This document shows, piece after piece, positions 1 to 64,000 of a DNA stretch of 64,000 nt. A program made the position numbers and the translations under genes. The notes under the pieces were generated by a model that was not told where the DNA came from, did not search any database, and saw only the letters and a list, made by a program, of their open reading frames with translations. The stretch lies in the sequence record EU863408; one strand, 5' to 3'. How positions within the stretch are numbered: position 1 is the first letter of the stretch; every line of letters starts with the position of its first letter. This DNA comes from Escherichia phage JSE.

Positions 1-19
1 GCCGGAAGCACAGGAAAAA

Positions 20-364
20 TTGGACATGTTGGCTATGTTTGAGTCAGAAGAACTATTGAAAATCGTTGAAGGTATCTCCGAGGATGAGCCGGAACTGGCG
101 GTAGCAATGCTGTCTATCATCGACGGAATTACTGTAAATGAAGCAATGGTTAAACATGTAAACGCACGCGGGGAAGTTGAACGTAAGAAAGATCGCAAAA
201 CCCGTGAGCGTAATGCTTACATGACTACTGGCCTAAGCAAAGCTAAACGCCGTCAAATTGCCCGTCGTGCTGCAAAAACCAAACGTGCAAATCCATCTAT
301 CGAACGTCATGCGGAACGTAAGCGCAAAAAAGCAATGCGTAAACGTAAGGCGTTAGGATTATAA
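20..364 (+). CDS. 68: prohead core protein (T4 gp68-like); may be 5'-truncated by the window edge
   Basis: Sits directly upstream of the gp21 homolog as in T4 order 67-68-21-22-23; frame is open back to position 2; very basic C-terminus. Confidence 0.5.
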
Positions 365-375
365 CAGGAAACAAC

Positions 376-1071
376 ATGGAAAAGAACGAATTACTGATCG
401 AACAATGGGGCGTTCCTTGTGCTCGCGGTAGTTCGTCATTGCTTGAATCATTTGATGATAAGGCTACAGGAAATCTCTATATTCAAGGGATTTTCCTGCA
501 AGCCGAAACGGTAAACCGTAATAAACGCTGGTATCCTCGCAGTGTTCTAGAAAATGCGGTTACTAAATACATACATGAACAAGTTGAGACACATCAAGCT
601 CTAGGCGAACTTAATCACCCAGCAAGAGCAATGCCAGATCCATCTAATGCTTGCATCATAATTGAAAAATTGTGGTGGGAAGGTAATAACGTGATGGGTA
701 AAGCCCGTGTTATTGAAGGGGATAAAGGCGCAGGTGATAAACTTGCTGCACTGATTCGCGCTGGCTGGATTCCTGGCGTTTCCTCCCGTGGATTGGGTCG
801 GTTGAAAGACTCTGGTCGCGGATACAATATTGTACAGGAAGGTTTTGTGTTGACGGTTGGTGTTGATGTTGTTTGGGGTCCGAGCGCACCGGATGCGTGG
901 GTAACTCCTGTGGTTGAGTCAACGGATAGCGATTCTAGCGCGTCAGACGCACCAGAAAGCGATAAAACCGAAAAAGTGACTAACCCTACAGCCTCACAAC
1001 AAAACATCGTAGAATCGAATAATAGCGCGTTTATGGCGCTCGCAGAAGCGTTATCTAAACGCTATAAATAA
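376..1071 (+). CDS. 21: prohead core scaffold protein and protease gp21
   Basis: 231 aa; N-terminal LLIEQWG and QAE.VNRNKR.YP segments match my recollection of T4 gp21; synteny before 22-23. Confidence 0.9.
   Translation: MEKNELLIEQWGVPCARGSSSLLESFDDKATGNLYIQGIFLQAETVNRNKRWYPRSVLENAVTKYIHEQVETHQALGELNHPARAMPDPSNACIIIEKLWWEGNNVMGKARVIEGDKGAGDKLAALIRAGWIPGVSSRGLGRLKDSGRGYNIVQEGFVLTVGVDVVWGPSAPDAWVTPVVESTDSDSSASDAPESDKTEKVTNPTASQQNIVESNNSAFMALAEALSKRYK
1063..1070 (+). promoter_or_regulatory. T4-type late promoter TATAAATA upstream of gene 22
   Basis: Exact TATAAATA about 33 nt before the gene 22 ATG. Confidence 0.5.
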
Positions 1072-1102
1072 TAACGTCGTTATCAACAAGAAGGTTATAA
1101 CC

Positions 1103-1897
1103 ATGCTTAAAGAAATGCTGCTCGAAGAAGCAAAACAGATCACCGTAGACGTTGCTCTCGATGACCTGTTTGAATCCGTCGAACTGTCGCCGGAAGTAAA
1201 AGAAAATTTTGGTACTATCTACGCTCAGGCGGTAAAAGCTAATGCTGTTGCTCTGGCAGAAAGCCACATTGAAAAAATCGCCGCTAAAGCCGATGAACTG
1301 GTAGAATCAAAGGTCGAAGAAGCACGCACCGAGATTGAAACCAAACTGTACGAAGATGCAGATAAATTCCTGAATCACTTAGGCGCTAAATGGCTGGCAG
1401 AAAATAAAGAAGCCGTTACCCGTAATATTAAAGCGGATCTGTGCGAATCCCTGATTGGTTCTCTGAAAGATGTTTTCGTTACTCACAATGTTGTAGTGCC
1501 GGAAGAATCTGTAGACGTTGTTGCTGAACTTGACGAAGCACTCAAAGAAGAAAAAGAAAAAACCTCCGAACTCTTTGATGCCAAACTGCAACTTGAAAGC
1601 GAAATTCGTGGTATGAAGCGCGAACAAGCGATCAATGAAAGCACTCGTGATCTTTCCGATACTCAGAAAGAAAAAGTAACCGCGCTGATTGAAGGTCTGG
1701 AATATAGCGAAACTTTCGATAAGAAATTAACTGCAATTGTCGAAATGGTGGCTAAGAAAGAAGACAAACCAGCGAAGATTGAAGAATCACTAAATACTGA
1801 TGCCGACAAGCTGAATGTTATTGCAGAAGCTGTCGAAGAATCAGAGAAAAAAGCAACTGTAGATTCCGGCGTATCTCGCTACCTGAATTTCATCTAA
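1103..1897 (+). CDS. 22: prohead scaffold protein gp22
   Basis: 264 aa acidic, alanine/glutamate-rich helical protein; position between 21 and 23. Confidence 0.85.
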   Translation: MLKEMLLEEAKQITVDVALDDLFESVELSPEVKENFGTIYAQAVKANAVALAESHIEKIAAKADELVESKVEEARTEIETKLYEDADKFLNHLGAKWLAENKEAVTRNIKADLCESLIGSLKDVFVTHNVVVPEESVDVVAELDEALKEEKEKTSELFDAKLQLESEIRGMKREQAINESTRDLSDTQKEKVTALIEGLEYSETFDKKLTAIVEMVAKKEDKPAKIEESLNTDADKLNVIAEAVEESEKKATVDSGVSRYLNFI

Positions 1898-1955
1898 TGC
1901 AATTCAAATCTACTAATAAATACTTTAGGTTAACAACAAACAAGGTTTAAAGAAC

Positions 1956-3542
1956 ATGAAAACTACCAAAGAACTGATGGAAAAATGGTCCCCGCTGCTG
2001 GAGAACGAAAAACTGCCGGAAATCGCAACTGCGTCTAAGCAGAAACTGGTTGCTAAAATTCTGGAATCTCAGGAAGCGGACTTTGCTGTAGATCCGATCT
2101 ATAAGGATGAAAAAGTTGTTGAAGCATTCGGTGGCTTTATCGCAGAAGCCGAAGTTGCTGGCGACCACGGTTATAACGCATCTAATATCGCGTCTGGTCA
2201 GACTACTGGTGCAATCACCAACGTAGGTCCGGCTGTTATCGGTATGGTTCGCCGTGCTATTCCTAACCTGATCGCATTTGATATTTGTGGTGTTCAGCCG
2301 ATGAGCACTCCGACTAGCCAGATCTTTGCAATCCGTTCTGTATACGGTGGCGACCCGCTGGCTGAACACGCTAAAGAAGCATTCCATCCGATGTACTCTC
2401 CGAATGCGTTCCATAGCTCTCTGGCTGCTAAAGATGCAACGACTGTTTCTCCTACTGGCACTGCGTTCCAGAAACTAACTCTCAGTACTCCGATTGCCGC
2501 AGGTGATATTGTACACCACACCTTCGCAGAAACTGGCATCGCATATCTGCAAAACGTTACCGCAGAACAAGTAACCCCGACCAAAGCTGACAGCGAGTCA
2601 GATGATGAAGTTGTCATGAAGCTGATGGAAGAAGGTAAACTGGCTGAAATCGCTTTCGGTATGGCTACTTCCATCGCTGAATTGCAGCAAGGGTTTAATG
2701 GTTCTCAGAATAACCCGTGGAACGAAATGTCAATGCGTATTGACAAACAGGTTGTTGAAGCGAAATCTCGCCAACTGAAAGCCCGTTATTCTATCGAAGT
2801 TGCGCAGGATCTGCGTGCTGTTCACGGTATGGATGCTGATGCTGAACTGAATGCTATCCTGGCTAACGAAGTTCTGCTGGAAATCAACCGTGAAATCGTT
2901 GACGTGATCAACTTTACCGCTCAGGTTGGTAAAACTGGTATGACTCAGACCGTTGGTTCTAAAGCTGGTGTATTTGACCTGCAAGACCCGATTGATACTC
3001 GCGGTGCTCGTTGGGCTGGTGAATCCTTCAAGTCTCTGATCTACCAGATCGACAAAGAAGCTGCTGAAATCGCTCGTCAGACTGGTCGCGGTGCTGGTAA
3101 CTTTGTTATCGCTTCCCGTAACGTTGTAAACATTCTGGCTTCTGCTGATCAGGGTATCAGTCTTGCTATGCAGGGTGCTGCACAGGGTCTGAATACCGAC
3201 ACCACTAAAGCTGTTTTCGCTGGTGTTCTGGCTGGTAAGTACAAAGTATTCATCGACCAGTATGCTCGTCAGGACTACTTCACCGTAGGTTACAAAGGCG
3301 ATAACGAAATGGATGCTGGTATCTACTATGCTCCGTATGTTGCTCTGACTCCGCTGCGTGCAACTGATCCGCAGTCTTTCCACCCGGTTCTGGGCTTCAA
3401 GACTCGCTACGGCATCGGCATCAACCCGTTTGCTGACAGCAAATCCCAGGCGCCGTCCGCTCGCATCACCTCCGGTATGTTGAGCAAAGACAGCGTAGGT
3501 AAAAACGCATACTTCCGTCGTGTATGGGTTAAAGGTTGCTAA
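1956..3542 (+). CDS. 23: major capsid protein gp23
   Basis: 528 aa; long stretches match my recollection of T4 gp23 (VRRAIPNLIAFDICGVQPM, GIYYAPYVALTPLR, NAYFRRV). Confidence 0.97.
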   Translation: MKTTKELMEKWSPLLENEKLPEIATASKQKLVAKILESQEADFAVDPIYKDEKVVEAFGGFIAEAEVAGDHGYNASNIASGQTTGAITNVGPAVIGMVRRAIPNLIAFDICGVQPMSTPTSQIFAIRSVYGGDPLAEHAKEAFHPMYSPNAFHSSLAAKDATTVSPTGTAFQKLTLSTPIAAGDIVHHTFAETGIAYLQNVTAEQVTPTKADSESDDEVVMKLMEEGKLAEIAFGMATSIAELQQGFNGSQNNPWNEMSMRIDKQVVEAKSRQLKARYSIEVAQDLRAVHGMDADAELNAILANEVLLEINREIVDVINFTAQVGKTGMTQTVGSKAGVFDLQDPIDTRGARWAGESFKSLIYQIDKEAAEIARQTGRGAGNFVIASRNVVNILASADQGISLAMQGAAQGLNTDTTKAVFAGVLAGKYKVFIDQYARQDYFTVGYKGDNEMDAGIYYAPYVALTPLRATDPQSFHPVLGFKTRYGIGINPFADSKSQAPSARITSGMLSKDSVGKNAYFRRVWVKGC

Positions 3543-3626
3543 TATAAGCCATTCCTGAAAACTCCGGTCGGGTGCAATACCCGACTTATCATAAACCTTA
3601 TGACAGTGTAAAGTGTTAATTCCAAA

Positions 3627-3655
3627 GGGAAGACTCGAAAGGGTCTTCCCTTTTT
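3627..3655 (+). terminator. rho-independent terminator after gene 23
   Basis: GGGAAGAC-loop-GTCTTCCC followed by TTTTT. Confidence 0.7.
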
Positions 3656-3758
3656 GCGTATTATAACCCGTCATAAATAAGGTTGCAAGCCTATACTCTA
3701 TTGGGAGCTAAAATAGATATACACAACAAACAATTCCACCAATTTTCGTAGTAACTGC

Positions 3759-3932
3759 ATGGCAAAGGGACCAATGAATGAAATGAGCGTTCATGTTGAT
3801 ATTGGGTCGGATAGATTTGGTAGATATACAGATCTGGTGTATGCCGACCTTGTTATGACATTCCAGCGTGACGCTAGCGGTAATTTTGGTTTTGGTACGC
3901 TGTTCCCTGAATTAACCCCAAATTCTCCATAA
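3759..3932 (+). CDS. hypothetical small protein (57 aa)
   Basis: Short ORF between 23 and 24 where T4 carries segD; weak ribosome-binding site. Confidence 0.2.
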   Translation: MAKGPMNEMSVHVDIGSDRFGRYTDLVYADLVMTFQRDASGNFGFGTLFPELTPNSP

Positions 3933-3943
3933 GGAGGAAATGC

Positions 3944-4096
3944 ATGAGTAAGAAAGAAAACAGCTATGTTATGACTCGTAAGGAATACAACGAATTGATG
4001 TTAGCATTAGCTTATGCAATTATTCGTTCTGATCATGCAATTAATCTGGTAAACAAAGTTAACCGTAGCGTTGATAATGTTTCTAGGAAGAAGTAA
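3944..4096 (+). CDS. hypothetical small protein (50 aa)
   Basis: ATG 6 nt downstream of a GGAGG Shine-Dalgarno at 3933-3937; followed by hairpin plus T-run at 4106-4133; not in ORF track (under 60 aa). Confidence 0.4.
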   Translation: MSKKENSYVMTRKEYNELMLALAYAIIRSDHAINLVNKVNRSVDNVSRKK

Positions 4097-4105
4097 GTTT
4101 ATTTT

Positions 4106-4133
4106 GGAATCCTTCGGATTCCTTTTTCTTTTT
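4106..4133 (+). terminator. hairpin terminator before gene 24
   Basis: GGAATCC-TTC-GGATTCC followed by T-run. Confidence 0.5.
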
Positions 4134-4134
4134 G

Positions 4135-4142
4135 TATAAATA
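4135..4142 (+). promoter_or_regulatory. T4-type late promoter TATAAATA upstream of gene 24
   Basis: Exact TATAAATA 38 nt before ATG 4180. Confidence 0.55.
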
Positions 4143-4179
4143 TGATATATCCATTAAGGCAAATACAGGATTCATAAAC

Positions 4180-5421
4180 ATGACTCATATTTTTACTGAA
4201 CTGTTGCGGGAATCTACTTCCTCAGTAGCTAACCAGACAGCGCGACCGCAACTATTATCATTAACTCGCGCGGTAAACAACCTGATTTTCTCTGATCTGG
4301 TAGCAATCCAGCCAACGGATCAACCAGTATCTGCATTGTACGGCCTACGTTATCTTAATCGTGATGGTCAGATGACTTTCCGAACTGCTACAACCTACGG
4401 TGGCGCGGCTGGTGATCGCACAGAGATTGAAGAGTTTTCAAAAGAAAAATCTTATGACGAAGGCGCACTGTTCAAATCAGACAATGTTGTATACGAAGTT
4501 GTGACCGCTGGTACAGTCGGTGCAGATGCCGAAACTCCAGAAGCTGCAATCTTTAAAGGCATAATGACAAACAAAATTCGTTTCTATAGCGATTGTGCAT
4601 CGGTAGAATACTTTGAAGATAAAAACACCGAAATTTCGTCTACCTCTATGCAGTTTGATAAATGGCAGGTTAATGTAGGTTCTCGTAAACTGAAAACCTC
4701 ATTCACGACCGAATTGATGCAGGATCTTGAGGCAAGCCAAATCAACTCTGAAAACTCTGTAATTGATCTTCTGGCTACGATCGCTTCAGAAGAGATCAAC
4801 AAAGATATTATTCAGAAGTTGATCACTGTATCATCTCGCTATAAAATTAAAGGGATCACCCCTGACGGCGTACTTTCTCTCGTTAGCGTTCAGGATGCAC
4901 CAGCACAAGCGCGTGAACTTTACCGCTATGCTTGCGAAATGAGCAATCAAATGTTGCGGACTTCCTCCTTTTCTGGTACATACGTTTTGGCGTCTTCTCG
5001 CGTGGTTGGCCTCCTACAATCTACCGGATGGATGGAAGAAACCGACAATGCTCTAAGCGAAGGTCGTCTACGTTGCGGTCTGGAAGTGTACGCAGACACG
5101 ACAGCACCTTTCGATTATATGCTCGTTGGTTGTAAGCACATGATCGGTGATATGGAGAGTGTAGGTTCTCTGTTCTACTCCCCATATACAGAAGCCGACG
5201 GCGCTGGCGCGTATAAGAGTGTAATTGACCCTAATAGCTTCCAGCATCATGTAGCTATTATGAATCGTTATTCACTCTCTGTCAACCCATATACATCAAA
5301 AGTTGATCAGGAAGAACACCAGGTCATCAAGGGTGACGATTGGGGTAAAATGGCTGGACGTTCAGAAATGTCCTACATTTTAGGAATCGAACTGCCACCG
5401 CTTGAGATTGACAACGCTTAA
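4180..5421 (+). CDS. 24: head vertex protein gp24
   Basis: ELLRESTSS start and overall similarity to T4 gp24 and to gp23; TATAAATA at 4135-4142 lies inside the longer track ORF, so start placed at ATG 4180. Confidence 0.9.
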   Translation: MTHIFTELLRESTSSVANQTARPQLLSLTRAVNNLIFSDLVAIQPTDQPVSALYGLRYLNRDGQMTFRTATTYGGAAGDRTEIEEFSKEKSYDEGALFKSDNVVYEVVTAGTVGADAETPEAAIFKGIMTNKIRFYSDCASVEYFEDKNTEISSTSMQFDKWQVNVGSRKLKTSFTTELMQDLEASQINSENSVIDLLATIASEEINKDIIQKLITVSSRYKIKGITPDGVLSLVSVQDAPAQARELYRYACEMSNQMLRTSSFSGTYVLASSRVVGLLQSTGWMEETDNALSEGRLRCGLEVYADTTAPFDYMLVGCKHMIGDMESVGSLFYSPYTEADGAGAYKSVIDPNSFQHHVAIMNRYSLSVNPYTSKVDQEEHQVIKGDDWGKMAGRSEMSYILGIELPPLEIDNA

Positions 5422-6009
5422 CTAAATATCTAACCAAGACAAGTCAGATCCGCCCAAGATTTTTTCGACGGCGGATCTATTTTCTTGATGATATAAGTTA
5501 AAACATGGTATCCCATGTCTACGGGCAACATAAACAGCAATTCTAGTTCCTCCCGAAACGATTCCATTAACTTCTTTCGCCCAGAATATCACACAATCTA
5601 CAGGATCATCAAGTGTCTCACCTAAGACTTGAGCAACATTTCTAGAAAACAGATTTTGCATGTATAACGGTATAGAACGAGGATTATCATAAACGTGTTC
5701 TAATTCATCCATCGCCAGATTTTTTTGTTCTAAGGTTTGCCATGCAATAACATCATGACCGTTATGCTTGTGGTCATAAAACTTCCAATTTGGAATGAAA
5801 ATTTTTCTATAATCTGGATCGTAATACTTCATGAAAGCATTGTCCATACCGTAAGCCCCTCCAGAATGCGCTACAACGCGATTTTCTGACAATACCCTCC
5901 CAATGGTACTAGCCATTATCAAAATGTCGCTAGGCGCTTTTCTAGAGCCTATTAAAGCACATCTACGAAGTGGTTTTACTCCAAATAGATCTTGTAACTG
6001 GTCAAACAT
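5422..6009 (-). CDS. SLOG-fold (DprA/Smf-like Rossmann) domain protein
   Basis: 195 aa; LIGSRKAPSD and VVAHSGGAYGMDNAF resemble the DprA/SLOG nucleotide-binding core; occupies the variable slot after gene 24 where T4 has rnlB. Confidence 0.45.
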   Translation of the reverse strand: MFDQLQDLFGVKPLRRCALIGSRKAPSDILIMASTIGRVLSENRVVAHSGGAYGMDNAFMKYYDPDYRKIFIPNWKFYDHKHNGHDVIAWQTLEQKNLAMDELEHVYDNPRSIPLYMQNLFSRNVAQVLGETLDDPVDCVIFWAKEVNGIVSGGTRIAVYVARRHGIPCFNLYHQENRSAVEKILGGSDLSWLDI

Positions 6010-6161
6010 AATATTTCCTCCATAGAAAGCAATATCATACTACAAGTTAATAACAAATACAAGTATCCGCGTAGCGGAAGCGAGCACAGCGAGCAATAAA
6101 ACACTTCCAGTAATTGATTAATAAATGTTCGAAACAAATTTTTATTATTCTATAAGATAAG

Positions 6162-6340
6162 TCTTCGTTTTGATCATAATTTAATCACACATGTAAAAAC
6201 TACACAAAAGGATATCGCTTCGCGAACTCCTACGGAGTATAACATTTGTGTTACAATATGTAGTGATTAATAATTAACCAAAGATACATTTTCTATGTTC
6301 TAAAGATCTTTCTTCGTTTTGATCATAATTTAATCAAACA
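6162..6340. repeat. direct repeat of a 26 bp unit TCTTCGTTTTGATCATAATTTAATCA (6162-6187 and 6312-6337)
   Basis: Two exact copies about 150 bp apart in a roughly 400 bp AT-rich non-coding region; related sequence in inverted orientation at 56395-56500. Confidence 0.6.
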
Positions 6341-6390
6341 GTATTAATATTGTGCACATGTAAACTAAAATTATGTTAATAACAGATAAC

Positions 6391-6418
6391 AAAAAACGCC
6401 GACCCGAAGGACGGCTAA
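6391..6418 (-). terminator. rho-independent terminator
   Basis: GCCGTCC-TTCG-GGTCGGC hairpin then T-run on minus strand. Confidence 0.55.
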
Positions 6419-6424
6419 TGTTAA

Positions 6425-6862
6425 TTATTTGTTGATAACGATCTGATTTCGGCGAATGGTAACATTACTCTTAGAGATGATCAGATCATCCGGCACTACG
6501 TTAGTTTTGTATGGCTGGAAGCGAACAAGCATCTGATTGCGTTTAGACCCTTCCTTAATCTTGATTTCCATCTGGATATTGTTGCCTACGTGAGCAACCG
6601 CAATTTCACCTTTATTCTCATAGACCCACTTGCTGGTAACGTCTCCTGCAAAAGCCTTAATAACTTGCAATGCTTCGTCGTATGCGGTAGAGCTGTGAAC
6701 TTTCAGAAGGCCAGCCGTAGCAAGACGGGAGCAGGTGATCGCCGGAGATTGCCAAACATCAACATTAATTTGCTCAATCAGAGTAACACCGCCCTGATCA
6801 ACTGCTTTGAATGCTTCGAACATTGCCTTTTTCATTGCTACGTGGTTTTTACGGAATTTCAT
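6425..6862 (-). CDS. hypothetical protein
   Basis: 145 aa ORF followed by hairpin terminator at 6391-6418. Confidence 0.6.
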   Translation of the reverse strand: MKFRKNHVAMKKAMFEAFKAVDQGGVTLIEQINVDVWQSPAITCSRLATAGLLKVHSSTAYDEALQVIKAFAGDVTSKWVYENKGEIAVAHVGNNIQMEIKIKEGSKRNQMLVRFQPYKTNVVPDDLIISKSNVTIRRNQIVINK

Positions 6863-6908
6863 AATTAGTCACCTCTATTGATTAGTTATTCAGAATATTA
6901 ATTACAAA

Positions 6909-7184
6909 TCAGGACATTGCCCGTTTGAATGCGTCCATTATAACAGTGTTATTTGGCTTGTCAACACGTTTTTGAACTTTATTTTTAAATTTTTTGTTGA
7001 TGTGGTGTTTACGATAAACAACCTTTTCACGGCTGGCGTAAGCCTCGCGTGCATCTTTTACCATCAACCATGCCTTAGCCGCATCTTGTCCGCTGATCCC
7101 GCCAATCTTCTTAGCAATATCAACAAAATTAAGACCGTGGTCTTCGCGTAGCATGTAAACCATTAACGCTGTTTTCTTGTCCAT
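6909..7184 (-). CDS. hypothetical protein, possible helix-turn-helix
   Basis: Start placed at internal ATG that overlaps the upstream stop (ATGA coupling at 7182-7186); track ORF extends to 7292. Confidence 0.45.
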   Translation of the reverse strand: MDKKTALMVYMLREDHGLNFVDIAKKIGGISGQDAAKAWLMVKDAREAYASREKVVYRKHHINKKFKNKVQKRVDKPNNTVIMDAFKRAMS

Positions 7185-7381
7185 CACTTCGCCCCATTGA
7201 CGATTAACAGGATAGTGATCAGTACCGGAAACTGGATCATGACAGTACCAATAAACCGGATAAACGCATTTTCTGACTTCCACACATGACATGCGACTAG
7301 CTGATAGACCATTGTTGCAACCAAAGCCAGAAAATACATCTCGATTGGTGCTTCTTTGATCAATCGTACAATCTCATTCAT
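7184..7381 (-). CDS. small hydrophobic membrane protein
   Basis: 65 aa with predicted transmembrane segments; sigma70-like promoter at 7509-7536 upstream. Confidence 0.45.
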   Translation of the reverse strand: MNEIVRLIKEAPIEMYFLALVATMVYQLVACHVWKSENAFIRFIGTVMIQFPVLITILLIVNGAK

Positions 7382-7508
7382 ACTTCACCTCATACATTCA
7401 TAAACACAACAACGAATAATACAGTAACAGTTATCAACGCCATTTTCAACCCCATATTCATAATATTTTCTTCGCCTCACTATGGACAGTAGCATGTCGA
7501 TGCGTGCC

Positions 7509-7536
7509 ATTATAGGCATCTAAATCGCTCTGTCAA
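7509..7536 (-). promoter_or_regulatory. sigma70-like early promoter (TTGACA-N16-TATAAT)
   Basis: Minus strand reads TTGACA, 16 nt, TATAAT upstream of the 7184..7381 gene block. Confidence 0.5.
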
Positions 7537-7540
7537 GCAC

Positions 7541-7571
7541 AAAAACAAAAAAGCCACCCCGAAGGATGGCT
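7541..7571 (-). terminator. rho-independent terminator after hoc
   Basis: AGCCATCC-TTCG-GGGTGGCT hairpin then T-run on minus strand. Confidence 0.6.
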
Positions 7572-7582
7572 GATAGATTTCA

Positions 7583-8797
7583 TTAAGCAGGATGCGTTTC
7601 ACGAATGCGTAGAACTCGCTCTAACGTATCTCGGTCCAGTTTATGTAAATCTTTGGAATGATACATGAAACCATTGCGAGATTCCATGCAAGTGCAATCA
7701 CTATATTGTTCTTCCGCTGCCGCGATTGTCTCCAGATCTTTGGCGTACTTGCTGGTTGAATAAACTTCTCGATCACGCCACTCTAACCCAGCCTCATTGA
7801 ATTTAACAATCTCGTCAAATACCCACCATCCAATGTAGATAAATGAAGTTTTGCGCCACGGGATCGGGTGTACGTAACGAAACATTTTAACAACTTCCAT
7901 TGAACATTTTCGGCTTGTACTTGCTGCAACTTCTACTGTTTCATCTTCGATCTGTTGATATAGTTTAGCAACACACCAGAATTTGGCTGTGTCATCGTAA
8001 GTAGCACTCTCTTTGAACAGATGACCGTCTGGCATGATAGAAAATCCTTCCAGTGCTTCGCCGTCCTCACTACCGATTAGAGTCGGTGACAGTTGCCCTT
8101 CGCGCTGCAAATACCAGTTATGTTTGATCGTCAATTCAGGCATACCGCTAGAATCGCCTACAATGTCCTCTGACACAACATAATTAAGTAAGATCTCATT
8201 ACCTAGTGCCACGGTCTTTGATTCCACCACATCCTGTTCTACGTTCATTGTTGCCAGCATGATTTTAGTCGATGCGCTATCGGCTGAATTTTCCGACTCA
8301 CCCCACACTTTTACAGTATACACGCCGTTTTTATCTGCTGTAAATTTTTTGATTGTAGTATTCTGTTTTGTGTCTATAACTTCTTCGCCCTTACTCCAAC
8401 TATAATGTAGTTCATAGTTGTCTGCTGGAGTCTTCCCACCCGAAAAATTTACTGTTGCATGTAATTCTACGTCTTTTTGTGATGATACGTAGAAATGCGG
8501 CGGTTCGGTGATATTTACGATTAATTCCGCTTCTTCCATGAGGAAAACTTCAGATTCTACTGATTCCATCGTATCAGTATCTTGTACCTTGACTTTATAG
8601 CTACCCGCATTTTCACTTGTTGCGCCTTCTACAGTTAGCGTAGCTGTGTTATTTTCATGCTGTTGGTCGTCTTTTGTCCATGTATATGTCAAATTGCTTG
8701 GTAATGGTTCGTCACCCGCTAAAGTCGCCGTTAAGGTGAAACCATCTCCAGCAAGAAAACATCTTTTGTTAGATTGTATTGATACTGTGAAAGCCAT
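7583..8797 (-). CDS. hoc: outer capsid decoration protein Hoc (Ig-like domains)
   Basis: 404 aa; repeated Ig-like segments; C-terminal YVHPIPWRK...GWWVFDEI...ESRNG matches the T4 Hoc capsid-binding domain as I recall it. Confidence 0.85.
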   Translation of the reverse strand: MAFTVSIQSNKRCFLAGDGFTLTATLAGDEPLPSNLTYTWTKDDQQHENNTATLTVEGATSENAGSYKVKVQDTDTMESVESEVFLMEEAELIVNITEPPHFYVSSQKDVELHATVNFSGGKTPADNYELHYSWSKGEEVIDTKQNTTIKKFTADKNGVYTVKVWGESENSADSASTKIMLATMNVEQDVVESKTVALGNEILLNYVVSEDIVGDSSGMPELTIKHNWYLQREGQLSPTLIGSEDGEALEGFSIMPDGHLFKESATYDDTAKFWCVAKLYQQIEDETVEVAASTSRKCSMEVVKMFRYVHPIPWRKTSFIYIGWWVFDEIVKFNEAGLEWRDREVYSTSKYAKDLETIAAAEEQYSDCTCMESRNGFMYHSKDLHKLDRDTLERVLRIRETHPA

Positions 8798-8966
8798 ATA
8801 AAGCCACTCCCATAGAAAATCCGAATTTAATTAATTGAAATAGTTGATTGCCATCAACCAGATAACCATTGCGATATTCCAATACATGAGTATTAGAATA
8901 GTGATGCAACGAGGCCGAAATAGTCTCGATCTCGTCTGGGTATTTGTTCTGTTTGATGTAATACAT
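8769..8966 (-). CDS. hypothetical small protein
   Basis: 65 aa ORF overlapping the hoc start by 29 nt. Confidence 0.3.
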   Translation of the reverse strand: MYYIKQNKYPDEIETISASLHHYSNTHVLEYRNGYLVDGNQLFQLIKFGFSMGVALYGFHSINTI

Positions 8967-9062
8967 TGATTTTGTTAGGCATGTAGTATCCTCTTTTTAA
9001 TTGCATAACGGAACTACAATTAAAATTATAACAAATATTTCACAACTTTTATCACCCAAAAA

Positions 9063-9788
9063 TTACTTGAGTGTGTGGAATTGGCTATGTTTAGTCTCTC
9101 GCACCTTGACAGACCCATCGCGTTTGATATAATAGATCAGTGACTTGAGGGTGTCGTGTACATACGCGTGCGGGAAACGTTCTGGATACTTCTTCCAATC
9201 TGGAGTATTAACGATCCAGTCGAAAATCCACCACGGGCAGGAGTAGTAACCACGACCGCCACCGATCAAGCAAATGGTCGGACGGAAGCCAGTAAGATCG
9301 CAAAATGAATCAGTGTCATGTGCTAGGGAACGATGCTCTGCTTCGTCAGAGAAAATGTTTGCTACCGGAGATTTCACTTTAACTTCCGGTGCTTCTTCAA
9401 CATCTGACTTAACTTCTTCGACCACTGGTTCAACTGCTGGAGATTCTTCTTTTGTTTCTTCAATGACGATCTCAGGTTCTTTCATTGCTTCAACCAGAGA
9501 CGGATCAACTTCGTCGAATACTATTTTATCATCTGCGGTGTCTGCTGCCAGAATAAGATCGTTAATACTGGTTCCTTCTGCCGGAGTTTCTTCTTCCATT
9601 TCGGAAGCCAGTTTAGTTAATTCGGTTTCTACGAACTCGATCATGTTCTCTAGTGATAAAGTCTTTTTGACCTTAATATCAAATTGTTTTGCGTAGTCAG
9701 CTAATTCTGTTTTAGCTGTTTTCTGTGCTTCTTTGTCGTCGGACGCCGCAATAGCGCGGAGTTCTTCGAAATATTCTTTATCAAACAT
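9063..9788 (-). CDS. inh: Inh-like capsid-associated protein
   Basis: 241 aa at the T4 inh position between hoc and uvsW; acidic low-complexity N-terminal half; C-terminal WWIFDWIV segment resembles the Hoc capsid-binding domain. Confidence 0.45.
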   Translation of the reverse strand: MFDKEYFEELRAIAASDDKEAQKTAKTELADYAKQFDIKVKKTLSLENMIEFVETELTKLASEMEEETPAEGTSINDLILAADTADDKIVFDEVDPSLVEAMKEPEIVIEETKEESPAVEPVVEEVKSDVEEAPEVKVKSPVANIFSDEAEHRSLAHDTDSFCDLTGFRPTICLIGGGRGYYSCPWWIFDWIVNTPDWKKYPERFPHAYVHDTLKSLIYYIKRDGSVKVRETKHSQFHTLK

Positions 9789-9814
9789 GTTATTCTCCTG
9801 ATTGGGGGTGTTTG

Positions 9815-9822
9815 TATAAATA
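9815..9822 (+). promoter_or_regulatory. T4-type late promoter TATAAATA upstream of uvsW
   Basis: Exact TATAAATA 37 nt before ATG 9859. Confidence 0.45.
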
Positions 9823-9858
9823 TTTGTATACTGTATTTATTGAGTGAGGCTATTCGCT

Positions 9859-11361
9859 ATGCAAGATATTAAAATTCACTTTCTGAACTATTCCCATGTT
9901 CAAATTGAATGTAGCGATTCAATTTTATTAGAAATGCGAGATTATTTTAGTTTTGAAGTCGAGGGAGCGCGGTTTCAAAAACGAGTAAAATACGGAGGCT
10001 GGGATGGGCGTATTCGTCTTTTAGATTACAACGGAAAGCTGCCAATCGGCCTAACTAAAACCGTGGGAATCTTCGCTAAAAATATGGGCTATAGTGTATG
10101 GGTAGATCCTCGCTTATTCGAAAAAGAACAAGTTACAGAAGAAGAAATTACAAAATGGTGTAATGCCTTAGAATTATATTCCGGTGCTAACAGGATCACC
10201 CCGCATTGGTATCAATCAAAGGCTGTCTTTGAAGGTATCCATCATAAACGCCGTATGTTAGTTTTGCCTACGTCCGCTGGTAAATCTGCGATTGCTTGTA
10301 TGTTGTCTCGCTGGTACTTAGAGAACTACGAAGGGAAAGTGCTGATCATCGTTCCTACCACGTCGCTAGTGCTGCAAATGCGTGATGACTTTGTTGATTA
10401 TCGCCAGTTTCCTTATGAAGCAATTCATACTATCATGAGCGGTACTAGTAAACACGTAGGTGATCGCCTGATCGTTGTTAGTACGTGGCAATCTGCATGT
10501 AAACAACCTCGTGAGTGGTTCCAGCAATTTGGGATGGTTATTGTTGACGAATGTCACAAAGCCACTGCTAAAAACCTGCTAAACATCGTTACTGATATGG
10601 ATCATTGCCAGTTTAAGATCGGCATGACTGGTTCCCCTCGTGACGGGAAAGCTAACATGATGCAGTATGTCGGGCTTTTCGGTGATATTTCTAAGATCGT
10701 GAGTATTGACCGCCTGATGGAAGAAGGGCAGGTGACAAAACTGAAAATTAACTGTCTTTTCCTTCGTTATACCGATGAGGAATGTAGCGCGGTTAAGGGG
10801 CGAGAATATGCGGAAGAGATCAAGTATATTACATCTAACCCACGACGAAATAAGTTTGCTTGTAATTTGGCGCTAAAACTCGCTAAGAAGGGCGAAAACG
10901 TATTCCTGATGTTCCGCAACACTAAGCACGGAAAACTTATGTATGACGCGTTACAGAAGGTACACGACAAGGTTTATTATATTGACGGTGGAGTTAAGAC
11001 AGAAGAACGAGACGAGTTCAAAAAATTAGCGGAAGGGGAAACAGGGATCATTTGTGTTGCGTCTTATGGTGTATTCTCTACTGGTGTTTCAATTAAGAAT
11101 TTGCATCATGTTATTTTCGGTCATCCAGTGAAGGAATCAACTATCGTTCGTCAGAGTATCGGTCGTGCATTGCGTAAACATGGTTCTAAGGATATTGCAA
11201 CGGTCTGGGATCTTATCGATCATTTGGCGGTTAAGACAAAGAGCAAGAATGCTAAGAAACAGTTTAGCCACCTTAATTATGCTCTTAAACATGCGCTTGA
11301 AAGAATAAAAATTTACAACACCGATCGATTCGAATATGTCACGAAAACAATCGAGATCTAA
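9859..11361 (+). CDS. uvsW: UvsW DNA/RNA helicase (SF2)
   Basis: Near-colinear match to T4 UvsW (LPTSAGKS Walker A, DECH box); start placed at ATG 9859 (MQDIKIHF); TATAAATA at 9815-9822. Confidence 0.95.
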   Translation: MQDIKIHFLNYSHVQIECSDSILLEMRDYFSFEVEGARFQKRVKYGGWDGRIRLLDYNGKLPIGLTKTVGIFAKNMGYSVWVDPRLFEKEQVTEEEITKWCNALELYSGANRITPHWYQSKAVFEGIHHKRRMLVLPTSAGKSAIACMLSRWYLENYEGKVLIIVPTTSLVLQMRDDFVDYRQFPYEAIHTIMSGTSKHVGDRLIVVSTWQSACKQPREWFQQFGMVIVDECHKATAKNLLNIVTDMDHCQFKIGMTGSPRDGKANMMQYVGLFGDISKIVSIDRLMEEGQVTKLKINCLFLRYTDEECSAVKGREYAEEIKYITSNPRRNKFACNLALKLAKKGENVFLMFRNTKHGKLMYDALQKVHDKVYYIDGGVKTEERDEFKKLAEGETGIICVASYGVFSTGVSIKNLHHVIFGHPVKESTIVRQSIGRALRKHGSKDIATVWDLIDHLAVKTKSKNAKKQFSHLNYALKHALERIKIYNTDRFEYVTKTIEI

Positions 11362-11404
11362 TAAATAGGGGCTTTAATGCCCCTTTATTCTACGGAGATT
11401 AAAA

Positions 11405-11641
11405 ATGATTAGCTTTAAACGTTTTTTGGTTGAGGCCGCTATTGACGGTTTCATGAGTAAGATTTATTCTTGTAATACTATCGAGGGATTAAATGAACTT
11501 GAGGCATATTATGAGAAGCGCAAGAAAGAAACAGAATTGAAACCTGCTGATGACATTTCGATCCGTGATGCTATCGCTGGACGCCGTAAGCAACTGGAAG
11601 CGGACAACGAGCCAGAAGAGGAGCCGGAAGAGGATTTTTAA
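11405..11641 (+). CDS. uvsW.1: UvsW.1 small acidic protein
   Basis: 78 aa ORF immediately after uvsW, as in T4. Confidence 0.65.
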   Translation: MISFKRFLVEAAIDGFMSKIYSCNTIEGLNELEAYYEKRKKETELKPADDISIRDAIAGRRKQLEADNEPEEEPEEDF

Positions 11642-11644
11642 GAT

Positions 11645-11680
11645 ATAAAAAAGCCCCATCAATGATGGGGCAAAATAAAC
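11645..11680 (-). terminator. terminator hairpin between uvsW.1 and the uvsY block
   Basis: GCCCCATC-AATG-ATGGGGC flanked by A/T runs. Confidence 0.5.
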
Positions 11681-11704
11681 CAATTAAAATCGGTTATCAA
11701 CAAA

Positions 11705-11881
11705 TTACATTAACAGCATTGTTTGCTCTACGAGTTGTTCTTGTTCTTCGCCGTTCGCATCTTCACTAATCGAACGTTCTGTTACTAGCTGTAAGCAGTA
11801 GCCAGTGTGAACAACGCCGTTTTCTGTCTGGACTGATAACGCATCCTCGACAGGTTGTTTACAACAAATACAGATTTTCAT
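11705..11881 (-). CDS. hypothetical Cys-rich small protein (58 aa)
   Basis: Starts MKICICCKQP; AGGAGG Shine-Dalgarno 6 nt upstream; sits in the uvsY.-1/-2 slot. Confidence 0.45.
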   Translation of the reverse strand: MKICICCKQPVEDALSVQTENGVVHTGYCLQLVTERSISEDANGEEQEQLVEQTMLLM

Positions 11882-11902
11882 AAAAATTCCTCCTGCATGT
11901 AT

Positions 11903-12310
11903 TTAGCGACCAGATTCCAGCATACGCAATTCTATAGCATTCTTGATCGCAAATCCACGAGATTTAACGATATCAAGTGCGCGACCAGCAAAATCCATTA
12001 CCATCTGGTAATATGCAATTTTCGTATCAAGCGGTAAGATCTCGTCGTCTGCTGCCATGACAACTTTCAATTCTGATTTCTCATATTCAGCACGACACCA
12101 GTCATCACTACGGTTAGTGTAAAAGTCAAGACGATTTTTCATAGCCTTTTTCTTTTTAGCCTCAAGAGCAATCGTCTCTCTTTTCGCCTCGCTGTAAATC
12201 CTTAACCACTTTGAGTATACTACCGGATTATTCAGCGCCTCCCATTGCAACTTAGTCGCATCGATCTTCATGTCAGCTTCTAATTGTTCTTTCAAATCGT
12301 TTAGGTCCAT
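11903..12310 (-). CDS. uvsY: UvsY recombination mediator
   Basis: 135 aa; colinear with T4 UvsY (KSRGFAIK segment conserved). Confidence 0.9.
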   Translation of the reverse strand: MDLNDLKEQLEADMKIDATKLQWEALNNPVVYSKWLRIYSEAKRETIALEAKKKKAMKNRLDFYTNRSDDWCRAEYEKSELKVVMAADDEILPLDTKIAYYQMVMDFAGRALDIVKSRGFAIKNAIELRMLESGR

Positions 12311-12357
12311 AATATCCCCTTATTCACACTAAGACCTATATCATATCACACACAAAA

Positions 12358-12744
12358 TCACTTTGCAAGTCTTATGCGTAGTTGTTCAAGATCATCTGGG
12401 TTATCTATTACTGAAAAGTAGATTGATACTATGATTGAGTTATCGTCGTACTGCGGAGTTACTTCTACTGTCAGGTTTCGGACCCGTGGTTCATAGTTTC
12501 GGATCGCCTCATTGATGTTTTTTGATAAGGTATCCACTGTCAGTGGGTTCATGTTCTCAAACAGTGATTTATTGAGATCGCATCCAAACAGTGGATCAAA
12601 TGGACGAGATCCCTTGCGAGTAGTCACGATCAGTAGAATAGAATCTTTAACCGCTTTAATCCCTATGTTCTTTTTAACGTCGTTATTCCACGATCTGGAT
12701 ATATTGAGATCCAAATCAGTATACATCTGATTAATAGTTGCCAT
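12358..12744 (-). CDS. 25: baseplate wedge protein gp25
   Basis: TTRKGSRPFDP.FGCDL and RNYEPR match T4 gp25; start placed at ATG 12744 with GAGG site. Confidence 0.9.
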   Translation of the reverse strand: MATINQMYTDLDLNISRSWNNDVKKNIGIKAVKDSILLIVTTRKGSRPFDPLFGCDLNKSLFENMNPLTVDTLSKNINEAIRNYEPRVRNLTVEVTPQYDDNSIIVSIYFSVIDNPDDLEQLRIRLAK

Positions 12745-12752
12745 GTTATACC

Positions 12753-13382
12753 TCAAAGAATTTTAAGGAAACTGGATAGACCTGATAATGAATATACACC
12801 AGATTCCCCGCATTCGCACTTGATCGGTACTGCCAGCGTGATTTGATTTCTTGTTAGCTCGTCGATCACTTCTTCCACTTTATCCGTGGTAAGCATATCC
12901 AGCACGCGGTCAAAGTCCTGTGCGTTCAGGTCGTCTATATTGAATTGCTGATCGCCGATCACGATATATTCGATACATGCAATTACCATCTGCATAATAT
13001 CAACATCTTCTGTAAACTTAGGTTGACGAAACTTGATTTTTACTTGTCCTAAGTCCAGAATATACGGTTCAACTTCTGGTATCTGTGTGCGTGAAACATC
13101 AAGAGAGTATACTTTCTCTTTATTGCATACACCACACACCCAAGTAGCATCAATTTTCATCTTATTGAGGCTGTGACACCATAAGAGAAGAAAAATATAT
13201 TCTGCTTCGCATTTCTCTAGCTCTAATGCATTGATCCCCGTACATTCATGTATGATCTCTATAACAACCTCTGACAGCTTGCCAGTCTCTTTTGCTGCTA
13301 CCAGTTTTTGAAATTCGCCGAAGGTGAAAGCACGGGCGTGTATCAACTTTTCGCCTAATTGGATCTTGAAAAAGTATTGCAT
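12753..13382 (-). CDS. 26: baseplate hub subunit gp26
   Basis: 209 aa, T4 gp26 size and position, divergent from gp51. Confidence 0.85.
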   Translation of the reverse strand: MQYFFKIQLGEKLIHARAFTFGEFQKLVAAKETGKLSEVVIEIIHECTGINALELEKCEAEYIFLLLWCHSLNKMKIDATWVCGVCNKEKVYSLDVSRTQIPEVEPYILDLGQVKIKFRQPKFTEDVDIMQMVIACIEYIVIGDQQFNIDDLNAQDFDRVLDMLTTDKVEEVIDELTRNQITLAVPIKCECGESGVYSLSGLSSFLKIL

Positions 13383-13424
13383 AATAAAACACCCTTTATA
13401 AACACATAGAATTATTTAGTATTT

Positions 13425-13432
13425 TATAAATA
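13425..13432 (+). promoter_or_regulatory. T4-type late promoter TATAAATA upstream of gene 51
   Basis: Exact TATAAATA about 20 nt before ATG 13453, in the divergent 26/51 intergenic region. Confidence 0.55.
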
Positions 13433-13452
13433 CCCGAAAGGGGGATTATACC

Positions 13453-14223
13453 ATGAATATTATCCGAATAAAACTGCCGGAAGGTGTGCAGAGATTTAAA
13501 CCATTCACGGTAAAAGATTATAGAGATTTCCTTCTGGTGTCAACTGAAATTAAGATGAATCCAGAAGAAGAACAAACGATTCTGGATGAGCTATTAGAAG
13601 AAATATATCCAGAAGTAGATCCGGCATTTCGTGAATATATTTTCCTGAATGTCTTTACTAGCTCAATTGGTAAAACAAAGATACCGCTTTGTTTTACTTG
13701 CCCGACTTGCAACAAAGAAAGAAAAATGTTGCTTAACTTACAGGTTGAAGCACTAAAACCAATCGTTCTAGAGGCCGCAGGGCTTAAAATAACTTTCCGG
13801 TATGTTAAACCATCAACCGACTATGCAAAAACGTTTCTGGATGCGATAGAGCGTGTATCTGATGGTATTAATGATTATCTATGGACTGAATTACCGGAAG
13901 AAGTTAGAGAACAGGTTATCGATTCAATCTCATTTGCTGAATTTGAAGAAGTTGTTAAGCAGATGCACACAATCAAGATCGAACAAAAGATATCTTGTTG
14001 TGAAAGTCATGACCTGAAATACATAGGTCTTCTTCCATTATTCAAATTGTTGTTGAATCCAGATGAGTTATTCATCTTTTATCGAATAAACCATCTATTG
14101 GCAAAATCAAATTATTCTATCAGTGATCTTATGGATATGTTACCGATTGAGAGAAACATTGCACTGACACTGGTCGAGAAAGACGTAAAAGAGGCAAATA
14201 ATGCAAAGAACGGGGTTTCCTAA
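13453..14223 (+). CDS. 51: baseplate hub assembly catalyst gp51
   Basis: 256 aa, T4 order 26-51-27; TATAAATA late promoter at 13425-13432. Confidence 0.85.
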   Translation: MNIIRIKLPEGVQRFKPFTVKDYRDFLLVSTEIKMNPEEEQTILDELLEEIYPEVDPAFREYIFLNVFTSSIGKTKIPLCFTCPTCNKERKMLLNLQVEALKPIVLEAAGLKITFRYVKPSTDYAKTFLDAIERVSDGINDYLWTELPEEVREQVIDSISFAEFEEVVKQMHTIKIEQKISCCESHDLKYIGLLPLFKLLLNPDELFIFYRINHLLAKSNYSISDLMDMLPIERNIALTLVEKDVKEANNAKNGVS

Positions 14224-15311
14224 TGTCTCAATAAAACTTTATCAGGATTATGAGGCATTTCTAAATCATCGCTTTATAGAGTTGGGTGCTACCTTTGTTA
14301 CAATGACTCTGCGTGATTCGATTCGTGGGGTGAATGAAGGATTGTTGCAATTCTATGATAATAAGGCGATGCATACAAAATTAAACGGGAGAGAGATCAT
14401 TCAGATTTCGCTATCCACTGCTAATACAGATGAAGTGTTTAACCGAATCTATGGGATCTCTCATAGTAATGTAACAATTGACCAAAAATCCGACAACATT
14501 TTAACATTCCAGTTAAAGAGCTATCACGAAACACTAAACCTTAAATTTTCTCGCTCATTGACAAATAACGCGGTTAATAACGTAACTAGCATGATTGATG
14601 CCATCTATAAGGAAGTTCCTTTATGGAAACCTACTATAAAGGGTGATAACGTTGTTATTCCTCGTTGTCCGTGGGTTAGTACCATAAATGACTATATGGA
14701 TTTTGTTAGGGCATACGGGCAAAGCGTAGAAACCGAGTCTTTCGTGTATTGCTGGGAAGATTTTGATGGTATAACGATTGCTGGATACGATACAATATTA
14801 AAAAATGAGCCAATACCAGCTATAATCTGTGAGCCTAGACTCATGGGGCAATTTATTGATATGTCGCCTAATCTGATGGTTTTTAATTTTGAGTGGCAGA
14901 CTAAGAGCAATGCTAAAGTTAAAAAATTCATTTAGCAATGTGACATACACCACTATTGATTTTGTTACTAAGCAGTATAATAAAATTATTGTTGGTAATG
15001 GGGATAATATTGCACACTTTGCTCATGGTGGCGCTTATGGCGATTTAACTTATAAGAATGCGTTTTTGGAAGGTTCTAAACTTGCCACAATAGAACAATA
15101 TGATTCATATGCTACCGCCGTGTGTCACGGTAATTTTTCGTTGCGCCCCGGTATGGTTATTCGATTCTTTGATGAGAAGCAACAAGCACGCAATGATTTT
15201 ATTGTTGACGAAGTGGTGCATGAAATTAGCCGAGAGCAATCATTAACTCACCTGTATATGATCGGTAACAGCGAAGAATTACAGGAAGTCAAATTTGAAG
15301 GTAAGATATAA
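14201..15311 (+). CDS. 27: baseplate hub subunit gp27, split by a frameshift at an A6 tract (14921-14926)
   Basis: Track ORFs 14201..14935 and 14889..15311 are the N- and C-terminal parts of T4 gp27; removing one A makes a single reading frame. Confidence 0.8.
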
Positions 15312-15829
15312 TGACAGAAACTAAACCTATGTTAAAATTTGTTGTTCCTGTAAAAAAATTAGAGATAAACGGGAAACATATTAAGATCCCAAAAATGGGG
15401 ATTAAGCAACATCGATTATTAAAAGATGTTCGTAGCTGTGATGAAACATTAAAGATTCTTCTTGATTCAATCTGTCCTGGGTTAAACGCAGCCGAGTCTG
15501 AGTTGGTTATGCTTAACCTTTGTGCGTTTAATGGTAAGTGTCTGGAAGAAAAAGATGGTCTTAAGTTGTCTGATGTATATATTTGTACAGAGACTGAATT
15601 TACTTTAAATGGTAAAGTCTTTAAATTTAAAAATCCAATGTATACTTCTGACCCCATTATCGATGACGCTGATTTCTTGAGTCATCATTATCACGATCCT
15701 AGCGTAGACTTCCATGATTTCCCAGCTTTTATTATGGATTGGGCTACAGGATTAAGAAAAACTATTGCACTGGATACACCGGAAGGTACTATCTATGGTG
15801 GAATTAACATATTGGATCGCCTATCATGA
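15311..15829 (+). CDS. 28: baseplate hub distal subunit gp28
   Basis: 172 aa, synteny 27-28-29. Confidence 0.85.
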   Translation: MTETKPMLKFVVPVKKLEINGKHIKIPKMGIKQHRLLKDVRSCDETLKILLDSICPGLNAAESELVMLNLCAFNGKCLEEKDGLKLSDVYICTETEFTLNGKVFKFKNPMYTSDPIIDDADFLSHHYHDPSVDFHDFPAFIMDWATGLRKTIALDTPEGTIYGGINILDRLS

Positions 15830-17559
15830 ATGACGCATTAACATCATTTCGCGGGATGCGCAAGGAAGCGGAAGAAAACCCGATTGATAAACTTAACAAA
15901 TTAGATAAACTTAATTCTATTGATAATTTGCAAGCCGCTACCGAATTGGTGGCAGAGACAGTAGAGCAAAAATCTAATGAAGTTGTTGGTGCGGTCGAGG
16001 ATAACACCGCAGCCAATGAATTGACGGCAGAAAATACACAATCTACCGCTGGCAATACCCAAAAAACTTATGAAGAATTGCAAAAACTCAATAATTTCTC
16101 TTCTCAGATGAATGAGAAATTACGTGGTTTTGGTGTTATGATGGAACGTAGATTTGGTGTTGTCAGTAAAATGGCTAGCGGTATTGGTGCGATTGAAGAA
16201 GCATTGAAAAAACCGGAACAACCGCAAACAATGCCATCACCTCAGCCAGTTTTGCCTACTGTACCGGAACAGCCTAACAATGACAACTATCAAGGTCTTC
16301 CAAAGAAAAAACCAGATGCTGATGACCGAAAGAAAAAGAACGCCACAGATAAGCGTAATGCTGATTCTATGGAAAATCTTCTTAAAGTTGTTCGTGGAGG
16401 ATTTAAAGAAACCATAGGTATCTCTAATAAGGTCTTAGGGATGTTATTTAAGATCACTTTGACCGCTATGGCAGAAGCCGCAAAATGGGGTGCTATTTTG
16501 ATGGGTATTGTTTTTGTCATTGATACCCTGATGGTTCATTTCAGATATTGGAGTGATTTATTCGAAACAAAATTCAATGAATTTATGGATAAGGCCGGAG
16601 GATGGGCTGGTCCTATTAGCGATATTTTAACTACTGTTCGTCAGGTTCGAGATTATTGGTCTAAAGGCGAATATGGAGAGTTAATTAAATCTCTTGTTAT
16701 GGGTATTGGTGATGCATTCTATAAAACCTTTATCCAACTTGATCGAATTATCACTACGGGTATTGCTAAAATTCTTCGTATGATCCCTGGCATGGGTGAT
16801 TATGCCGATAAGTTAGAATATGGTGCTTTAAAATCTGCTGTCGCTCAAGGCTATACGCCAAATGAAAGAGAACTCGAATTAATGGATAAGGTCGAGTCTG
16901 AACACGAAGAAGACAAATATGGAGAGCGCACAGGGTGGACCGGAAAAGCCCGTGATATTGGCGAGGCCATAGGCGAATCTATTAAGGATAAAGTTAACGA
17001 AGGTCTTGTTAGTCTGGGCTGGAGAGATCAAAAGGATGTTGACGCAGAGAAACGACAAGAAGAATTAAAACGCGGAGAATATAAGTCTGTTTCTGCTGAA
17101 CAACGATCTGCTAGTCGTAAACTTAGAATTAAAAGCGAGGGCGCGATCAATAATATTAATGAAGTTATGGAGAATTTGAGCGGTGACTATGACAAAGAAA
17201 GAATGGGAGAGTTGAAAAAGGATATTGATGTTTACCGTGAGCAAGTTCAAGATCCTACATTAGTTGAAAGTGATCGTTCTCAGTTAGAGCGTCTTATTGA
17301 AAAATTTGATGAGATGTATGCTGATAAAACTAAGGGTGTGGTTCCAACTAAATCTGTTCCGGCAACTGAAACGGAAACAGCAAAACAAGCGGAACGTACT
17401 GAACAAATGCAGAAACAAGCTGCAATCCAGCAACAAACGACAAATCAGACCTCAAACGTAAATAATACACAAATTGTAACAAACAATAGAACTATTAAAC
17501 AGGGTGCACCAACAACTAGAATTGATGCCCCAGGTACAATTAATATGGGGAACTTTTAA
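15826..17559 (+). CDS. 29: baseplate hub subunit / tail length determinator gp29
   Basis: 577 aa, size and position as T4 gp29. Confidence 0.85.
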   Translation: MNDALTSFRGMRKEAEENPIDKLNKLDKLNSIDNLQAATELVAETVEQKSNEVVGAVEDNTAANELTAENTQSTAGNTQKTYEELQKLNNFSSQMNEKLRGFGVMMERRFGVVSKMASGIGAIEEALKKPEQPQTMPSPQPVLPTVPEQPNNDNYQGLPKKKPDADDRKKKNATDKRNADSMENLLKVVRGGFKETIGISNKVLGMLFKITLTAMAEAAKWGAILMGIVFVIDTLMVHFRYWSDLFETKFNEFMDKAGGWAGPISDILTTVRQVRDYWSKGEYGELIKSLVMGIGDAFYKTFIQLDRIITTGIAKILRMIPGMGDYADKLEYGALKSAVAQGYTPNERELELMDKVESEHEEDKYGERTGWTGKARDIGEAIGESIKDKVNEGLVSLGWRDQKDVDAEKRQEELKRGEYKSVSAEQRSASRKLRIKSEGAINNINEVMENLSGDYDKERMGELKKDIDVYREQVQDPTLVESDRSQLERLIEKFDEMYADKTKGVVPTKSVPATETETAKQAERTEQMQKQAAIQQQTTNQTSNVNNTQIVTNNRTIKQGAPTTRIDAPGTINMGNF

Positions 17560-18617
17560 TGAAAATTAGTGTTATCAATGATGCCGTTGATAGCTTTAAA
17601 GCGGGGGTTAAAACCTCCGCTGGTTTTACCTCAAAAAATAAAGGGAAAACATTAACCGCTCAATTCCCCGCTGAACGTGCTAGCGGTAATGATGCTAGCG
17701 GTTATTATATCAACGACTTATATAATAATGGTCTGTTATTCACTGCATACGATTACACATCCCGTACTACTGGATCGTTGCGTGATTTCAGGAAAAAGAA
17801 AAATGTTGCTAGCGGTTTTGGCGGTAGCGTTAATATCGCTGGTTTTGATTTAAATTTGGGTGGGAGAAATGCTGCATTTGACCGAGAGGCAATTGCTAAT
17901 ATTCTTCTTCCTCGTAGTCAATCTGACGTTGACGCTGCCAGCCATAAGTTTAATGATGTTGGTGAATCTGTTATTTCTCGCGGCGGTGGTACTTTAGGCG
18001 GTGCTCTTTCTAATATGGCATCTACTGCCGTTTTTGGTGGTATCGAAAGTATTACTGGTGGATACCTTGCCGATCACGGTGAACAGATTTATAATACTGC
18101 GCGAAGCATGTATGCGGGTGCTGACGCACGAACGAAAAACTACGTATGGCATCTAACCCCACGTAGTATTGAAGACCTTCGCAATATTCTGATCATATAC
18201 GAAACGTTTTTAGAGTTGTCTTATGGTTCTAGTGGTATTTCCAGCACCGCAAAAGAATTAAAAGCGGAAGTTGATGCGTGGTATAAAAATACACTATTGA
18301 GCAAATCCACTCCAGCCGAGGCAAAGAGAAATGATACGCTGTTTGAAGGGATCACCGATTTTCTATCCAACGTAATTACTGTATCTAACCCGACAATATG
18401 GATGATCTCTAACTTCGGCAAGCGTACATCGTTTGAAGGGCGTAGCGATGCATTTGGTCCCGCTCAGATCTCAAGTGTACGTCTGGACAAGTCGCCTGAT
18501 GGTAAGTTTAATGGCCTTGCTATTTCTCCTAACTTGCCGAGTACCTTTGTTCTGGAAGTATCATTTAGAGAGATCTTGACACTTTCCCGTGGTACTATAT
18601 TTGGGAGTGCGGCATAA
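17559..18617 (+). CDS. 48: baseplate tail tube cap gp48
   Basis: 352 aa, synteny 29-48-54. Confidence 0.85.
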   Translation: MKISVINDAVDSFKAGVKTSAGFTSKNKGKTLTAQFPAERASGNDASGYYINDLYNNGLLFTAYDYTSRTTGSLRDFRKKKNVASGFGGSVNIAGFDLNLGGRNAAFDREAIANILLPRSQSDVDAASHKFNDVGESVISRGGGTLGGALSNMASTAVFGGIESITGGYLADHGEQIYNTARSMYAGADARTKNYVWHLTPRSIEDLRNILIIYETFLELSYGSSGISSTAKELKAEVDAWYKNTLLSKSTPAEAKRNDTLFEGITDFLSNVITVSNPTIWMISNFGKRTSFEGRSDAFGPAQISSVRLDKSPDGKFNGLAISPNLPSTFVLEVSFREILTLSRGTIFGSAA

Positions 18618-19549
18618 TGTTTGATTTAAATGACTTTAACGAACAAGCCGCTAACCTTGACTTTCAGCGATCTAACTTATTCAGCGTGGCATTTGCCACC
18701 ACTCCAAGTAATAAGACACAAGCGATCCTAGAAAGTATGGGTGGTGCGGTATATGATATTATACCAAATGCATTAAATGACTATTTCGGGATTACTCGTG
18801 GTGATTATACTGACGCATTAACAAATCTTGCTGTACAGGGTGTTAGGCGTGCTGTTGATTCATCTGGTGTCAAAAAGTATCTTTTAGGTGCAATGTCATC
18901 CCGCGTAGTTCAATCTCTTCTGGGGCAATTTGATGTTGGTACATATGCGCTTGACTGGTTCAATATGGCATATAAGACAAGCGGTCTTCTGGTGTATGCT
19001 GTTAAGGTTCCAGAAAACAGATTGAATTATGAAATGGACCGTAACCACAATGCGCCAAACATTCGAATTACCGGACGTGATTTTGATCCGCTTGTATTGA
19101 GCTTTAGAATGGACTCTAGCGCATCAAACTATAGAGCAATGCAGGATTGGGTTAACTCAGTAGAAGACCCCGTTACAGGGCTTCGTGCGCTTCCTGTTGA
19201 CGTTGAAGCAGATATTCAGGTCAACTTACATAACCGAATGGGAGTTCCTCACACGATCATGATGTTTAATGGTTGTGTTCCTGTTGGTGTGAGTGCACCG
19301 GAATTAAACTATGAAAACAACAACGAAATCACAACATTCGATGTTACTTTCGCATATCGTTCTATGCAAACTGGTGCTGTAGGAGAGCAAGCCGCGCGAG
19401 AATGGATTGAGGATAAGGCAATAAACGCAATAACAAACACTTTCGGTAATAATTTACTTGATAGTGGGTTATCTGCTGCTGGTAATGCTTTATCGCGTCT
19501 AAATGGCGTTGGTGGGCGTGTGGTGAATACTGTCACTAACTGGTTCTGA
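18617..19549 (+). CDS. 54: baseplate tail tube initiator gp54
   Basis: 310 aa, synteny; followed by terminator hairpin at 19559-19585. Confidence 0.85.
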   Translation: MFDLNDFNEQAANLDFQRSNLFSVAFATTPSNKTQAILESMGGAVYDIIPNALNDYFGITRGDYTDALTNLAVQGVRRAVDSSGVKKYLLGAMSSRVVQSLLGQFDVGTYALDWFNMAYKTSGLLVYAVKVPENRLNYEMDRNHNAPNIRITGRDFDPLVLSFRMDSSASNYRAMQDWVNSVEDPVTGLRALPVDVEADIQVNLHNRMGVPHTIMMFNGCVPVGVSAPELNYENNNEITTFDVTFAYRSMQTGAVGEQAAREWIEDKAINAITNTFGNNLLDSGLSAAGNALSRLNGVGGRVVNTVTNWF

Positions 19550-19558
19550 TAATCGAAA

Positions 19559-19590
19559 GGCGGGGATAATCCCCGCCTTTTTATTTTGCT
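19559..19590 (+). terminator. rho-independent terminator after gene 54
   Basis: GGCGGGG-ATAAT-CCCCGCC then TTTTTATTTT. Confidence 0.7.
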
Positions 19591-20066
19591 AAATCATTGC
19601 AATATTTTAGTGCCTTAGTTTGAAATTCTGCGCTGTTAAGTTCTTCATAACGGTCATAATCACCGTTTAATGCTGCCTTTCTTGCTTCTTGCTCTATCTG
19701 CATGTCAGACATGATAATACAGCGATCCCGTGCTTTCATCTTCTCAAGTTGTATAGACTCTTCTTTCTGTTTGCGCAATTCTTCTTGACGCTTCTTTTCT
19801 TCTCGTGCTTTCTCTTCCCGCGCTTCTTTGATTGCATCCTTGAACATCTGCGTTTGTGGTGCTAAACCAACTTTAACGCGATCCACGTCTCGACGTTCCA
19901 TTTTAGAAATAAAGCATGATTCGATCTGATCATCACTTGCATATGCTGCTTTACATTCACGAAGCAAGAAAACCGGATCTGATTTAGCATTCATCATAGC
20001 TTCCATGTTAGCACAACCAGTAAGAATGAATGCAGCCGCAAGACCAATCAGTTTAATCATTTTCAT
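19581..20066 (-). CDS. putative lipoprotein
   Basis: Signal peptide ending in lipobox LTGC; charged coiled-coil middle region. Confidence 0.5.
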   Translation of the reverse strand: MKMIKLIGLAAAFILTGCANMEAMMNAKSDPVFLLRECKAAYASDDQIESCFISKMERRDVDRVKVGLAPQTQMFKDAIKEAREEKAREEKKRQEELRKQKEESIQLEKMKARDRCIIMSDMQIEQEARKAALNGDYDRYEELNSAEFQTKALKYCNDLAK

Positions 20067-20887
20067 TTAGTCACCTCACCGAAAATTGTAAATTGTCTAC
20101 GATTCTCATCGCCGAAAGATTCTACTACGTCGTTTACCTTGACGCAAGTCCCGCGCGGTAAAATTACTTCACATTCGCAAGGGTTCCATGCAATGGACCC
20201 AACAACAAAACCTTTATGATCTTTTACATCAATCACCCATGATACATTACAAGAATGTTGCATCTTTCCGGTCATTGATTCATATCGATTCTCACAATAA
20301 AGGCTAGTGCTGTTTGATAGCCATCCTCCAAAGATGATCGGTGTCATGCTGGTCGATACAAAGTTTTTAAAGGTAAACTCCTTATCTTCAATGATGCGCT
20401 CTATTGTCTGAATGTCAAGATGTTGACCGCGATAAAGAGTACCGTTTAACTTTTCGGTTTTATCCATGACGCAATCCATCAAATCAACAATCTCTGATAT
20501 CTCATCGGTCATGTCTTCTTCGCCTAAGAGAGCACCATTTACCCATTCGTATTGTTCAGACACATAATCACAGATTGCAGTATATTCTTCTGGGGTTATG
20601 TTGTTATGTTTGTAATGTTTGAATACATTATCTCCAAAGTCTTCGGAGTGTACTTCATACATCACATTAATGATTTTCTTGACAAATCCATAATCTTGTG
20701 TCTCACGCTCAAGGAAGCGGATAACCTTCACATAATCATCAAAGTTAATCTGATCGCTGATCATCTCAGTGATCATGTAACCATTAATCCCCTCAATGTC
20801 ATATGTTTCGATGTAATTATCCATACGTTCCATCATTGATTCGCGTGATTCTTCCGAAAGACGAAAATCCTGTAATTGTTTGAACAT
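20063..20887 (-). CDS. Alt-like ADP-ribosyltransferase (short paralog)
   Basis: R-S-ExE catalytic triad signature (LYRGQ, STS, CECE) parallel to the C-terminus of the adjacent alt gene. Confidence 0.6.
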   Translation of the reverse strand: MFKQLQDFRLSEESRESMMERMDNYIETYDIEGINGYMITEMISDQINFDDYVKVIRFLERETQDYGFVKKIINVMYEVHSEDFGDNVFKHYKHNNITPEEYTAICDYVSEQYEWVNGALLGEEDMTDEISEIVDLMDCVMDKTEKLNGTLYRGQHLDIQTIERIIEDKEFTFKNFVSTSMTPIIFGGWLSNSTSLYCENRYESMTGKMQHSCNVSWVIDVKDHKGFVVGSIAWNPCECEVILPRGTCVKVNDVVESFGDENRRQFTIFGEVTK

Positions 20888-20904
20888 TTTAAACCTCCCA
20901 TATA

Positions 20905-20937
20905 ACAGAAAACGGGGCTAGTATAAAACTAGTCCCC
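20905..20937 (-). terminator. terminator after alt
   Basis: GGGGACTAGT-loop-ACTAGCCCC then T-rich tract on minus strand. Confidence 0.55.
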
Positions 20938-20965
20938 GTTTGAGTCAACCATTATTTCTTAAAAA

Positions 20966-23017
20966 TTACATTTTAAATTTATCTGGCATTGCGTCTACAG
21001 ATACCAGATCAGCGATAAGCTGACGTAGAGTTGCCTTATCTGCTTTCTTACGTTCGGTTTTAGCTTCGCTAATGAAGCTGGAGAAAGACAGGTCAGAAGC
21101 AGGTTTAACAACACCTTCACGGATGAATGCATCACCGTCTGCGATCATCTCGCCAGATTCTTGTAATGCTGCCAGTTCATTTTTGTTCATAATATGTGCC
21201 TCAATGTAATAAGTTTCTTGTGAATCCGTCGATGCCGTAGCACGAGTTACCGTATCAAAGGATAACACAACACCGCGAGGAAGTAAAATCTCGCATTCTT
21301 TGTAAGCAAATGCTTTGTTACCTACTGGCAATACAGGGATGTTTTCCGCGCCAGCAATGGAGAAAGCAACATTAGCGCCACCTTCACCGCGAGAGCCAGC
21401 CATAGAATCAACACCAGCAACGGCACTAGCCACGTTTGCATTCCAGCCGCCAAAAATGTTAGGTGCAAGGGAAGTGCTCACATAGTTTTTAAAGTAAAAC
21501 GCTTTTTGCTTACGTGCAGTTTCCCACATTTGCGACCGGAAGTCCATACCACGATACAGAATAGTACCCGGATCAAGTTTAACGCCATAGTTGGAGAAGG
21601 CATTATCCAGTGCATCGCACATCTTGACCAATTCTTCTGGATCTGAGATTCCTTCAAACTCTTCCAGCTTACGGTCGGTTAGGAAGTTGTTCATATTGAT
21701 GTATGCTGCATCGGCATATTCGCTCAACACAAAACCTTCCGCGCCTGGCAGATCAAGATCAATATTTGCCATCATTTCACCCATGTTGCTAGCAATTGCT
21801 TCAAACATACCGGAAGCAACATTACGTAGGGCATCGGTTTTAATCTGGGTGATATTACTACGCAGCATTTCAGCTTTTACATCTGCTGGCATAGACTGGT
21901 CTACTCGATCCATTGCCAGTGCGGTGATCTTGTTTTCGAATACTTCCTCGCTCATGATTTCTTTTAAGCGTTTGATTGATGCTGCGATAACTTCCGCAGA
22001 CAACGGATCATATTGATCCTGAACTTTTACCAGTTCGCTTACTGCGTATTTTGCATCGGCTTCGCTTTCAAAAATAGTACGCATGAAACCATAGCGAGTG
22101 ATAATATCACTTGTCCAGTCATTCAGAGAACGGGCGGTTGAACGTTCTAAGGCTTGACGATCAATCAGAGTATTAAACTGTTTCTTAGGTTCTGCTTCGG
22201 TGATATCTTCTTCCGGTTTAAGATTAATTTTTTCTGGATGATTCACATAGTCGCTGTTATAGGTCGCTTGAGTTTTCAGCATTTCTTCTTTAGTCAAACG
22301 AGATTTAGCCGCTACGCGTTGTTCCGCTTCCGCGTTTCGTTCTTCTTCTGACACAAGACTAGCCGCATACGCTTCATCTTTAGTCAGAGATTCACCAGTA
22401 GCCTTAGATACCCAGCGATCACCTAAATCACTTTCTACTTTAGTGAACAAGGAATCATCAAGTTTAATCCCTTTAATCTTATCAATCGCCATACCGCGAC
22501 GCTTGACAACAACTAAAGCGATCTTTTTGCTGGTCATTACTTCCTGCTGGAATACTTCAAACTTCGGTGTACGACGCACCAAACGCTCTATAACGCGCTT
22601 AACCAGTTCGGTCTTACCTTTCATGCGGGATACGTTAAAACGGAACATAACAGCGTCTAGTTGCGCTTTACGGGCTGTTTCCATAACCACATCAAAAGCA
22701 CTTGACATAACTGCAATCGGGTTATCGCCTAGACCATTTTTAAGCTGTACAATACGACCGCTTTTGTTCATTTCGCACAGTACAACATGTGCGGTCTTGT
22801 CACCCATACGAATGATTTTAGGTGTTTTGTTGGTGAAGTTACAAAGACGGACAATCACATCTTTATCGCGTGTCTGTACTGCAAAAAGCTGTTTAGGATT
22901 CTGCTTAGGCTTTAAGCACTGTACCGGGGCAATACTACCAAAGTTTTCTTCCTCTTCCGTCAACAGCCATTTCTCGAAAGATTCAATCATTAGATCGTCG
23001 ATTTCTAAGTTAAACAT
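20966..23017 (-). CDS. alt: Alt ADP-ribosyltransferase (packaged)
   Basis: 683 aa (T4 Alt is 682 aa); C-terminal YRG...STS...ECE motifs; position after gene 54. Confidence 0.85.
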   Translation of the reverse strand: MFNLEIDDLMIESFEKWLLTEEEENFGSIAPVQCLKPKQNPKQLFAVQTRDKDVIVRLCNFTNKTPKIIRMGDKTAHVVLCEMNKSGRIVQLKNGLGDNPIAVMSSAFDVVMETARKAQLDAVMFRFNVSRMKGKTELVKRVIERLVRRTPKFEVFQQEVMTSKKIALVVVKRRGMAIDKIKGIKLDDSLFTKVESDLGDRWVSKATGESLTKDEAYAASLVSEEERNAEAEQRVAAKSRLTKEEMLKTQATYNSDYVNHPEKINLKPEEDITEAEPKKQFNTLIDRQALERSTARSLNDWTSDIITRYGFMRTIFESEADAKYAVSELVKVQDQYDPLSAEVIAASIKRLKEIMSEEVFENKITALAMDRVDQSMPADVKAEMLRSNITQIKTDALRNVASGMFEAIASNMGEMMANIDLDLPGAEGFVLSEYADAAYINMNNFLTDRKLEEFEGISDPEELVKMCDALDNAFSNYGVKLDPGTILYRGMDFRSQMWETARKQKAFYFKNYVSTSLAPNIFGGWNANVASAVAGVDSMAGSRGEGGANVAFSIAGAENIPVLPVGNKAFAYKECEILLPRGVVLSFDTVTRATASTDSQETYYIEAHIMNKNELAALQESGEMIADGDAFIREGVVKPASDLSFSSFISEAKTERKKADKATLRQLIADLVSVDAMPDKFKM

Positions 23018-23055
23018 TTTATATCCTCTAGTTGATAACCTATAAACCTATATTT

Positions 23056-23084
23056 ATGAAAACGGGGCTTAACGCCCCTTTTTA
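23056..23084 (-). terminator. hairpin terminator, possibly bidirectional
   Basis: GGGGC-TTAAC-GCCCC with T-runs on both strands. Confidence 0.5.
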
Positions 23085-23297
23085 TTATAATGCACCATCG
23101 AGCAATTGCTCTAAGGTGTATCCTGAATAGTCTTTTTCAATCAGGATATATTTTCCTACTCGTTTAATACAACCGCGCATTTCAACGTATTCTGCGTAGT
23201 TGATGGTACGAGTTGTTCCATCTTCCAGTAATGCAGTACCGATTTCGTTAATGCGGTCATAAGTTACGTCGGTAATGATGATTTCGATGTTAGCCAT
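23085..23297 (-). CDS. hypothetical protein
   Basis: 70 aa ORF with own promoter cassette. Confidence 0.45.
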   Translation of the reverse strand: MANIEIIITDVTYDRINEIGTALLEDGTTRTINYAEYVEMRGCIKRVGKYILIEKDYSGYTLEQLLDGAL

Positions 23298-23333
23298 TTG
23301 ATACTCCTTAGTAGTTCGTTTCTGTATGGGTGT

Positions 23334-23362
23334 ATTATGATATACACCCTCTGTTATGTCAA
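23334..23362 (-). promoter_or_regulatory. early promoter cassette (TTGACA-N17-CATAAT)
   Basis: Precedes ORF 23085..23297; -10 overlaps a GGGTGTAT/ATACACCC palindrome. Confidence 0.5.
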
Positions 23363-23368
23363 CAACTT

Positions 23369-23548
23369 TTAGAACATTTTTGAAATTAATTCTGCTTTGA
23401 TTTCGCAGAGAACATCTAAAGATTTCTCGTCACCCGCTTTTGCTGCTTCTGCTTGCATTTTTGAAATGGCTTCAATCTCAGTGCAATTATAAGCCGCTTG
23501 AACTTTAGCGATTGCGATGATTGCCGATTCGATGGTTAAGTGTTTCAT
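23369..23548 (-). CDS. hypothetical small protein (59 aa)
   Basis: AAGGAG site 8 nt upstream; preceded by promoter cassette at 23581-23609; not in track. Confidence 0.4.
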   Translation of the reverse strand: MKHLTIESAIIAIAKVQAAYNCTEIEAISKMQAEAAKAGDEKSLDVLCEIKAELISKMF

Positions 23549-23580
23549 GTTTGATTCTCCTTTCGTTTCGGTATGTGTGT

Positions 23581-23609
23581 ATTATAGGGGATCGATGATC
23601 CCCTGTCAA
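23581..23609 (-). promoter_or_regulatory. early promoter with stem-loop spacer (PeSL-like)
   Basis: TTGACA, palindromic spacer GGGGATCATCGATCCCC, TATAAT, then AAGGAG site. Confidence 0.6.
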
Positions 23610-23617
23610 CAACTTTT

Positions 23618-24136
23618 TTAGTTATTTTTTAATTGCTCATCTTGCAATAGGGCAATCACATGCTGGCGATGTTCTTCCGATTGAGGCACACCGAAAAAGT
23701 TTGTTTTGTAGAAATACTCTAATCGGTCTTCTCGTGTGCTCTCTTCCATCATGATCGCGGGTAGTCCGAGATTTCGGAAACGTCGCTTTTCTGCTGGCGT
23801 AAAATCACTGTAATACAACATAGAATCATCATTACCAGCAATGCTAAACTCATCCTTCATAAAGGAGAATATTGCGTTTAAACGCTGTTTACCGTCCACG
23901 ATTTCGATCTCATAGCGAGAGCCATCATCAATCTTAGCCATTGCGATAGCACCAACCGGAAAATCATTAATCAGGTTTTCGATAAACATACGTTTGTTTT
24001 CTGTGTCCCATACTAAAGGACGCTGATAATCTGGGTTCATGTTGATATAGCCATCTTCTAACCATGCATCATAAACAGAGATGACAAAGTTTTTAGTATT
24101 GGTATAGTAACGGCGTTTAGGCGTTAAACGGTTCAT
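23618..24136 (-). CDS. DUF262 / ParB-like nuclease-fold domain protein
   Basis: DYQRPLVW and IVDGKQRLNAI motifs typical of DUF262; start placed at ATG 24136 with AGGAG site. Confidence 0.5.
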   Translation of the reverse strand: MNRLTPKRRYYTNTKNFVISVYDAWLEDGYINMNPDYQRPLVWDTENKRMFIENLINDFPVGAIAMAKIDDGSRYEIEIVDGKQRLNAIFSFMKDEFSIAGNDDSMLYYSDFTPAEKRRFRNLGLPAIMMEESTREDRLEYFYKTNFFGVPQSEEHRQHVIALLQDEQLKNN

Positions 24137-24137
24137 G

Positions 24138-24467
24138 TTATAGTCTCCTGAATGGATCATCACGTAAATCAATATCTTTTAAGAACTCATCCCATGAATG
24201 CCGGATATTGTTCTTAATTCTCCAGATAAGCGCAGGGATTGAACGCTCTCCCATCTGGAAGTAAGGATCATATGATCCGTATGCCCAATATGCTACTACA
24301 ATTCCACAATCAGCGCAATAGTATTCTATTTCACTTGCTGGCGACCAAAGTCCATCAATATGATCGGTGATCTTGCTTTCGATGTTATGGCTATGACAAT
24401 CAGGGCAACGGATGCAATGACCTTGTTTATCGTAATTTGACGTTAGCGAATACTTAAACAATCTCAT
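24138..24467 (-). CDS. zinc-ribbon protein
   Basis: Two CxxC pairs (CIRCPDC and CADC). Confidence 0.5.
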   Translation of the reverse strand: MRLFKYSLTSNYDKQGHCIRCPDCHSHNIESKITDHIDGLWSPASEIEYYCADCGIVVAYWAYGSYDPYFQMGERSIPALIWRIKNNIRHSWDEFLKDIDLRDDPFRRL

Positions 24468-25183
24468 TATAGATCCTTATTTGCTTCAAATACTGCCTTT
24501 GCGAATCCTCGCGGGGTAAGTGACCTTATAGTCTTTGTTTTCGTTCCTTTCCCGCCTAGCTTAGAATGCTGTTTACTGTACCCTTTATTAATCTGCAACG
24601 GTTTCTTTTCTGGCATTATAAAGCCTTGTCCGGACCATAAGCAAGTCTTTTTCGGGTACATATCACGGGCGGCAATATACTCAGGAAACGTAGGATGCTT
24701 ATCATCTTCCGGCAAATAACCGCCATATTCCCACGGATGGAACATATAATCAGGCTTACGCCACATGCTAGAGATAACGCTTACAGGATTCTCTATCATG
24801 TAGGGAACTCCTAGCCATTCACCCAAATAAGCGGTTATTTTAGCTGCCCTTACATCATGAACTTGAATCAATGGTCCTTGCTCTCGTTTCTTTCGTTCAA
24901 AGTGTGCAGCGCCACTAACAGCTAAATTGGTGCACGGTGGGAATGCAAAGATAATATCCGGTTTCCCCCATTCAAGGTCCATTGCTCTTTCCAGCCAGTT
25001 CAAATCAATCCAGGTGTTTACATAGGTAATGTTTGGATGTTCAAATCTGGTATTATACTTTTTGTATGTACCGTGGTCGGCGTCATCCGCATTAAAGCAG
25101 ACTACCTTATGACCTGCTTTAGCCCATTCTAGCCCCATTATCCCCGATCCGTCAAAGTTGCAGAATATTAATTTTTGTTTCAC
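24467..25183 (-). CDS. SAM-dependent methyltransferase-like protein (cytosine-5 MTase-like motifs)
   Basis: FxGxG motif I (FDGSGIMG), PC motif IV (FPPCTNLAVSG), ENP in place of ENV; lacks an obvious target-recognition domain. Confidence 0.4.
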   Translation of the reverse strand: MKQKLIFCNFDGSGIMGLEWAKAGHKVVCFNADDADHGTYKKYNTRFEHPNITYVNTWIDLNWLERAMDLEWGKPDIIFAFPPCTNLAVSGAAHFERKKREQGPLIQVHDVRAAKITAYLGEWLGVPYMIENPVSVISSMWRKPDYMFHPWEYGGYLPEDDKHPTFPEYIAARDMYPKKTCLWSGQGFIMPEKKPLQINKGYSKQHSKLGGKGTKTKTIRSLTPRGFAKAVFEANKDL

Positions 25184-25431
25184 GCTGCCCCCATTGGTTT
25201 GATAGTAACAGAATCTAAAAGACCTTTGTTAGCCAGTTCGCGGCAAGTTTTCAGATCCGCAACTTCCCAGCCAGCCGCAATCAGGTTATCAATGAGGCTG
25301 TTAGCAACTTCTTCGCTCATGAAAGAGCACTGTTTGCCGATGGTGTAGCGTACACGCTGTAATTTCAGTTTACGGAAGCCTTTAACGTTCAGGTCTTTAG
25401 CGATTTTCTTTGCGGTTTCGATGTTAGCCAT
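25180..25431 (-). CDS. hypothetical protein, first gene of a four-gene operon
   Basis: 83 aa; overlaps the next start; promoter cassette at 25472-25500. Confidence 0.5.
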   Translation of the reverse strand: MANIETAKKIAKDLNVKGFRKLKLQRVRYTIGKQCSFMSEEVANSLIDNLIAAGWEVADLKTCRELANKGLLDSVTIKPMGAA

Positions 25432-25471
25432 TGTTTGATTCTCCTAAGTGGTATCTCGTCTTGATGGTTGT

Positions 25472-25500
25472 ATTGTAGGGGAGTTATCCTCCCCTGTCAA
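25472..25500 (-). promoter_or_regulatory. early promoter with stem-loop spacer (PeSL-like)
   Basis: TTGACA, spacer GGGGAGGATAACTCCCC, TACAAT; drives the four-gene operon 25431 to 23618. Confidence 0.55.
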
Positions 25501-25514
25501 CACTTTTTATAAAA

Positions 25515-25682
25515 TTATTTGTTAATTTCTGGTGCGTTGCTAGGATAGTAACCTTCTTTAACTCCGAGATATTTCGCAACCATCCCTACAATCTTCTGTG
25601 CTACTACAATGTCAAATTTCAGATAATCTTCGCCGTGGGTTTCAATGATATATGCTTCACATGCTGCTTTAGTCTCGAACAT
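25515..25682 (-). CDS. hypothetical small protein (55 aa), copy A of a duplicated gene
   Basis: About 85 percent nucleotide identity to 28994..29161 by eye; own promoter cassette. Confidence 0.45.
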   Translation of the reverse strand: MFETKAACEAYIIETHGEDYLKFDIVVAQKIVGMVAKYLGVKEGYYPSNAPEINK

Positions 25683-25715
25683 TTTGATTCTCCTATTTCG
25701 TTTCGGTATGTGTGT

Positions 25716-25744
25716 ATTATAGGGGATCGGTGATCCCCTGTCAA
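25716..25744 (-). promoter_or_regulatory. early promoter with stem-loop spacer (PeSL-like)
   Basis: TTGACA, GGGGATCACCGATCCCC, TATAAT. Confidence 0.6.
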
Positions 25745-25750
25745 CAACTT

Positions 25751-26062
25751 TTAGCGACGGCGACGATGTTTTTTGCGAGTTGCCTTTTTGTATGCTTTAT
25801 ATGCCTTTTTACCGTTTTTATATGCTTTTTTGGTATATGATTGATTTTTCTTATTGTTTTTGTATGTTTCCCGGTCAGTATTAATTTCGTTACATTCCAC
25901 GAAACGGTGTCGATGTTCTTGTGGTATGATCAAACATTTATCATAATTAACCATTTCGTTTTTCGTTGTTTGTGGTTTCTTTGGTGTGTTGTTTGCACTA
26001 ACAGACCCAGCAAAGAGAATGAGTATAGCGGTCATTAACGCAAACATTGTTTTCTTAATCAT
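25751..26062 (-). CDS. secreted small basic protein
   Basis: N-terminal signal peptide; lysine/arginine-rich C-terminus. Confidence 0.5.
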   Translation of the reverse strand: MIKKTMFALMTAILILFAGSVSANNTPKKPQTTKNEMVNYDKCLIIPQEHRHRFVECNEINTDRETYKNNKKNQSYTKKAYKNGKKAYKAYKKATRKKHRRRR

Positions 26063-26120
26063 AATATTCTCCTTTAGTTTCTGCGGGAGTGTGAATATAA
26101 CACTCCCTTAATATTTTGTA

Positions 26121-26402
26121 TTATTCGTGATTAGTTTCGATGTTGTGCATTTTGCACCAGTTCAGCCAATCGCCCAGATCTTGATAGTTAATGCTTTTAT
26201 CTGCTGCCATCGTTTTTGTCTTGATACCCATATGTGCGTTATGAGTAAGCATTTTTACAGTGAACTCGATTTTATCGCCTTTAGCTTTAACATCAACCAG
26301 TTTGGTCCACTGGCTACCAGCACCGCGAATGTTCATACCAACGATGTTTCCGATGTATGCTTCTTTGTTTTTCAGGATTTCGGTTGCTTTGATGAATTTC
26401 AT
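26121..26402 (-). CDS. hypothetical protein
   Basis: 93 aa ORF with promoter cassette at 26436-26464. Confidence 0.5.
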   Translation of the reverse strand: MKFIKATEILKNKEAYIGNIVGMNIRGAGSQWTKLVDVKAKGDKIEFTVKMLTHNAHMGIKTKTMAADKSINYQDLGDWLNWCKMHNIETNHE

Positions 26403-26435
26403 TTTTGATTCTCCAGTTCGTTTCGGTATGGGTGT

Positions 26436-26464
26436 ATTATGCTATGTTCTTACTTTGGTGTCAA
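26436..26464 (-). promoter_or_regulatory. early promoter (TTGACA-N17-CATAAT)
   Basis: Cassette without palindromic spacer. Confidence 0.5.
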
Positions 26465-26473
26465 CAACTTTTT

Positions 26474-26743
26474 TTAGATATTTTCAGAAATAAATTTTAA
26501 AACTTGACGTAAATGTTTCTCATCTTTGATGGTAGCCGGAAGTTCTTCTTTTACTTCCTGTGCAAGATAGATATTTCCGTTCCAAGTGAAAGATCCGTCT
26601 TCGTTTACTCGATAGCTGAACATCCACTCGCAATCATTTTCGATTTCATATACACACAGAAGGGTGTAATCGTTAAAGCTATTGATTTCAAGGTCGAAGC
26701 CGTGACGTTTTGCAAAGTTGGTAGTGGTTTTAGTCAGTACCAT
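26474..26743 (-). CDS. hypothetical protein
   Basis: 89 aa ORF with promoter cassette at 26784-26812. Confidence 0.5.
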   Translation of the reverse strand: MVLTKTTTNFAKRHGFDLEINSFNDYTLLCVYEIENDCEWMFSYRVNEDGSFTWNGNIYLAQEVKEELPATIKDEKHLRQVLKFISENI

Positions 26744-26783
26744 TGTTTGATTCTCCTAAGTGGTATCTCGTCTTGATGGGTGT

Positions 26784-26812
26784 ATTATGCTATACACAGG
26801 ATCTGGTGTCAA
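26784..26812 (-). promoter_or_regulatory. early promoter (TTGACA-N17-CATAAT)
   Basis: Same cassette family. Confidence 0.5.
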
Positions 26813-26835
26813 TGCCTTTTTTAAAATTTTATGCA

Positions 26836-26862
26836 ATAAAAAAGCCGACGCTAAGGTCGGCT
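26836..26862 (-). terminator. rho-independent terminator
   Basis: AGCCGACC-TTAG-CGTCGGCT then T7 on minus strand. Confidence 0.6.
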
Positions 26863-26869
26863 AATAAAA

Positions 26870-27177
26870 TCATTTAGACAAATAATCATTCAGTGCAATC
26901 CGGTCGGCGTATGCTGGTGTTACGTCAATCGCAATCACTTTAACGCGTGCTTTCTTGCGACCTGGGTTTTCTCGTAACCAGTGCTCATGACCGTGAACAT
27001 TTTATACTGCGATGCTTCTTCGAAAGTACGGATCGGACAAGGGTAATCAGCGTAAAGGATCTCTAGGTCTTCGGTGATGTAAAAATATACATCATAATTA
27101 CTGTTCTCTAGTTTAAGCAGAGACTTTCGGAACATTGGGAGATTTTCGCGGGTAAATTCAAAGATATTATCTTTCAT
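26870..27177 (-). pseudogene. HxHW-family small protein, frameshifted at an A4/T4 tract (26997-27000)
   Basis: Track ORF 26935..27177 carries the family N-terminus (YFYITEDLEI); the C-terminal HGHEHW...VIAIDVTPAYAD lies in another frame. Confidence 0.4.
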
Positions 27178-27227
27178 AGTATTATCCTCAATAGTTGGAT
27201 GAAAAGGGGGGCTTAATGCCCCGTATA

Positions 27228-27515
27228 TTAAAACAGTCCTTCCTGTACACCGTAGTAGAGTTCATCGCTGATAATTTCATTAATGCGACGGTGTGCATAT
27301 TCCTGATTTGCGAAGTTGTCAGCAAGTTCTACTTTAGTTTCGCCATCATGAGTCCATTTAGTGATAACTTTACCATCGGCAAATTTGAAGTTGAACTCTT
27401 TAGCTACCGCATCGCGTACCAGACGTGCAAACTTATTGTTGCGGATTGCATTGTCGGTTTCGTGTGCAGCGTGAGCGAATTTGTTAACTTTCAGAGTGAT
27501 AGTAATGTATGCCAT
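27228..27515 (-). CDS. hypothetical protein
   Basis: 95 aa; possible paralog of 30649..30960 (shared AKEFN segment). Confidence 0.5.
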   Translation of the reverse strand: MAYITITLKVNKFAHAAHETDNAIRNNKFARLVRDAVAKEFNFKFADGKVITKWTHDGETKVELADNFANQEYAHRRINEIISDELYYGVQEGLF

Positions 27516-27561
27516 AATTTGATTCTCCTAGTTAGAAAGTGTATCTCGTTTCGACGGGTGT

Positions 27562-27590
27562 ATTATGCTATACACCCGATCCATTGTCAA
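27562..27590 (-). promoter_or_regulatory. early promoter (TTGACA-N17-CATAAT)
   Basis: GGGTGTAT/ATACACCC palindrome around the -10. Confidence 0.5.
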
Positions 27591-27922
27591 CGCCTTTTTA
27601 TAAAATAATTTTCGATATCTTTATGATGTTTTTCTCGTGCTTGGTCTGCCTCGGCTGGCGATACGTTGGAAGCGATAATCTTCACTACTGTTGCACCTTT
27701 TTCGGTGTCCGACACCCAATGATTATGGAAACCGCTATTATTAAACACTTGATAAGAAAATGATTTAATGTTAGGGAAATTATAAGTGTAATAACGTACC
27801 CTTAATTCTGAATCTACGTATAGATAGATCACCGCACCTAGATAGACCGTCTCACTCGTTCCGTCAACTAACAGTAGAGTATTTCGCAATTCTTCTAAAT
27901 TGTCTTTTGTAAGAAAAATCAT
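27587..27922 (-). CDS. HxHW-family small protein
   Basis: YLYVDSEL ... HNHW ... IASNVSPAEAD. Confidence 0.55.
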   Translation of the reverse strand: MIFLTKDNLEELRNTLLLVDGTSETVYLGAVIYLYVDSELRVRYYTYNFPNIKSFSYQVFNNSGFHNHWVSDTEKGATVVKIIASNVSPAEADQAREKHHKDIENYFIKRR

Positions 27923-27936
27923 AGTATAATCCTCAA

Positions 27937-28272
27937 TTAAACCAAATTAACTTTGGTGTTGTGGTGGTTTTCTCGTGCGTCGTCCGCTTCTTCCGGTGTC
28001 ACGTTACGAGCGACGACAATAACACTTGCTGCCTCTCCGTGATGATAGATCTCTACCCAATGGTTATGATTTGCGAATCCGTGTTTTATTGCGTAAGCGA
28101 ACGGCTTAGACGTCCAGTAGTAACTATAATATCGTACATTTAGATCGCTATCAATGTACAAATATGTGCTGTCGTTTACATTGCCACTAACAACAAAAAC
28201 AAGACAATTGCGAAGATCTGACAATATTTTGTCTGTCAATTTTATAATGTGACTGTTCATAATTAACACCAC
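27937..28272 (-). CDS. HxHW-family small protein
   Basis: YLYIDSDL ... HNHW ... VARNVTPEEAD; tandem with 27587..27922. Confidence 0.55.
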   Translation of the reverse strand: MVLIMNSHIIKLTDKILSDLRNCLVFVVSGNVNDSTYLYIDSDLNVRYYSYYWTSKPFAYAIKHGFANHNHWVEIYHHGEAASVIVVARNVTPEEADDARENHHNTKVNLV

Positions 28273-28478
28273 TCAAGAGTTTTTGAAAACACATCTATCC
28301 ATTGTTGAGTATATGCGGTTTCTTTCCATGACACAATACCAGTCGAATAATGGTTTTTGTTTCCAGAAAAGGACGGGCATTTTGATGCATCTTCCATCAT
28401 CTTTTCGGCGAACTCTGGTTCGTATACCCGCAGAATCTGTTGATATGCTTTGTATTCTTTAAATTTGCTCATAATCAT
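28263..28478 (-). CDS. hypothetical protein
   Basis: 71 aa ORF. Confidence 0.4.
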   Translation of the reverse strand: MIMSKFKEYKAYQQILRVYEPEFAEKMMEDASKCPSFSGNKNHYSTGIVSWKETAYTQQWIDVFSKTLEWC

Positions 28479-28737
28479 TCACTACCTTATCAGCTTCTTT
28501 TGTTGTTTTTACATCAACTGCGATAACCCGTAAAGGTTCGTCATGGTTCCACCAATGATCGTGAATATCGGCTTGTGATTTATCACCAAAGGAATCACGA
28601 ATATCATTTTTACATTTATAGCTAATGTGACCGTCATAGTCAACATAAAGGTAATTATCGAAAATCGGCGTTTTTAAGATCATACCGAAAAATCTTTCTT
28701 TGTGTGTCTTATCCAGTGTTGCAGTAATTCGCATCAT
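28459..28737 (-). CDS. HxHW-family small protein
   Basis: YLYVDYDG ... HDHWW ... VIAVDVKTTKEAD. Confidence 0.5.
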   Translation of the reverse strand: MMRITATLDKTHKERFFGMILKTPIFDNYLYVDYDGHISYKCKNDIRDSFGDKSQADIHDHWWNHDEPLRVIAVDVKTTKEADKVVNDYEQI

Positions 28738-28749
28738 AATATATTCCTC

Positions 28750-28929
28750 TTAGAAAGGGATGGTCATTTCTTGAGCTTGTACATTCTCGTTAGGATTAAA
28801 CTTCATCCAACCGATATTGTCTACCAGCATATGCACATTTTTATCATATCCTACGTGGGTAGTCAATACTGTATGTGCTTTACCTTCAACGATGATTTCC
28901 ATGTACTTCTGAACTTCGATAGCTTTCAT
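28750..28929 (-). CDS. hypothetical small protein (59 aa)
   Basis: GGAGAATCAAA-ATG start context; promoter cassette at 28962-28990; not in track. Confidence 0.4.
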   Translation of the reverse strand: MKAIEVQKYMEIIVEGKAHTVLTTHVGYDKNVHMLVDNIGWMKFNPNENVQAQEMTIPF

Positions 28930-28961
28930 TTTGATTCTCCGTTTGTTGTCTTGATGGGAGT

Positions 28962-28990
28962 ATCTTACTACTCCCTTTAATCATTGTCAA
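28962..28990 (-). promoter_or_regulatory. early promoter cassette, weak -10 (TAAGAT)
   Basis: TTGACA plus GGGAGTA/TACTCCC palindrome. Confidence 0.4.
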
Positions 28991-28993
28991 CTA

Positions 28994-29161
28994 TTATTTG
29001 TTAATTTCCGGTGCGTTGCTTGGATAGTAGCCTTCTTTAACACCCAGATATTTTGCAACCATTCCGGTGATCTTCTGTGCTACTACGATATCGAATTTCA
29101 GGTAGTCTTCACCGTGGTTTGCTACAATGTATGCTTCGCATTCTGCTTTAGTCTGGAACAT
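28994..29161 (-). CDS. hypothetical small protein (55 aa), copy B of a duplicated gene
   Basis: Paralog of 25515..25682; start placed at ATG 29161 because the longer track ORF would include the promoter. Confidence 0.45.
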   Translation of the reverse strand: MFQTKAECEAYIVANHGEDYLKFDIVVAQKITGMVAKYLGVKEGYYPSNAPEINK

Positions 29162-29195
29162 TTTTGATTCTCCTATATCTCGTTGGTATGTGTGC

Positions 29196-29224
29196 ATTAT
29201 AGGGGATCACCGATCCCCTGTCAA
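29196..29224 (-). promoter_or_regulatory. early promoter with stem-loop spacer (PeSL-like)
   Basis: TTGACA, GGGGATCGGTGATCCCC, TATAAT. Confidence 0.6.
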
Positions 29225-29229
29225 CAACT

Positions 29230-29524
29230 TTATAATGCTTTATATGCGTATTTCATAAATTTGTCTGCCACTTCATTGGCATGTTCAGATTCTACGCCTG
29301 ATTCGAGAACAATAGCTAGGTCGGTTTCGTCATTCCCGCCGTACCAATGATTTGATGTTCGATTTTTTTCAATTGGAAATTGGTCACTTTTATCTGTGCG
29401 ACAAAATACATCTAAATGCTCATCGATGTAAAAGATCCAATCTTCATAAAGAATAACGGGTATTAGCAAGATTTTTATTGCCTTCAACGAAAGGTTCGGC
29501 TACAAACAAATTAGTATGTTCCAT
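29230..29524 (-). pseudogene. HxHW-family small protein, frameshifted at an A5/T5 tract (29472-29476)
   Basis: ATG at 29524 with TATAAT and GAGG upstream reads 26 codons then stops; the family body (IFYIDEHL ... SNHW ...) continues in the +1 frame. Confidence 0.4.
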
Positions 29525-29540
29525 AGTAATTTCCTCAAAA

Positions 29541-29732
29541 TTATACAGCTTCGTAAACTTCCCAATGTCCAACACCAGCACGCTTAACGAAAAGGTTTTC
29601 TTTGATGTTATTCATAAACGTCTGGATGGATTTAATGCGGTTTGAAGGTTTCCATTCTTCGTTGGAATTGCGGCGATACATAATAACATTACCAGTTCGC
29701 TTATATTCAGCAACCATTTTAAGACAACACAT
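29541..29732 (-). CDS. hypothetical protein
   Basis: 63 aa ORF. Confidence 0.35.
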   Translation of the reverse strand: MCCLKMVAEYKRTGNVIMYRRNSNEEWKPSNRIKSIQTFMNNIKENLFVKRAGVGHWEVYEAV

Positions 29733-29788
29733 AATATTATCCTCAATTTGTGGGAGAGTATTACCCCTCCCGATGTTGTTATATTACA

Positions 29789-30109
29789 TTACACAAAATG
29801 GCGTGTCAATGCTTCTTTTGCGGTTCCGCTAAGACTTTCGATCTCGCCTGGCATAACATCAACCGCCAGAACTTCTACAACATCCTCGGACCCTAACCAG
29901 TGAGTATGGCCTTTGTAGAACTTGATAACCAGACTACCTTCCTCGTCCCATTTAACGCTATCGCTAGCCCACCACACATCACCGTCGATAAAGTTGATGT
30001 AAAGCACACTACGCCACATTGAATTAATTACTTTCAATACTGCGCCTTTCATCTCTTCCACGGTATGGTCTTCCATTTTGAAGACCTCACCTACCTGAAC
30101 TTTTGCCAT
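29789..30109 (-). CDS. HxHW-family small protein
   Basis: GHTHW ... VLAVDVMPGE; start placed at ATG 30109 right after the stop of the upstream ORF. Confidence 0.5.
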   Translation of the reverse strand: MAKVQVGEVFKMEDHTVEEMKGAVLKVINSMWRSVLYINFIDGDVWWASDSVKWDEEGSLVIKFYKGHTHWLGSEDVVEVLAVDVMPGEIESLSGTAKEALTRHFV

Positions 30110-30110
30110 G

Positions 30111-30377
30111 TTACATGCTCCGAATATGTTTAGCTGCATCTTCCAGTTCGTCGATAGTGACACTGTGTGCCAGTAAGTGTACTGGTTGTGGTTCTTCACC
30201 TTCCATAGTATTGATCAGATGACCGTTTCCTGGGTGGAATGTATCGTTGCCGTTCCAAATAGCATACACATCATCTTCTGTTACGTAGATAATAAGTCCA
30301 ATCGGTGATTCTGGTAATTGAAAAATTTTACCCACTGCATCTTTGCGATTGTTTACGATATCTTTTACTGTCTTCAT
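30111..30377 (-). CDS. hypothetical protein, divergent relative of the HxHW family
   Basis: IYVTEDDVY and LLAHSVTIDELEDA resemble family blocks. Confidence 0.4.
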   Translation of the reverse strand: MKTVKDIVNNRKDAVGKIFQLPESPIGLIIYVTEDDVYAIWNGNDTFHPGNGHLINTMEGEEPQPVHLLAHSVTIDELEDAAKHIRSM

Positions 30378-30396
30378 TTAGTTACCTCTCGTTAAA

Positions 30397-30576
30397 TTAC
30401 ATCACAATCACGCCAGCCGTTGAAAGTTGATGTTTCAACTGAGCATTTTCTGCTACTGTCAAATCAATGATTTCTTGTGACGCTGCAATCATATAGCCAT
30501 TGGTGATATTGTTTTGCATCAGTTCAATGGTTTCTTCGTTGTAGCGGATTTTAGCGATGATTTCGTTGAAGTTCAT
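30397..30576 (-). CDS. hypothetical small protein (59 aa)
   Basis: Promoter cassette at 30611-30640 and GGAGAATCAAAC-ATG start context; not in track. Confidence 0.4.
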   Translation of the reverse strand: MNFNEIIAKIRYNEETIELMQNNITNGYMIAASQEIIDLTVAENAQLKHQLSTAGVIVM

Positions 30577-30610
30577 GTTTGATTCTCCTAGTTCGTTTCG
30601 GTATGTGTGT

Positions 30611-30640
30611 ATTATAGGGGAGTTTAACCTCCCCTGTCAA
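30611..30640 (-). promoter_or_regulatory. early promoter with stem-loop spacer (PeSL-like)
   Basis: TTGACA, GGGGAGGTTAAACTCCCC, TATAAT. Confidence 0.55.
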
Positions 30641-30648
30641 CAACTTTT

Positions 30649-30960
30649 TTAAAGTTTTTCCATGATAACGGTCATAATTACATCTTCTGCGCGAGCGGTC
30701 AGATTATCAGCGTCAGCATGTGGGCGGTTGGTTGTTACAGAGATAACACCGTTGCGCACTGGTTTGATATTGATATCAAGATGATCCGCGAAACGTTCGC
30801 CAGTTACAGAATGAATTTTGGTGTTAAATTCTTTTGCCAGTGCCTTGCGAACTTCACGAATCAGGATAGCGTTTTTCAGTTGGTTCTCCGCGCTCATGGT
30901 CTTCTGGGTGTTCATGGTTCCGTCGAAGTCAATCATTGGCAGCGTTACGATGTATTTCAT
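30649..30960 (-). CDS. hypothetical protein
   Basis: 103 aa ORF with promoter cassette at 31006-31034. Confidence 0.5.
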   Translation of the reverse strand: MKYIVTLPMIDFDGTMNTQKTMSAENQLKNAILIREVRKALAKEFNTKIHSVTGERFADHLDINIKPVRNGVISVTTNRPHADADNLTARAEDVIMTVIMEKL

Positions 30961-31005
30961 TTTTGATTCTCCGTTTAAGAAAGTGTGTTTCGTTTTGATG
31001 TGTGT

Positions 31006-31034
31006 AGTATAGGGGATACGTGATCCCCTGTCAA
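31006..31034 (-). promoter_or_regulatory. early promoter with stem-loop spacer (PeSL-like)
   Basis: TTGACA, GGGGATCACGTATCCCC, TATACT. Confidence 0.5.
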
Positions 31035-31047
31035 CAACTTTTTTGAA

Positions 31048-31392
31048 TTATTTTTTCATGAGCTTAATGGCTTCTTCCATAGCCAGCACATTTCGATAGT
31101 TAGGGTATCGTGTTAGATCGTCATACATTCGCTTAAGGGTGGAAACTTCCTCAAACTCTGGGTTTTCTAGATACAGTTGAACAAATTGTTTCTCTACCAT
31201 CTCGGCTTTTAGCTTGTCTGCTTGTTCCTGTTCATATGATTTCGTTGGACCCAACACCAACAAAATGATAAAGGTGATCAACGGGCTAATGATCAATGAT
31301 AGGATAACATAACCGATAACGCTACGGTTTAAACGGCTTGCGTACATGCCTACCAGGAAAACAAAAAGGATATAGATAAACAGAAAGAACAT
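31048..31392 (-). CDS. small membrane protein
   Basis: Two hydrophobic helices at the N-terminus. Confidence 0.5.
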   Translation of the reverse strand: MFFLFIYILFVFLVGMYASRLNRSVIGYVILSLIISPLITFIILLVLGPTKSYEQEQADKLKAEMVEKQFVQLYLENPEFEEVSTLKRMYDDLTRYPNYRNVLAMEEAIKLMKK

Positions 31393-31399
31393 ATAATAG

Positions 31400-31873
31400 T
31401 TACTCCTTATTTTCGCGCTCGTACTTTTCGAAATAAAATTCTACTGGCTGGTCATGAATTGACAGCAAGCCAAAGCGTTTAGCCGCTCGCAATCCCATAT
31501 TGCGCTGAATATACTTCTGGAAGTTCTCGCGTATACACTTACGCCAGTATTCTAAGCCCATACAGCTTTTATAAAGATTGCATTGTACACACGCCGGATT
31601 CATGTTATCAAGTATATCATGTTCCGGTTTATGCATTCCTACGACCTTATACTTCCACGATCCATCATCATTACGGGCAATTCGTCCATTTTCATCATAG
31701 ACTACCTTTGAGCGTCGCAATACTGGTTTGATGTGGTCTGCGTGCCAGCGATCCCCTAGTTCCTCGCCACAATAGGCACAACGTCCACCATATTTCATTT
31801 TCAGGATCTGGCGTTGCTCTTTCTTTGACAATTTTTTAGGTTTAGGGGCTTTCGCCCCTTCATTATCACACAT
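31400..31873 (-). CDS. HNH endonuclease
   Basis: CAYCGEEL ... WHADHIKP ... CVQCN HNH zinc-finger motif; overlaps the ligase 3' end. Confidence 0.65.
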   Translation of the reverse strand: MCDNEGAKAPKPKKLSKKEQRQILKMKYGGRCAYCGEELGDRWHADHIKPVLRRSKVVYDENGRIARNDDGSWKYKVVGMHKPEHDILDNMNPACVQCNLYKSCMGLEYWRKCIRENFQKYIQRNMGLRAAKRFGLLSIHDQPVEFYFEKYERENKE

Positions 31874-33368
31874 CGAATACCTCTTTTACTGTATTTGCAG
31901 TGGTCTTGTCGTAGCGAATACGTTTGATGATTGGGAGAAATAAAGAGAACTCCGGTTCATCTTCTTTACGTGATTTGCTGCGGATATACCCGTTGCATGT
32001 CATCTCAATGACTTTTCCAATCAGGTTATGACGGTCAGCCCATAACATTTCTCGGTCGAGTTCATTTCGACGATCGAACGGAATTACACGTTCAGTACCA
32101 TCATCACCTTTTTCGGTTGTAGTGTCGGTTAATCCCGATCCGGTGTTAGTCATCATTCGTCCGCACGCACTACGGACAGTAAAACCGCCTACCTTATTGG
32201 GGTCTTTACTATGCGGATATACATCAACAATTTCCGCGTCGAAGTCAATCACTTCTTTAAATTTAACCTGATCTTTACTACGGCGATCTTCAAATACACC
32301 ATGTAAATTTTTAAGGATAATACCTTCTAAGCCCATGTTTACATAGCGATGATATACTTCGCGAGCTTCATCTATATTGTTAACTACAGTGTTTTCGATT
32401 ATCTGAACACGAGGATCGTTAAGTTCTTCAACAATCTGTTTTAGTTCTTCGAATCGATCTTTATATTGCTTCGTTGCTTTCTCGTTTCCGTAATACACAT
32501 CACGGTCGATAACATCCCAGACAGTGTAAACAATACATTGGGCTTCTTCTTTTGGAATAGTTCCTTTCAGTGATTTGTTGAGGATACCATTTACGGTCTG
32601 ACGATCTGCAACAACGGATTCTTTTACTGCTTCCGCTACTGGCGTTAATGGCATTTCCTCTTCTTCAAATATCCATGACAGAGTACCATCATAAACGCTT
32701 TCAACGAAGTTCTGCGCTGGTGTTTGCGAAAGGGTAGGCATATATACCAATTCCCCATCTAGAACAATTCCACGGCCTCGTAGACGCTCTAAAACAGCAA
32801 ACAAATCATCCAGCCCCTGATAGGTATTACCTGAACGGGTATAGATTGCTAATGTTTCCCCGTCAATATCAGCCATCCCACGAGCGCCATCGCTTTTAAG
32901 TTGTGCATACGCCGGATACTTGATATTAGCAATAGTCTTATCAGAACATGACGATGCAAGGTGACACGGTTGCTGGGGGATCAGTTTCTTCCATACCTTG
33001 TTTGCAGTGGTAGCTGAACAGCCGCATTCCAGATCACGATTCAGGACCATCATTGCAACTTTAGCATCATCCTCTGACAAGCAAGTCAGAGTATCGGTAA
33101 CTAGCTGTAATGCTGCATTACCAGTTACTTGACGCGTGGCAAGTTTATTTTTAAAGACCTGTAATGCACCGGATAAAGACAATACAGACGAATAACGCGA
33201 TGGTTTATCGTATTTCTTTACGCCAAACGTAACCTGTTTGCAATATGCCAGATAAAAACATTCTTTCAGTGTTTCATTGCTTGCAGATTCTTTCAGGATC
33301 TTTTCTTTCAGCGATGTTTTGTCTGTTGCTGCAAGCTGGTTAATGATATTAAGAATTGACATTTTCAC
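31866..33368 (-). CDS. 30: ATP-dependent DNA ligase gp30
   Basis: 500 aa; colinear with T4 DNA ligase, including a lysine-containing YAQLKSDGAR segment and GIILKN. Confidence 0.95.
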   Translation of the reverse strand: MKMSILNIINQLAATDKTSLKEKILKESASNETLKECFYLAYCKQVTFGVKKYDKPSRYSSVLSLSGALQVFKNKLATRQVTGNAALQLVTDTLTCLSEDDAKVAMMVLNRDLECGCSATTANKVWKKLIPQQPCHLASSCSDKTIANIKYPAYAQLKSDGARGMADIDGETLAIYTRSGNTYQGLDDLFAVLERLRGRGIVLDGELVYMPTLSQTPAQNFVESVYDGTLSWIFEEEEMPLTPVAEAVKESVVADRQTVNGILNKSLKGTIPKEEAQCIVYTVWDVIDRDVYYGNEKATKQYKDRFEELKQIVEELNDPRVQIIENTVVNNIDEAREVYHRYVNMGLEGIILKNLHGVFEDRRSKDQVKFKEVIDFDAEIVDVYPHSKDPNKVGGFTVRSACGRMMTNTGSGLTDTTTEKGDDGTERVIPFDRRNELDREMLWADRHNLIGKVIEMTCNGYIRSKSRKEDEPEFSLFLPIIKRIRYDKTTANTVKEVFDV

Positions 33369-33828
33369 CTCGTTTTGTTAAACGTTCACGAATATCATTG
33401 AGGATACTACAAAATTCCGATTCAGTCAATATAGTCTTTAACGGATCAGTTCCACCTATGCTATGACGTAATTTCTTATTTCCTGTAGCGAGTAATGCTT
33501 TACAAAATTCTGGGTTATTCCGTGCCATCGTAACAAATGCCAGATGTACCAGTCTGTAATAATGCTCACTCATTCGATGAATCGGGCGACCCTGAAAATA
33601 TAACATGTGATTCTCAATCTTTTCAGTTCTTCCGGTTCTTTTTGCTTTGCCACCGTGCATCAAAAAGATTTCTCTTTGTCTCTGAGGGTTCTTAAATCTT
33701 AGCCCCTGTAAAAATCCTTCTGTGCTGTTAATATCGCAACCAAATAGACGGAATGGTCTTTTATTGAAATTACTCAATTCACCCGATGGATAAGGTCCAC
33801 CCGCATAGATATCAATTTCAGAAGTCAT
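33349..33828 (-). CDS. NADAR (YbiA-like) domain protein
   Basis: GELSNF...STEGFLQGLRF and ALLATG..KL.H resemble the E. coli YbiA/NADAR family. Confidence 0.5.
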   Translation of the reverse strand: MTSEIDIYAGGPYPSGELSNFNKRPFRLFGCDINSTEGFLQGLRFKNPQRQREIFLMHGGKAKRTGRTEKIENHMLYFQGRPIHRMSEHYYRLVHLAFVTMARNNPEFCKALLATGNKKLRHSIGGTDPLKTILTESEFCSILNDIRERLTKRGENVNS

Positions 33829-33982
33829 TGAAACTAATCTCGCTAATCAGAGAGAACGGATCATAATCGTCATTAGGAATATCGATAGTAATCGAATGAG
33901 GATTTACCCATACACCAAACTGGTCTTCTTCGGTGAATACTTCGGTATGGATTTCGTGGATGTTTACATTCATAGTTTTCAT
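33818..33982 (-). CDS. hypothetical small protein (54 aa)
   Basis: Short ORF overlapping the start of the downstream gene; not in track. Confidence 0.3.
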   Translation of the reverse strand: MKTMNVNIHEIHTEVFTEEDQFGVWVNPHSITIDIPNDDYDPFSLISEISFNDF

Positions 33983-34025
33983 AATAAAATTCCTTAATAA
34001 TCAATAACTTACAAAATCATATAGC

Positions 34026-34054
34026 CAAAATATAGGCGGGATTATTTCCCGCCG
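34026..34054 (-). terminator. terminator after gene 31
   Basis: GGCGGGA-AATAA-TCCCGCC hairpin. Confidence 0.5.
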
Positions 34055-34064
34055 TTTAAAATCA

Positions 34065-34388
34065 TTAACCGTAAACTACCACAATATTCTGTTTGTGTGT
34101 TACAGTCCATTTCAGGTCGATCTCTTCTTCCTTCTTAACGCCGTTAATAACGTCTGGGTGAGGAACTTTATTCATCTTGCCATGTGGCAGTAGAACAGTT
34201 TTACCCAGCAATTCTTTATCTACAGTCTCGCCAATATCAATAATCTTACCTACCAGCGGAATCTCGCCCATAGTGCGCTTTTGCTCAATAATGATCCCCA
34301 TAGAGCTTTTTACTTCGGTCCCTGCGCTTTCTGCTTTAGCTTCGATAATTACATAATCACCAAGTGCTTTAGGAGTTTTAACGGTCAT
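34065..34388 (-). CDS. 31: co-chaperonin gp31 (GroES-like)
   Basis: 107 aa; GDYVIIEAK N-terminus, GroES-like; T4 position after gene 30 region. Confidence 0.8.
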   Translation of the reverse strand: MTVKTPKALGDYVIIEAKAESAGTEVKSSMGIIIEQKRTMGEIPLVGKIIDIGETVDKELLGKTVLLPHGKMNKVPHPDVINGVKKEEEIDLKWTVTHKQNIVVVYG

Positions 34389-34429
34389 AATTTTATTACC
34401 TCTTCAAATCAATACAGTTTAATGATGAA

Positions 34430-34750
34430 TTATTTATAAATTTCGACGATCTGCGCGGGAGTCAGCCCATCTACATTAATCAGACTATCAAGCCCAAAAC
34501 TACGGAAACCTTCAACTGCAATTTCATATACTGGCAAAGATGTTTCTGATTCTTTACGCGGTTTTTCAACATTCGGAACTAACCACTTTTCGTATGTTTC
34601 GAACGGCATCAGTGCCGGATCTCGCGTGGCGATCATCTCACGGACAGTACCATCTTTCTTAGTAAACTGCAAAGAGTGAGTACCGACCGAAAACATTTTC
34701 TTTAGTGCTTCACGAAGTGCGATATTATCAACTTGTTCAGTCATTATCAA
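34430..34750 (-). CDS. hypothetical protein
   Basis: 106 aa ORF between 31 and cd. Confidence 0.5.
   Translation of the reverse strand: MIMTEQVDNIALREALKKMFSVGTHSLQFTKKDGTVREMIATRDPALMPFETYEKWLVPNVEKPRKESETSLPVYEIAVEGFRSFGLDSLINVDGLTPAQIVEIYK
34431..34438 (-). promoter_or_regulatory. possible late promoter for gene 31
   Basis: Plus-strand TATTTATA (TATAAATA on minus) about 43 nt upstream of the gene 31 start. Confidence 0.35.
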
Positions 34751-35243
34751 TACCCTTCAAATCAGTCAATAATGCTTTTGGAATACGCGTGATCGTAATA
34801 TCTGCATTATTCAGAATATCAGCCCAATCACGCCCACCATTTCGATCATATGTGTCGCAATAGTATAGATGTTTAATTCCACTGTTTGCAATTGCTTTAG
34901 CGCAATCTGGACACGGTGAAGCAGTACACCACATACTAGCGCCTTCAATCGATACACCGCTACGGGCAGCAAACAAAATAGCATTTAATTCAGCGTGGAT
35001 CTCGTTTTTCTGTGACCATGCACTATGCTCTGGTCGTTTTTCTGGGATCATTTTGCCGTCATCATCCAGCCAACCGTTTTTATGTGCATGACAGCTACAA
35101 TTTACTTGCCCTGCTGGAGTTCCGTTAAATCCAGTAGAAATGATTCGCCCGTCTTTTTCGATCAGTGCGCCTACCTTCCACGAAACACATTTAGAGTTCT
35201 TTGCGATTAGATAGGCGATCTGCATGTAAGTTTGTGACAACAT
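34737..35243 (-). CDS. cd: dCMP deaminase
   Basis: Cytidine/deoxycytidylate deaminase zinc motifs HAELNAI and PCPDCAKAI. Confidence 0.9.
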   Translation of the reverse strand: MLSQTYMQIAYLIAKNSKCVSWKVGALIEKDGRIISTGFNGTPAGQVNCSCHAHKNGWLDDDGKMIPEKRPEHSAWSQKNEIHAELNAILFAARSGVSIEGASMWCTASPCPDCAKAIANSGIKHLYYCDTYDRNGGRDWADILNNADITITRIPKALLTDLKGIDND

Positions 35244-35264
35244 AATATAATCCTCACATATTAA

Positions 35265-35468
35265 TTAACCGTATACGCGAAAGTATTCTACCGATCCGTC
35301 GCTATACTGTTTTACATTGAATGTATTCACACCATGATCATTGCTCATAATGACATATACACTGCGACGCTCATCACCAAACGGGTTAACTGGTGCGGGT
35401 TCAATTTCAACATTAAAACCACGTTTAGCAAGTGCTTCGCCTAATTGCTTGAGTTTATCGGTAAACAT
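35265..35468 (-). CDS. hypothetical protein
   Basis: 67 aa ORF. Confidence 0.45.
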   Translation of the reverse strand: MFTDKLKQLGEALAKRGFNVEIEPAPVNPFGDERRSVYVIMSNDHGVNTFNVKQYSDGSVEYFRVYG

Positions 35469-36346
35469 TAAAAGTCTCCGTAGTTAACCTGAAAACATTC
35501 TACACCAATTGAGCGGTACATGTCAACCACTTGATCACGGTCATCTACTGCCAAAACAACATGATAACGCGGTGCAATTTCCGAGAAGAAGATCTCTTTC
35601 TTCACTTCATGGTCTGGACGTCGATCATTAGTTTCACGCTGGAAGTGATCGCTAGGTTCAATACCCTGTTCACGCAGCCATTGCAGAGTATCTTCTTCGC
35701 AAACATCCTCACGCCCTGAGCATGTAATGATACGATAACCATTATCACGATACAGTTTAAGCATTTCGATCACTTGCGGACGCGGTTTATCTTCTTTGAC
35801 CTTTGTCCAGTCAAACGGATGACGACCGCCCTTATCCGCTAATGTCCCATCAATATCAAAGATCACCGCTTTCGGTAGCATGGTATTCGGTTTGTATACT
35901 TCTTGACCCATATATTCCTGCATAAGATAAAATTGGTTGCGCAGATGAGAAAGTGGAATTGCTTTCTCGCCGCGATAGAAATTACGTTTCTTTAGTGTCT
36001 CAAATGATTCATTGAACACTTGTTCAGTATACACCGCGTTAAATTCTTTTGCAAGTTCTTTGTAGAATACACGATGTTTTTCTTTCAGGTTGGTATCAGA
36101 GATAATGATACTCAATCCGCGTGATAGAGTCTCGCGAGCAATCATTCTCTGAATAGACTCTACCAGCTTTTCTTTTTCCTTAGTATACTTGTATTTCAAA
36201 AGTGAGTCAACACCAAACAACATAAGACGAAGATCATCACGATTCACATTACGATAATTACTAAACCGTTTACATGTTTCCATAGCCCATGTAGTTTTAC
36301 CGGACCCAGAACAACCAACGGTTAAAATCACTTCACATTTCGGCAT
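35468..36346 (-). CDS. pseT: polynucleotide 5'-kinase / 3'-phosphatase
   Basis: P-loop GCSGSGKTTWA and HAD motif DIDGTL; start placed at MPKCEV overlapping the upstream stop. Confidence 0.9.
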   Translation of the reverse strand: MPKCEVILTVGCSGSGKTTWAMETCKRFSNYRNVNRDDLRLMLFGVDSLLKYKYTKEKEKLVESIQRMIARETLSRGLSIIISDTNLKEKHRVFYKELAKEFNAVYTEQVFNESFETLKKRNFYRGEKAIPLSHLRNQFYLMQEYMGQEVYKPNTMLPKAVIFDIDGTLADKGGRHPFDWTKVKEDKPRPQVIEMLKLYRDNGYRIITCSGREDVCEEDTLQWLREQGIEPSDHFQRETNDRRPDHEVKKEIFFSEIAPRYHVVLAVDDRDQVVDMYRSIGVECFQVNYGDF

Positions 36347-36798
36347 TATTTCTCCTTCGGTTTGCACCGTTCCTCATTAAGTTCTTTGCGATAATAACAC
36401 ATGATCAACTTACTTTCAAGTGTATATCTCTTAATATCAGCCAACCAGACTCTAAATTTTTGGGAGTCCTCCCACGACATAGAAACTCTAGGTTTACCGT
36501 CTATTGTATCCACTTTCAGGTCAATGTCAACTTTTTCTATTGGTGCTGGTAGTGGAGGATGTAATTTCGGTTCCTGTGAATAATGGTCCATTGTACACGA
36601 AGAAAGAGCAAATACAATAGGTACAGCGAAGACATGGATTATGGCGGTCTGAAAATTCTTATGTGCTTTCTTAAACAACCAGTGTATCACGAAAATTGAA
36701 AACACCATAAGGATAATAATGCTTGCACCTATCCCCAGATAATCAACCAGATTAAAATTGCTTATCTGCTCTTGCGTAGGCAATATTTCTATGCTCAT
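36346..36798 (-). CDS. membrane protein
   Basis: N-terminal transmembrane helix. Confidence 0.5.
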   Translation of the reverse strand: MSIEILPTQEQISNFNLVDYLGIGASIIILMVFSIFVIHWLFKKAHKNFQTAIIHVFAVPIVFALSSCTMDHYSQEPKLHPPLPAPIEKVDIDLKVDTIDGKPRVSMSWEDSQKFRVWLADIKRYTLESKLIMCYYRKELNEERCKPKEK

Positions 36799-37118
36799 TT
36801 AGTAGCCTCCTTTAATTCTTCGGTAAACTCCTTAAATGAATCATTAAGCTGTTTCTCTACCAACTTGGGTTTTTGTGCTACTACATAGCCTCGTGTAGCG
36901 TCTTTCATTGCTTTGTTTTGTTCTTCTGCAAACTTAGTTCTTATTCCGTACATCTCCTTTTGTAGTGAGTCTACGACCTTCATCTTTTCATCTGTCTTTT
37001 TCTTATACTCTGTAAATTCCTGATTTAATCGGTCCACCTCCTTTTTATTTTCCCACCACATATTGCCACCTACCCCCAGCAACACAGATATGATAACAAT
37101 GTATATCAGCTTTGACAT
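36795..37118 (-). CDS. membrane-anchored coiled-coil protein
   Basis: Start placed at MSKLIY; the longer track ORF would read through the rnlA terminator hairpin. Confidence 0.45.
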   Translation of the reverse strand: MSKLIYIVIISVLLGVGGNMWWENKKEVDRLNQEFTEYKKKTDEKMKVVDSLQKEMYGIRTKFAEEQNKAMKDATRGYVVAQKPKLVEKQLNDSFKEFTEELKEATK

Positions 37119-37129
37119 ATTACCCCCAA

Positions 37130-37156
37130 CGACAAAAGGCGGGGAACTAGCCCCGC
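37130..37156 (-). terminator. terminator after rnlA
   Basis: GCGGGGC-TAGTT-CCCCGC hairpin then T-run on minus strand. Confidence 0.55.
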
Positions 37157-37162
37157 TTATTA

Positions 37163-38347
37163 TTACCAATCAATCTTATCAGCCGGAATCAGTTTCTTAT
37201 AATTCCGTAGATAGTAAGTTTTCATTGAAGCCAGAATACGGTCATAATCAAGACCATCAAATGCAATCATCAGACACATGAAAATATATGATTGTGCATC
37301 ACCATGTTTACGTGATTCGATAGTCGCATTGGATGCATATGTCTTTCTGTCTTCTCCCGCGTGTGCGTTATAAAATTCTGTTGCTGTCGTAAAGGCATTG
37401 CGAAGAATGGACCTGAATGCTTCCTCGAATAGCTCAATTCGTTCCAGTGCTTCCGGTTCGCCTTCATATGCAGCACGCAAATCATCGGTTTCGCTTTCTA
37501 CGACATAGTAGATCAGGTTATTAGGAAACATCGATGTGTTTTTAATGTTATGCACACCAATATACCATTCACTCTTCACCTTGAACATTTGACCGTCTTT
37601 AGTGCGTGCAACAATTCCTTCGATACCTTCTGCGGTCCGAACTTCATCAAGAATATTGCTAAAACGCGCTGAATCAACCTGTAACGCATTTACCAGATGA
37701 GGACGTAGGATTGCGTCAGCAAATAGCATTTGATGCGGTACGTACTCTCCTGTGACGTTATGGCGTACATTCAGAAGTGTTAGCGACGGTTCAGAATATT
37801 CTACAACAATTCGGTTGCTGGGTGCTGTATATTCAAAGTTGAAAGTATAATCAGACCCAATATCGGCGATCTTAGCGCGTAGATCCGCATACTTCTCTGA
37901 ATACAGAAGACCGTTTGCTCTCTCTGCCTGGCTTGAGTACAAGGCCGCTTTAGACTTCAACTGAACATAGCCGTTATCAATGTATGTGCTTACTAGACTA
38001 CCGTCCATTTTGTCCATGACCATTTCCACATCTTCCGGCTTAAAGCGAGCGCGATCATTCTCACCCAAATTAAAAAACTTCTCCATAGGACGAGATGCAA
38101 TGCGGACAGGTCGGTCTTTATCATCGATTTCAAACATGATCCCGCGACACTCTAACGCATCTGGTTTATTCCACATTTCCGGTTTGCTCAAGTACAGATA
38201 ACTAAAAATGCGCATACGGGTTTGCATCGCCGTAATTTCATCTTTGTAATAGAACGTATCAGATCCGTCACATAGTGCCATCAGATTTTTGAACAATGCT
38301 AAAACTTTTTTTGTTGTTTTCTTTTGTTGACATAATTTGTGTTCCAT
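37163..38347 (-). CDS. rnlA: RNA ligase 1
   Basis: Colinear with T4 Rnl1 (PDALECRGIMFE, RIASRPMEKFFNL). Confidence 0.9.
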   Translation of the reverse strand: MEHKLCQQKKTTKKVLALFKNLMALCDGSDTFYYKDEITAMQTRMRIFSYLYLSKPEMWNKPDALECRGIMFEIDDKDRPVRIASRPMEKFFNLGENDRARFKPEDVEMVMDKMDGSLVSTYIDNGYVQLKSKAALYSSQAERANGLLYSEKYADLRAKIADIGSDYTFNFEYTAPSNRIVVEYSEPSLTLLNVRHNVTGEYVPHQMLFADAILRPHLVNALQVDSARFSNILDEVRTAEGIEGIVARTKDGQMFKVKSEWYIGVHNIKNTSMFPNNLIYYVVESETDDLRAAYEGEPEALERIELFEEAFRSILRNAFTTATEFYNAHAGEDRKTYASNATIESRKHGDAQSYIFMCLMIAFDGLDYDRILASMKTYYLRNYKKLIPADKIDW

Positions 38348-38730
38348 TCTGGTTTAAATTTGGTGATCAAAACAGGTTCTTCGATATCGGCAGTGCTTAT
38401 AATATCTTTACCCGTTGGATTCTCGATGTACAACTCAAAGCATTGGCGGTAATAGAATGTTACTGTCTTACCTTCCTCTAGCGCCTTATGAATATTCTTA
38501 CTCTTGCGAGTATCCGCTGTTGGTGTTTGTCTGTTAATGCTCGTCCGGTAATAATTGATCCGCTTTCTGAGATTAACAGTCTGACCAATGTATACCAGTT
38601 CATCATCAACCACAATAGCGTAAAGAACATTTAAACGGTTTTTCTGAGGCGGTAGAATCACATCACCATCTTTACACTCTAAACATGAATATTTAACGAA
38701 TCCATAGTTTTCTATTAGCTCATTAATCAT
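38299..38730 (-). CDS. GIY-YIG nuclease domain protein
   Basis: VLYAIVVDDELVYIGQTVNLRKRINYY matches the GIY-YIG core; only 143 aa. Confidence 0.55.
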   Translation of the reverse strand: MINELIENYGFVKYSCLECKDGDVILPPQKNRLNVLYAIVVDDELVYIGQTVNLRKRINYYRTSINRQTPTADTRKSKNIHKALEEGKTVTFYYRQCFELYIENPTGKDIISTADIEEPVLITKFKPEWNTNYVNKRKQQKKF

Positions 38731-38749
38731 TATCCTTTCCTCACGTCAC

Positions 38750-38773
38750 AACAAAGGCGGGATTTCTCCCGCC
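38750..38773 (-). terminator. rho-independent terminator
   Basis: GGCGGGA-GAAA-TCCCGCC hairpin then T-run on minus strand. Confidence 0.55.
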
Positions 38774-38780
38774 CACCTTA

Positions 38781-39179
38781 TTAACTTTCCAGAATATCGC
38801 GAGCTTCGTTACGCTCCTTGATGATTTTCAGGACAAATTCCAGTTTTTCTTTGTTCAGTGTTCCGTTTTCCATTGCTTCTTTGACGGTAAACACTCCGCC
38901 ACCTTGCCCGTATACAGTGACAGTGATTTCACCTAACATCGTGGTATGAAAACCGCCAATTTTCGGTGATTCGAAAGAAACAATCACCTCACGGATAGTA
39001 TTGCCATCGTTGATTTCTTCCAGCGTAATATCGCTTTTGTAAGCGGTTGCTTTAACCATACGGATCAGCATAGTCTGATCTGGGGAGATGGTCATTTTGT
39101 CCATTGCATGTTGCAATGCAGCGTAACCGAAAACTTTAACGAAGTCCAGAACGTCTTTGCGAGTTTGAAATTTAATCAT
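38781..39179 (-). CDS. hypothetical protein
   Basis: 132 aa ORF with promoter cassette at 39220-39249. Confidence 0.5.
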   Translation of the reverse strand: MIKFQTRKDVLDFVKVFGYAALQHAMDKMTISPDQTMLIRMVKATAYKSDITLEEINDGNTIREVIVSFESPKIGGFHTTMLGEITVTVYGQGGGVFTVKEAMENGTLNKEKLEFVLKIIKERNEARDILES

Positions 39180-39219
39180 CTTGATACTCCTTAGTAAGTT
39201 AGTTTCGTTTCGATGGGGT

Positions 39220-39249
39220 ATCTTACTACCCCCGTTTCAGGCTGTCAAC
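39220..39249 (-). promoter_or_regulatory. early promoter cassette, weak -10
   Basis: TTGACA plus GGGGGTAGTAAGATACCCC palindrome. Confidence 0.4.
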
Positions 39250-39467
39250 TACTTTTTAATGACAAGTTCGAATTTTGCTACCTTACGTCCTCGTTTATTG
39301 AAAGCAACCCACGGACGGTTTTCAATGTAGAACAATTCTTCGCCAATAATGAATACTGGCTGATTGTAAAGGCGACCCATCAGGTCACGCTGGCGAATGG
39401 TAGTAGATTCGTATACTTCGCCTACTACAAAGTGTTTGCTGATAGAGTCGGTGCAAGTAAATTTCAT
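39249..39467 (-). CDS. hypothetical protein
   Basis: 72 aa ORF with promoter cassette at 39501-39530. Confidence 0.45.
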   Translation of the reverse strand: MKFTCTDSISKHFVVGEVYESTTIRQRDLMGRLYNQPVFIIGEELFYIENRPWVAFNKRGRKVAKFELVIKK

Positions 39468-39500
39468 TTTGATTCTCCTGTGTTTCGTTTCGATGGGGGT

Positions 39501-39530
39501 ATCTTACTACCCCCCGCTATTCAGTGTCAA
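39501..39530 (-). promoter_or_regulatory. early promoter cassette, weak -10
   Basis: TTGACA plus GGGGGGTAGTAAGATACCCCC palindrome. Confidence 0.4.
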
Positions 39531-39537
39531 CTACTTT

Positions 39538-39756
39538 TTACTTGTTGTATTCATTCCACCATTGAGTGAGCTTATCAATTATTTTTGTGTTTCTATCCAA
39601 CTTATCCCACCGTTTTCGAGGGTTTATCAACCGGAATAGGTAAGGTGTACTTGTTAAGTGAACTCGGTCACTGTAGTGATTGATGTACTGCTTTTCAATT
39701 CTAAGTTTCATCTTTTTACGATGAAAATATGCAATGACTTGTTCTTCTGTTTCCAT
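39538..39756 (-). CDS. hypothetical protein
   Basis: 72 aa ORF with promoter cassette at 39781-39809. Confidence 0.45.
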   Translation of the reverse strand: METEEQVIAYFHRKKMKLRIEKQYINHYSDRVHLTSTPYLFRLINPRKRWDKLDRNTKIIDKLTQWWNEYNK

Positions 39757-39780
39757 ATGTTCCTCCGTTTCGATGTGCGT

Positions 39781-39809
39781 ATTATGCTATGGTAAGATCC
39801 GATTGTCAA
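39781..39809 (-). promoter_or_regulatory. early promoter (TTGACA-N17-CATAAT)
   Basis: Precedes ORF 39538..39756. Confidence 0.5.
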
Positions 39810-39857
39810 CACCCAATAACAAAAAAAGTCGCCACTATGGGCGACTTTGAACAAACA

Positions 39858-40334
39858 TTAATCATGACCGTGATTTGCAATATCCGCTCGTGTCGTGTCT
39901 TTGTGATTACCTACGTCAAAGACACGATAACCATTTTCACGAAGAACTTTAATCACTTCTGGGTTATCCTCAAAGACTCCGACAACTTCATCTTTATCAA
40001 AGGATTTAATTACCTCTAATTTGATGTGATAGTCTTTACGGGAATCATTGCGACCTCTCATAAAGATTTTATCGAAACACACATCATTAGCGATCAACCA
40101 TTCCACCGTTTCCATGTAAGCATGTGAACTTCGTCCGGTGAGGATGTAAATCAAATGCCCGTTGTCGGAAAGAGCATTGATAACACGGATTACATCGTAA
40201 ATGGGGGAATCTCCCCCACATGCCTTGTTATATTCGATCCATGACTCGACTTTATCAAGATTTTCGGTTGGCATCTTTGCTAGTCGATGTGTTGGATCTG
40301 TGATCGTAAAATCTAAATCGACAAAATATATCAT
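39858..40334 (-). CDS. HAD-like hydrolase/phosphatase
   Basis: N-terminal VDLDFT resembles HAD motif I; overlaps nrdB 3' end. Confidence 0.4.
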   Translation of the reverse strand: MIYFVDLDFTITDPTHRLAKMPTENLDKVESWIEYNKACGGDSPIYDVIRVINALSDNGHLIYILTGRSSHAYMETVEWLIANDVCFDKIFMRGRNDSRKDYHIKLEVIKSFDKDEVVGVFEDNPEVIKVLRENGYRVFDVGNHKDTTRADIANHGHD

Positions 40335-41497
40335 AGATATTTCCCGAATCGGTTGTAGTCATCGTCTGTTAAATCGGTATTAACCTGAGACACCAGATAC
40401 ATAATCTCTACTTCCTGCGCTGCATTCTGCACTTCGTCAGAGTTTAACCACTTACGCATCCACGGTAAAGGATGACGACGAACACTAAACGGGCTTTTCA
40501 GTCCGGCAGCACGCATACGGGAATCTGCCAGGTATTCTACATAGGTTTTCAGAATTTCCGGTGACAGGTTAGGAATTGCCCCCATTGCGAATAGGTGGTC
40601 TACCCATTCTTTTTCTTGCTCGACAACATCCAGAAAGATTTTCGTTGCTTCGCCTTCAAGTTCTTCCGCAATCTGTTTCCACTCATCACCATCAACCCCC
40701 GTTTGCCATTGACGAATAATGTATTGTGTGCCTTTTAAGTGAAGTTGTTCATCACGCGCAATAAATTTCATGATCTTCGCGTTACCTTCCAGTAAACCAC
40801 GTTCGGCAAAGCTGAAAGTACATGCAAAGGACACATAAAAACGAATTGCTTCCAGTGCGTTGACGCAGTGTGCACACAGATAAATCGAAGCCATCAGATC
40901 TCGTTTTGTATCTTCAAAAAATCTTCTTGCATCATCTAATGCTGTCTGGTCGTCTCGTTCTTCCCAATAGCGGAGATCTTCTTTTGCATTCTCATACTTA
41001 CGAATCCAATAAAGAACATCATCATAATATTTCCCGATAGATTCCGCTCGCTTCATGATAGCAGGGTTATCGATGATCTGGTCGAACTCACTAGCCGGAT
41101 CAATGAAACAGTTACGCATAATGTGTGTATAGCTTCGGCTATGAATCGTTTCGCTGAATGTCCATGTTTGCAACCATGTATCGAGAGTTGGATCAGATAC
41201 AATTGGACCAAATGCTGCGGACGGTGCGCGACCTTGAATAGAATCAAGTAATGTCTGATACTTCAAGTTTTCAGTAAAGAAACGCTTTTCAACGTCACCC
41301 ATATTAAGATATTGAATGCGGTCGGTTGCAAGTGAAATTTCTTCTGGACGCCAGAAAAATGACAGAGATTTTTCAATTAATTCTTCAAATACTTGATGAC
41401 GCTGAATGTCATAACGAGCGATACCTAAACCGCTACCCAGAAACATCGGTTCATTCATAATATCAACGTGTTCACGATTAAATACCGTATTTCCCAT
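40331..41497 (-). CDS. nrdB: ribonucleotide reductase beta subunit
   Basis: 388 aa as T4 NrdB; uninterrupted, so no intron. Confidence 0.9.
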   Translation of the reverse strand: MGNTVFNREHVDIMNEPMFLGSGLGIARYDIQRHQVFEELIEKSLSFFWRPEEISLATDRIQYLNMGDVEKRFFTENLKYQTLLDSIQGRAPSAAFGPIVSDPTLDTWLQTWTFSETIHSRSYTHIMRNCFIDPASEFDQIIDNPAIMKRAESIGKYYDDVLYWIRKYENAKEDLRYWEERDDQTALDDARRFFEDTKRDLMASIYLCAHCVNALEAIRFYVSFACTFSFAERGLLEGNAKIMKFIARDEQLHLKGTQYIIRQWQTGVDGDEWKQIAEELEGEATKIFLDVVEQEKEWVDHLFAMGAIPNLSPEILKTYVEYLADSRMRAAGLKSPFSVRRHPLPWMRKWLNSDEVQNAAQEVEIMYLVSQVNTDLTDDDYNRFGKYL

Positions 41498-42145
41498 TCA
41501 CATATTCCTCATTTTACAGTTATCAAAGTGCCATCGTAGAGCATTGCCTTTATTGGTAATTTTACCGCAATGCGGACAAGGATCTGCCATTGTTGCTTCC
41601 TTTGTCCGTTGTGAAATCAGCTTTCTCATTTCCTCGCTATGTGGTATTCCTTTAGTTGGCGATGGTTTCCCAAACATAGGATTTTTACTTCCCATTCTAG
41701 CTTTTGAAATGTTTAACGCGTGCTCCTTTGTTTTTGGCTTACGCATTTTAGCTTTTGTCTCTTCTGATTTCAATACACCTTTCGAAGATTCGCTAATCTT
41801 TCTTCGCGTTTCTTCTTTCATCGGCTTGCCCTTTCTTTGTTCAGAGATAAGTACCCTAGCTTGTTCATATACCCTAGACGAAACAATATAATCTCTTTTA
41901 TTGGTCTTCGCATTTTTTGCTAAACACATCATACCAAATGCTTGTGCCATAGGTCCACCATGAATTTTGGCCAGCAGATGATGAATCACGAAATGTTCTT
42001 TTGCTGTCAACTCAATCAGGTTATCAACTTCATCACCGCCACCCATAGATCGCGGTAAAATATGATGTGTTTCCTTATATCCTTCAACGGTTCCTCTGAT
42101 CTTTGCTTTTTCTATGATTGCGTCATGTAGTTTTTGTAAGTTCAT
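41498..42145 (-). CDS. mobE: HNH homing endonuclease (MobE-like) with NUMOD3-type repeats
   Basis: HHILPRSMGGGDEVDNLIELTAKEHFVIHH HNH motif; repeated K.S.E..KG tracts; lies between nrdA and nrdB as T4 mobE. Confidence 0.65.
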   Translation of the reverse strand: MNLQKLHDAIIEKAKIRGTVEGYKETHHILPRSMGGGDEVDNLIELTAKEHFVIHHLLAKIHGGPMAQAFGMMCLAKNAKTNKRDYIVSSRVYEQARVLISEQRKGKPMKEETRRKISESSKGVLKSEETKAKMRKPKTKEHALNISKARMGSKNPMFGKPSPTKGIPHSEEMRKLISQRTKEATMADPCPHCGKITNKGNALRWHFDNCKMRNM

Positions 42146-42214
42146 GAATTAATCCTCTTTTCTGTATACCATTATTTATCAGGTATCCAGAAGAAGGATT
42201 AATTCACCTCACTA

Positions 42215-42382
42215 TTATCCGACAACCTCAAAACATTTATCATCAGGAAGAATAGCCCATTCTACGCCGTATTCATCCTCAACGTAGTAGCAAGTCCCAT
42301 CATGTCGAGCATCATATTCATCACCGACAACAAAGCTATCAGCTAGCTCAAAATCTACAGCAACACATTTTAATTTGGTCAT
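42215..42382 (-). CDS. hypothetical small protein (55 aa)
   Basis: Start placed at internal ATG 42382 with GAGG site; promoter cassette at 42414-42442. Confidence 0.4.
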   Translation of the reverse strand: MTKLKCVAVDFELADSFVVGDEYDARHDGTCYYVEDEYGVEWAILPDDKCFEVVG

Positions 42383-42413
42383 AATAAAATCCTCACTTGT
42401 TTTTGATGGTTGT

Positions 42414-42442
42414 ATTATAGCGGGGATTTCTCCCCGCGTCAA
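42414..42442 (-). promoter_or_regulatory. early promoter with stem-loop spacer (TTGACG-N17-TATAAT)
   Basis: Spacer GCGGGGAGAAATCCCCGC. Confidence 0.5.
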
Positions 42443-42450
42443 CACTTATT

Positions 42451-44694
42451 TTACAGCTTGCAAGATGAGCACTCGCTAGCGTCTTCCGTACCATCTGCAC
42501 CGTCGCGAACGTTCGCATAATACAGGGTTTTCAGACCGTAATATTGAGCAAACAACATATCATCTAACACATCAGCAATATCGACTTTACCAGTCTTATA
42601 AGTGCTTGGATCGTATGATGTATTGGAACTAATCGCCTGATCCACAAACTTCTGCATGATCGCTGCCAGTGTGAGATAAGGCTTGTTACCTTTCTTGATC
42701 AGTGTCCAAAGCAGGTCAATAACATCAGCATTATTCTCTACGTTCGGAATAACCTGATTAAATTGCCCTTCTTTCGATCCTTTAACCGATACAATCCCGC
42801 GAGGCGGTTCAATACCGTTTGTGCTGTTAGATACCTGAGAAGACGACTCACAAGGCATCAGCGCCGACAGTGTACTGTTACGAATGCCATATTTTTTCAG
42901 GTCTTCGCGCAGTTCTTCCCAATCCATCTCATACACCGGATCAACCAGTTCATCTACTGTCTTTTTGTACCAGTCGATAGGAAGTTCACCGCGACCATAG
43001 CGTGTTTCGTGCATCAGTTCGCAAGCACCCTTCTCTTTAGCCAGTCGCACACTAGCCTTAATCAGAGCATATTGCAAGCGTTCAAACGTTTTATGCGTAA
43101 ACTCGTTAGCGTCTTCATATGTGAAGAAATTATCTGCTAGATATGATGCAAAGTTAGTCACACCAACACCCAGAGAGCGACGTTTTTTGGCTGTCAGAGC
43201 TTGTTCTACAGGATAATCCTGATAATCTAACAGGTTGTCAAGTGCACGCACCATAACCATAGCAATGCGTTCTACTTCTTCCATATTTTCGATATCGAAA
43301 TTACCTAAAACATATGCTGCCAAAGTACATAGGCTAATTTCTGAATCATCACGACCCATCGGTTTTGTAGGCAGAGCAATTTCACAACACAGGTTAGATT
43401 GTTTAATCGGTGCTACATTACGAATAAACGCCCCGTGATTGTTCATGTTGTCTGTGAACGTTGGGTAGATTCGACCAGTGTTAAAACGTTCAATTGCCAC
43501 CGCTAAAAACAGGTCTTCGGCTTTAACACGAGTTTTACGAACACTCGGATCTTTTTCCAGTTTTTCGTAAAGCTGGCGGAAACCTTCCTCGTCTCGGAAG
43601 TACAGATCCCACAACAAGCCACCCGCAACATCTGGACTAAACAGAGTAATGTAATCCCGTTTAAGGAATCGCTCTACCATCAGGTTATTAATCTGTACGC
43701 CGTAATCAAGATGACGAATGCGGTTATCTTCCACCCCCTTATTGTTCTTTAACACAATCAGACTTTCAAACTCTAAATGCCATATTGGGTAATAGAGAGT
43801 CGCCGCCCCGCCACGAATGCCGCCTTGTGAGCATGACTTAACGGCCGTCTGAAAATGTTTCCAGAATGGGATAACGCCAGTATGACGAACTTCACCATGC
43901 CCGATCTTAGATCCTTCCGCGCGAATCATGCCAGCGTTGATACCGATACCAGCACGCTTGCTAATATACTTGATGATTGCATTTGCTGTTTCGTTGATGC
44001 CCTGCAATGAGTCATCACTTTCGATCACCACACACGAACTAAATTGGCGTGTTGGGGTACGCACACCTGCCATAATCGGAGTAGGTAGAGAGATTTGCTT
44101 ATTCGCAACAGCATTATAAAAATCAATCACATGTTCAAGTCGATTTTCTGTCTCTTCTTGATGCAAGCACATACCGATCAGCATATACGCAAATTGTGGT
44201 GTTTCGATGATTTTCTTAGTGCTGCGATCCTGAACAAGATATTTCTCTTTTAACTGCATCGCACCAGCATAGGTCATTTTAAAATCAAGTTTATGGTCGA
44301 TGAATTTCTCCAGATATTCCACTTCTTCATGGGAATACTTTTGCAGAATTTCGCGATCATATTTTCCGGTTGCAATATTACGCTCAATATGGCTGTAAAA
44401 ATCAATCGGTTGGAATTGACCGTATACTGATTTGCGAAGCGCGAACATTGCAAGGTTACTTGCTACATATTGATAATCGGGTGTTTCTACAGTAATGTTA
44501 TCTGCTGCGACCTTAATCAATACTTTCTGGATATCGTTGGTAGACATACCTTCTGTCAGAAGTGGTTCAACCATATCAAACAATTCATATGGATCAACGT
44601 TATGACCTTCGGCTGCCGCTTCCAGAATTTTCATTACTTTTTCTTTTTCAAACGGAACAGTCAGACCGGAAGACTTAACAACATTTTTAATCAT
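42451..44694 (-). CDS. nrdA: ribonucleotide reductase alpha subunit
   Basis: 747 aa; ATP-cone N-terminus; class I RNR large-subunit size, adjacent to nrdB. Confidence 0.95.
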   Translation of the reverse strand: MIKNVVKSSGLTVPFEKEKVMKILEAAAEGHNVDPYELFDMVEPLLTEGMSTNDIQKVLIKVAADNITVETPDYQYVASNLAMFALRKSVYGQFQPIDFYSHIERNIATGKYDREILQKYSHEEVEYLEKFIDHKLDFKMTYAGAMQLKEKYLVQDRSTKKIIETPQFAYMLIGMCLHQEETENRLEHVIDFYNAVANKQISLPTPIMAGVRTPTRQFSSCVVIESDDSLQGINETANAIIKYISKRAGIGINAGMIRAEGSKIGHGEVRHTGVIPFWKHFQTAVKSCSQGGIRGGAATLYYPIWHLEFESLIVLKNNKGVEDNRIRHLDYGVQINNLMVERFLKRDYITLFSPDVAGGLLWDLYFRDEEGFRQLYEKLEKDPSVRKTRVKAEDLFLAVAIERFNTGRIYPTFTDNMNNHGAFIRNVAPIKQSNLCCEIALPTKPMGRDDSEISLCTLAAYVLGNFDIENMEEVERIAMVMVRALDNLLDYQDYPVEQALTAKKRRSLGVGVTNFASYLADNFFTYEDANEFTHKTFERLQYALIKASVRLAKEKGACELMHETRYGRGELPIDWYKKTVDELVDPVYEMDWEELREDLKKYGIRNSTLSALMPCESSSQVSNSTNGIEPPRGIVSVKGSKEGQFNQVIPNVENNADVIDLLWTLIKKGNKPYLTLAAIMQKFVDQAISSNTSYDPSTYKTGKVDIADVLDDMLFAQYYGLKTLYYANVRDGADGTEDASECSSCKL

Positions 44695-44761
44695 ATTACC
44701 TCACTTCATATTTTAGCAGGAACAAGTTTATCCTCCATATTGGGGGCTTTCGCCCCCTTTG

Positions 44762-45985
44762 TTATACTGCCATTTGAGCGGTGATCGCTGGATGGCTTTG
44801 ATAGTTGTGAATTTTAAAATCTTTCGGAGTCTTTGTCAATACCTCATCTAAAGATTTAAATTCCGGCAACTCAATTATTGGTTTATCAAACGGAACACGG
44901 CTTAACTGTTCCATAACTTGATCAAAATGGTTTTTGTAAATGTGGCAATCCCCACACTGATAAACCAGTTCGCCAACTTCTAATCCGCAAATCTTCGCGA
45001 TGATATGCGTTAACAGTGCATAGCTCGCTACGTTGAACGGATTCCCTAAAAAGAGATCATTCGAACGCATGAAAAATAAACAACTCAATTTGTTGTCGTT
45101 GGAAACATAAAACTGTACCATCGGATGACATACACCTAACACAGCATTATGCGTTTCCTGTACGTTCCATGAATCAATGATAATACGACGACTATATGGA
45201 TCATTCTTGATCATGTCAATAACTTTTTGTAACTGGTCTTCCCAAATCTTCGGGCGATAGACATATTCTTCATCGTCTTTAGTGCTTGATGTGTCTACGT
45301 CCATACTAACAAACATCGTGGTATCCGGTGCTATAATATCCCCACCCAGATAATCACTATCAAGCAGATAACCGAAATAACCATCATCTACCCATTCCTG
45401 GAATCCCCACAAGCAATATGCATCATTAACAAAATTAGATTGAGTCTTCCAGTGGTCTGCTACCAGAATATAATCAAACTCTTCATAACGCATACCACGC
45501 CAGATAGCACATAAACGGTCTTCTGTTTCATTGGTTGGTGTAAAGTCTTCTACCCACGGGTGCTTAAATGTATGTGTATATTTGCTCTTAACGCGCTTAA
45601 TTTTGATTTCACCGTGTGGATGAATCGGTTTTCGTCGCCATGCCATACCATACATATTACCGACATTATAACCATTGAATCGCAAGGGATTCTTTTCTTT
45701 CATATCAAGACAGTTGCCGCGCCAAATATCAAAGGCTTCCTCGTCAAACTTGCCGCGTGTAATTTCCTGTAAGCGACGGCGGTCAAGTGATCCCTCCATA
45801 AACCATAGCAATTCGCCAATTACAGAGGCTGTAGCCATCTTTTTAGTGGTCAGTAAGGGGAAACCCTTGCTTAAATCAATTCGCATTTCTGCACCGAATT
45901 TAGAGAGCGTACCTACCCCAGTTCGGTCTTCACGAGGCCAGCCATTATCAAGAACATCACGCAATAGTTTCAAATATTCTTTCAT
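44762..45985 (-). CDS. td: thymidylate synthase with roughly 120 aa internal insertion
   Basis: ThyA motifs (RTGVGT, VCHPMVQFYV, DPYSRRIII); 407 aa versus about 264-290 aa for typical ThyA/Td. Confidence 0.85.
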   Translation of the reverse strand: MKEYLKLLRDVLDNGWPREDRTGVGTLSKFGAEMRIDLSKGFPLLTTKKMATASVIGELLWFMEGSLDRRRLQEITRGKFDEEAFDIWRGNCLDMKEKNPLRFNGYNVGNMYGMAWRRKPIHPHGEIKIKRVKSKYTHTFKHPWVEDFTPTNETEDRLCAIWRGMRYEEFDYILVADHWKTQSNFVNDAYCLWGFQEWVDDGYFGYLLDSDYLGGDIIAPDTTMFVSMDVDTSSTKDDEEYVYRPKIWEDQLQKVIDMIKNDPYSRRIIIDSWNVQETHNAVLGVCHPMVQFYVSNDNKLSCLFFMRSNDLFLGNPFNVASYALLTHIIAKICGLEVGELVYQCGDCHIYKNHFDQVMEQLSRVPFDKPIIELPEFKSLDEVLTKTPKDFKIHNYQSHPAITAQMAV

Positions 45986-46226
45986 CCCACACCACCTTTT
46001 TCTTATTGATTGCTTTCTTACGCAGTTTTGCTACTGTCTCGTCAATGTCTATAAAGATAACACCACGGTCGAATACAGTTGCAGGTCTTGAGATATCGCT
46101 ATTTTCTTGCACAGGAAGCCATGATGCGCTCGCTTCATCATAGAGATATTGTAAACCGTAATAATCTACGGCTACTGCGTAGTTTTCACTGGTAGCCGTC
46201 CATAATTGAATAATACCGACTTTCAT
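45957..46226 (-). CDS. hypothetical protein
   Basis: Start placed at MKVGIIQLW, overlapping the stop of the upstream small ORF (TAATG). Confidence 0.4.
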   Translation of the reverse strand: MKVGIIQLWTATSENYAVAVDYYGLQYLYDEASASWLPVQENSDISRPATVFDRGVIFIDIDETVAKLRKKAINKKKVVWDERIFETIA

Positions 46227-46318
46227 TATTGTTCCCGTCCACAATGTAAACACCGACTACCAGCAAACATCAAAGATTCACCACAATGTTTGCACTCATA
46301 ATCTGTCAGAATTTTCAT
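46226..46318 (-). CDS. hypothetical zinc-ribbon mini-protein (30 aa)
   Basis: MKILTDYECKHCGESLMFAGSRCLHCGREQ; packed between frd stop and next start; not in track. Confidence 0.3.
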   Translation of the reverse strand: MKILTDYECKHCGESLMFAGSRCLHCGREQ

Positions 46319-46319
46319 G

Positions 46320-46901
46320 TTACGCCTTCTTACGTTCTAAAATTTGTTCGCTGATCAGGTAATCATCAAGGAAGTAATTATGTTCTTCTTTTGTTGCAAA
46401 ATCAAAATATAATTCCTGAATCATTTCCTTAGAGATACCAACATCATATTCGAACGGATCATTAATTCCTGCTCGTTGAACATATGTTAACACAATACGG
46501 TCCGCAAAGTCAACCGCTTTTTCAATCAGGGAAGGTCCACCAATAACGCTTACCAAACCTTGCAATTTCTCTATGACTTCTAATAATTCCTTCAATCCAC
46601 CATCATTAGTAATCGCGGTATACACATCTGGTTGGTCGCCGTTTTTTGCTTTCGGTGCTGGCTTACTGGTATCGGTGCTAACAACCACATTCACACGACC
46701 TTCCAGTGCTTTAGGAAGACTTTCAAAGGTATTACGTCCCATTACCACCGCCGCAAGATCAACATCTCCCATAGTGCGCATTTTAAAGTTTTCCATGTCC
46801 TTTTTGATTGGACGACCCCACGGTAAACCGCCTTTAAAACCAAAAGCCCAATTTTCATCCGACATTTTAGTGTCACCAATCGCAAATACACATTGAATCA
46901 T
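46320..46901 (-). CDS. frd: dihydrofolate reductase
   Basis: 193 aa as T4 Frd; DHFR motifs (GLPW, VVMGR.TFESL). Confidence 0.9.
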   Translation of the reverse strand: MIQCVFAIGDTKMSDENWAFGFKGGLPWGRPIKKDMENFKMRTMGDVDLAAVVMGRNTFESLPKALEGRVNVVVSTDTSKPAPKAKNGDQPDVYTAITNDGGLKELLEVIEKLQGLVSVIGGPSLIEKAVDFADRIVLTYVQRAGINDPFEYDVGISKEMIQELYFDFATKEEHNYFLDDYLISEQILERKKA

Positions 46902-46916
46902 AATATAAATCTCCTA

Positions 46917-47246
46917 TCAAACCAGCTTGAGATAGTTTTCGTTAACGTTTTCTTCTGTGATCTCGGTTTTAAACTCATTACCAACATCAGGAGAAACATA
47001 ATAGCGTTCGGAATAATCACGCCACATTTTCAGTAGGCTGACACCAACATTAACACCATTTTCCCAGAAACGGAAGATAATTTTATTTGCGGTGTAGCGG
47101 TAATCGCTTTGAATCAAGCTGCCATCACCGCGACGTGATTCATAAACCGTAATACATTCACGGTTAGCGGCTTTAAGACATTCTTCAATAGTGCCGCATG
47201 AGATAATTTCGGTTGAGTCGTTTACGATTTGTTCTACAGTCCACAT
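46917..47246 (-). CDS. hypothetical protein
   Basis: 109 aa ORF with promoter cassette at 47278-47305. Confidence 0.5.
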   Translation of the reverse strand: MWTVEQIVNDSTEIISCGTIEECLKAANRECITVYESRRGDGSLIQSDYRYTANKIIFRFWENGVNVGVSLLKMWRDYSERYYVSPDVGNEFKTEITEENVNENYLKLV

Positions 47247-47277
47247 AATATAATCCTCTCTTTGTTTCGATGTGTGT

Positions 47278-47305
47278 ATTATACATTACCACATAAGCAT
47301 GTCAA
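47278..47305 (-). promoter_or_regulatory. early promoter (TTGACA-N16-TATAAT)
   Basis: Precedes ORF 46917..47246. Confidence 0.5.
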
Positions 47306-47332
47306 CACCTTTTTCATAAATTTTTAGGCAAT

Positions 47333-47360
47333 AAAAAAGCCTCCCCGAAGGAAGGCTTTA
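47333..47360 (-). terminator. terminator after gene 32
   Basis: AGCCTTCC-TTCG-GGGAGGCT hairpin then T-run on minus strand. Confidence 0.6.
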
Positions 47361-47367
47361 AAATTCA

Positions 47368-48342
47368 TTACATCCCTAACAGAGCGTCAAGATCATCCAG
47401 ATCAGAAGCGGAGGAAGTACCGCCACCCAGATCCAGCGATGCCATCAGGTCATCAGCGGAAGAATCTAACGCCGTGCTAGCTGCGTTAATACCAACTACA
47501 GTGCTAGCTGCGTTAATACCAGCATCGAATGCATTCATCTGTGCGTCAAAATCGTCAAGCTGGCTGTTAATCGCTGCCGCAGCACTGGAAGCCGCAGCAC
47601 CAGCTACCATAGAAACGCCCATAGTTTTCTTAAATTTGGTTTCCAGTTCATCGAACGGTTTAAACTGGCTAGGCGCTACAATCTCACTCAGGTCAACCAT
47701 GTTTTCCATCAGATATTTCTGATATGCTTCGTCTTCAATTTTCGGAAGCTGTGATTGCTGCATGAAACGAGAATCATCATAGTTCTGGTGTTTATCAACC
47801 TTCTTAGCTTTCAGGAGGAAGTTAGCACCGGAGAACACACAAGTTACATCTACCGGAACTTCGCCCATATCGGTATTCACGTTCACCATTGCAACGATCT
47901 TATCATAAATTTTCTGACCGAAGCGGAATTTGAATACCTTACCTTCATTTTCTGGTGCTTGAGGATCTTTCAGTACCAGAATATTTGCGTAGTAAGAGGC
48001 TTTACGCTTAATCAGTTGCCATTCGGTTTTATCGGTATTGTACAGATCTTTTTCGTTAATATATTTGCACACAGGGCAAGAATCAAAATCACCGTGGGTG
48101 CTGGAGCAGTTTTCCCAATACCATTTGCCATTAACTTTGAAGGAATGGTTTACCAGTTTCACAATCGGCAGACCGTCTTCTGTCTTAGACGGCAGGAAGC
48201 GAATCAGGGCTTCACCGTTACCTGCTGCATCAGTCTTAATCTTCCACTCTTTCGGATCTTCTTTGGAGAAACCGTTGCCACCTTTCAGTGCGGCCAGTTG
48301 AGCTTGCAGTTTGGAAGAATCTTGGCGTTTAAACATATTCAC
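47368..48342 (-). CDS. 32: single-stranded DNA-binding protein gp32
   Basis: Colinear with T4 gp32 (AVIRFLPSK, NEGKVFK.RFG.KI.DKI); Ser/Asp-rich acidic tail. Confidence 0.95.
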
Positions 48343-48372
48343 TATTCCTTCTTTTGATTAATTTACTAGACT

Positions 48373-48400
48373 ATTATACAGATTTAAATTTACTTGTCAA
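48373..48400 (-). promoter_or_regulatory. sigma70-like promoter for gene 32 (TTGACA-N16-TATAAT)
   Basis: Canonical hexamers about 30 nt upstream of the gene 32 start. Confidence 0.55.
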
Positions 48401-49077
48401 CTATTTGTTTCTGTTTTTAATTGAGATATTTCTTTACACTCTTTAACTACTTTAACAAATAATGCTCTTGCTTTTGCGGCGTCAATAACAAGTAGTTTCT
48501 TGTACGCCTTCATTTTAACACTATAAGTTTGCCAAATCAAGTCTTTGGCTACCTTGTCGTGTTCGTCGATTATATTTAGAAAGCTATCTAACAACATAAA
48601 CGACTCAAACGATATAATCCGATTTTGCAGTAGTTTAAAGATACCGCTAGTTTCGGTTGCGGGATTGTATGTAATTAGCTCTTTAAGAGTAACCCCGCGT
48701 TTCTCGGAGAAGTATACCAGACTTTTAATGTCATCGTCAAATCGTGTTGCTGCATCGGTTATCTTTCCTATGTATTCCATATAAAAGCCGTATGCGTCAA
48801 CATCAGTGATTTCACCTACCCATGCATCGGTATTAGCTACCAGATTGCTTAGGAATAGGAAGTATAATTCTCTTAGATTGTACTTTTCCGCTAATTTTGC
48901 GAAATAATACTTATCTCTGCGTTTATTGAATGCGGCATCAGACAACCGCATCCTCCAATTGTATTTTACGCAATCATAACGCCCGTTCATGTGAGCTTTC
49001 ATCATGCAATATAACATATACACAGATTTAGCATTAATTCGCATATCTGGATCTGGAGGAAGACGGTTTCTGATCAT
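48397..49077 (-). CDS. 59: helicase loader gp59
   Basis: Colinear with T4 gp59 (NGKYD.IKYNW.MR.SDAA..KRRDKY, IFKLLQ..IISFE.F.LLDSFLNIID). Confidence 0.9.
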   Translation of the reverse strand: MIRNRLPPDPDMRINAKSVYMLYCMMKAHMNGRYDCVKYNWRMRLSDAAFNKRRDKYYFAKLAEKYNLRELYFLFLSNLVANTDAWVGEITDVDAYGFYMEYIGKITDAATRFDDDIKSLVYFSEKRGVTLKELITYNPATETSGIFKLLQNRIISFESFMLLDSFLNIIDEHDKVAKDLIWQTYSVKMKAYKKLLVIDAAKARALFVKVVKECKEISQLKTETNS

Positions 49078-49086
49078 ACATACCCC

Positions 49087-49356
49087 TTAAATATCGAGAG
49101 TGTTGGTCGGTTCGTCGATCACTCCCTTCCTGAGCGTTCTATTTACTATACATTCTTGTGTGATCTTGTCAATAATGGACACCGGAATATACTTCTGATA
49201 GTGACCATATTCGATAGAGTTTTCCTCTACAAACTGCGTTGTCGCTTCAAGATAAGTCAATCCCTCTTCAACAACCAGTTTTTCGATTGCAAGACCGTTT
49301 GCTGTTTTGTTCGCGGCTTTTACCGCATGTTCATTAAGCATTGAACACCCGATCAT
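49087..49356 (-). CDS. 33: late transcription accessory protein gp33
   Basis: Y/SYLEATT.F.EENSI segment as in T4 gp33; start uncertain. Confidence 0.75.
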   Translation of the reverse strand: MIGCSMLNEHAVKAANKTANGLAIEKLVVEEGLTYLEATTQFVEENSIEYGHYQKYIPVSIIDKITQECIVNRTLRKGVIDEPTNTLDI

Positions 49357-49609
49357 AGAGTTCTACCGCTTCGTCGCGTTCTGCTTCGAAGGTTTCGCGC
49401 TGTTGCTGGTGATACAGTTTAAACAGAATGCCCCACATTTTACCATCGACGCCTAATTCTTCTTTAGCACGCTGTTTGATCTCTTTGATCTTATCGCCGT
49501 ATGCTTCTTGAATGGTTTTCTGATCGCTGGCTTCTTTAATCAGTTGTGCCAGGGTATTTCCGTGCACTGCTTCGTCAAATACTACTTTTTCTTTTTTCTG
49601 TTCAGTCAT
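49334..49609 (-). CDS. dsbA: double-stranded DNA-binding protein DsbA
   Basis: 91 aa; FDEA.HG...A..IKEASD and ELGVDGKM segments as in T4 DsbA. Confidence 0.7.
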   Translation of the reverse strand: MTEQKKEKVVFDEAVHGNTLAQLIKEASDQKTIQEAYGDKIKEIKQRAKEELGVDGKMWGILFKLYHQQQRETFEAERDEAVELYDRVFNA

Positions 49610-49613
49610 AATA

Positions 49614-50210
49614 TTAACCCTCTTTCGTCATTAATTGAAAACCACGTTCAGCTTTTGAAATTTCGCTAGGACTTAAATCGTCACCAACATATTCTAGCAT
49701 CATTTCTCGGATAATGTCAAGTGCTTTTTCATCACCTGATTTTAACTCGAACTCAAGTTCATAGTGAGCCTCTCCCATTCTTTCGCCGACTTTGCAATAA
49801 TAGAAAGTGTCTTTGCACATTTCCACTATAGCACCCTCAAGGTCAAGTGTCAATGACTTGCGGTATGTCATTACTTGCAATAAAGGAACGATAAGGTCGG
49901 AGTTTACGCCTAGACTATCAACATAATGATAGAAATCATCCATTGTTGAAAAAGTGATTTCTTCTCGGTTGAATAGTCCAGATTCACTATCACCTATTTT
50001 GACCATAATCAATGATCTATTAACGTCAAGTCGAGCATAAATTCCTTTTCGACGCATTGCATGATCTTCGGTATCATAATAAAATTCGTGTTTTAGAGTG
50101 TTAGCACGATCTACTAGATTGTACCCGTCATACATTGCTACCCACAAATCACAGATTGTTTCGACGCCAATTTGTGAGTGTGCATAGTATTTTAATTCAA
50201 GTTCTTTCAT
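49614..50210 (-). CDS. CYTH-domain (triphosphate tunnel metalloenzyme) protein
   Basis: N-terminal ExExK (KELELK), central RRKG, C-terminal YELEFELK; lies between dsbA and rnh where T4 has no gene. Confidence 0.5.
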   Translation of the reverse strand: MKELELKYYAHSQIGVETICDLWVAMYDGYNLVDRANTLKHEFYYDTEDHAMRRKGIYARLDVNRSLIMVKIGDSESGLFNREEITFSTMDDFYHYVDSLGVNSDLIVPLLQVMTYRKSLTLDLEGAIVEMCKDTFYYCKVGERMGEAHYELEFELKSGDEKALDIIREMMLEYVGDDLSPSEISKAERGFQLMTKEG

Positions 50211-50220
50211 ATGTCAACCC

Positions 50221-51168
50221 TTAGAACTCACCAATTTTCTGCAACATTTTAACTAACGCATTGGTTACAAAATAGTTATAAATTTTACCGCGTGGTGCTG
50301 GTTTAGATTTCTCCCATGCTAACAAAATTTCATATTCGATGTTATCAGGAATAAATTCAAAATCAATAAGTTCGCGGTTTTCGTCAAAGCGTAGTGCTTC
50401 TTCCTCTGTCATCAAAGACTTTGGATCTTCGGCATCGAAAATTTGCTCTAACCATTTGGTTGCAATTGGTTTAGCTCGTTCCCCTTCCAGTCGTGAGATA
50501 ATGAAATCACTACGGCACTTGATAGAAGCTACACCGTCTTTTGCGTCACCCTTAACACATTTTACCATAAGGTCTTTGTAAGGGCTACCATATTTGCATT
50601 TCTTCCATGCTTTCTGTACTGGCGCCCACTGTTTCACGTTTTTGTATTTGTGCAACTGTGTGTAGTCACCATCGCCGGAGTTGATTAGCACCTGGCGACC
50701 TTCTACAGAAAACTTTTTAGTTAACACAGCGATTATATCATCTGCTTCAACTTTGTCAACCTTAATAACGTGATAAGGCATGTTCTCTTTAAACTCTTCG
50801 GTGATCTTATTGATCGCAGCAAAGATCATCTCCCAATCACGCGGATCTGCGTCTCGTTTTTCCTTACGGTTGCGTTTATAGTAAGGGGCGATATCACGTC
50901 GCCAGTAACCTTTACTTGAATCAAAGGCAAGTACCGTAATTGGGTATTGCTCTTTGAATTTTGTCATATTATAACGCATGGTGTCAAGGATAAGATGACG
51001 AATCATGCCTTCATTAATAGGATCTTCCGGTTTAAAGGTATGCGAGATAGTAGCAATCATAAGCTGCGACATATCAATCAAATGCACACCTTCCGGCAGT
51101 TTATCTTCTGGATCATCGAAGAAATCATTAAGTGTAGCGGTAGTTTTTGTAAACGGGTTATACGTCAT
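50221..51168 (-). CDS. rnh: RNase H / FEN-type 5'-3' exonuclease
   Basis: Colinear with T4 RNase H (GYWRRD, MPY.V...DK.EADD.IAVL, GDGD.TQLHKY.NVKQW). Confidence 0.9.
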   Translation of the reverse strand: MTYNPFTKTTATLNDFFDDPEDKLPEGVHLIDMSQLMIATISHTFKPEDPINEGMIRHLILDTMRYNMTKFKEQYPITVLAFDSSKGYWRRDIAPYYKRNRKEKRDADPRDWEMIFAAINKITEEFKENMPYHVIKVDKVEADDIIAVLTKKFSVEGRQVLINSGDGDYTQLHKYKNVKQWAPVQKAWKKCKYGSPYKDLMVKCVKGDAKDGVASIKCRSDFIISRLEGERAKPIATKWLEQIFDAEDPKSLMTEEEALRFDENRELIDFEFIPDNIEYEILLAWEKSKPAPRGKIYNYFVTNALVKMLQKIGEF

Positions 51169-51170
51169 AA

Positions 51171-51356
51171 TTAAGTTCTCTCCACTCTCACAACAACATA
51201 TTCGCCAAACGAGTTAGATACTTCACGATCATACCCGTATTTCTCCATAACTCGCAGAATTGCATTGTTTAATTCGGCACGGAAATAATTATAATCCTTA
51301 TCAGGGATTCTGTCAACTACCCATTTTGCACCTTCTGACAAATCAACTTTAACCAT
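51171..51356 (-). CDS. hypothetical small protein
   Basis: 61 aa ORF between rnh and gene 34. Confidence 0.4.
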   Translation of the reverse strand: MVKVDLSEGAKWVVDRIPDKDYNYFRAELNNAILRVMEKYGYDREVSNSFGEYVVVRVERT

Positions 51357-51394
51357 AATATATCATCCTCTTTTGTTTCTATCAAGCCTCATTT

Positions 51395-51402
51395 TATAAA
51401 TA
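51395..51402 (+). promoter_or_regulatory. T4-type late promoter TATAAATA upstream of gene 34
   Basis: Exact TATAAATA about 29 nt before ATG 51431. Confidence 0.55.
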
Positions 51403-51430
51403 TGAACATACTATAAAAGGAGACCCAATA

Positions 51431-54400
51431 ATGGCAGATTTTTCTCAACATTTCAAGGCCACATTTGGCTTTGACGCTGGTAATGAAAAGGTCGTCAATG
51501 TAGCATACGCAGATAAAAACACATCAACGGATGCGGTCAACGTTGAATTTTTCAATTACCATAATGGTATTACTCAGTATGACACAACTCGCGGTTATGA
51601 TCAATACGGAACTACAATCTATCAAAACCGTCCGTATTATGCAAAAGAAGATATCACAAAGCCAGCAGGTGATTTTGACCCGACTAAATGGCAAGCACTG
51701 CGCACGGACCCACGTTGGGATTATATTGCAGCAACTTCCAGTGATACTCCTTTAAAGTCTGGTGATTATATCGCAGCAGATGGTCAATTTGCAAACTTGA
51801 CTTTCTCTATGCCAACTAAACCAGCAGAGGGAGACACTATAACAGTAAAAGATATCGGTGGCAAGTGTGGTGTTAACGAATTATCGTTCTTGAGTTCAGG
51901 ACATGAGTTTTACCATAACGGTAATGTGTATAACCGAAAATGGTATTGCACTACCCCGTATGCAATGAACTATTTCATCTTTGTTCGGAATCGTTGGCAT
52001 GTTTATCAGACGGGAACAGAGCCGCGCGGTGTATACGCACAGCCAGCGATTGATGCTATTCAAATGCAGAATGGTGATCAGGTATTTCGTCGTAGTTCGT
52101 TGGGTAATATTACCTTAGTGCTTCCTAAGTTTGCCAACAATGGCGACATGATCCAGACTACAGACCTTGACGGATTAACCGCAACCAACCACGTTACGGT
52201 TAAAGTTCATGAGCACGCAGAAGAACAATCAATTGGCACGTCCGGTCTAAAAGAGATTATCGGTAAGCGTAGCGGTCATGGTGTATTCATCTTTGACAAG
52301 ACGGAAAACTTATGGCGTTTGTGGGATGGTGATCAGTCTGTTCGTCTTAAACCGATCATCGATGACACTCGCTTGCAACCTAATAGCTATGTTGCTGTAT
52401 TTGGTGGTCGTGATGTTACTCTGACGCTGCCGACCAATGTCGAGCCGGGTGATCGTATTCAAGTTTCTATGCAGTATATGCAAGGAAACCAGAATTGCCG
52501 TATTATCACCGCCACAGAGGATACAAAAATCCTTATGCAGAAAAACATGGTTCAGTTTCCTAAGCGTAGCGAGTACCCATTCAATGGGACTGATACATGG
52601 ACTGGAGTGTCTGAATTGTCTTTCAACGCTGCAAATGATTATGTACCTTATCTGGAGTTCTCTTATTCAGAAGGTGATGATGGTAAGAAATACTGGTTGG
52701 TGGCACATGCTCACCCGATTGTAGAACGAGTAGATCCGACTCGTAAAGATCGTGTTGGTGTAATTGCACTGGCTACCCAAACTGAAACGAATAAAAACCA
52801 TGAAGAGAATCCTAGCGACGAAGTTGCAGTAACACCAAAAATGCTGGCTAATAAAACCGCCAACGAAACTCGACGCGGTATTGCTCGCATTGCGACTCAA
52901 GCGGAAACGCATCAAGATACTGGTTCCAACTTCCTGGATGATGTTATCGTTACGCCTAAAAAGTTAAATGACTGTGTTGCTACCGAAGCCCGTCGTGGTG
53001 TGATGGAAATTGCAACCCAGCACGAAACCAATGAAGGTTTAGACGATACCCGCGCTATTACTCCTAAGAAATTAGAAGAACGTCGCGCTTCCGAAGATCT
53101 CGCTGGTATTGCTGAAATTGTTCAGGCTGGCGGCAGTGCTGCCGCTCGACGTGGCGAAGCTGGTACAGGGATCTATAACATCAATGACCATGCTAAAATT
53201 GTTACGCCAAAAAACATCAACGAAGTCAAGGCGACCGAAACTTCCCGTGGTGTTGGCTATCTGGCAACTGACGCGGAAGTGCAAGGGGCTACAGAATCAA
53301 CCCCGCAAGATGCTTTACTCATCACGACTCGCACGCTAACGAAACGTACTGCTACCGAATCGCGCACTGGTATCGCTGAAATTGCAACTCAGGAAGAAAC
53401 AAACTTAGGTCAAAGTGATAACCATATCATCACGCCTAAAAAGTTGCATACTCGCCGCGCAACGGAAACTTTACACGGTTTAGCAGAAATTGCAACTCAG
53501 CCGGAATTTGACGCAGGTCTTGACGATGCTCGCATTTCTACCCCATTGAAGATTAAAACCTTCTTTGAGAATGCACAGCGTTTGAAAGTCGATCCGACTC
53601 AGGGGCTTAACCTTACTGGTGATTTGTGGCAAGGTATCACGATTCGCGGTTTGGATGCAACCGAAGATACAAAAGGTGTCGCTAAAGTTGCTACTACTCA
53701 GCTTACGGATGCTGGTCAAGATGATACTACAATCATCACGCCTAAAAAGCTGCAAGGCAAAAAGGCCACCGAAGGTAAAGAAGGTATTATCCGAGTTGGT
53801 ACTCAAGCCGAAACCGTGGCTGGTGCACTGGCTAATGTAGCAATTTCTCCGAAGAACTTCAAATATGTTGTTCAGACAGAGGATACATGGAAAGCAACCG
53901 AAGCGCGTCGTGGTTTCTTGAAAGTTGCTACTCAGGAAAACTGTTTTGTTGGTGATAATCTGCAAGGTTCTACTCAAGAACTAGGAAACTACCAGCATGA
54001 CGGAATTGCTGTTACCCCTAAAGGATTAAACTACGCACTTGCTAATTTCTTACCTAAGATGGCAACCGCTCAGAATAGTTTGAAATTGGGTAACGTAGAG
54101 GCCGCTAAATGGGCGCGTAGAGACATTGACCAGACCATAGAGAGCAATTACACGTTTAATAAAAACGTTAACGTGAAGGGCGATTTAGAGTGCTTAAAAT
54201 CAGGTTCCTTTGAAACTCTGTCTGTGACTAAGAACTCAACCGACGATCCGAGTAATGGTCATCTGGTGTTGGGTGAGCGTGGAGTTGACGGTCACACCGG
54301 AATTACTCTGCATGGCACAACCGCATCGGAAGGCATGAAAAACTCGTGGTCTATTATCGTTGGTGGTACTGGAACAGCGCAAGTTGTTGATAGTGATGCT

Positions 54401-55171
54401 ATCGCTTTCGGTAAAATCAATGATGGTGGAGTCGTCGAGCATTACGCCTTTGCTATGGAACACAATGGCGACGCGACAGCATATAGAGACTTTATTGCAG
54501 GTCGTAACCTGTATGCGAAACAAGGCGGTTTATACATTGTTGACCAGTCTAATCCGGCAATGACTCGTTCCCCAGATGGTATGCTGAATATCGGTCACGG
54601 TGGAAGTGTTAACATCAAGGCAGGTCATCAAACGTTAACTACAGAGATCGCCGGACAGAAATATCAGATCGTACACGCAGGAAACGCTGATGAAGTTCTT
54701 AACCGTCAGTTTGTTAAGAATGCTGGCGATACAATGGTCGGTAAGCTGACTATGGATAATGCGCCTATTGTTTCTGTTAAGCATGAAGCTAGCGCGGCAA
54801 CCGCTCCGGCAATCAGCAACATCGGTTTCTGGAATATGCGCGTTACTACCCAGAACATCAAAGAAACTTATCCAGAGAAGAAAAACGGTACTCTGATGCA
54901 ATGGGGTACTGACGCGGACGGGCTTACCCAGCTTTGGTCCCCAGATGGTACTCATAAACATTATATCCGTTCCGGTACTGGTGGTCAATGGACCGCATGG
55001 GGTGAAATTTACACCAAACAGAATAAGCCTACCGCTCAGGAAATCGGGGCAGTAGTTGCAGAAGGTGGTTTAATGAACTCTATGACGGTGCGTGACTGGA
55101 TCAAAGTTGGTAATGTTAAAATCATCGCCAATAATCTGACTCGTACCGTAGACTTTATCTGGGAAGACTAA
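51431..55171 (+). CDS. 34: long tail fibre proximal subunit gp34
   Basis: 1246 aa; repeated ATE.R.G.AEIATQ-type motifs; TATAAATA at 51395-51402. Confidence 0.9.
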   Translation: MADFSQHFKATFGFDAGNEKVVNVAYADKNTSTDAVNVEFFNYHNGITQYDTTRGYDQYGTTIYQNRPYYAKEDITKPAGDFDPTKWQALRTDPRWDYIAATSSDTPLKSGDYIAADGQFANLTFSMPTKPAEGDTITVKDIGGKCGVNELSFLSSGHEFYHNGNVYNRKWYCTTPYAMNYFIFVRNRWHVYQTGTEPRGVYAQPAIDAIQMQNGDQVFRRSSLGNITLVLPKFANNGDMIQTTDLDGLTATNHVTVKVHEHAEEQSIGTSGLKEIIGKRSGHGVFIFDKTENLWRLWDGDQSVRLKPIIDDTRLQPNSYVAVFGGRDVTLTLPTNVEPGDRIQVSMQYMQGNQNCRIITATEDTKILMQKNMVQFPKRSEYPFNGTDTWTGVSELSFNAANDYVPYLEFSYSEGDDGKKYWLVAHAHPIVERVDPTRKDRVGVIALATQTETNKNHEENPSDEVAVTPKMLANKTANETRRGIARIATQAETHQDTGSNFLDDVIVTPKKLNDCVATEARRGVMEIATQHETNEGLDDTRAITPKKLEERRASEDLAGIAEIVQAGGSAAARRGEAGTGIYNINDHAKIVTPKNINEVKATETSRGVGYLATDAEVQGATESTPQDALLITTRTLTKRTATESRTGIAEIATQEETNLGQSDNHIITPKKLHTRRATETLHGLAEIATQPEFDAGLDDARISTPLKIKTFFENAQRLKVDPTQGLNLTGDLWQGITIRGLDATEDTKGVAKVATTQLTDAGQDDTTIITPKKLQGKKATEGKEGIIRVGTQAETVAGALANVAISPKNFKYVVQTEDTWKATEARRGFLKVATQENCFVGDNLQGSTQELGNYQHDGIAVTPKGLNYALANFLPKMATAQNSLKLGNVEAAKWARRDIDQTIESNYTFNKNVNVKGDLECLKSGSFETLSVTKNSTDDPSNGHLVLGERGVDGHTGITLHGTTASEGMKNSWSIIVGGTGTAQVVDSDAIAFGKINDGGVVEHYAFAMEHNGDATAYRDFIAGRNLYAKQGGLYIVDQSNPAMTRSPDGMLNIGHGGSVNIKAGHQTLTTEIAGQKYQIVHAGNADEVLNRQFVKNAGDTMVGKLTMDNAPIVSVKHEASAATAPAISNIGFWNMRVTTQNIKETYPEKKNGTLMQWGTDADGLTQLWSPDGTHKHYIRSGTGGQWTAWGEIYTKQNKPTAQEIGAVVAEGGLMNSMTVRDWIKVGNVKIIANNLTRTVDFIWED

Positions 55172-55178
55172 TTAAAGG

Positions 55179-55194
55179 GGGCGAAAGCCCCCTA
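55179..55194 (+). other. GNRA-tetraloop RNA hairpin GGGGGC-GAAA-GCCCCC between genes 34 and 35
   Basis: Perfect 6 bp GC stem with GAAA loop, no T-run; same hairpin recurs on the minus strand at 44748-44763 upstream of nrdA. Confidence 0.45.
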
Positions 55195-55204
55195 TGGGGT
55201 TATT

Positions 55205-56344
55205 ATGACACAAGATATAGAATTACGCAACACTGGAATTAGGTTTGCGCATTTCGACGAAGACTCTGCGACATTTACCAGCATTTCAGAAAATAACTCT
55301 GTGATGTATAAGCTGGAAGTGCGCGGATCTAATGCGGATTCGACCAAACCAGCAAGGATTAGATTTAATGGAGTGGAGATCGTTGGCACTGGCTATGAAA
55401 ATGGCCTAAATTTTAAAGTTCTTACTCCAACTGGACAACTACACGAAGAAAAGGTATTCTATGGTCGCGGTGCTGTTTTGGCAATGCGTGATTATCTTTA
55501 TTTGCTGAAAGGTGACTATATCATTGCGATGGCAACACATGGAGAATTGTTTGCAGATCCGATAAGTGATGATATATTTTCTAAGCTGGGATCTGTATCA
55601 TTCCCGAATCACATTTTGTTACAGCAAATGCCTCGTGTATCCTATGCAGCAATTTATTCTACTAAAATGGGTAAAATTGTGTGCGAAGGGATGCAAGCAA
55701 CGCACGGAGAAGGTCAAGATTCGTCTATACAAATTGAGAAAGTTTATGATACTATAGACGATCTTGCAATAACAGGAACACCACAACGATTTTTAGATTA
55801 TCCGGTTGAATATGTTAGCGAAGATGCCGAACATTTCGAGCTAATACAATGGCCTCATGATGAGATCAGCGCACCACTTGAATATTTTAACATAAAGGCA
55901 GGTGACAAACTATCAATATCCTTTGAATTGTTCCGTGATAGTGCCGCAGCCGCAGCCAACGTAACAGCGCGTTTCTATCACAACTACTTCACTGATGGAC
56001 AATATCAAACTGGCGTTCGTTATAATACCAGCCAGAAGGATCAATGGGAAAAGTTTGAAGCCGTCTATACCGTACCGGAAGGAGTTGATAGTGTTACCAC
56101 TGGTTGTATCAGATATCCAACCAACTCAAATGAAGGTATTGTTAAAATTAGAAACATACTAATAACGCCGATCAGCGGAGTCGTCAAAACTACTGGTCCG
56201 ACTTCATTTGGTGTTAATGGTGTTAGAACAACTCATATTCAGGATAACGGTGATTTTACTAACCCTGTAATGAGTCTTCTTAAACTGCCTAGAGATAATA
56301 AACACATCACATCCAACAACTTTAAAGAGTTCGATGTTGATTAA
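55205..56344 (+). CDS. 35: long tail fibre hinge connector gp35
   Basis: 379 aa, position between 34 and 36. Confidence 0.85.
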   Translation: MTQDIELRNTGIRFAHFDEDSATFTSISENNSVMYKLEVRGSNADSTKPARIRFNGVEIVGTGYENGLNFKVLTPTGQLHEEKVFYGRGAVLAMRDYLYLLKGDYIIAMATHGELFADPISDDIFSKLGSVSFPNHILLQQMPRVSYAAIYSTKMGKIVCEGMQATHGEGQDSSIQIEKVYDTIDDLAITGTPQRFLDYPVEYVSEDAEHFELIQWPHDEISAPLEYFNIKAGDKLSISFELFRDSAAAAANVTARFYHNYFTDGQYQTGVRYNTSQKDQWEKFEAVYTVPEGVDSVTTGCIRYPTNSNEGIVKIRNILITPISGVVKTTGPTSFGVNGVRTTHIQDNGDFTNPVMSLLKLPRDNKHITSNNFKEFDVD

Positions 56345-56356
56345 CATTTTTAACAA

Positions 56357-56386
56357 GCCGATCCTCGTGGTCGGCTTTATTTTTAT
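56357..56386 (+). terminator. terminator after gene 35
   Basis: AGCCGATC-CTCGTG-GTCGGCT then TTATTTTT. Confidence 0.6.
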
Positions 56387-56505
56387 ACAGTTGGTTAAAA
56401 CATAACCGAAACGAAGAAAGATCTTTAGAATAATAGAAAATTTGTTTCGGTTAAAAAATAGTCAGTGCCTACGGCACGTCGCGAAGCGATATTTTGTTAA
56501 CATTC

Positions 56506-56513
56506 TATAAATA
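56506..56513 (+). promoter_or_regulatory. T4-type late promoter TATAAATA upstream of gene 36
   Basis: Exact TATAAATA about 34 nt before ATG 56547. Confidence 0.55.
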
Positions 56514-56546
56514 CTCGGAACTATAACTAATTTTTGAGGTTACTTT

Positions 56547-58037
56547 ATGGCAGATTTGAAACATGGATCTACTGTAGGCGGATCTCCCATTTGGACGCAA
56601 GGAAACTTGACGATCCAGCCAGCGGGGGATCAGCTTTTCTACAAAGGTCATAAAATCTATACCGCTTTTGATAAACCTTCGGCTGCCGATTTTGATGCTG
56701 TTAGTGCTAAAGACGGTGGCACATTTCAAAAGCAGGTCCATTTTGAGGAAGGTTTAAGCGTAGGTAGCGCATCGGCTGGAGAAACCAAAAAGAACGGGAT
56801 CTTTAAAGGAAATAGTGATGCGGCTAACTTTGATGGTGTAAGTTGGGGTTTGCATTCGTGGAAATCTATTGGTTTTGTTAATGCCCGTGATGGCGTTATC
56901 ATGGCTTATATTGACACTACCACAGGTGATTTTAAAACTAAAGGGACTATCGAAGGGACAACCATTAAAGACACAGGTCAACGCGTCTATAGCCCTGTTA
57001 ATAAACCAACGAATAATGATTTAGATTTGGTGTCTCGTCGCGGTGATACCCTCACAGGAACATATAATTTAAACACTGTCACTGTTAAACTATCGGTTGA
57101 TTCGAAATTAATTGCAAGGGAACGTGATTTAATTAATTTTGATGCGACTAAGATCTATTATGGTAACGTTCTTGATACGTTGGTCTTCCGAAGTAAAGAT
57201 GAGCCTACCATTTTTGTTAATGGCAGAGAAGGTCGTTTTTATCACACCAACAATAAACCAACTAAAGCCGATGTTGGGCTAGGCAATGTCACCAATGATG
57301 CACAGGTTAAACGTGCTGGTGATATTATGGAAGGTAACTTGCAAGCGCCTAGAATGTTGGCGACAAACGATCCGGCTGGTCCTAATGAATTGGTTCGTTT
57401 GAGCTACTTTGAGAGAAAATCAATGGTAGCAAATCCAACCATCATTGGAAACGTTGATTGGAACACTCTTATTAATCGCGGTATCTATCGTGTGGAAAAT
57501 GCTGGGTCAGGTACTAATAAACCGTCTGATAGCTATTATAACGGCGTTTTGATGGTATATCGCCCAGAAGATGCGGTCGGTACTCGTCGAATTGTTCAGG
57601 TGTATTATCCTGAATCTATTGACCATCCGATGTGCTGGCGTTCGTGTTCTAATGAATCATGGACTGCATGGAACTATGTAGATCACCGTAAATTAGCCGA
57701 TATTCGCTATGTTAACGTAACTGGCGATACCATGACAGGACCGTTAACTGTTCCGGCTGCAAACGGTGTTAGAACAGCTAGAGGTGCATATAATGGTGAT
57801 AACTACTATGCTGGGTTAAATAGTGCCGATGGCACGGCTATGATTCACCGTATCAGCGATATTAAAGCCACTGAAAAATTGGGTATTACACATGATTCGA
57901 AAGCTGTTTTCGTTAAATCGCGTGGAAATACTCAAGCCACAGACCGCTATGAACTTTACCACGAAGGGCATAAACCTACCCCTGCCGAAGTTGGCGCGGT
58001 TCCACTTAATGCGGTGATTGATTTTGGTACTTTCTAA
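56547..58037 (+). CDS. 36: long tail fibre distal-half proximal subunit gp36 (enlarged)
   Basis: N-terminus MADLKHGSTVGGSPIWTQGN ... PAGD..FYK matches T4 gp36; 496 aa versus 221 aa in T4; TATAAATA at 56506-56513. Confidence 0.8.
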   Translation: MADLKHGSTVGGSPIWTQGNLTIQPAGDQLFYKGHKIYTAFDKPSAADFDAVSAKDGGTFQKQVHFEEGLSVGSASAGETKKNGIFKGNSDAANFDGVSWGLHSWKSIGFVNARDGVIMAYIDTTTGDFKTKGTIEGTTIKDTGQRVYSPVNKPTNNDLDLVSRRGDTLTGTYNLNTVTVKLSVDSKLIARERDLINFDATKIYYGNVLDTLVFRSKDEPTIFVNGREGRFYHTNNKPTKADVGLGNVTNDAQVKRAGDIMEGNLQAPRMLATNDPAGPNELVRLSYFERKSMVANPTIIGNVDWNTLINRGIYRVENAGSGTNKPSDSYYNGVLMVYRPEDAVGTRRIVQVYYPESIDHPMCWRSCSNESWTAWNYVDHRKLADIRYVNVTGDTMTGPLTVPAANGVRTARGAYNGDNYYAGLNSADGTAMIHRISDIKATEKLGITHDSKAVFVKSRGNTQATDRYELYHEGHKPTPAEVGAVPLNAVIDFGTF

Positions 58038-58041
58038 TTTT

Positions 58042-58066
58042 AGCGGGGATTATCTCCCCGCTTTTC
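58042..58066 (+). terminator. terminator after gene 36
   Basis: AGCGGGGA-TTAT-CTCCCCGCT then TTTT. Confidence 0.6.
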
Positions 58067-58107
58067 TAAATAATATTATTCTAATAACCGTTTAAGGATT
58101 TTATAAA

Positions 58108-61017
58108 ATGGCAGATTTAAACAGAATCCAATTTAAACGTACTAGCACGAAAGGTCGTAAACCTGATGCTACTACAATGACGCAAGGTGAACTTGCTATC
58201 AACCTGCATGATTATTATTTGTTTACAAAAAATGACTCTGGTTCTATTATTAACTTAAGCTGTCCTCCGATCTATGACCGCGATGTTATCATGGCTGGTA
58301 AAGTAAAGGGAGATTATTACATTTTAGGTAAAACCGCCAATTATCTTGAAGATCAGACAGCGAGAGACCTTAACCGTTTTGGAGCATTCCGTACCAACGG
58401 TCTAGATGGATTTTTAGATTTGACCTTGCATGTTCCTCATTCTGCTGGCGTTCAACATGGTCGAGGATTTACTTTCCGTTATGCGACTGGCGGATCTCGT
58501 GTTGAAACATATGGGTATAATGCACAGGGACAAAAAGCATTTAGCTATAAAATGTATCATGAAGGTGATAAACCAACTCCAGGAGAACTGAACGTTTATA
58601 GCAAACAAGAAGTAGATAGAATGTTTGTTAAAAACGTTAAACTTTCTACAGGTTCTGGTGATATCGTTGACGGTTATTTTAAATTAGCGACTGCGATGAT
58701 TCCACAAGACGGTCGTAGTGTATTTTTCCGTATTCATGGTGGTAACGGATATAACATTACTGCATACGATCAAGTTGATATTGTAGAAATTGTTATTCGC
58801 AGTGGAAATAATCGTCCTAAAGGTGTTAACGTTATTGCATACCGCCGAAATACAAACAAAGCATTTGATGTTTTGGCTGTTAATACTTCTGGTGATAACT
58901 ATGATATCTACGTGAAATATCAGCGTTACACTGATAACGTTATTGTTGAATTTGGTAAAAGTGTTGATGTTAATCTGGTAGTCCATGACGTTCCAGACTT
59001 TGTTGTTGATCGTCCTGTTGGCGATAATGTTATTGGCGGTCGCGCGGTAACTCTTTTCAACACCGAAAACAAACGAGGTGTGTTGAGTTTTGACGACAAT
59101 ACACAAAACAGCTATGATATTGTTCACATGAGTAATGATAAAGGTACTGGACGAAAATATATTCGTAAATTCCGTAGTAACTATAATGAAATGATCTGGC
59201 ATGAGACGGTTCAAGGTAACGTATATCGTTTAGCTACTGGAACTACCGACGCAAACGAAGTTCTCAAAATTACCGACCGCACGTTGCAAACTGGCAATGC
59301 TGTTTTTGACGGTGGTAATAATAATGTTCGTTTACATCGTAAAACCGGAAAAAGTAACTATCTGGAATATTATGATGCCCGTGACGGAGCAAATAAACGT
59401 CAGGGATATATTGGGTATGGCGATGCCACAACTAACCAGTTGTCAATTATTAACGAACTCTCCGAAGGTAATAACTCGATTTTCTTTAACGAGACAGGTC
59501 AAATTTCACTTAACGTAGGAAAGACAAAAATTGTTCATAGCAACGGACAATATATTTCTACCAACGCCGATAACTATCGTATAATTTATGGTAATTATGG
59601 AACATTCTGGCGAAATGATAGCGTTAAACTTTATCTCATGTCCACTGCCGAAAATGATAAATGGGGTACTTGGAATAGCTATCGACCATTCATTTACAAC
59701 CTAACCAGCGGCGATGTTCAATTGGGTGGTGATGGTAACGAATCGGCATTAACGTTAGAATGTGCTTCTCGTGCCGCTCGCTTTAGTAATGACGTTTACA
59801 TTAAGAAAGGGCTTTTGACTTTCGACGCTGGGCGATTAGGATCTCGCGATTATATTAGATTTAATCATTGGGGCGATAGCAATAACGGTCGCGATAACAT
59901 CCTACAGATTGAAGACAGTCAGGGCGCACATTTTACCACTGAACGTGCTATGGGTACTGGTAACATAACAGCACGTTTTAAAGGCTTTGTTCGTGTTGAG
60001 TCTGGTGAGATTGCATTTGATGCTAATCGGGGGTCGCAGTCTCAATTTACCTTACACACATGGGGTAACGAGCAACGCAAACAGGTTTTTGAATGTAAGG
60101 ATGCTACAAGTTATCACTGGTATACTGAACGTACTCAGGGTGGCACTGGACCTATTCTGTTCGTTATGGCGGGTAGTCTAAACGTTGGTAGCAATATCAC
60201 AACAACTGGTCCGGATATTACGTTTAAACGCGCTGGCAATAAGCACATCTGGTTTAGAGATCCAAACGGCTTAGAGTTAGGCTTGATGTACTGCGATGAT
60301 GCTGGTGCTATTCGCTTCCGTGGTCAGAAACAAGCCCAGGCGTGGAAATTTGCAGATAAAATGATCCAGTTGGAATCTGGCACTGTATCCGGTGGCGGTA
60401 ATGGCCTGATTCGTGGTGAAGTTGCTGGCGGTAGTTGGGCTAGCTGGCGTGACCGTGCTGCTGGCCTTATGGTTGGGTGTCCTCAATCAACCAATTCCGC
60501 TCATAACATCTGGAAAGCTACTCATTGGGGTCAATATCACATTGCAGCAATGGGTGTACATGTTCCTAACGGTACTATCGGTGATGCTATAGCTCGCCTA
60601 AACGTTCATGACGCCAACTTTGACTTTAGCGCCTCCGGTGACATGTCGGCAGGGCGTAACGGTTCGTTTAACGATGTTTATATTCGTTCTGATGCTCGCC
60701 TTAAAATCAATAAGGAAGAGTATAAGGAGAATGCCACTGATAAAGTTAATCGCTTGACTGTGTACACCTACGATAAGGTTAAATCTTTAACTGACCGTAG
60801 TGTTATCGCCCATGAAGTTGGTATTATTGCTCAGGATCTTGAGAAAGAATTGCCGGAAGCAGTAACAACTTCTAAGGTCGGCGACCCAGATAAACCAGAA
60901 GAGATCTTAACAATTTCTAACTCTGCTGTCAACGCTCTTTTAATTAAGGCGTTTCAGGAAATGAGCGAAGAATTGAAAGCCGTTAAAGCTGAACTAGCGG
61001 AACTTAAAAAGAATTAA
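58108..61017 (+). CDS. 37: long tail fibre distal subunit gp37 with C-terminal intramolecular chaperone (peptidase S74-like) domain
   Basis: N-terminus MADLNRIQFKRTS ... GELAINL matches T4 gp37; C-terminus SDARLK...GIIAQDLEKELPEAV...coiled coil matches the endosialidase-type chaperone domain. Confidence 0.85.
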   Translation: MADLNRIQFKRTSTKGRKPDATTMTQGELAINLHDYYLFTKNDSGSIINLSCPPIYDRDVIMAGKVKGDYYILGKTANYLEDQTARDLNRFGAFRTNGLDGFLDLTLHVPHSAGVQHGRGFTFRYATGGSRVETYGYNAQGQKAFSYKMYHEGDKPTPGELNVYSKQEVDRMFVKNVKLSTGSGDIVDGYFKLATAMIPQDGRSVFFRIHGGNGYNITAYDQVDIVEIVIRSGNNRPKGVNVIAYRRNTNKAFDVLAVNTSGDNYDIYVKYQRYTDNVIVEFGKSVDVNLVVHDVPDFVVDRPVGDNVIGGRAVTLFNTENKRGVLSFDDNTQNSYDIVHMSNDKGTGRKYIRKFRSNYNEMIWHETVQGNVYRLATGTTDANEVLKITDRTLQTGNAVFDGGNNNVRLHRKTGKSNYLEYYDARDGANKRQGYIGYGDATTNQLSIINELSEGNNSIFFNETGQISLNVGKTKIVHSNGQYISTNADNYRIIYGNYGTFWRNDSVKLYLMSTAENDKWGTWNSYRPFIYNLTSGDVQLGGDGNESALTLECASRAARFSNDVYIKKGLLTFDAGRLGSRDYIRFNHWGDSNNGRDNILQIEDSQGAHFTTERAMGTGNITARFKGFVRVESGEIAFDANRGSQSQFTLHTWGNEQRKQVFECKDATSYHWYTERTQGGTGPILFVMAGSLNVGSNITTTGPDITFKRAGNKHIWFRDPNGLELGLMYCDDAGAIRFRGQKQAQAWKFADKMIQLESGTVSGGGNGLIRGEVAGGSWASWRDRAAGLMVGCPQSTNSAHNIWKATHWGQYHIAAMGVHVPNGTIGDAIARLNVHDANFDFSASGDMSAGRNGSFNDVYIRSDARLKINKEEYKENATDKVNRLTVYTYDKVKSLTDRSVIAHEVGIIAQDLEKELPEAVTTSKVGDPDKPEEILTISNSAVNALLIKAFQEMSEELKAVKAELAELKKN

Positions 61018-61057
61018 GGAAACTCCCAGGGAAGGGAACTACTAAGGAGAAACGGCT

Positions 61058-61297
61058 ATGGTCTATAATATCGTCATTGGTGCTTTGTCTAATTTCGGAA
61101 TGAAATTATTGTCAAAGTTAATTAGTGAAAAGATGCTCACTAAAATTTTCTTCTATTGCGCTCGTCGTCTTGCGGCTTATACCAATACGCCAATTGATGA
61201 TCGTTTTGTGGAAGAACTTTATAAGGAGTTTAATAAAGATCAGTCAGAAGATAGTAACGAGCAAGATAAACCTAGTGATAGTCAACTACCTAAATAA
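61058..61297 (+). CDS. hypothetical small protein in the gp38 slot
   Basis: 79 aa; strong AAGGAGA site; amphipathic N-terminus, acidic tail; no similarity to gp38 recognised. Confidence 0.4.
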   Translation: MVYNIVIGALSNFGMKLLSKLISEKMLTKIFFYCARRLAAYTNTPIDDRFVEELYKEFNKDQSEDSNEQDKPSDSQLPK

Positions 61298-61330
61298 GAG
61301 TACACTGTCATAGTTATCTTAGGGCATTAT

Positions 61331-61987
61331 ATGCAAGTTTCTGAAAAAGGGAAAGACTTTGCTATCTCAAATGTCCTGCGCGCTATTTTCACAACTAAAA
61401 GCACGGAGTTGCTCGTACTTCGTGTTTTTGCTGCCGTCGTGTTGTCCATATTGGCATTTGTCGTTTATAGTAAAAACGAGTTATTTGCGCTTTATAAAGA
61501 GACTCGTTATGAGACTTATGCTCACATTCTCCAGGTAGAGAAAGACCGCAATTTTGATAATGCAGCACAGGAGCAGTTACAGATAGTTCATGTATCGGCT
61601 GATGCCGATTTTTCTGCTGTTTTTAGTTTTCGTCCGAAAAACCTAAACTATTTTGTTGATTTGGTGGCATATGAAGGAAAGCTACCGCATACAATCGATG
61701 AAAAGAATTTAGGCGGATTCCCTATCAATAAAACGAGTGAAGAATATCGTAGGCATCTTTTAGGTAAATCATATTTTACCGATAAAGATTTCCAGTATAT
61801 TCCATCAAGAGAAAAGAAATTAGAGAGTATCGATATAGGGGTTATGTATTCTTGTCCTATATTCAATCTCGACAATGTCTATTCTGGTAGTATCTCCATT
61901 GCATGGAAGAATAAACCGGATATTGACATTGAGAATTTAGATACTCTTTGCAATCAATCTGCCAGAATCCTCGGAAGGATTAGATAA
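61331..61987 (+). CDS. t: holin
   Basis: 218 aa; colinear with T4 holin T (LEQLQIVH.S.EADFSAV.SFRPKNLNYFVD..AYEGKLP, ARILGR). Confidence 0.9.
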   Translation: MQVSEKGKDFAISNVLRAIFTTKSTELLVLRVFAAVVLSILAFVVYSKNELFALYKETRYETYAHILQVEKDRNFDNAAQEQLQIVHVSADADFSAVFSFRPKNLNYFVDLVAYEGKLPHTIDEKNLGGFPINKTSEEYRRHLLGKSYFTDKDFQYIPSREKKLESIDIGVMYSCPIFNLDNVYSGSISIAWKNKPDIDIENLDTLCNQSARILGRIR

Positions 61988-61993
61988 CTTAAA

Positions 61994-62024
61994 GGGGAAG
62001 CCTTTAGGCCTCCCCTTCTTTTTA
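61994..62024 (+). terminator. terminator after holin t, possibly bidirectional
   Basis: GGGGAAGCC-TTTA-GGCCTCCCC then TTCTTTTTAT. Confidence 0.6.
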
Positions 62025-62270
62025 TTGGCGCATAGAAGCCCCTGAATCACATTTTGACGCTGTATGATGAAAACAGGTAGCGTACCAGTCATCGGCTTGT
62101 TTGTCTTCGTCAGAAAACGCGTAATTGCGTTGTATACCGTTTTCTACTTTGACCAGTGCAATAGCTGTTTCTGGAAGATCAATCAATCGGACAAAATCAC
62201 CATCTTCCCACTCTACACGAGCAATATCATAGCCCATCTCAAAGTATACAATCGCTTGTTCTAATTTCAT
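62022..62270 (-). CDS. hypothetical protein
   Basis: 82 aa ORF; no similarity to T4 AsiA recognised. Confidence 0.4.
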   Translation of the reverse strand: MKLEQAIVYFEMGYDIARVEWEDGDFVRLIDLPETAIALVKVENGIQRNYAFSDEDKQADDWYATCFHHTASKCDSGASMRQ

Positions 62271-62596
62271 TCTGGAAACTTCCCGTAAACATTCTCTGCC
62301 AACTTACGTGCATCTTTTACAATATCTTTCATGTAATGACTATAATTTTTAGCTAGATCAATGATGCAATCAACAAAGAAGTAATAGCGTCGCAGTGCTA
62401 CCAGCTCAACATCTTCAAGATGACCATTTTCTCCAATCGCTGAAATGTGTTTAAATTCCTTTCGGATCGCGTCCATCGCTACATTAACTTCTTTTATAAT
62501 ATCTTTCGTATTATATGCACCTCGACTAATCAAAATTTTGGTTAGGTCTTCTGCTTTTTCTTGAAAGTTGTCAATTTCAAACTCGATCATAATCAC
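62267..62596 (-). CDS. hypothetical protein (paralog of 62705..63037)
   Basis: Shared C-terminal ...AENVYGKF / ...TENIFGKF. Confidence 0.45.
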   Translation of the reverse strand: MIMIEFEIDNFQEKAEDLTKILISRGAYNTKDIIKEVNVAMDAIRKEFKHISAIGENGHLEDVELVALRRYYFFVDCIIDLAKNYSHYMKDIVKDARKLAENVYGKFPE

Positions 62597-62704
62597 CTCT
62601 CATAATTTCACGCTGTTGTTTCAACATTTTTTCGTGGTTTGCTAATTCTATACCTTGTAATAGCATAACCAGTGCAATTTTCAATGATTCATCATCTTTC
62701 ATAA

Positions 62705-63037
62705 TCAAAATTTACCGAAAATATTCTCTGTCATAATTCTTGCTTCGTCGATTATTTTCGTCATGTTCATGGTGTAGTTATGATCATTTAGTGCTTTAAT
62801 AACAACGAGCAAGGAATCTAAAAACACTCGATACCGGGTATATTCTACGCTATTTGTGAATACCGATGTTTTCTCGACTTTATCGATCAGATAGCCTAAA
62901 ACCGATAGCGCCTCGTTTACTTCCCTTGTTACTTTATCGGCGCTAAACAACACCGGATAAAGACGCGGTGTGATTAACCGCGCTGCCTCTTTCAATTCGG
63001 TCGCTTTCCATGATTCATATTTGTCATAGTTAAACAT
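62705..63037 (-). CDS. hypothetical protein (paralog of 62267..62596)
   Basis: 110 aa. Confidence 0.45.
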   Translation of the reverse strand: MFNYDKYESWKATELKEAARLITPRLYPVLFSADKVTREVNEALSVLGYLIDKVEKTSVFTNSVEYTRYRVFLDSLLVVIKALNDHNYTMNMTKIIDEARIMTENIFGKF

Positions 63038-63049
63038 TATATAATCCTC

Positions 63050-63382
63050 TTACAGATGAAAACCTGTTACGATCACCGCATCGATCATACCGCTAGGAAT
63101 AAACGGTTCGCCCTCTTTTATTTCAACTTTGAATTGATGCCATTTCGCTAATACTTCTTCCGGTACACCCAGCGATTCGGCGTCTGCTTTAGTTTCATCC
63201 ATAATCCAACTAGGCTGCATGAGCGCATAGTTTACATAGTCCATTTCTGGGGTCATGTCATCAATGTTAATATATTTGCAGTTGACGCGTTTCAGAATTT
63301 CAAATTCTTTATTATCAACCTGTACCATGTATAATTCAGTAGTTTCTGGGATCAGTTCCCACACAATCAGTACATTTTTCAT
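63050..63382 (-). CDS. hypothetical protein
   Basis: 110 aa ORF. Confidence 0.45.
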   Translation of the reverse strand: MKNVLIVWELIPETTELYMVQVDNKEFEILKRVNCKYINIDDMTPEMDYVNYALMQPSWIMDETKADAESLGVPEEVLAKWHQFKVEIKEGEPFIPSGMIDAVIVTGFHL

Positions 63383-63390
63383 AGTTCACC

Positions 63391-63759
63391 TCACTTAACA
63401 AAGATTTTCTTTAATGCTTTCAGGATCGTTGCTTCCGGCGCTTCTTCCGGTGGAGGAAGCAATTCTACCACTTCCTCTTCCAACTCGATATAGTCTACCA
63501 GATATTCTACATAGAATGCAAGTGCTTCCATGAAATTAGATGCTACATCCGATTCACCACAAGCGCCTACATGCATTGTATAAACATCACTGCGATCAAG
63601 TTTGTGGATGCTTCCCAGATAGTTTCGGTTATACCAGACTTCCCACACTTTCAGCTTTCCGGTTTTGGTTGCTGTTTTATAATCGGTTTCGTAATGATGC
63701 AATTGACGTTGCAAATCATTGATAATAACACATTTTTCGTAATTGTTTTGAATTTCCAT
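63391..63759 (-). CDS. hypothetical protein
   Basis: 122 aa ORF. Confidence 0.45.
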   Translation of the reverse strand: MEIQNNYEKCVIINDLQRQLHHYETDYKTATKTGKLKVWEVWYNRNYLGSIHKLDRSDVYTMHVGACGESDVASNFMEALAFYVEYLVDYIELEEEVVELLPPPEEAPEATILKALKKIFVK

Positions 63760-63769
63760 GATGTAATCC

Positions 63770-63961
63770 TCACTTATCGTTAAGAAGTTCTAAAACTTTC
63801 TGTCGTACTTTGTCAATATTAGTTGATTCAAAAACTGTACGGTATCCCCAGCTTTGACCGTATGATCGCGAGCAATCCCCATATCCCCATTGTTCAACCT
63901 GATAGTATTCAAGGAATGGGTGCTGCCGAACTATGATACCATCGCGATTAAAAATTACCAT
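63770..63961 (-). CDS. hypothetical protein
   Basis: 63 aa ORF. Confidence 0.35.
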   Translation of the reverse strand: MVIFNRDGIIVRQHPFLEYYQVEQWGYGDCSRSYGQSWGYRTVFESTNIDKVRQKVLELLNDK

Positions 63962-64000
63962 AATATAATCCTCACGTCAACAACTTATTTTCGGTTGTAC

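Follow-up and report, generated by a model that had tools for sequence, protein, structure and literature searches.

A stand-alone DprA-like SLOG protein encoded next to gene 24 of Escherichia phage JSE

Our analysis of Escherichia phage JSE identified a gene adjoining gene 24 whose product, judged from its sequence and predicted structure, belongs to the DprA-like branch of the SLOG superfamily and keeps the nucleotide pocket of DprA. We tentatively propose, with somewhat less than even confidence, that this protein would bind single-stranded nucleic acid or nucleotide lesions as a partner of repair and joining enzymes. The family as such is already known: it is catalogued as PHROG 768, its members routinely carry the annotation "DprA-like", and computational surveys of it date from 2021-22. 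The observation is genuine and its classification correct; as a discovery, however, it is ordinary. Added here is a residue-level DprA typing from the alignments, comprising both motifs of the ssDNA pocket and the absence of the LOG motif. Furthermore, we describe a conserved tandem with rnlB, an adjacency to ligases, and fusions with NADAR domains that are re-read by way of AdfN.

The window analysed here (the whole stretch of 64,000 nucleotides, sequence record EU863408) comes from a Krischvirus, i.e. an RB49-type T-even phage. A preliminary description of the window had reported an open reading frame (ORF) of 195 amino acids (aa) at this locus. Length and position were right but the strand had to be corrected to minus, and the two motifs that it had singled out are both found in the translation (Table 1). 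The synteny with genes 23 and 24, hoc and inh agrees with that description as well. Neighbours of the SLOG gene are gene 24, whose stop codon abuts that of the SLOG gene with 0 intergenic bases, and a gene for a 145-aa protein without a Pfam match. A spurious or chance ORF was rejected on the basis of deep conservation and of a dN/dS of 0.11 relative to an ortholog (87% identity) from a viral contig of metagenomic origin, and because of this low ratio we conclude that the gene evolves under purifying selection. The protein is 100% identical to its counterparts in RB49 and TB34 and the JSE copy brings no new sequence, while 57 Krischvirus-type phage records match the 5-kb region around the gene at 90-99% DNA identity. 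Homologs were detected by tblastn in 1,353 of 50,697 phage records, with hosts including Klebsiella, Pseudomonas, Escherichia, Aeromonas, Vibrio, Acinetobacter and others. A word-indexed homolog search recovered 6 relatives only; the larger set was obtained with an exhaustive profile search, in which 4,319 metagenomic clusters (50% identity) reached E<=1e-3. Most of these represent stand-alone proteins with a length of 170-200 aa.

Table 1. Features of the SLOG gene, its surroundings and the NADAR gene, with positions in the window.
Feature	Position	Strand	Basis or remark
SLOG gene: ATG-initiated CDS, 195 aa, stand-alone DprA-like SLOG Rossmann domain (PHROG 768)	5422..6009	-	
Gene 24 (capsid vertex protein), convergent	4180..5421 within ORF 4132..5421	+	start from MIZ4 annotation
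Gly-rich loop G153-G154-T155, codons; ~ DprA S-G-S (HpDprA G164)	5545..5553	-	hhalign register
L120-F-S-R123-N124-V-A-Q127-V-L-G130, codons; DprA motif 2	5620..5652	-	aligned to FxrRN
VVAHSGGAYGMDNAF, residues 45-59	5833..5877	-	sequence
S49-G-G-A-Y-G-M-D56, codons; loop/helix after strand 2	5842..5865	-	aligned to DprA SGxAxGID
LIGSRKAPSD, residues 19-28	5926..5955	-	sequence
G21-S22-R23, codons; DprA motif 1	5941..5949	-	sequence and hhalign register
Shine-Dalgarno GGAGG, 7 nt 5' of ATG (6009..6007)	6017..6021	-	direct sequence reading
Weak sigma70-like promoter candidate, TTGTAT-17 nt-TATGAT, 8/12 matches	6034..6062	-	below scan threshold
GC hairpin TCCGC-TAC-GCGGA just upstream of -35, PeSL-like arrangement	6066..6078	-	terminator-like scan
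gp30.3/AdfN-type NADAR gene, separate, beside gene 30 ligase	33349..33828	-	Pfam Phage_30_3, 132.5 vs cut-off 36 bits

The spacer upstream of the SLOG gene contains a promoter candidate and a small hairpin (Table 1), and an arrangement of this kind has been described as PeSL (PMC2839356). The block with the promoter candidate is kept in a diverged relative (L022) while the flanks diverge, and the hairpin of the same relative reads TCGGC...GCCGA, with both arms changed. The folding energy of the JSE hairpin was no better than that of shuffled sequences (z -0.34), and the upstream spacer gave no match in Rfam. From the weak but conserved promoter candidate together with the small hairpin we infer that the SLOG protein is probably made early.

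A SLOG/DprA-like fold had been suggested in the preliminary description, and structure prediction supports it. A first AlphaFold2 model based on 7 sequences had a pLDDT of 83.8 and a pTM of 0.84, and a second one based on 140 sequences reached 96.0 and 0.91, respectively. When the second model was compared with the PDB using Foldseek, the nine best matches were all DprA of H. pylori (TM-score ~0.55) and not members of an unrelated Rossmann family. In the fold comparison the highest figures were likewise obtained for DprA (13.0 for 3maj and 12.8 for 4ljk), followed by the MoCo-carrier protein (12.1), TM1055 (11.7), YpsA (11.6), ShosA (11.1), LOG/PpnN (about 10-11) and the ThsA SLOG domain with 3'cADPR (10.0). 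The protein thus shows the three-layer alpha/beta fold of the SLOG superfamily with SLOG proteins as its closest structural neighbours; in the library of viral structures, phage proteins named phi92 gp047 or "DprA-like" were closest. Both models display the 195 aa as one Rossmann domain, and Pfam shows no further domain.

Profile searches gave a full-length match to PHROG 768 (E 1.2e-60, 205 bits; positions 4-181 of the 191-position profile aligned with residues 15-187), whereas the score with the DprA model PF02481 was sub-threshold (22.3 vs a cut-off of 29.6 bits) and restricted to residues 15-60. The dprA equivalog model TIGR00732 did not reach its cut-off either (14.4 vs 191 bits). Among 140 members of the family a Pfam scan returned 98 sub-threshold DprA matches and 18 matches to LDcluster4, and none of the 140 matched the LOG (PF03641), YpsA or ThsA-type models. 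Neither an N-terminal SAM domain nor a C-terminal winged-helix/DML1 domain, which make up the multidomain architecture of DprA, was found in the protein. A true, orthologous DprA was rejected because the protein has a single domain, does not reach the cut-offs of Pfam and TIGRFAM and contains a family-specific R-N-V-x-Q-V-L-G helix. A strict recombination mediator of the DprA type, which would load UvsX or host RecA onto ssDNA, would be in line with the DprA-like fold and motifs, and a 2021 jumbo-phage survey by Iyer et al. suggested that phage DprA/Smf could act as an additional ssDNA-binding protein in recombination. We nevertheless regard such a role as very unlikely, given that a dedicated mediator, UvsY, is already encoded ~6 kb away, that the equivalog score falls far below its cut-off, that the DprA dimer and RecA-contact surfaces are not demonstrably conserved, and that T4 manages without a SLOG gene.

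Two signature motifs were defined by Wang et al. 2014 for ssDNA-binding DprA domains (PMC3950713). Motif 1, G-S/T/A-R, corresponds to G50-R52 of H. pylori DprA (HpDprA), where R52 gates the ssDNA pocket, and motif 2, F/L/Y-x-x-R-N/D, corresponds to F140-N144, where R143 and N144 hold an inserted thymine; the LOG signature PGGxGTxxE was contrasted with these DprA motifs in the same study (PMC3950713). Both ssDNA-pocket motifs are kept in at least 90% of the 140 relatives of the JSE protein. Specifically, the DprA-type residues of motif 1 are present as G21 in 139, S22 in 124 (S/A/T in 135) and R23 in 137 sequences, and those of motif 2 as L/F in 128, R123 in 139 and N124 in 134 (N/D in 136). 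Motif 2 carries a Q/G extension that is specific to the phage family, with Q127 in 135/140 and G130 in 128/140. G50 and D56 within the loop and the helix following strand 2 are invariant (140/140), S49, A52 and G54 are conserved in at least 96%, and G153, G154 and T155 of the Gly-rich loop each occur in 139/140 sequences. The register was obtained by hhalign of the 140-sequence family against an alignment of five DprA/ShosA Rossmann domains (E. coli Smf and PDB sequences). This comparison covered the whole domain (probability 94.9%, E 4.5e-8, 176 columns) and placed GIGSR on vGsR, SGGAxGaD on SGlAxGiD, LhaRN on FxrRN and GGT on SGs; with E. coli Smf alone only the N-terminal half was aligned. 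The LOG motif PGGxGTxxE is absent from the JSE protein, which reads S-G-G-T-R-I-A at this place with Ala158 at the position of the Glu. Across the 140 sequences position 158 is Ala in 133, Gly in 5 and Ser in 1, and never Glu. Membership among the LOG-type enzymes was rejected, since the catalytic motif is absent. No conserved stretch of 7-10 residues was seen in the 140-sequence alignment, and the family has a median pI of 8.6.

Fusion proteins give an indication of potential partners. Among the best 150 relatives, five proteins (P0047, P0123, P0154, P0017 and P0019) combine the SLOG domain with a NADAR domain. Three of these are ~325 aa long, and two are fusions of ~1,480 aa in which SLOG domains of the YAcAr and LDcluster4 types accompany the SLOG domain and a NADAR forms the C-terminal part. 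P0017 contains the DprA-like SLOG domain twice in tandem, and three of the five fused NADARs are also similar to T4 gp30.3. The same best 150 relatives include one fusion to RecJ (DHH-DHHA1-OB), a single-strand exonuclease, and one to DUF4326. One giant fusion is located in an ICE-like region together with ParB, a SNF2-type helicase, HigBA and RadC. In JSE, the NADAR and SLOG domains that are fused elsewhere both occur as separate genes. The phage NADAR gp30.3 (AdfN) works as a DNA ADP-ribosylglycohydrolase that counters DarTG1 (PMC11257639). NADAR partners were formerly read as enzymes for soluble ADPr, but AdfN acts on ADP-ribosylated DNA (PMC11257639). By analogy with the fusions in other organisms, the NADAR gene of JSE is a candidate functional partner of the SLOG protein.

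AdfN also provides the model for a further reading, in which the SLOG protein would be an orphan antitoxin mimic that replaces the unstable ShosA or PsyrA of PRTase-toxin systems, as AdfN replaces DarG1. The DprA-like antitoxin ShosA works without being bound to its toxin, there is a T-even precedent for orphan antitoxin-like counter-defence (PMC11257639), and PADLOC returned weak matches to PsyrA (E 4.2e-5, 20.8 bits, residues 17-61) and ShosA (E 3.5e-4, 17.9 bits, residues 15-58). However, these matches do not extend over the full length of the protein but span ~45 N-terminal residues, the same motif region as in canonical DprA, and the similarity to ShosA is not above that to DprA. The SAM domain that gives ShosA its stability and its extra C-terminal helix are missing. 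Moreover, the family occurs in phages of many hosts and in replication modules, which is broader than one rare system predicts. Altogether we attach little probability to this reading.

Genomic neighbourhoods were taken from 17 annotated phage loci and a few contigs. In five other Straboviridae genera the SLOG gene is the last gene before gene 24, in convergent orientation, with rnlB upstream. In Jiaodavirus Mineola, Karamvirus fGh-Ecl04 and Gelderlandvirus STML-198 rnlB lies directly upstream with overlapping stop and start codons, and in Gualtarvirus MP1 and Muldoonvirus VP8 it lies two genes upstream of the SLOG gene; the identity of these upstream rnlB genes as Rnl2 was confirmed by tblastn. 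Klebsiella phage ER45, which we take to be a Slopekvirus, carries an RNA ligase gene, an HNH gene and then the SLOG gene, with Nampt further on, and no gene 24 was seen at this locus. Two more T4-like contigs resemble RB49 in having the SLOG gene, but no rnlB, at the gene 24 slot. An Rnl2 homolog was found neither in the 64-kb window nor in Krischvirus MIZ4 (165.5-kb genome, first 150 kb covered), and the RB49 lineage is without rnlB. In T4-type phages rnlB is present (1,442 records), whereas the SLOG gene was found in only 176 Escherichia phage records, and T4-type phages are therefore evidently without it. Since rnlB and the SLOG gene occur in tandem as well as in single-gene lineages, the hoc-24 interval ancestrally had both; T4 lost the SLOG gene and RB49 lost rnlB. 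The preliminary description had placed the SLOG gene in a variable slot where T4 carries rnlB. The position relative to rnlB is accurate, but a replacement of rnlB by the SLOG gene was rejected in view of the tandem arrangement in six other T4-like lineages, and the slot is not variable for the SLOG gene, which occupies it in the five other genera as well. It should be noted that the adjacency to rnlB in Straboviridae may represent one ancestral arrangement and would then amount to few independent observations.

Outside of the T4-like phages the neighbours are mostly genes of replication, ligation and nucleotide metabolism. In the T5-like phages My1 and Athena the SLOG gene is located between or beside the halves of a split NAD-dependent DNA ligase, and in LSL4 an ATP-dependent DNA ligase is encoded four genes upstream. 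Other neighbours are thymidylate synthase and DNA polymerase (OLIVR5), a deoxyribonucleotidase and a helicase (a Vibrio jumbo phage), PhoH (Mydo), and PRPP synthetase and Nampt (Pae01), and in VEcB a Sir2 gene is found about 4 kb off. Nampt and PRPP synthetase genes near the SLOG gene were observed in Pakpunavirus and Slopekvirus.

Some of these surroundings bear on a possible small-molecule function. According to Iyer et al. 2022, viral SLOG domains occur fused with Macro, NADAR and DUF4326 domains and were proposed to sense or degrade ADPr-derived immune signals; they are called experimentally uncharacterised there. The SLOG protein of JSE might accordingly be a small-molecule sponge or an N-glycosidase that sequesters or degrades a cADPR isomer, ADPr, NMN or another NAD-derived signal or toxin and thereby blunts NAD/ADPr-based immunity. 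This idea was raised in the preliminary description and corresponds to the prediction already in print by Iyer et al. Apart from this published precedent it draws on the relatives fused to NADAR and DUF4326, on the giant proteins in which the SLOG domain stands in one row with SLOG domains of the YAcAr and LDcluster4 types, and on the NAD-related neighbours (Nampt and PRPP synthetase, Sir2 in VEcB, and the adjoining NAD-dependent ligase in T5-like phages), and the invariant Asp and the conserved Arg, Asn, Gln and Thr are compatible with an active site. We consider it unlikely, though less so than a mediator or an antitoxin mimic. The absence of PGGxGTxxE with never a Glu at position 158 and the lack of LOG or YpsA Pfam matches in all 140 members argue against it, and both fold searches place the protein nearer to DprA than to the ThsA SLOG domain. 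The action of AdfN on DNA-linked ADP-ribose (PMC11257639) weakens a soluble-signal reading of the fusions, and the sponge-discovery paper on Sequestin and Lockin mentions neither SLOG nor DprA nor Rossmann folds.

The reading that we tentatively favour is based on the DprA-type motifs, the fusions to RecJ and to DNA-acting NADAR, and the ligase and replication neighbours, to which the family's median pI of 8.6 can be added. The phage protein is a minimal, one-domain SLOG protein of the DprA branch. It keeps the pocket in which DprA grips one flipped-in base of ssDNA and its phosphate, with R23 as the gate and L120, R123, N124 and the G153-G154-T155 loop as the equivalent residues. The ligand might be single-stranded nucleic acid as such or, within the strand, a nucleotide that is damaged or modified, and by holding it the protein could target or protect it for the DNA or RNA repair and joining enzymes of the phage. 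As partners of such a nucleic-acid-binding protein we infer the NADAR ADP-ribosylglycohydrolase that is fused to it elsewhere and the neighbouring ligases as candidates. Several observations count against binding of nucleic acid. The same pocket is a small-molecule site in other SLOG proteins, and motif conservation is therefore equally compatible with a polynucleotide and a mononucleotide ligand. With a pI of 6.4, compared to the family median of 8.6, the phage protein is mildly acidic, it has neither the SAM nor the C-terminal domain of DprA, and the TM-score to DprA is only about 0.55. The invariant or nearly invariant polar residues D56, Q127 and T155 would fit an enzyme too, and the neighbours include NAD-salvage genes, namely Nampt and PRPP synthetase. 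A more far-reaching version, which we put forward as a doubtful speculation, is a counter-defence in two parts: the SLOG protein would recognise the lesion or the ssDNA and would work with AdfN, perhaps also with Rnl2 or DNA ligases, so that ADP-ribosylated or otherwise damaged phage nucleic acid in single-stranded form is located and repaired. If true, this would represent a new functional class, a phage 'ssDNA guardian' with the competence protein DprA as its origin.

In large lytic phages PHROG 768 is one of the commoner accessory genes that await an explanation, and many of its carriers are candidates for therapy against Klebsiella, Pseudomonas, Acinetobacter and E. coli. Our literature search found no experimental study of this phage family. 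Two other phage systems belong to different families according to the accessible text of the respective reports: the anti-signalling hotspot of Pseudomonas Migulavirinae (N4-related) phages encodes a ryanodine-receptor-related sponge, and NARP3 consists of PnuC and NadR. The identity of the ligand, with single-stranded nucleic acid, ADP-ribosylated DNA and a free immune nucleotide as candidates, would assign the family either to phage DNA/RNA repair or to the NAD/ADP-ribose arms race.

Compared to bacterial DprA/Smf (PF02481; 4ljk, 3maj, 3uqz), the phage protein is without the SAM and without the C-terminal winged-helix/DML1 domain. Where DprA has R-N-R-I-I, the phage protein reads R-N-V-x-Q-V-L-G, strand 3 and the RN helix are separated by a different insert, and neither K137 of HpDprA nor the second Arg in R-N-R has a counterpart. 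LOG/PpnN proteins (PF03641) are nucleotide 5'-monophosphate N-glycosidases, and the phage protein has an Ala at the position of their catalytic Glu. The SLOG domain of ThsA, the cADPR sensor of Thoeris, scores below DprA as a match to the phage protein and is fused to a SIR2 effector, whereas the phage SLOG stands alone. The phage gene also differs from ShosA and PsyrA, being without an adjacent PRTase toxin gene and without a SAM domain. In the viral SLOG survey of Iyer, Burroughs, Anantharaman and Aravind (2021, 2022) the same kind of protein appears with the same NADAR and DUF4326 partners, and the adjacency to rnlB and ligases is not mentioned in its accessible text; most viral SLOGs there belong to a YpsA-like clade, while the JSE family scores as DprA-like. 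Orthologs in MIZ4, MIZ5, Delraymugoa and Aragogtheria within PHROG 768 are annotated as 'DprA-like DNA recombination-mediator protein', a database name that is a homology label only, and sister genomes also use the label "YspA SLOG family protein". Within PHROG 768, with its phi92 gp47-like proteins, the JSE protein is a full-length member and shows no difference in kind.

A conserved tandem of rnlB (RNA ligase 2) and the DprA-like gene, often with overlapping stop and start codons, was found in six T4-like lineages, namely Mineola (L003), fGh-Ecl04 (L012), STML-198 (L013), MP1 (L010), VP8 (L011) and ER45 (L002). The consulted portions of the survey in which Iyer et al. described SLOG domains in viruses do not mention this pairing. 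In T5-like phages (Demerecviridae), the DprA-like gene is flanked or adjoined by the halves of a split NAD-dependent DNA ligase. On a metagenomic contig, an ICE-like region that also encodes ParB, an SNF2-type helicase, HigBA and RadC carries the gene for a giant polyvalent protein, in which two tandem DprA-like SLOG copies are combined with SLOG domains of the YAcAr and LDcluster4 types and, at the C-terminus, a NADAR domain. The window itself carries a NADAR gene of the gp30.3/AdfN type, with the DNA ligase gene 30 directly downstream of it; the NADAR counterpart in the sister phage MIZ4 is annotated merely as hypothetical.

The SLOG gene is preceded by a non-coding spacer in which an exact direct repeat occurs twice, 149 bp apart (chance expectation 0), and a tiny ORF of 8-10 codons (MIKTK...) begins at each copy. 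An Rfam search of the spacer gave no match. Both copies are kept in a near-identical relative, with one mismatch just upstream of its second copy, and the region of the first copy is absent from the diverged relative L022. A terminator-like hairpin directly follows the upstream 145-aa gene; it was missed by the scan tool because its stem holds one T-T mismatch. At the other end, the stop codons of the SLOG gene and the convergent gene 24 (capsid vertex protein) abut with neither spacer nor terminator between them, and transcripts of the two genes would therefore enter each other's coding region. Further upstream, the same leftward unit encodes a DUF2774 protein and a Hoc-like head decoration protein; several T4-like relatives (L003, L027, L028) likewise have DUF2774 close to their DprA-like gene.

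Coordinates of the described features (window positions unless another locus or record is named)
Feature	Location	Strand	Remarks
Stops of gene 24 (TAA, plus) and SLOG gene (TAG, minus)	5419-5424		
Spacer	6010-6424	minus	415 bp
26-nt repeat TGATTAAATTATGATCAAAACGAAGA	6162-6187, 6311-6336	minus	
Hairpin	6391-6415	minus	GCCGTCC-TTCG-GGTCGGC, then T-run
DUF2774 protein	6909-7292	minus	99 bits
Hoc-like gene	7583-8797	minus	Ig-domain
Gene 30 DNA ligase	31866-33368	minus	
NADAR gene	33349-33828	minus	Pfam Phage_30_3, 132.5 bits
Split ligase and DprA-like gene	L006 5046-7463		phage My1
Split ligase and DprA-like gene	L014 2180-4973		phage Athena
Polyvalent protein	L019 8001-12428		1,475 aa; contig ctg48878c
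Skers SLOG ortholog	MW748999.1 25264-25848		99.5% identical

The ortholog in vB_EcoM_Skers is labelled 'putative RNA ligase', which looks like a mis-annotation and was probably transferred by position from T4 rnlB. Of the tandem pair, rnlB is lost in Krischvirus, the RB49-type T-even phages that include JSE, and the DprA-like gene is lost in T4.

What the first reader, a model, noticed from the sequence alone, without database searches (positions are those of the whole stretch)
6150..6340. Intergenic element present in inverted copies at two loci
The non-coding region at 6150-6340 contains two copies of a 26 bp unit. Its reverse complement closely resembles the gp35-gp36 intergenic region at 56395-56500, which shares AAACGAAGAAAGATCTTTAGAA and CGCGAAGCGATAT blocks. 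The motif contains an AAAGATCTTT palindrome flanked by CCGAAACGAA and TTTGTTTCGG inverted arms. At 56.4 kb it sits just upstream of a late promoter. A shared, partly duplicated regulatory or recombination element at two distant, oppositely oriented loci is unexpected.
Basis: seen in the sequence. Interest (0 to 1): 0.5.

Follow-up and report, generated by a model that had tools for sequence, protein, structure and literature searches.

The report
Dispersed hairpin cassette between phage genes
A conserved, very AT-rich 73-base hairpin-forming module sits in three gaps between genes of an RB49-like T4-type phage; one relative's genome has a large inversion whose ends lie in two copies, and what the module does is still unknown.

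Summary
The window is a Krischvirus (RB49-like coliphage). It holds three copies of a 73-nt module bounded by TGRTTA...TARTCA: A at 6264-6336(-), B at 6115-6187(-) and C at 56392-56464(+). A fourth copy, D, lies outside the window, upstream of gene 3. The copies are inverted on the map but all point the same way as the next gene. Each sits just upstream of that gene's promoter and is followed by one or two short GC hairpins.

The stems show compensatory changes, and a 15-column core is invariant in all lineages. It matches no Rfam family, contains no sigma-70 promoter and holds no ORF. A homologue sits in a gene-free control region of an E. coli prophage family that also shares genes with Krischvirus.

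Copies C and D exchange sequence. In phage LF73P4 a reciprocal C x D crossover inverts about half the genome, unless this is a misassembly. A homing endonuclease gene is inserted at D's edge in some genomes.

My best reading is a promoter-less relative of the PeSL cassettes: a structured boundary between transcription units that also serves as portable homology for recombination. The biochemical function is unproven. A role as a replication origin is not excluded.

The parts
6391..6416 (-). Intrinsic terminator of the upstream gene ORF165c: AGCCGTCCTTCGGGTCGGC followed by a T run, with a UUCG-type loop.
   Evidence: Read directly from the sequence. The equivalent position is annotated as a terminator in the Makalu_001 record.
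6264..6336 (-). Copy A of the 73-nt module: TGATTAA...TTAATCA. It has an outer stem P1 and an inner stem P2 (TGATCAAA/TTTGGTTA), and its conserved core is at 6298-6320.
   Evidence: blastn, alignment A1, covariance-model hit at 6249-6351, 85.9 bits, coordinates.
6215..6238 (-). Two short GC hairpins after copy A: ACTCC-GTA-GGAGT (6226-6238) and TCGC-GAA-GCGA (6215-6225).
   Evidence: The same pair, with a different first stem, follows copies C and D.
6115..6187 (-). Copy B of the module, a diverged tandem duplicate of A offset by 149 bp. Its inner stem is degenerate.
   Evidence: (78.7 bits).
6066..6078 (-). GC hairpin after copy B, TCCGC-TAC-GCGGA, followed by a T-rich tract. It resembles a terminator.
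   Evidence: Flagged by the terminator scan. Coordinates.
6034..6062 (-). Candidate weak sigma-70 promoter for ORF164c, TTGTAT-17-TATGAT. This is inferred only.
   Evidence: Read from the sequence. It falls below the threshold of the promoter scan.
56355..56384 (+). Intrinsic terminator of gene 35.
   Evidence: Terminator scan. Annotated as a terminator in the Makalu and GEC-3S records.
56392..56464 (+). Copy C of the module: TGGTTAA...TAGTCA. The inner stem is TAACCGAAACGAA/TTTGTTTCGGTTA, and the core is at 56408-56430.
   Evidence: (hit at 56378-56479, 107.6 bits).
56465..56490 (+). Two GC hairpins after copy C: GTGCC-TAC-GGCAC and GTCGC-GAA-GCGAT, then ATTTTGTT.
   Evidence: Across relatives the stem is fixed while the loop varies (TAC, GTA or TCC).
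56506..56513 (+). T4-type late promoter TATAAATA of gene 36. The gene 36 ATG is at 56547.
   Evidence: That TATAAATA is the T4 late-promoter consensus comes from established knowledge.

Best explanation
The element is a small dispersed intergenic cassette specific to Krischvirus, with four copies per genome and a homologue in an E. coli prophage family. It has two parts. The first is a 73-nt, extremely AT-rich module whose nested inverted repeats can close a long imperfect hairpin around an invariant purine-rich core (GAAGA-NNN-ATCTT-TAGAA). The second is one or two short GC-clamp hairpins.

It occupies gaps between co-directional transcription units, immediately upstream of the next unit's own promoter. 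I read it as a promoter-less relative of the PeSL terminator/promoter cassettes of RB49-type phages. On this reading it is a structured boundary that ends or insulates transcription coming from upstream before the next promoter. Because the same roughly 100 bp recurs at several loci, it also acts as portable homology for recombination (gene conversion, inversion, cassette insertion).

Shown: the repeat family, its anatomy, the conservation pattern, its position relative to terminators and promoters, and the exchange of sequence between copies.

Inferred: that the hairpin forms in vivo, on which strand or molecule it forms, and the boundary or insulator function.
For: - Family and anatomy.
- Position: all four copies are co-oriented with the downstream gene. 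They lie 25-45 nt upstream of its promoter for C and D, and upstream of a candidate promoter for B. The promoters are late TATAAATA for gene 36, AATAAATA for gene 3, and TTGACA-17-TAGATT where a homing endonuclease gene is inserted after D.
- Upstream terminators: A and C follow the strong terminator of the upstream gene.
- Terminator-like hairpins: the scan flags the last GC hairpin of B, C and D as terminator-like, against 0.3 expected per region.
- Long hairpin: 89% of cells pair, against 26-51% when partners are slid. Pair 29:77 takes AU, CG, GU and GC in four lineages, and pair 31:75 takes CG, UG and UA.
- Conservation within paralogues: the 15 core columns never vary in five lineages (p 9e-5 against other unpaired columns). 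Stems vary less than loops (p 0.009).
- Recombination: LF73P4 carries both reciprocal C/D hybrid junctions. C/D conversion mosaics are seen in PHB13 and in a metagenome contig. The second LF73P4 inversion lies at a classic PeSL pair, which shows the same behaviour for the known cassettes.
- PeSL definition and proposed role: PMC2839356.
Against: - No sigma-70 promoter lies in or just upstream of the module, so it fails the defining PeSL feature.
- The GC hairpins are weak terminators: 4-5 bp stems, and copy A's T run is 6 nt away.
- A and C already follow strong terminators, so a second boundary seems redundant.
- In D and in the prophage no co-directional gene or promoter lies directly upstream, so sense-strand transcripts may be scarce.
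- Insulation or plain homology does not explain an invariant 15-column core.
- The consensus folding energy is weak, -1.4 kcal/mol.
- The covariation rests on only 4-5 independent lineages.
- A.C mismatches at pair 33:73 weaken the argument that the structure is specific to one strand.
- The LF73P4 inversions lie exactly at repeats, where an assembler can mis-orient segments.
Confidence: 0.4

Rival explanations
1. Replication-origin module. The AT-rich hairpin module is the DNA-unwinding or priming element of Krischvirus origins. It would work through local melting or an R-loop, with the hairpins forming in the displaced sense strand.
For: - D, B and A are the three AT-richest 100-bp windows of the whole 164-kb RB49 genome, and locus 1 is the AT-richest 300 bp.
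- The three loci lie in late-gene regions, 1-6 kb from strand-switch points. They sit near the RB49 counterparts of the genes that mark T4 oriE (gene 5), oriF (uvsY) and oriG (gene 34) (review PMC3016281).
- T4 oriF and oriG each need only about 100 bp, comprising a promoter plus an AT-rich unwinding element.
- The prophage homologue lies about 375 bp from a cluster of about 8 GTGTAGGTTT iterons in a gene-free region.
- The core is purine-rich on the sense strand.
Against: - No promoter reads into the module, and a promoter is the essential half of T4 R-loop origins.
- A and C lie behind strong terminators.
- T4 unwinding elements need no specific sequence, so an invariant core is not predicted.
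- AT-richness is common in intergenic DNA.
- The positional parallel rests on three loci and a loose distance criterion.
- There are no functional data.
Confidence: 0.15
2. Cis-acting RNA element in read-through polycistronic transcripts. The hairpin would display the conserved AU/purine-rich core as a processing site (for example for RNase E) or a protein-binding site, and the GC hairpins would stabilise the resulting RNA ends.
For: - Compensatory and G.U-type changes occur in the stems on the gene-sense strand.
- Variation is concentrated in predicted loops.
- All copies are co-oriented with transcription.
- In RNA folds of the sense strand, C and D are more stable than their shuffles (z about -3.2 and -3.3).
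Against: - No Rfam match, even at permissive thresholds.
- The late promoters fire downstream of the cassette, so the main mRNAs of genes 36 and 3 lack it.
- No sense-strand promoter precedes the prophage copy or D.
- The reverse strand of D folds as well (z -3.9), and that of B folds better (-2.3 against -0.1).
- The consensus folding energy is weak.
Confidence: 0.15
3. Double-stranded DNA binding site for a sequence-specific protein, host or phage. Two dyads, TGATTA-N5-TGATCA and TGGTTA-N5-TAATCA, flank the invariant core and would control the adjacent rightward promoter and, in D and the prophage, the divergent leftward one.
For: - The invariant core implies sequence-specific recognition.
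- D and the prophage copy both abut a divergent leftward gene.
- A separate perfect dyad, TTGATTAATTATTAATC, resembling the 3' dyad of copy A, lies near the rightward promoters of the prophage region (E 0.012).
Against: - Mirrored changes in half-sites between copies in one genome fit base-pairing better than one protein's specificity.
- I found no match to the IHF, CRP, Fis, DnaA or Fur consensus sequences, checked by eye only.
- No A-tract phasing.
- No candidate binding protein was identified among the genes shared by Krischvirus and the prophage.
Confidence: 0.15
4. Selfish or relic DNA. The module would be a MITE/PATE-like mobile unit, or a footprint of homing-endonuclease cassettes, with no function for the phage.
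For: - The unit is sharply bounded by short inverted repeats.
- It is multi-copy and occurs in two kinds of phage: virulent Krischvirus and an E. coli prophage family.
- An HNH-AP2 endonuclease gene abuts D in AV108 and phiS.
- The gene 2/3 gap is only 81-86 bp, without the module, in Karamvirus and Gelderlandvirus.
- The two local hairpins are in direct orientation, as in IS200/IS605 ends.
Against: - No target-site duplication.
- No transposase in either phage.
- Only four copies, at the same loci in all 57 genomes.
- The interior core, not the ends, is the most conserved part.
- The A/B tandem pair is kept in every genome although it is only 78% identical.
Confidence: 0.1

Closest known systems
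PeSL (promoter-early stem-loop) cassettes of RB49/phi1 and other T4-like phages (Arbiol et al. 2010, PMC2839356; Comeau et al. 2014, PMC4122927)
   Same: - Same phage genus.
- About 100-bp conserved intergenic cassettes with an AT-rich tract plus stem-loops next to a promoter.
- Present in multiple copies.
- Proposed, and here observed, to be crossover points. The second LF73P4 inversion joins two near-identical PeSLs.
   Different: - There is no sigma-70 -35/-10 in the module. C and D sit beside late promoters, and B beside only a weak candidate sigma-70 promoter.
- It lies in the conserved virion-gene blocks, not the hyperplastic regions.
- The stem-loops are not the polyG/polyC type.
- It contains a 73-nt module bounded by inverted repeats with an invariant core.
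- It has a homologue in a prophage.
T4 R-loop origins oriF(uvsY) and oriG(34) (Kreuzer and Brister 2010, PMC3016281)
   Same: - Scale of about 100 bp and extreme AT-richness.
- Location in late-gene regions near strand-switch points.
- The T4 origins are also recombination hot spots (the hot-spot point rests on my own knowledge).
   Different: - T4 origins are defined by a MotA-dependent promoter upstream of the unwinding element. RB49 has no motA annotated, and no promoter reads into the module.
- T4 origins share no sequence motif, whereas these copies do.
Conserved 'linker' or boundary sequences invoked for modular exchange in lambdoid phages (the Susskind and Botstein module theory, cited in PMC2839356; from my own knowledge)
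   Same: A short conserved non-coding patch at gene-module boundaries, shared by otherwise mosaic phages. The prophage region around the module is itself mosaic, with breakpoints flanking it.
   Different: Linkers are not expected to have hairpin covariation or an invariant core. Here the sharing crosses from a virulent T4-type phage to a temperate phage.
MITEs and IS200/IS605-derived palindrome-associated elements
   Same: A small unit bounded by inverted repeats, with hairpins that may be strand-specific, in intergenic positions.
   Different: There is no target duplication, no cognate transposase, a fixed low copy number, and a conserved interior rather than conserved ends.

Membership tests
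PeSL cassette | A strong sigma-70-type early promoter (-35/-10) within the motif | tested here: not met
   The promoter scans find none on the sense strand in or next to A, B, C or D. Only where the endonuclease gene is inserted does the junction create TTGACA-17-TAGATT.
PeSL cassette | A stem-loop able to terminate or attenuate transcription | tested here: inconclusive
   GC hairpins follow every copy. The simple scan flags those of B, C and D as terminator-like. The stems are only 4-5 bp, and no functional test was possible.
PeSL cassette | An AT-rich tract, intergenic position and about 100 bp of conservation | tested here: met
   GC content is 0.18-0.31, all copies are intergenic, and 73-105 nt are conserved.
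PeSL cassette | Located mainly in hyperplastic regions upstream of ORFans | tested here: not met
   The copies lie between genes 2 and 3, between 35 and 36, and beside gene 24, all within the conserved structural modules.
PeSL cassette | Serves as a site of recombination between copies | tested here: met
   Reciprocal C x D hybrid junctions in LF73P4 and conversion mosaics. Caveat: an assembly artefact is not excluded.
T4-type R-loop origin (oriF/oriG) | A promoter whose transcript enters the unwinding element | tested here: not met
   No sigma-70-like promoter lies upstream, and no motA is annotated in RB49.
T4-type R-loop origin (oriF/oriG) | An AT-rich DNA-unwinding element | tested here: met
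   D, B and A are the three AT-richest 100-bp windows of the RB49 genome. This is compositional evidence only.
T4-type R-loop origin (oriF/oriG) | Drives replication of a plasmid, or early DNA synthesis, during infection | not testable with these tools
   Needs an experiment or marker-frequency data.
Known RNA family (Rfam 15) | A covariance-model match at or near the gathering score | tested here: not met
   No hit at the gathering threshold in the window. Permissive scans of both loci and the prophage region gave only chance-level hits.
MITE | Terminal inverted repeats plus a target-site duplication | tested here: not met
   Inverted repeats bound the unit, but the flanks of A, B, C, D and the prophage copy share no direct duplication.
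Intrinsic terminator | A GC-rich stem immediately followed by a U run | tested here: inconclusive
   The upstream-gene terminator at 56355-56384 passes the scan. The one at 6391-6416 was read from the sequence and is annotated as a terminator in the Makalu_001 record; the scan did not list it. The cassette's own hairpins are marginal: flagged for B, C and D, not for A.

The most novel reading that the evidence does not exclude
The four modules are the cis-acting cores of Krischvirus replication origins: AT-rich unwinding elements whose sense-strand hairpins and purine-rich core set up priming. This would give T4-type phages that lack MotA a shared origin motif, at loci that parallel T4 oriE, oriF and oriG. 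The same module would serve the iteron-bearing control region of an E. coli prophage family that trades genes with these phages.
Probability: 0.12. Interest if true: 0.8.

Novelty: new variant of a known kind. Interest (0 to 1): 0.5.

Why it matters
Dispersed non-coding cassettes are thought to drive module shuffling in T4-type phages, which are widely used in phage therapy. This one extends that idea in three ways.

First, it extends it from the variable early regions into the conserved virion-gene blocks, next to late promoters.

Second, it provides a concrete candidate case: one genome record, LF73P4, shows a large inversion with both of its junctions inside the cassette. Whether that is a true rearrangement or a misassembly can be checked with long reads.

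Third, the same module occurs in a temperate E. coli prophage that also carries gp37/gp38-like tail-fibre genes. That marks a route for exchanging host-range genes between virulent and temperate phages.

The invariant core inside a covarying hairpin points to a specific, still unknown, recognition event. Origins of replication have not been defined for these phages, so the module is a testable candidate.

Tried and rejected
- **Known RNA families.** Rfam gave nothing, at gathering or permissive thresholds.
- **Promoter inside the unit.** Neither strand has a conserved -35/-10 pair or a TATAAATA (plus reading the sequence by eye).
- **Small ORFs.** The only candidates are MIKTKKDL-type mini-ORFs in A and B. 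They are absent from C, and all frames contain stops.
- **Curved DNA.** There is no consistent 10-11 bp phasing of AA steps.
- **Further, more diverged copies.** A covariance model (R1) found only A-D in the RB49 genome and the window, and one copy per prophage. It found none upstream of gene 3 in Karamvirus or Gelderlandvirus.
- **Origin in a host gene.** The only E. coli matches are in prophages.
- **Neighbouring genes carried along with the module.** The genes next to the prophage copy have no homologue beside the Krischvirus copies.
- **Wasted or uninformative scans.** A first 14-base pattern scan of viral contigs returned only chance hits. The scan of genome contigs also returned chance hits only.
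- **Host-factor sites.** I compared the module by eye with the IHF, CRP, Fis, DnaA, Fur, RegA and Hin/Gin-site consensus sequences. The resemblances were weak and not conserved across copies.

Full report
**What the window is.** Both loci match 57 Krischvirus genomes (RB49, phi1, GEC-3S and others) at 92-100% identity and match nothing else in the phage collection.

Locus 1 is the 415-bp gap 6010-6424 between ORF165c (6425-6862, minus strand) and the DprA-like ORF164c (5422-6009, minus strand), next to gene 24. Locus 2 is the roughly 200-bp gap between genes 35 and 36.

**Checking the observation.** A sensitive blastn of each gap against the whole window gives as its only strong non-self hits the other copies, with E values of 2e-11, 7e-11 and 2e-8. 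The next best hit has E 0.003. The similarity is therefore real and is not AT-rich noise.

When each gap is read in the direction of its genes, both have the same layout: stop codon, strong terminator, module, short GC hairpins, promoter, next gene. The 'inversion' only reflects the opposite gene strands.

**Anatomy.**
- The homologous unit is 73 nt and sharply bounded by TGRTTA...TARTCA. Copy A is at 6264-6336(-), B at 6115-6187(-) and C at 56392-56464(+).
- A and B are an old tandem pair, offset by 149 bp and 78% identical.
- The unit can form an outer stem P1 and an inner stem P2 around a purine-rich core.
- On an alignment of 28 distinct copies, 89% of cells pair, against 26-51% when the partners are slid by 1-3 columns. 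Pair 29:77 takes AU, CG, GU and GC in different lineages, and pair 31:75 takes CG, UG and UA.
- An alternative fold with two local hairpins fits less well.
- The thermodynamic consensus is weak, -1.4 kcal/mol.
- Within each paralogue lineage the 15 core columns never vary, and stems vary less than loops (p 9e-5 and 0.009).
- Each copy is followed by GC hairpins with 3-nt loops. In C copies the stem is fixed while the loop reads TAC, GTA or TCC.
- The terminator scan flags the last hairpin of B, C and D.
- C is followed by the late promoter TATAAATA at 56506-56513.

**Census.**
- A fourth copy, D, lies outside the window in all 57 genomes. It sits between a small divergent ORF (ORF130w) and late gene 3, and it is about 96% identical to C.
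- A covariance model finds only A-D in the complete RB49 genome. It finds nothing upstream of gene 3 in Karamvirus or Gelderlandvirus, where the gene 2/3 gap is only 81-86 bp.
- D, B and A are the three AT-richest 100-bp windows of the RB49 genome.

**A homologue outside the genus.**
- The unit matches 53 E. coli genomes at about 77% identity over 75-81 nt (E 1e-7 in 28 Gb).
- The match lies in a prophage of about 36 kb inserted in hicB. It sits at the left end of a 1.26-kb gene-free divergent region.
- That region also holds many GC triloop hairpins, one of which is very like the pair after copy A. It also holds about 8 GTGTAGGTTT iterons and two rightward sigma-70 promoters.
- Homology with Krischvirus is confined to the unit.
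- The surrounding prophage DNA is mosaic, with breakpoints flanking the unit.
- The prophage and RB49 also share gp37- and gp38-like fibre genes, an ORF260c homologue whose DNA appears close to RB49's over part of its length (92-97% identity in short alternate-frame matches), and two ORFans. Exchange between the two phage kinds is therefore ongoing.
- Pattern scans of the viral and metagenome collections recovered only these two lineages.

**Recombination.**
- C and D show conversion mosaics. A D copy in PHB13 carries the TATAG variant seen in some C copies, and a D copy in a metagenome contig carries the C-type GAA loop.
- In Krischvirus LF73P4 the C locus is a chimera. A whole-genome comparison shows two inversions relative to RB49.
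- The first inversion has both reciprocal junctions inside the cassette: gp35-module-gene 3 and ORF130w-module-gene 36.
- The second joins two near-identical classic PeSLs, at 43.0 and 123.25 kb in RB49 coordinates.
- Each new junction keeps promoter and gene together. Both inversions lie at repeats, however, so a misassembly cannot be excluded.
- In AV108, phiS and one metagenomic genome, an HNH_3/AP2 homing endonuclease gene with its own promoter is inserted exactly at D's 3' edge.

**What it is not.**
- It matches no Rfam family.
- It contains no sigma-70 or late promoter.
- It holds no conserved ORF.
- It shows no A-tract phasing.
- It has no target-site duplication.

**Mechanism.** The position, the hairpins and the behaviour of the copies fit a promoter-less relative of the PeSL terminator/promoter cassettes (PMC2839356). 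On that reading it is a structured boundary ahead of the next promoter that also provides portable homology. I give this 0.4.

It does not explain the invariant core or the apparent lack of sense transcription at D and in the prophage. Three rivals stay open at about 0.15 each: an origin or unwinding element, an RNA processing or binding element, and a duplex protein site. The origin reading rests on the AT-richness, the iteron neighbourhood and the positional parallel with T4 oriE, oriF and oriG (PMC3016281). Selfish or relic DNA gets about 0.1.

**Novelty.** The element is a member of the general kind 'dispersed intergenic cassette of RB49-type phages'. It fails the defining PeSL feature, and it has a distinct architecture and a cross-phage distribution. 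I therefore rate it a new variant of a known kind.

Noticed in passing
OZ035795.1 (LF73P4; loci L189-L192), about 37.7-39.8 kb and 83.2-83.3 kb; RB49 43.0 kb and 123.25 kb: The second inversion in LF73P4 has its breakpoints in two near-identical classic PeSLs: TTGACA, then a GGGGATC...GATCCCC stem-loop, then TATACT. Their 5' UTR carries ATCAAAACGAA, an 11-mer also found in the module. CAAAACGAA occurs 8 times in RB49 against 1.9 expected.
   Followed up: partly
L131 1858-2453 (AV108); also phiS and IMGVR_UViG_3300045988_033703 (L125): An HNH_3 + AP2 homing endonuclease gene with its own promoter is inserted between copy D and gene 3. The junction reads CAATTG|ACATTAT, so the -35 TTGACA is formed across the junction.
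   Followed up: partly
L136 5885-7148 (E. coli ETEC4085 prophage): A 1.26-kb gene-free divergent region holds the module, many GC triloop hairpins, repeated AATCCCTTTC motifs, about 8 GTGTAGGTTT iterons, two sigma-70 promoters, three TATAAATA octamers and an attenuator-like hairpin before the first rightward gene. It looks like an origin or control region, and it has no match among sequenced phages apart from the module itself.
   Followed up: partly
L178 (prophage) compared with the RB49 genome: The prophage carries gp37-like (38% over 919 aa) and gp38-like (49%) tail-fibre genes. It also has an LprI-like gene 56% identical to RB49 ORF260c, with 92-97% identity in short alternate-frame matches that suggest near-identical DNA in part of it, and homologues of ORF190c and ORF194c. 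This points to exchange of host-range genes between a virulent phage and a temperate one.
   Followed up: partly
window 56465-56477 and the equivalent position in relatives: The loop of the first GC hairpin after copy C is TAC, its inverse GTA, or TCC in different genomes, while the stem is unchanged. The inverted loop is the signature of template switching at a DNA hairpin.
   Followed up: no
window 48362-48461: This 100-bp stretch ties with copies A and B as the AT-richest in the window (GC 0.21). It corresponds to about 140.66 kb in RB49, near ORF239c and gene 32. It was not examined.
   Followed up: no
window 5422-6009 (-): NCBI names ORF164c, the gene downstream of copies A and B, as DprA-like. 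It reaches only a sub-threshold Pfam DNA_processg_A match (22 bits against a cut-off of 29.6).
   Followed up: partly
L256 805-885 and L257 800-885: In Karamvirus and Gelderlandvirus the short gene 2/3 gap holds a different hairpin, CTTCTTCCGG...CCGGAAGAAC, with a TTGATT-rich loop. It shows no covariance-model match to the module. Distant homology was neither established nor excluded.
   Followed up: partly

What the first reader, a model, noticed from the sequence alone, without database searches (positions are those of the whole stretch)
14889..14935. Baseplate hub gene 27 is split by a frameshift at an A6 homopolymer
The gp27 homolog is encoded as two overlapping ORFs, 14201..14935 and 14889..15311. 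The reading frames diverge at the A6 run at 14921-14926; deleting one A gives a continuous protein (...WQTKSNAKVKNSFSNVTYTT...) of about 370 aa, colinear with T4 gp27. gp27 is essential, so this is either a homopolymer sequencing error, a very recent inactivating mutation, or low-level slippage is needed to express it.
Basis: seen in the sequence. Interest (0 to 1): 0.5.

Follow-up and report, generated by a model that had tools for sequence, protein, structure and literature searches.

The report
Likely sequencing-error frameshift in phage gp27
The split baseplate hub gene is really in this sequence (phage JSE), but it is almost certainly a one-base homopolymer error in the deposited genome, so it is ordinary.

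Summary
The window comes from Escherichia phage JSE, an RB49-like Krischvirus. Gene 27 is written as two overlapping ORFs, 14201-14935 and 14889/14910-15311, which diverge at an A6 run at 14921-14926. GenBank already lists them as two "gp27" proteins.

Deleting one A gives a 369-aa protein. It is colinear with T4 gp27 and identical to an intact protein found on 7 other public contigs.

All 50 full-length relative records are exactly one base shorter. All 13 relatives read directly have A5. The split products occur only in the JSE record.

Two more +1 homopolymer insertions unique to JSE break or alter other conserved ORFs in the same window: G2->G3 at 29458-29460 and T6->T7 at 38306-38312.

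The site has no recoding features. The run is short, the required shift is +1 with no pause codon, the downstream RNA structure is not significant, and no relative conserves a shift site.

The break falls inside the second beta-barrel domain of gp27, so a working two-piece protein is unlikely. JSE is a propagated, plaque-forming phage, and gp27 is a required hub protein.

Best explanation: a homopolymer-length error in the record (about 0.87). Interest is low.

The parts
14201..15311 (+). Gene 27 (baseplate hub subunit gp27) as a whole. It is 1111 nt here and 1110 nt in all relatives.
   Evidence: 50 full-length records each span 1110 nt. RB49 gp27 residues 1-241 and 239-369 match in two frames. 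Pfam PF09097 and PF09096, and colinearity with T4 gp27 1K28_D.
14201..14935 (+). ORF1: gp27 residues 1-241, then 3 out-of-frame residues (KFI) and TAG. It equals GenBank ACL78132.1 (244 aa) of phage JSE.
   Evidence: exact match, found on one contig only, the 166,418-bp JSE record.
14921..14926 (+). A6 homopolymer. It is A5 in every relative examined, and the extra A causes the frame change.
   Evidence: sequence. (alignment with ELT4, RB49, G2248). A5 in 10 further metagenome or genome loci, two of which read GTC AAA AAC TCG.
14910..15311 (+). ORF2 in the +1 frame: the C-terminal 128 residues of gp27 behind 5 unrelated residues when started at ATG 14910. This is GenBank ACL78133.1 (133 aa). 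The mechanical ORF starts at TTG 14889.
   Evidence: it matches only profile positions 45-164 of PF09096.
29458..29460 (-). Supporting evidence: G3 (G2 in all relatives) shifts the frame near the N-terminus of the RB49p206 homologue.
   Evidence: insertion against ELT4 and RB49. (HSPs 1-22 and 17-97 in different frames). (all 37 matching records are one base shorter over the aligned span)..
38306..38312 (-). Supporting evidence: T7 (T6 in all relatives) changes the last ~10 codons of denA, giving 143 aa here against 153 aa in RB49.
   Evidence: (denA HSP 1-143, then a frame change). (all 57 records span 140 nt against 141)..

Best explanation
The window is part of the deposited genome of Escherichia phage JSE, an RB49-like Krischvirus. 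The real phage most likely has an ordinary, continuous 369-codon gene 27 with an A5 run. The sixth A at 14921-14926 is a homopolymer-length error made during sequencing, base-calling or assembly. It splits the gene on paper into the two 'gp27' CDSs already annotated in GenBank. Shown: the extra base, its uniqueness, the intact repaired protein elsewhere, other singleton homopolymer insertions in the same record, and the absence of recoding signals. Inferred: that the error lies in the record rather than in the phage, because no reads or re-sequencing data could be consulted.
For: (1) Identity: the 244-aa and 133-aa products are exactly ACL78132.1 and ACL78133.1 of phage JSE, and each occurs on a single contig of the 15-billion-protein collection.
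(2) Singleton: 50 full-length records of relatives at 95-99.5% identity all span 1110 nt against 1111 here. Direct reading shows A5 in ELT4, RB49, G2248 and 10 further loci.
(3) The repaired 369-aa protein is present, exact and intact, on 7 other contigs. The only JSE-private substitution downstream of the shift is synonymous in the restored frame. Two divergent relatives carry synonymous changes across the junction, GTC AAA AAC TCG. The continuous frame is therefore the one under selection, and the downstream part has not decayed.
(4) The same record has two more JSE-only +1 homopolymer insertions that disturb conserved ORFs: G2->G3 at 29458, against 37 of 37 relatives, and T6->T7 at 38306, against 57 of 57. 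Of about 90 RB49 genes that have a close homologue in the window, these three are the only ones that change frame.
(5) JSE is an isolated phage propagated on E. coli K802 (PMC2993671). [quoted passage not shown]
(6) No recoding context. The run is only 6 nt. The window holds 48 A/T runs of 6 or more. The RNA downstream does not fold better than shuffles (z=-1.2).
Against: No raw reads, no second JSE assembly and no account of the sequencing platform could be obtained. The original paper is not held, the JSE record is not in the phage collection, and the nearest other contigs are only 98.65% identical or less. Natural indels also prefer homopolymers, so the position alone does not discriminate. 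Only three broken frames in 64 kb is a low error rate, so each taken alone could in principle be real.
Confidence: 0.87

Rival explanations
1. The A6 was really present in the DNA that was sequenced but does not represent the viable phage. It could be a defective variant in the lysate, or a mutation acquired in a cloned shotgun fragment, that entered the consensus. That would be a template artefact or a very recent inactivating mutation.
For: The sequence evidence is the same as for a base-calling error: the change is a singleton and the downstream codons have not decayed. Single-base gains in A-runs are a common class of spontaneous mutation (general knowledge).
Against: A lethal allele cannot be the majority in a propagating lysate. 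It would also have to have happened three times at homopolymers in 64 kb, which fits a systematic technical cause better.
Confidence: 0.06
2. JSE really carries A6, and full-length gp27 is made by rare recoding. Either Lys-tRNA slips +1 on AAA-A, giving the wild-type ...VKNSF... sequence, or RNA polymerase drops one A. Only three gp27 copies are needed per virion.
For: A +1 re-pairing of tRNA-Lys from AAA (14921-23) to AAA (14922-24) would restore exactly the ancestral protein (read from the sequence). The gp27 requirement is low because it forms one trimer per particle (PMC3004832).
Against: The required shift is +1, yet the next zero-frame codon is a common AAA rather than a stop or a rare codon. 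There is no significant downstream structure. Six A is below the length at which E. coli RNA polymerase slips appreciably (established knowledge, not tested here). No relative conserves a shifted arrangement. The same window has 21 A6 and 21 T6 runs, many of which must lie in coding DNA, so efficient slippage at this length would damage many genes.
Confidence: 0.04
3. JSE really carries A6 and gp27 works as two polypeptides. ORF1 supplies residues 1-241. ORF2 is started at ATG 14910, for example by re-initiation of ribosomes that terminate at TAG 14933.
For: An in-frame ATG lies 23 nt upstream of the ORF1 stop and is preceded by AAGAG. GenBank annotates both pieces as gp27.
Against: The break lies inside Pfam domain PF09096, at profile position about 41-45 of 173. 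In T4 numbering it falls at about residue 244, just after the first segment (207-239) of the second beta-barrel, whose remainder is 307-368 (PMC3004832; alignment). One barrel would therefore have to form from two chains. The ATG and AAGAG are identical in relatives with intact genes, so they are not an adaptation, and the AAGAG-ATG spacing of 2 nt is poor. No other of 141 cluster members shows the split.
Confidence: 0.03

Closest known systems
gp27 of Escherichia phage RB49 (NP_891748.1) and other Krischvirus phages (ELT4, G2248, Phi1 and others)
   Same: Same gene in the same 25-26-51-27-28-29-48-54 neighbourhood, at 95-99.5% nucleotide identity. The repaired protein differs from ELT4 gp27 at one residue and from RB49 gp27 at four.
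   Different: They have A5 and one continuous 369-codon ORF. This record has A6 and two ORFs.
T4 gp27 baseplate hub protein (PDB 1K28 chain D; also 9F4A 'putative baseplate hub subunit')
   Same: Colinear over about 363 residues (E=1.6e-98 and 4.6e-110), with both Pfam gp27 domains.
   Different: T4 gp27 is 391 aa and is a more distant sequence relative. Nothing comparable to a split is known for it.
Programmed recoding sites of E. coli and its phages (prfB +1 frameshift, dnaX -1 frameshift, transcriptional slippage on long A/T runs)
   Same: A run of A at the point where two overlapping frames would have to be joined.
   Different: There is no conservation in relatives, no pause codon, no well-placed internal Shine-Dalgarno sequence, no significant structure, and the run is only 6 nt. 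The comparison with these systems rests on established knowledge, not on a test here.
Homopolymer-length errors in deposited phage genomes
   Same: A single-base length change in a homopolymer, a singleton against all relatives, several such cases in one record, and an essential gene apparently broken in a viable phage.
   Different: The sequencing platform and the reads for JSE could not be checked here.

Membership tests
T4-type gp27 baseplate hub subunit | Both gp27 Pfam domains (PF09097 Phage-tail_1 and PF09096 Phage-tail_2) above the gathering score | tested here: met
   repaired protein scores 187.7 and 133.1 bits (cut-offs 27 and 25). In the record as written, PF09096 is cut into profile positions 2-41 (ORF1, 24.3 bits, below cut-off) and 45-164 (ORF2).
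T4-type gp27 baseplate hub subunit | End-to-end colinearity with solved T4 gp27 | tested here: met
   residues 1-363 align with 4-367 of 1K28_D, E=1.6e-98.
T4-type gp27 baseplate hub subunit | Position in the hub gene cluster (25, 26, 51, 27, 28, 29, 48, 54) | tested here: met
   with the annotations.
T4-type gp27 baseplate hub subunit | One continuous open reading frame | tested here: not met
   the frame is broken at A6. It is met after removal of one A and in all relatives.
Programmed frameshift / transcriptional slippage site | The shifted two-ORF arrangement is conserved in related genomes | tested here: not met
   every relative has a single ORF with A5; the split products are unique to JSE.
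Programmed frameshift / transcriptional slippage site | Stimulatory element: a pause or stop codon for a +1 shift, or a stable downstream structure | tested here: not met
   the codon after the slip site is AAA; the fold of 14915-15010 gives -15.8 kcal/mol, z=-1.21, and 25 of 200 shuffles fold as well.
Programmed frameshift / transcriptional slippage site | Homopolymer long enough for RNA polymerase slippage (about 8-9 or more A/T) | tested here: not met
   the run is 6 A. The length threshold comes from established knowledge and was not measured here.
Homopolymer sequencing/assembly error | Single-base length change in a homopolymer, private to one record among close relatives | tested here: met
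Homopolymer sequencing/assembly error | Further private homopolymer-length changes in the same record that disturb conserved ORFs | tested here: met
   sites at 29458-29460 and 38306-38312.
Homopolymer sequencing/assembly error | Raw reads or independent re-sequencing show the shorter run | not testable with these tools
   No reads are available. The JSE record and its paper are not held. No contig more than 98.65% identical was found.

The most novel reading that the evidence does not exclude
Phage JSE genuinely carries A6 in gene 27 and still builds baseplates. It would do so either by rare +1 slippage of tRNA-Lys or RNA polymerase on the A-run, or by assembling the hub protein from two separately translated fragments that together complete the second beta-barrel domain.
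Probability: 0.06. Interest if true: 0.55.

Novelty: not a real feature. Interest (0 to 1): 0.07.

Why it matters
The practical consequence is for curation. The JSE reference record (NC_012740 / EU863408) carries two partial "gp27 baseplate hub" proteins, ACL78132.1 and ACL78133.1, also held in RefSeq and UniProt. They should be merged into one 369-aa protein or flagged. At least two other genes in the record, the denA 3' end and the RB49p206 homologue, probably carry the same kind of error. Pipelines that use JSE as a reference will inherit truncated hub proteins. If the frameshift were real against expectation, it would be a rare case of an essential virion protein expressed through a non-programmed +1 slip or as a split beta-barrel. 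Nothing here points that way.

Tried and rejected
- **Exact look-up of JSE gp29:** nothing was on record.
- **Exact look-up of JSE gp51:** it gave 10 loci. All have an intact 369-aa gp27 and A5, but none is JSE itself, the best being 98.65% identical. No independent re-sequencing of JSE was found.
- **JSE record and paper:** NC_012740 is not in the phage collection. The original JSE paper (Virology 2009, doi 10.1016/j.virol.2009.03.009) is not held. Searches for the accession numbers or for "pyrosequencing" gave no statement of the platform. My recollection that the work dates from the 454 era is therefore not used as evidence.
- **First broken-ORF screen:** a screen with stop-to-stop ORFs mostly flagged spurious antisense ORFs and missed gp27. 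It was replaced by tblastn of the annotated RB49 proteins.
- **First "differs from all relatives" script:** it missed the gp27 site because two divergent relatives place the gap one column away. This was resolved by reading the alignments directly.
- **Raw gap list:** many single-base gaps against ELT4 and RB49 are compensating pairs in divergent stretches or lie in intergenic DNA, and were not counted as errors.
- **A second gp27 copy:** only one locus matches in this 64-kb window. The rest of the genome was not available.
- **Structure prediction:** not run, because the published T4 domain boundaries and the Pfam coordinates already place the break inside a domain.

Full report
**The observation**

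The sequence at 14910-14939 reads atg cta aag tta aaa aat tca ttt agc in one frame and gct aaa gtt AAA AAA ttc att TAG in the other. The six A lie at 14921-14926.

The ORF listing gives ORF1 at 14201-14935 (244 aa...WQTKSNAKVKKFI*). It gives ORF2 at 14889-15311 (140 aa from TTG, with an in-frame ATG at 14910). ORF2 is in the +1 frame relative to ORF1.

Removing one A gives a 1110-nt ORF of 369 codons (...AKVKNSFSNVTYTT...).

**What the gene is**

- The repaired protein carries both gp27 Pfam domains, PF09097 at residues 2-195 and PF09096 at 200-362.
- It aligns end to end with solved T4 gp27: residues 1-363 against 4-367 of 1K28_D, E=1.6e-98. It also matches the hub subunit of entry 9F4A.
- The neighbouring genes are 25, 26, 51, then 27, 28, 29, 48, 54.

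**Where the window comes from**

The two ORF products are exact matches to ACL78132.1 (244 aa) and ACL78133.1 (133 aa). Both are named "gp27 baseplate hub subunit [Escherichia phage JSE]", and each occurs on one contig of 166,418 bp. The window is therefore part of phage JSE, an RB49-like Krischvirus, and the split is already on record as two CDSs.

JSE is a phage isolated and grown on E. coli K-12 K802, and its 166,418-bp genome is NC_012740 (PMC2993671).

**Comparison with relatives**

- Megablast of the 1111-nt gene finds 53 phage records at 95-99.5% identity. All 50 that cover the gene end to end span exactly 1110 nt.
- Alignment with ELT4, RB49 and G2248 places the single gap in the A-run, A5 against A6.
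- Ten further loci from metagenomes, SRA assemblies and one genome encode a gp51 identical to JSE's. All of them have an intact 369-aa gp27 and A5.
- Two of these loci read GTC AAA AAC TCG TTT AAC. These are mostly synonymous changes in the continuous frame, which shows that this frame is the one under selection across the junction.
- The exact repaired JSE protein is present on 7 other contigs.
- JSE has only two private substitutions in the gene. Both are synonymous in the restored frame, including the one downstream of the shift.
- The downstream part therefore shows no decay. The split form is unique to this record among 141 cluster members.

**Is this the only such case in the record?**

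I ran tblastn of the annotated RB49 proteins of the region against the window. About 90 have a close homologue there, and the frame changes in only three.

- gp27.
- The RB49p206 homologue, where G2->G3 at 29458-29460.
- The 3' end of denA, where T6->T7 at 38306-38312. This gives 143 aa here against 153 aa in RB49.

For both extra sites every matching record is one base shorter: 37 of 37 and 57 of 57.

In the 20 kb around gene 27, the only other single-base indels private to JSE are two intergenic insertions at 6388 and 6397.

Three private +1 insertions, all in homopolymers and all disturbing conserved ORFs, are what a systematic length-calling error produces. They are not what purifying selection would leave in a viable phage.

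**Could it be biological?**

- **Recoding.** Restoring the frame needs a +1 shift. tRNA-Lys could re-pair from AAA (14921-23) to AAA (14922-24) and give the wild-type sequence. However, the next codon is a common AAA rather than a stop or rare codon. The downstream 96 nt do not fold better than shuffles (z=-1.21). Six A is short for polymerase slippage (established knowledge). The window holds 48 A/T runs of 6 or more, and no relative has a shifted arrangement.
- **A two-piece gp27.** The break lies inside PF09096, at profile position about 41-45 of 173. In T4 numbering it is at about residue 244. That is right after the first segment (207-239) of the second tube-like beta-barrel, whose remainder is 307-368 (PMC3004832). 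One barrel would have to assemble from two chains. The candidate restart ATG 14910 and its weak, badly spaced AAGAG are identical in relatives with intact genes, so they are not adaptations.
- **A fixed inactivating mutation.** This cannot be reconciled with a propagating phage. The gp5-gp27 complex is the central hub, and tail assembly stops where a product is missing (PMC3004832).

**Verdict**

The sequence feature is real in the record, but the biological feature is most probably not real. The A6 is best explained as a homopolymer-length error in the deposited JSE genome (confidence about 0.87). The rest is divided between a template-level artefact or defective variant (0.06), rare +1 slippage (0.04) and a functional split protein (0.03).

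What I could not do is look at reads, at a second JSE assembly, or at the original methods. A simple amplicon re-sequencing would settle it.

Noticed in passing
window 38306-38312 (- strand gene denA, 38299-38730): T7 here against T6 in all 57 matching phage records. The change replaces the last ~10 codons of endonuclease II (DenA), giving 143 aa instead of 153. It is probably a second homopolymer error in the JSE record.
   Followed up: partly
window 29458-29460 (- strand, homologue of RB49p206, about 29230-29524): G3 here against G2 in all 37 matching records. The first ~20 codons of a conserved 97-aa hypothetical protein are in a different frame from the rest. It is probably a third homopolymer error.
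   Followed up: partly
window 6388 and 6397 (intergenic, between the RB49p164 and p165 homologues): Two single-base insertions 9 nt apart (+A, +C next to an A6 run) are private to JSE against 10 of 10 relatives. They could be real or errors.
   Followed up: no
L018 801-1583 (Enterobacteria phage GEC-3S, HE978309.1 106899-107681): In this relative's record gene 27 is only 783 nt. An in-frame 327-nt deletion removes residues 15-123, essentially the whole first beta-barrel tube domain of gp27, in a phage described as a viable therapeutic candidate. It is either an assembly artefact or a surprising natural deletion.
   Followed up: partly
window 25752-28260 and 47285-47370, compared with RB49 L006/L007: Several small RB49 ORFs (p189.1, p192, p195, p196, p226, p231, p232) and the 485-aa endonuclease p240 have no counterpart in the window. 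The p197-p202 region is only 29-54% identical. This is ordinary accessory-gene and homing-endonuclease flux between Krischvirus genomes.
   Followed up: no
window 58108-61014 (gp37 homologue, distal long tail fibre): It is only 72% identical to RB49 gp37, while the flanking genes are 95-98% identical. This is the usual host-range hypervariability.
   Followed up: no
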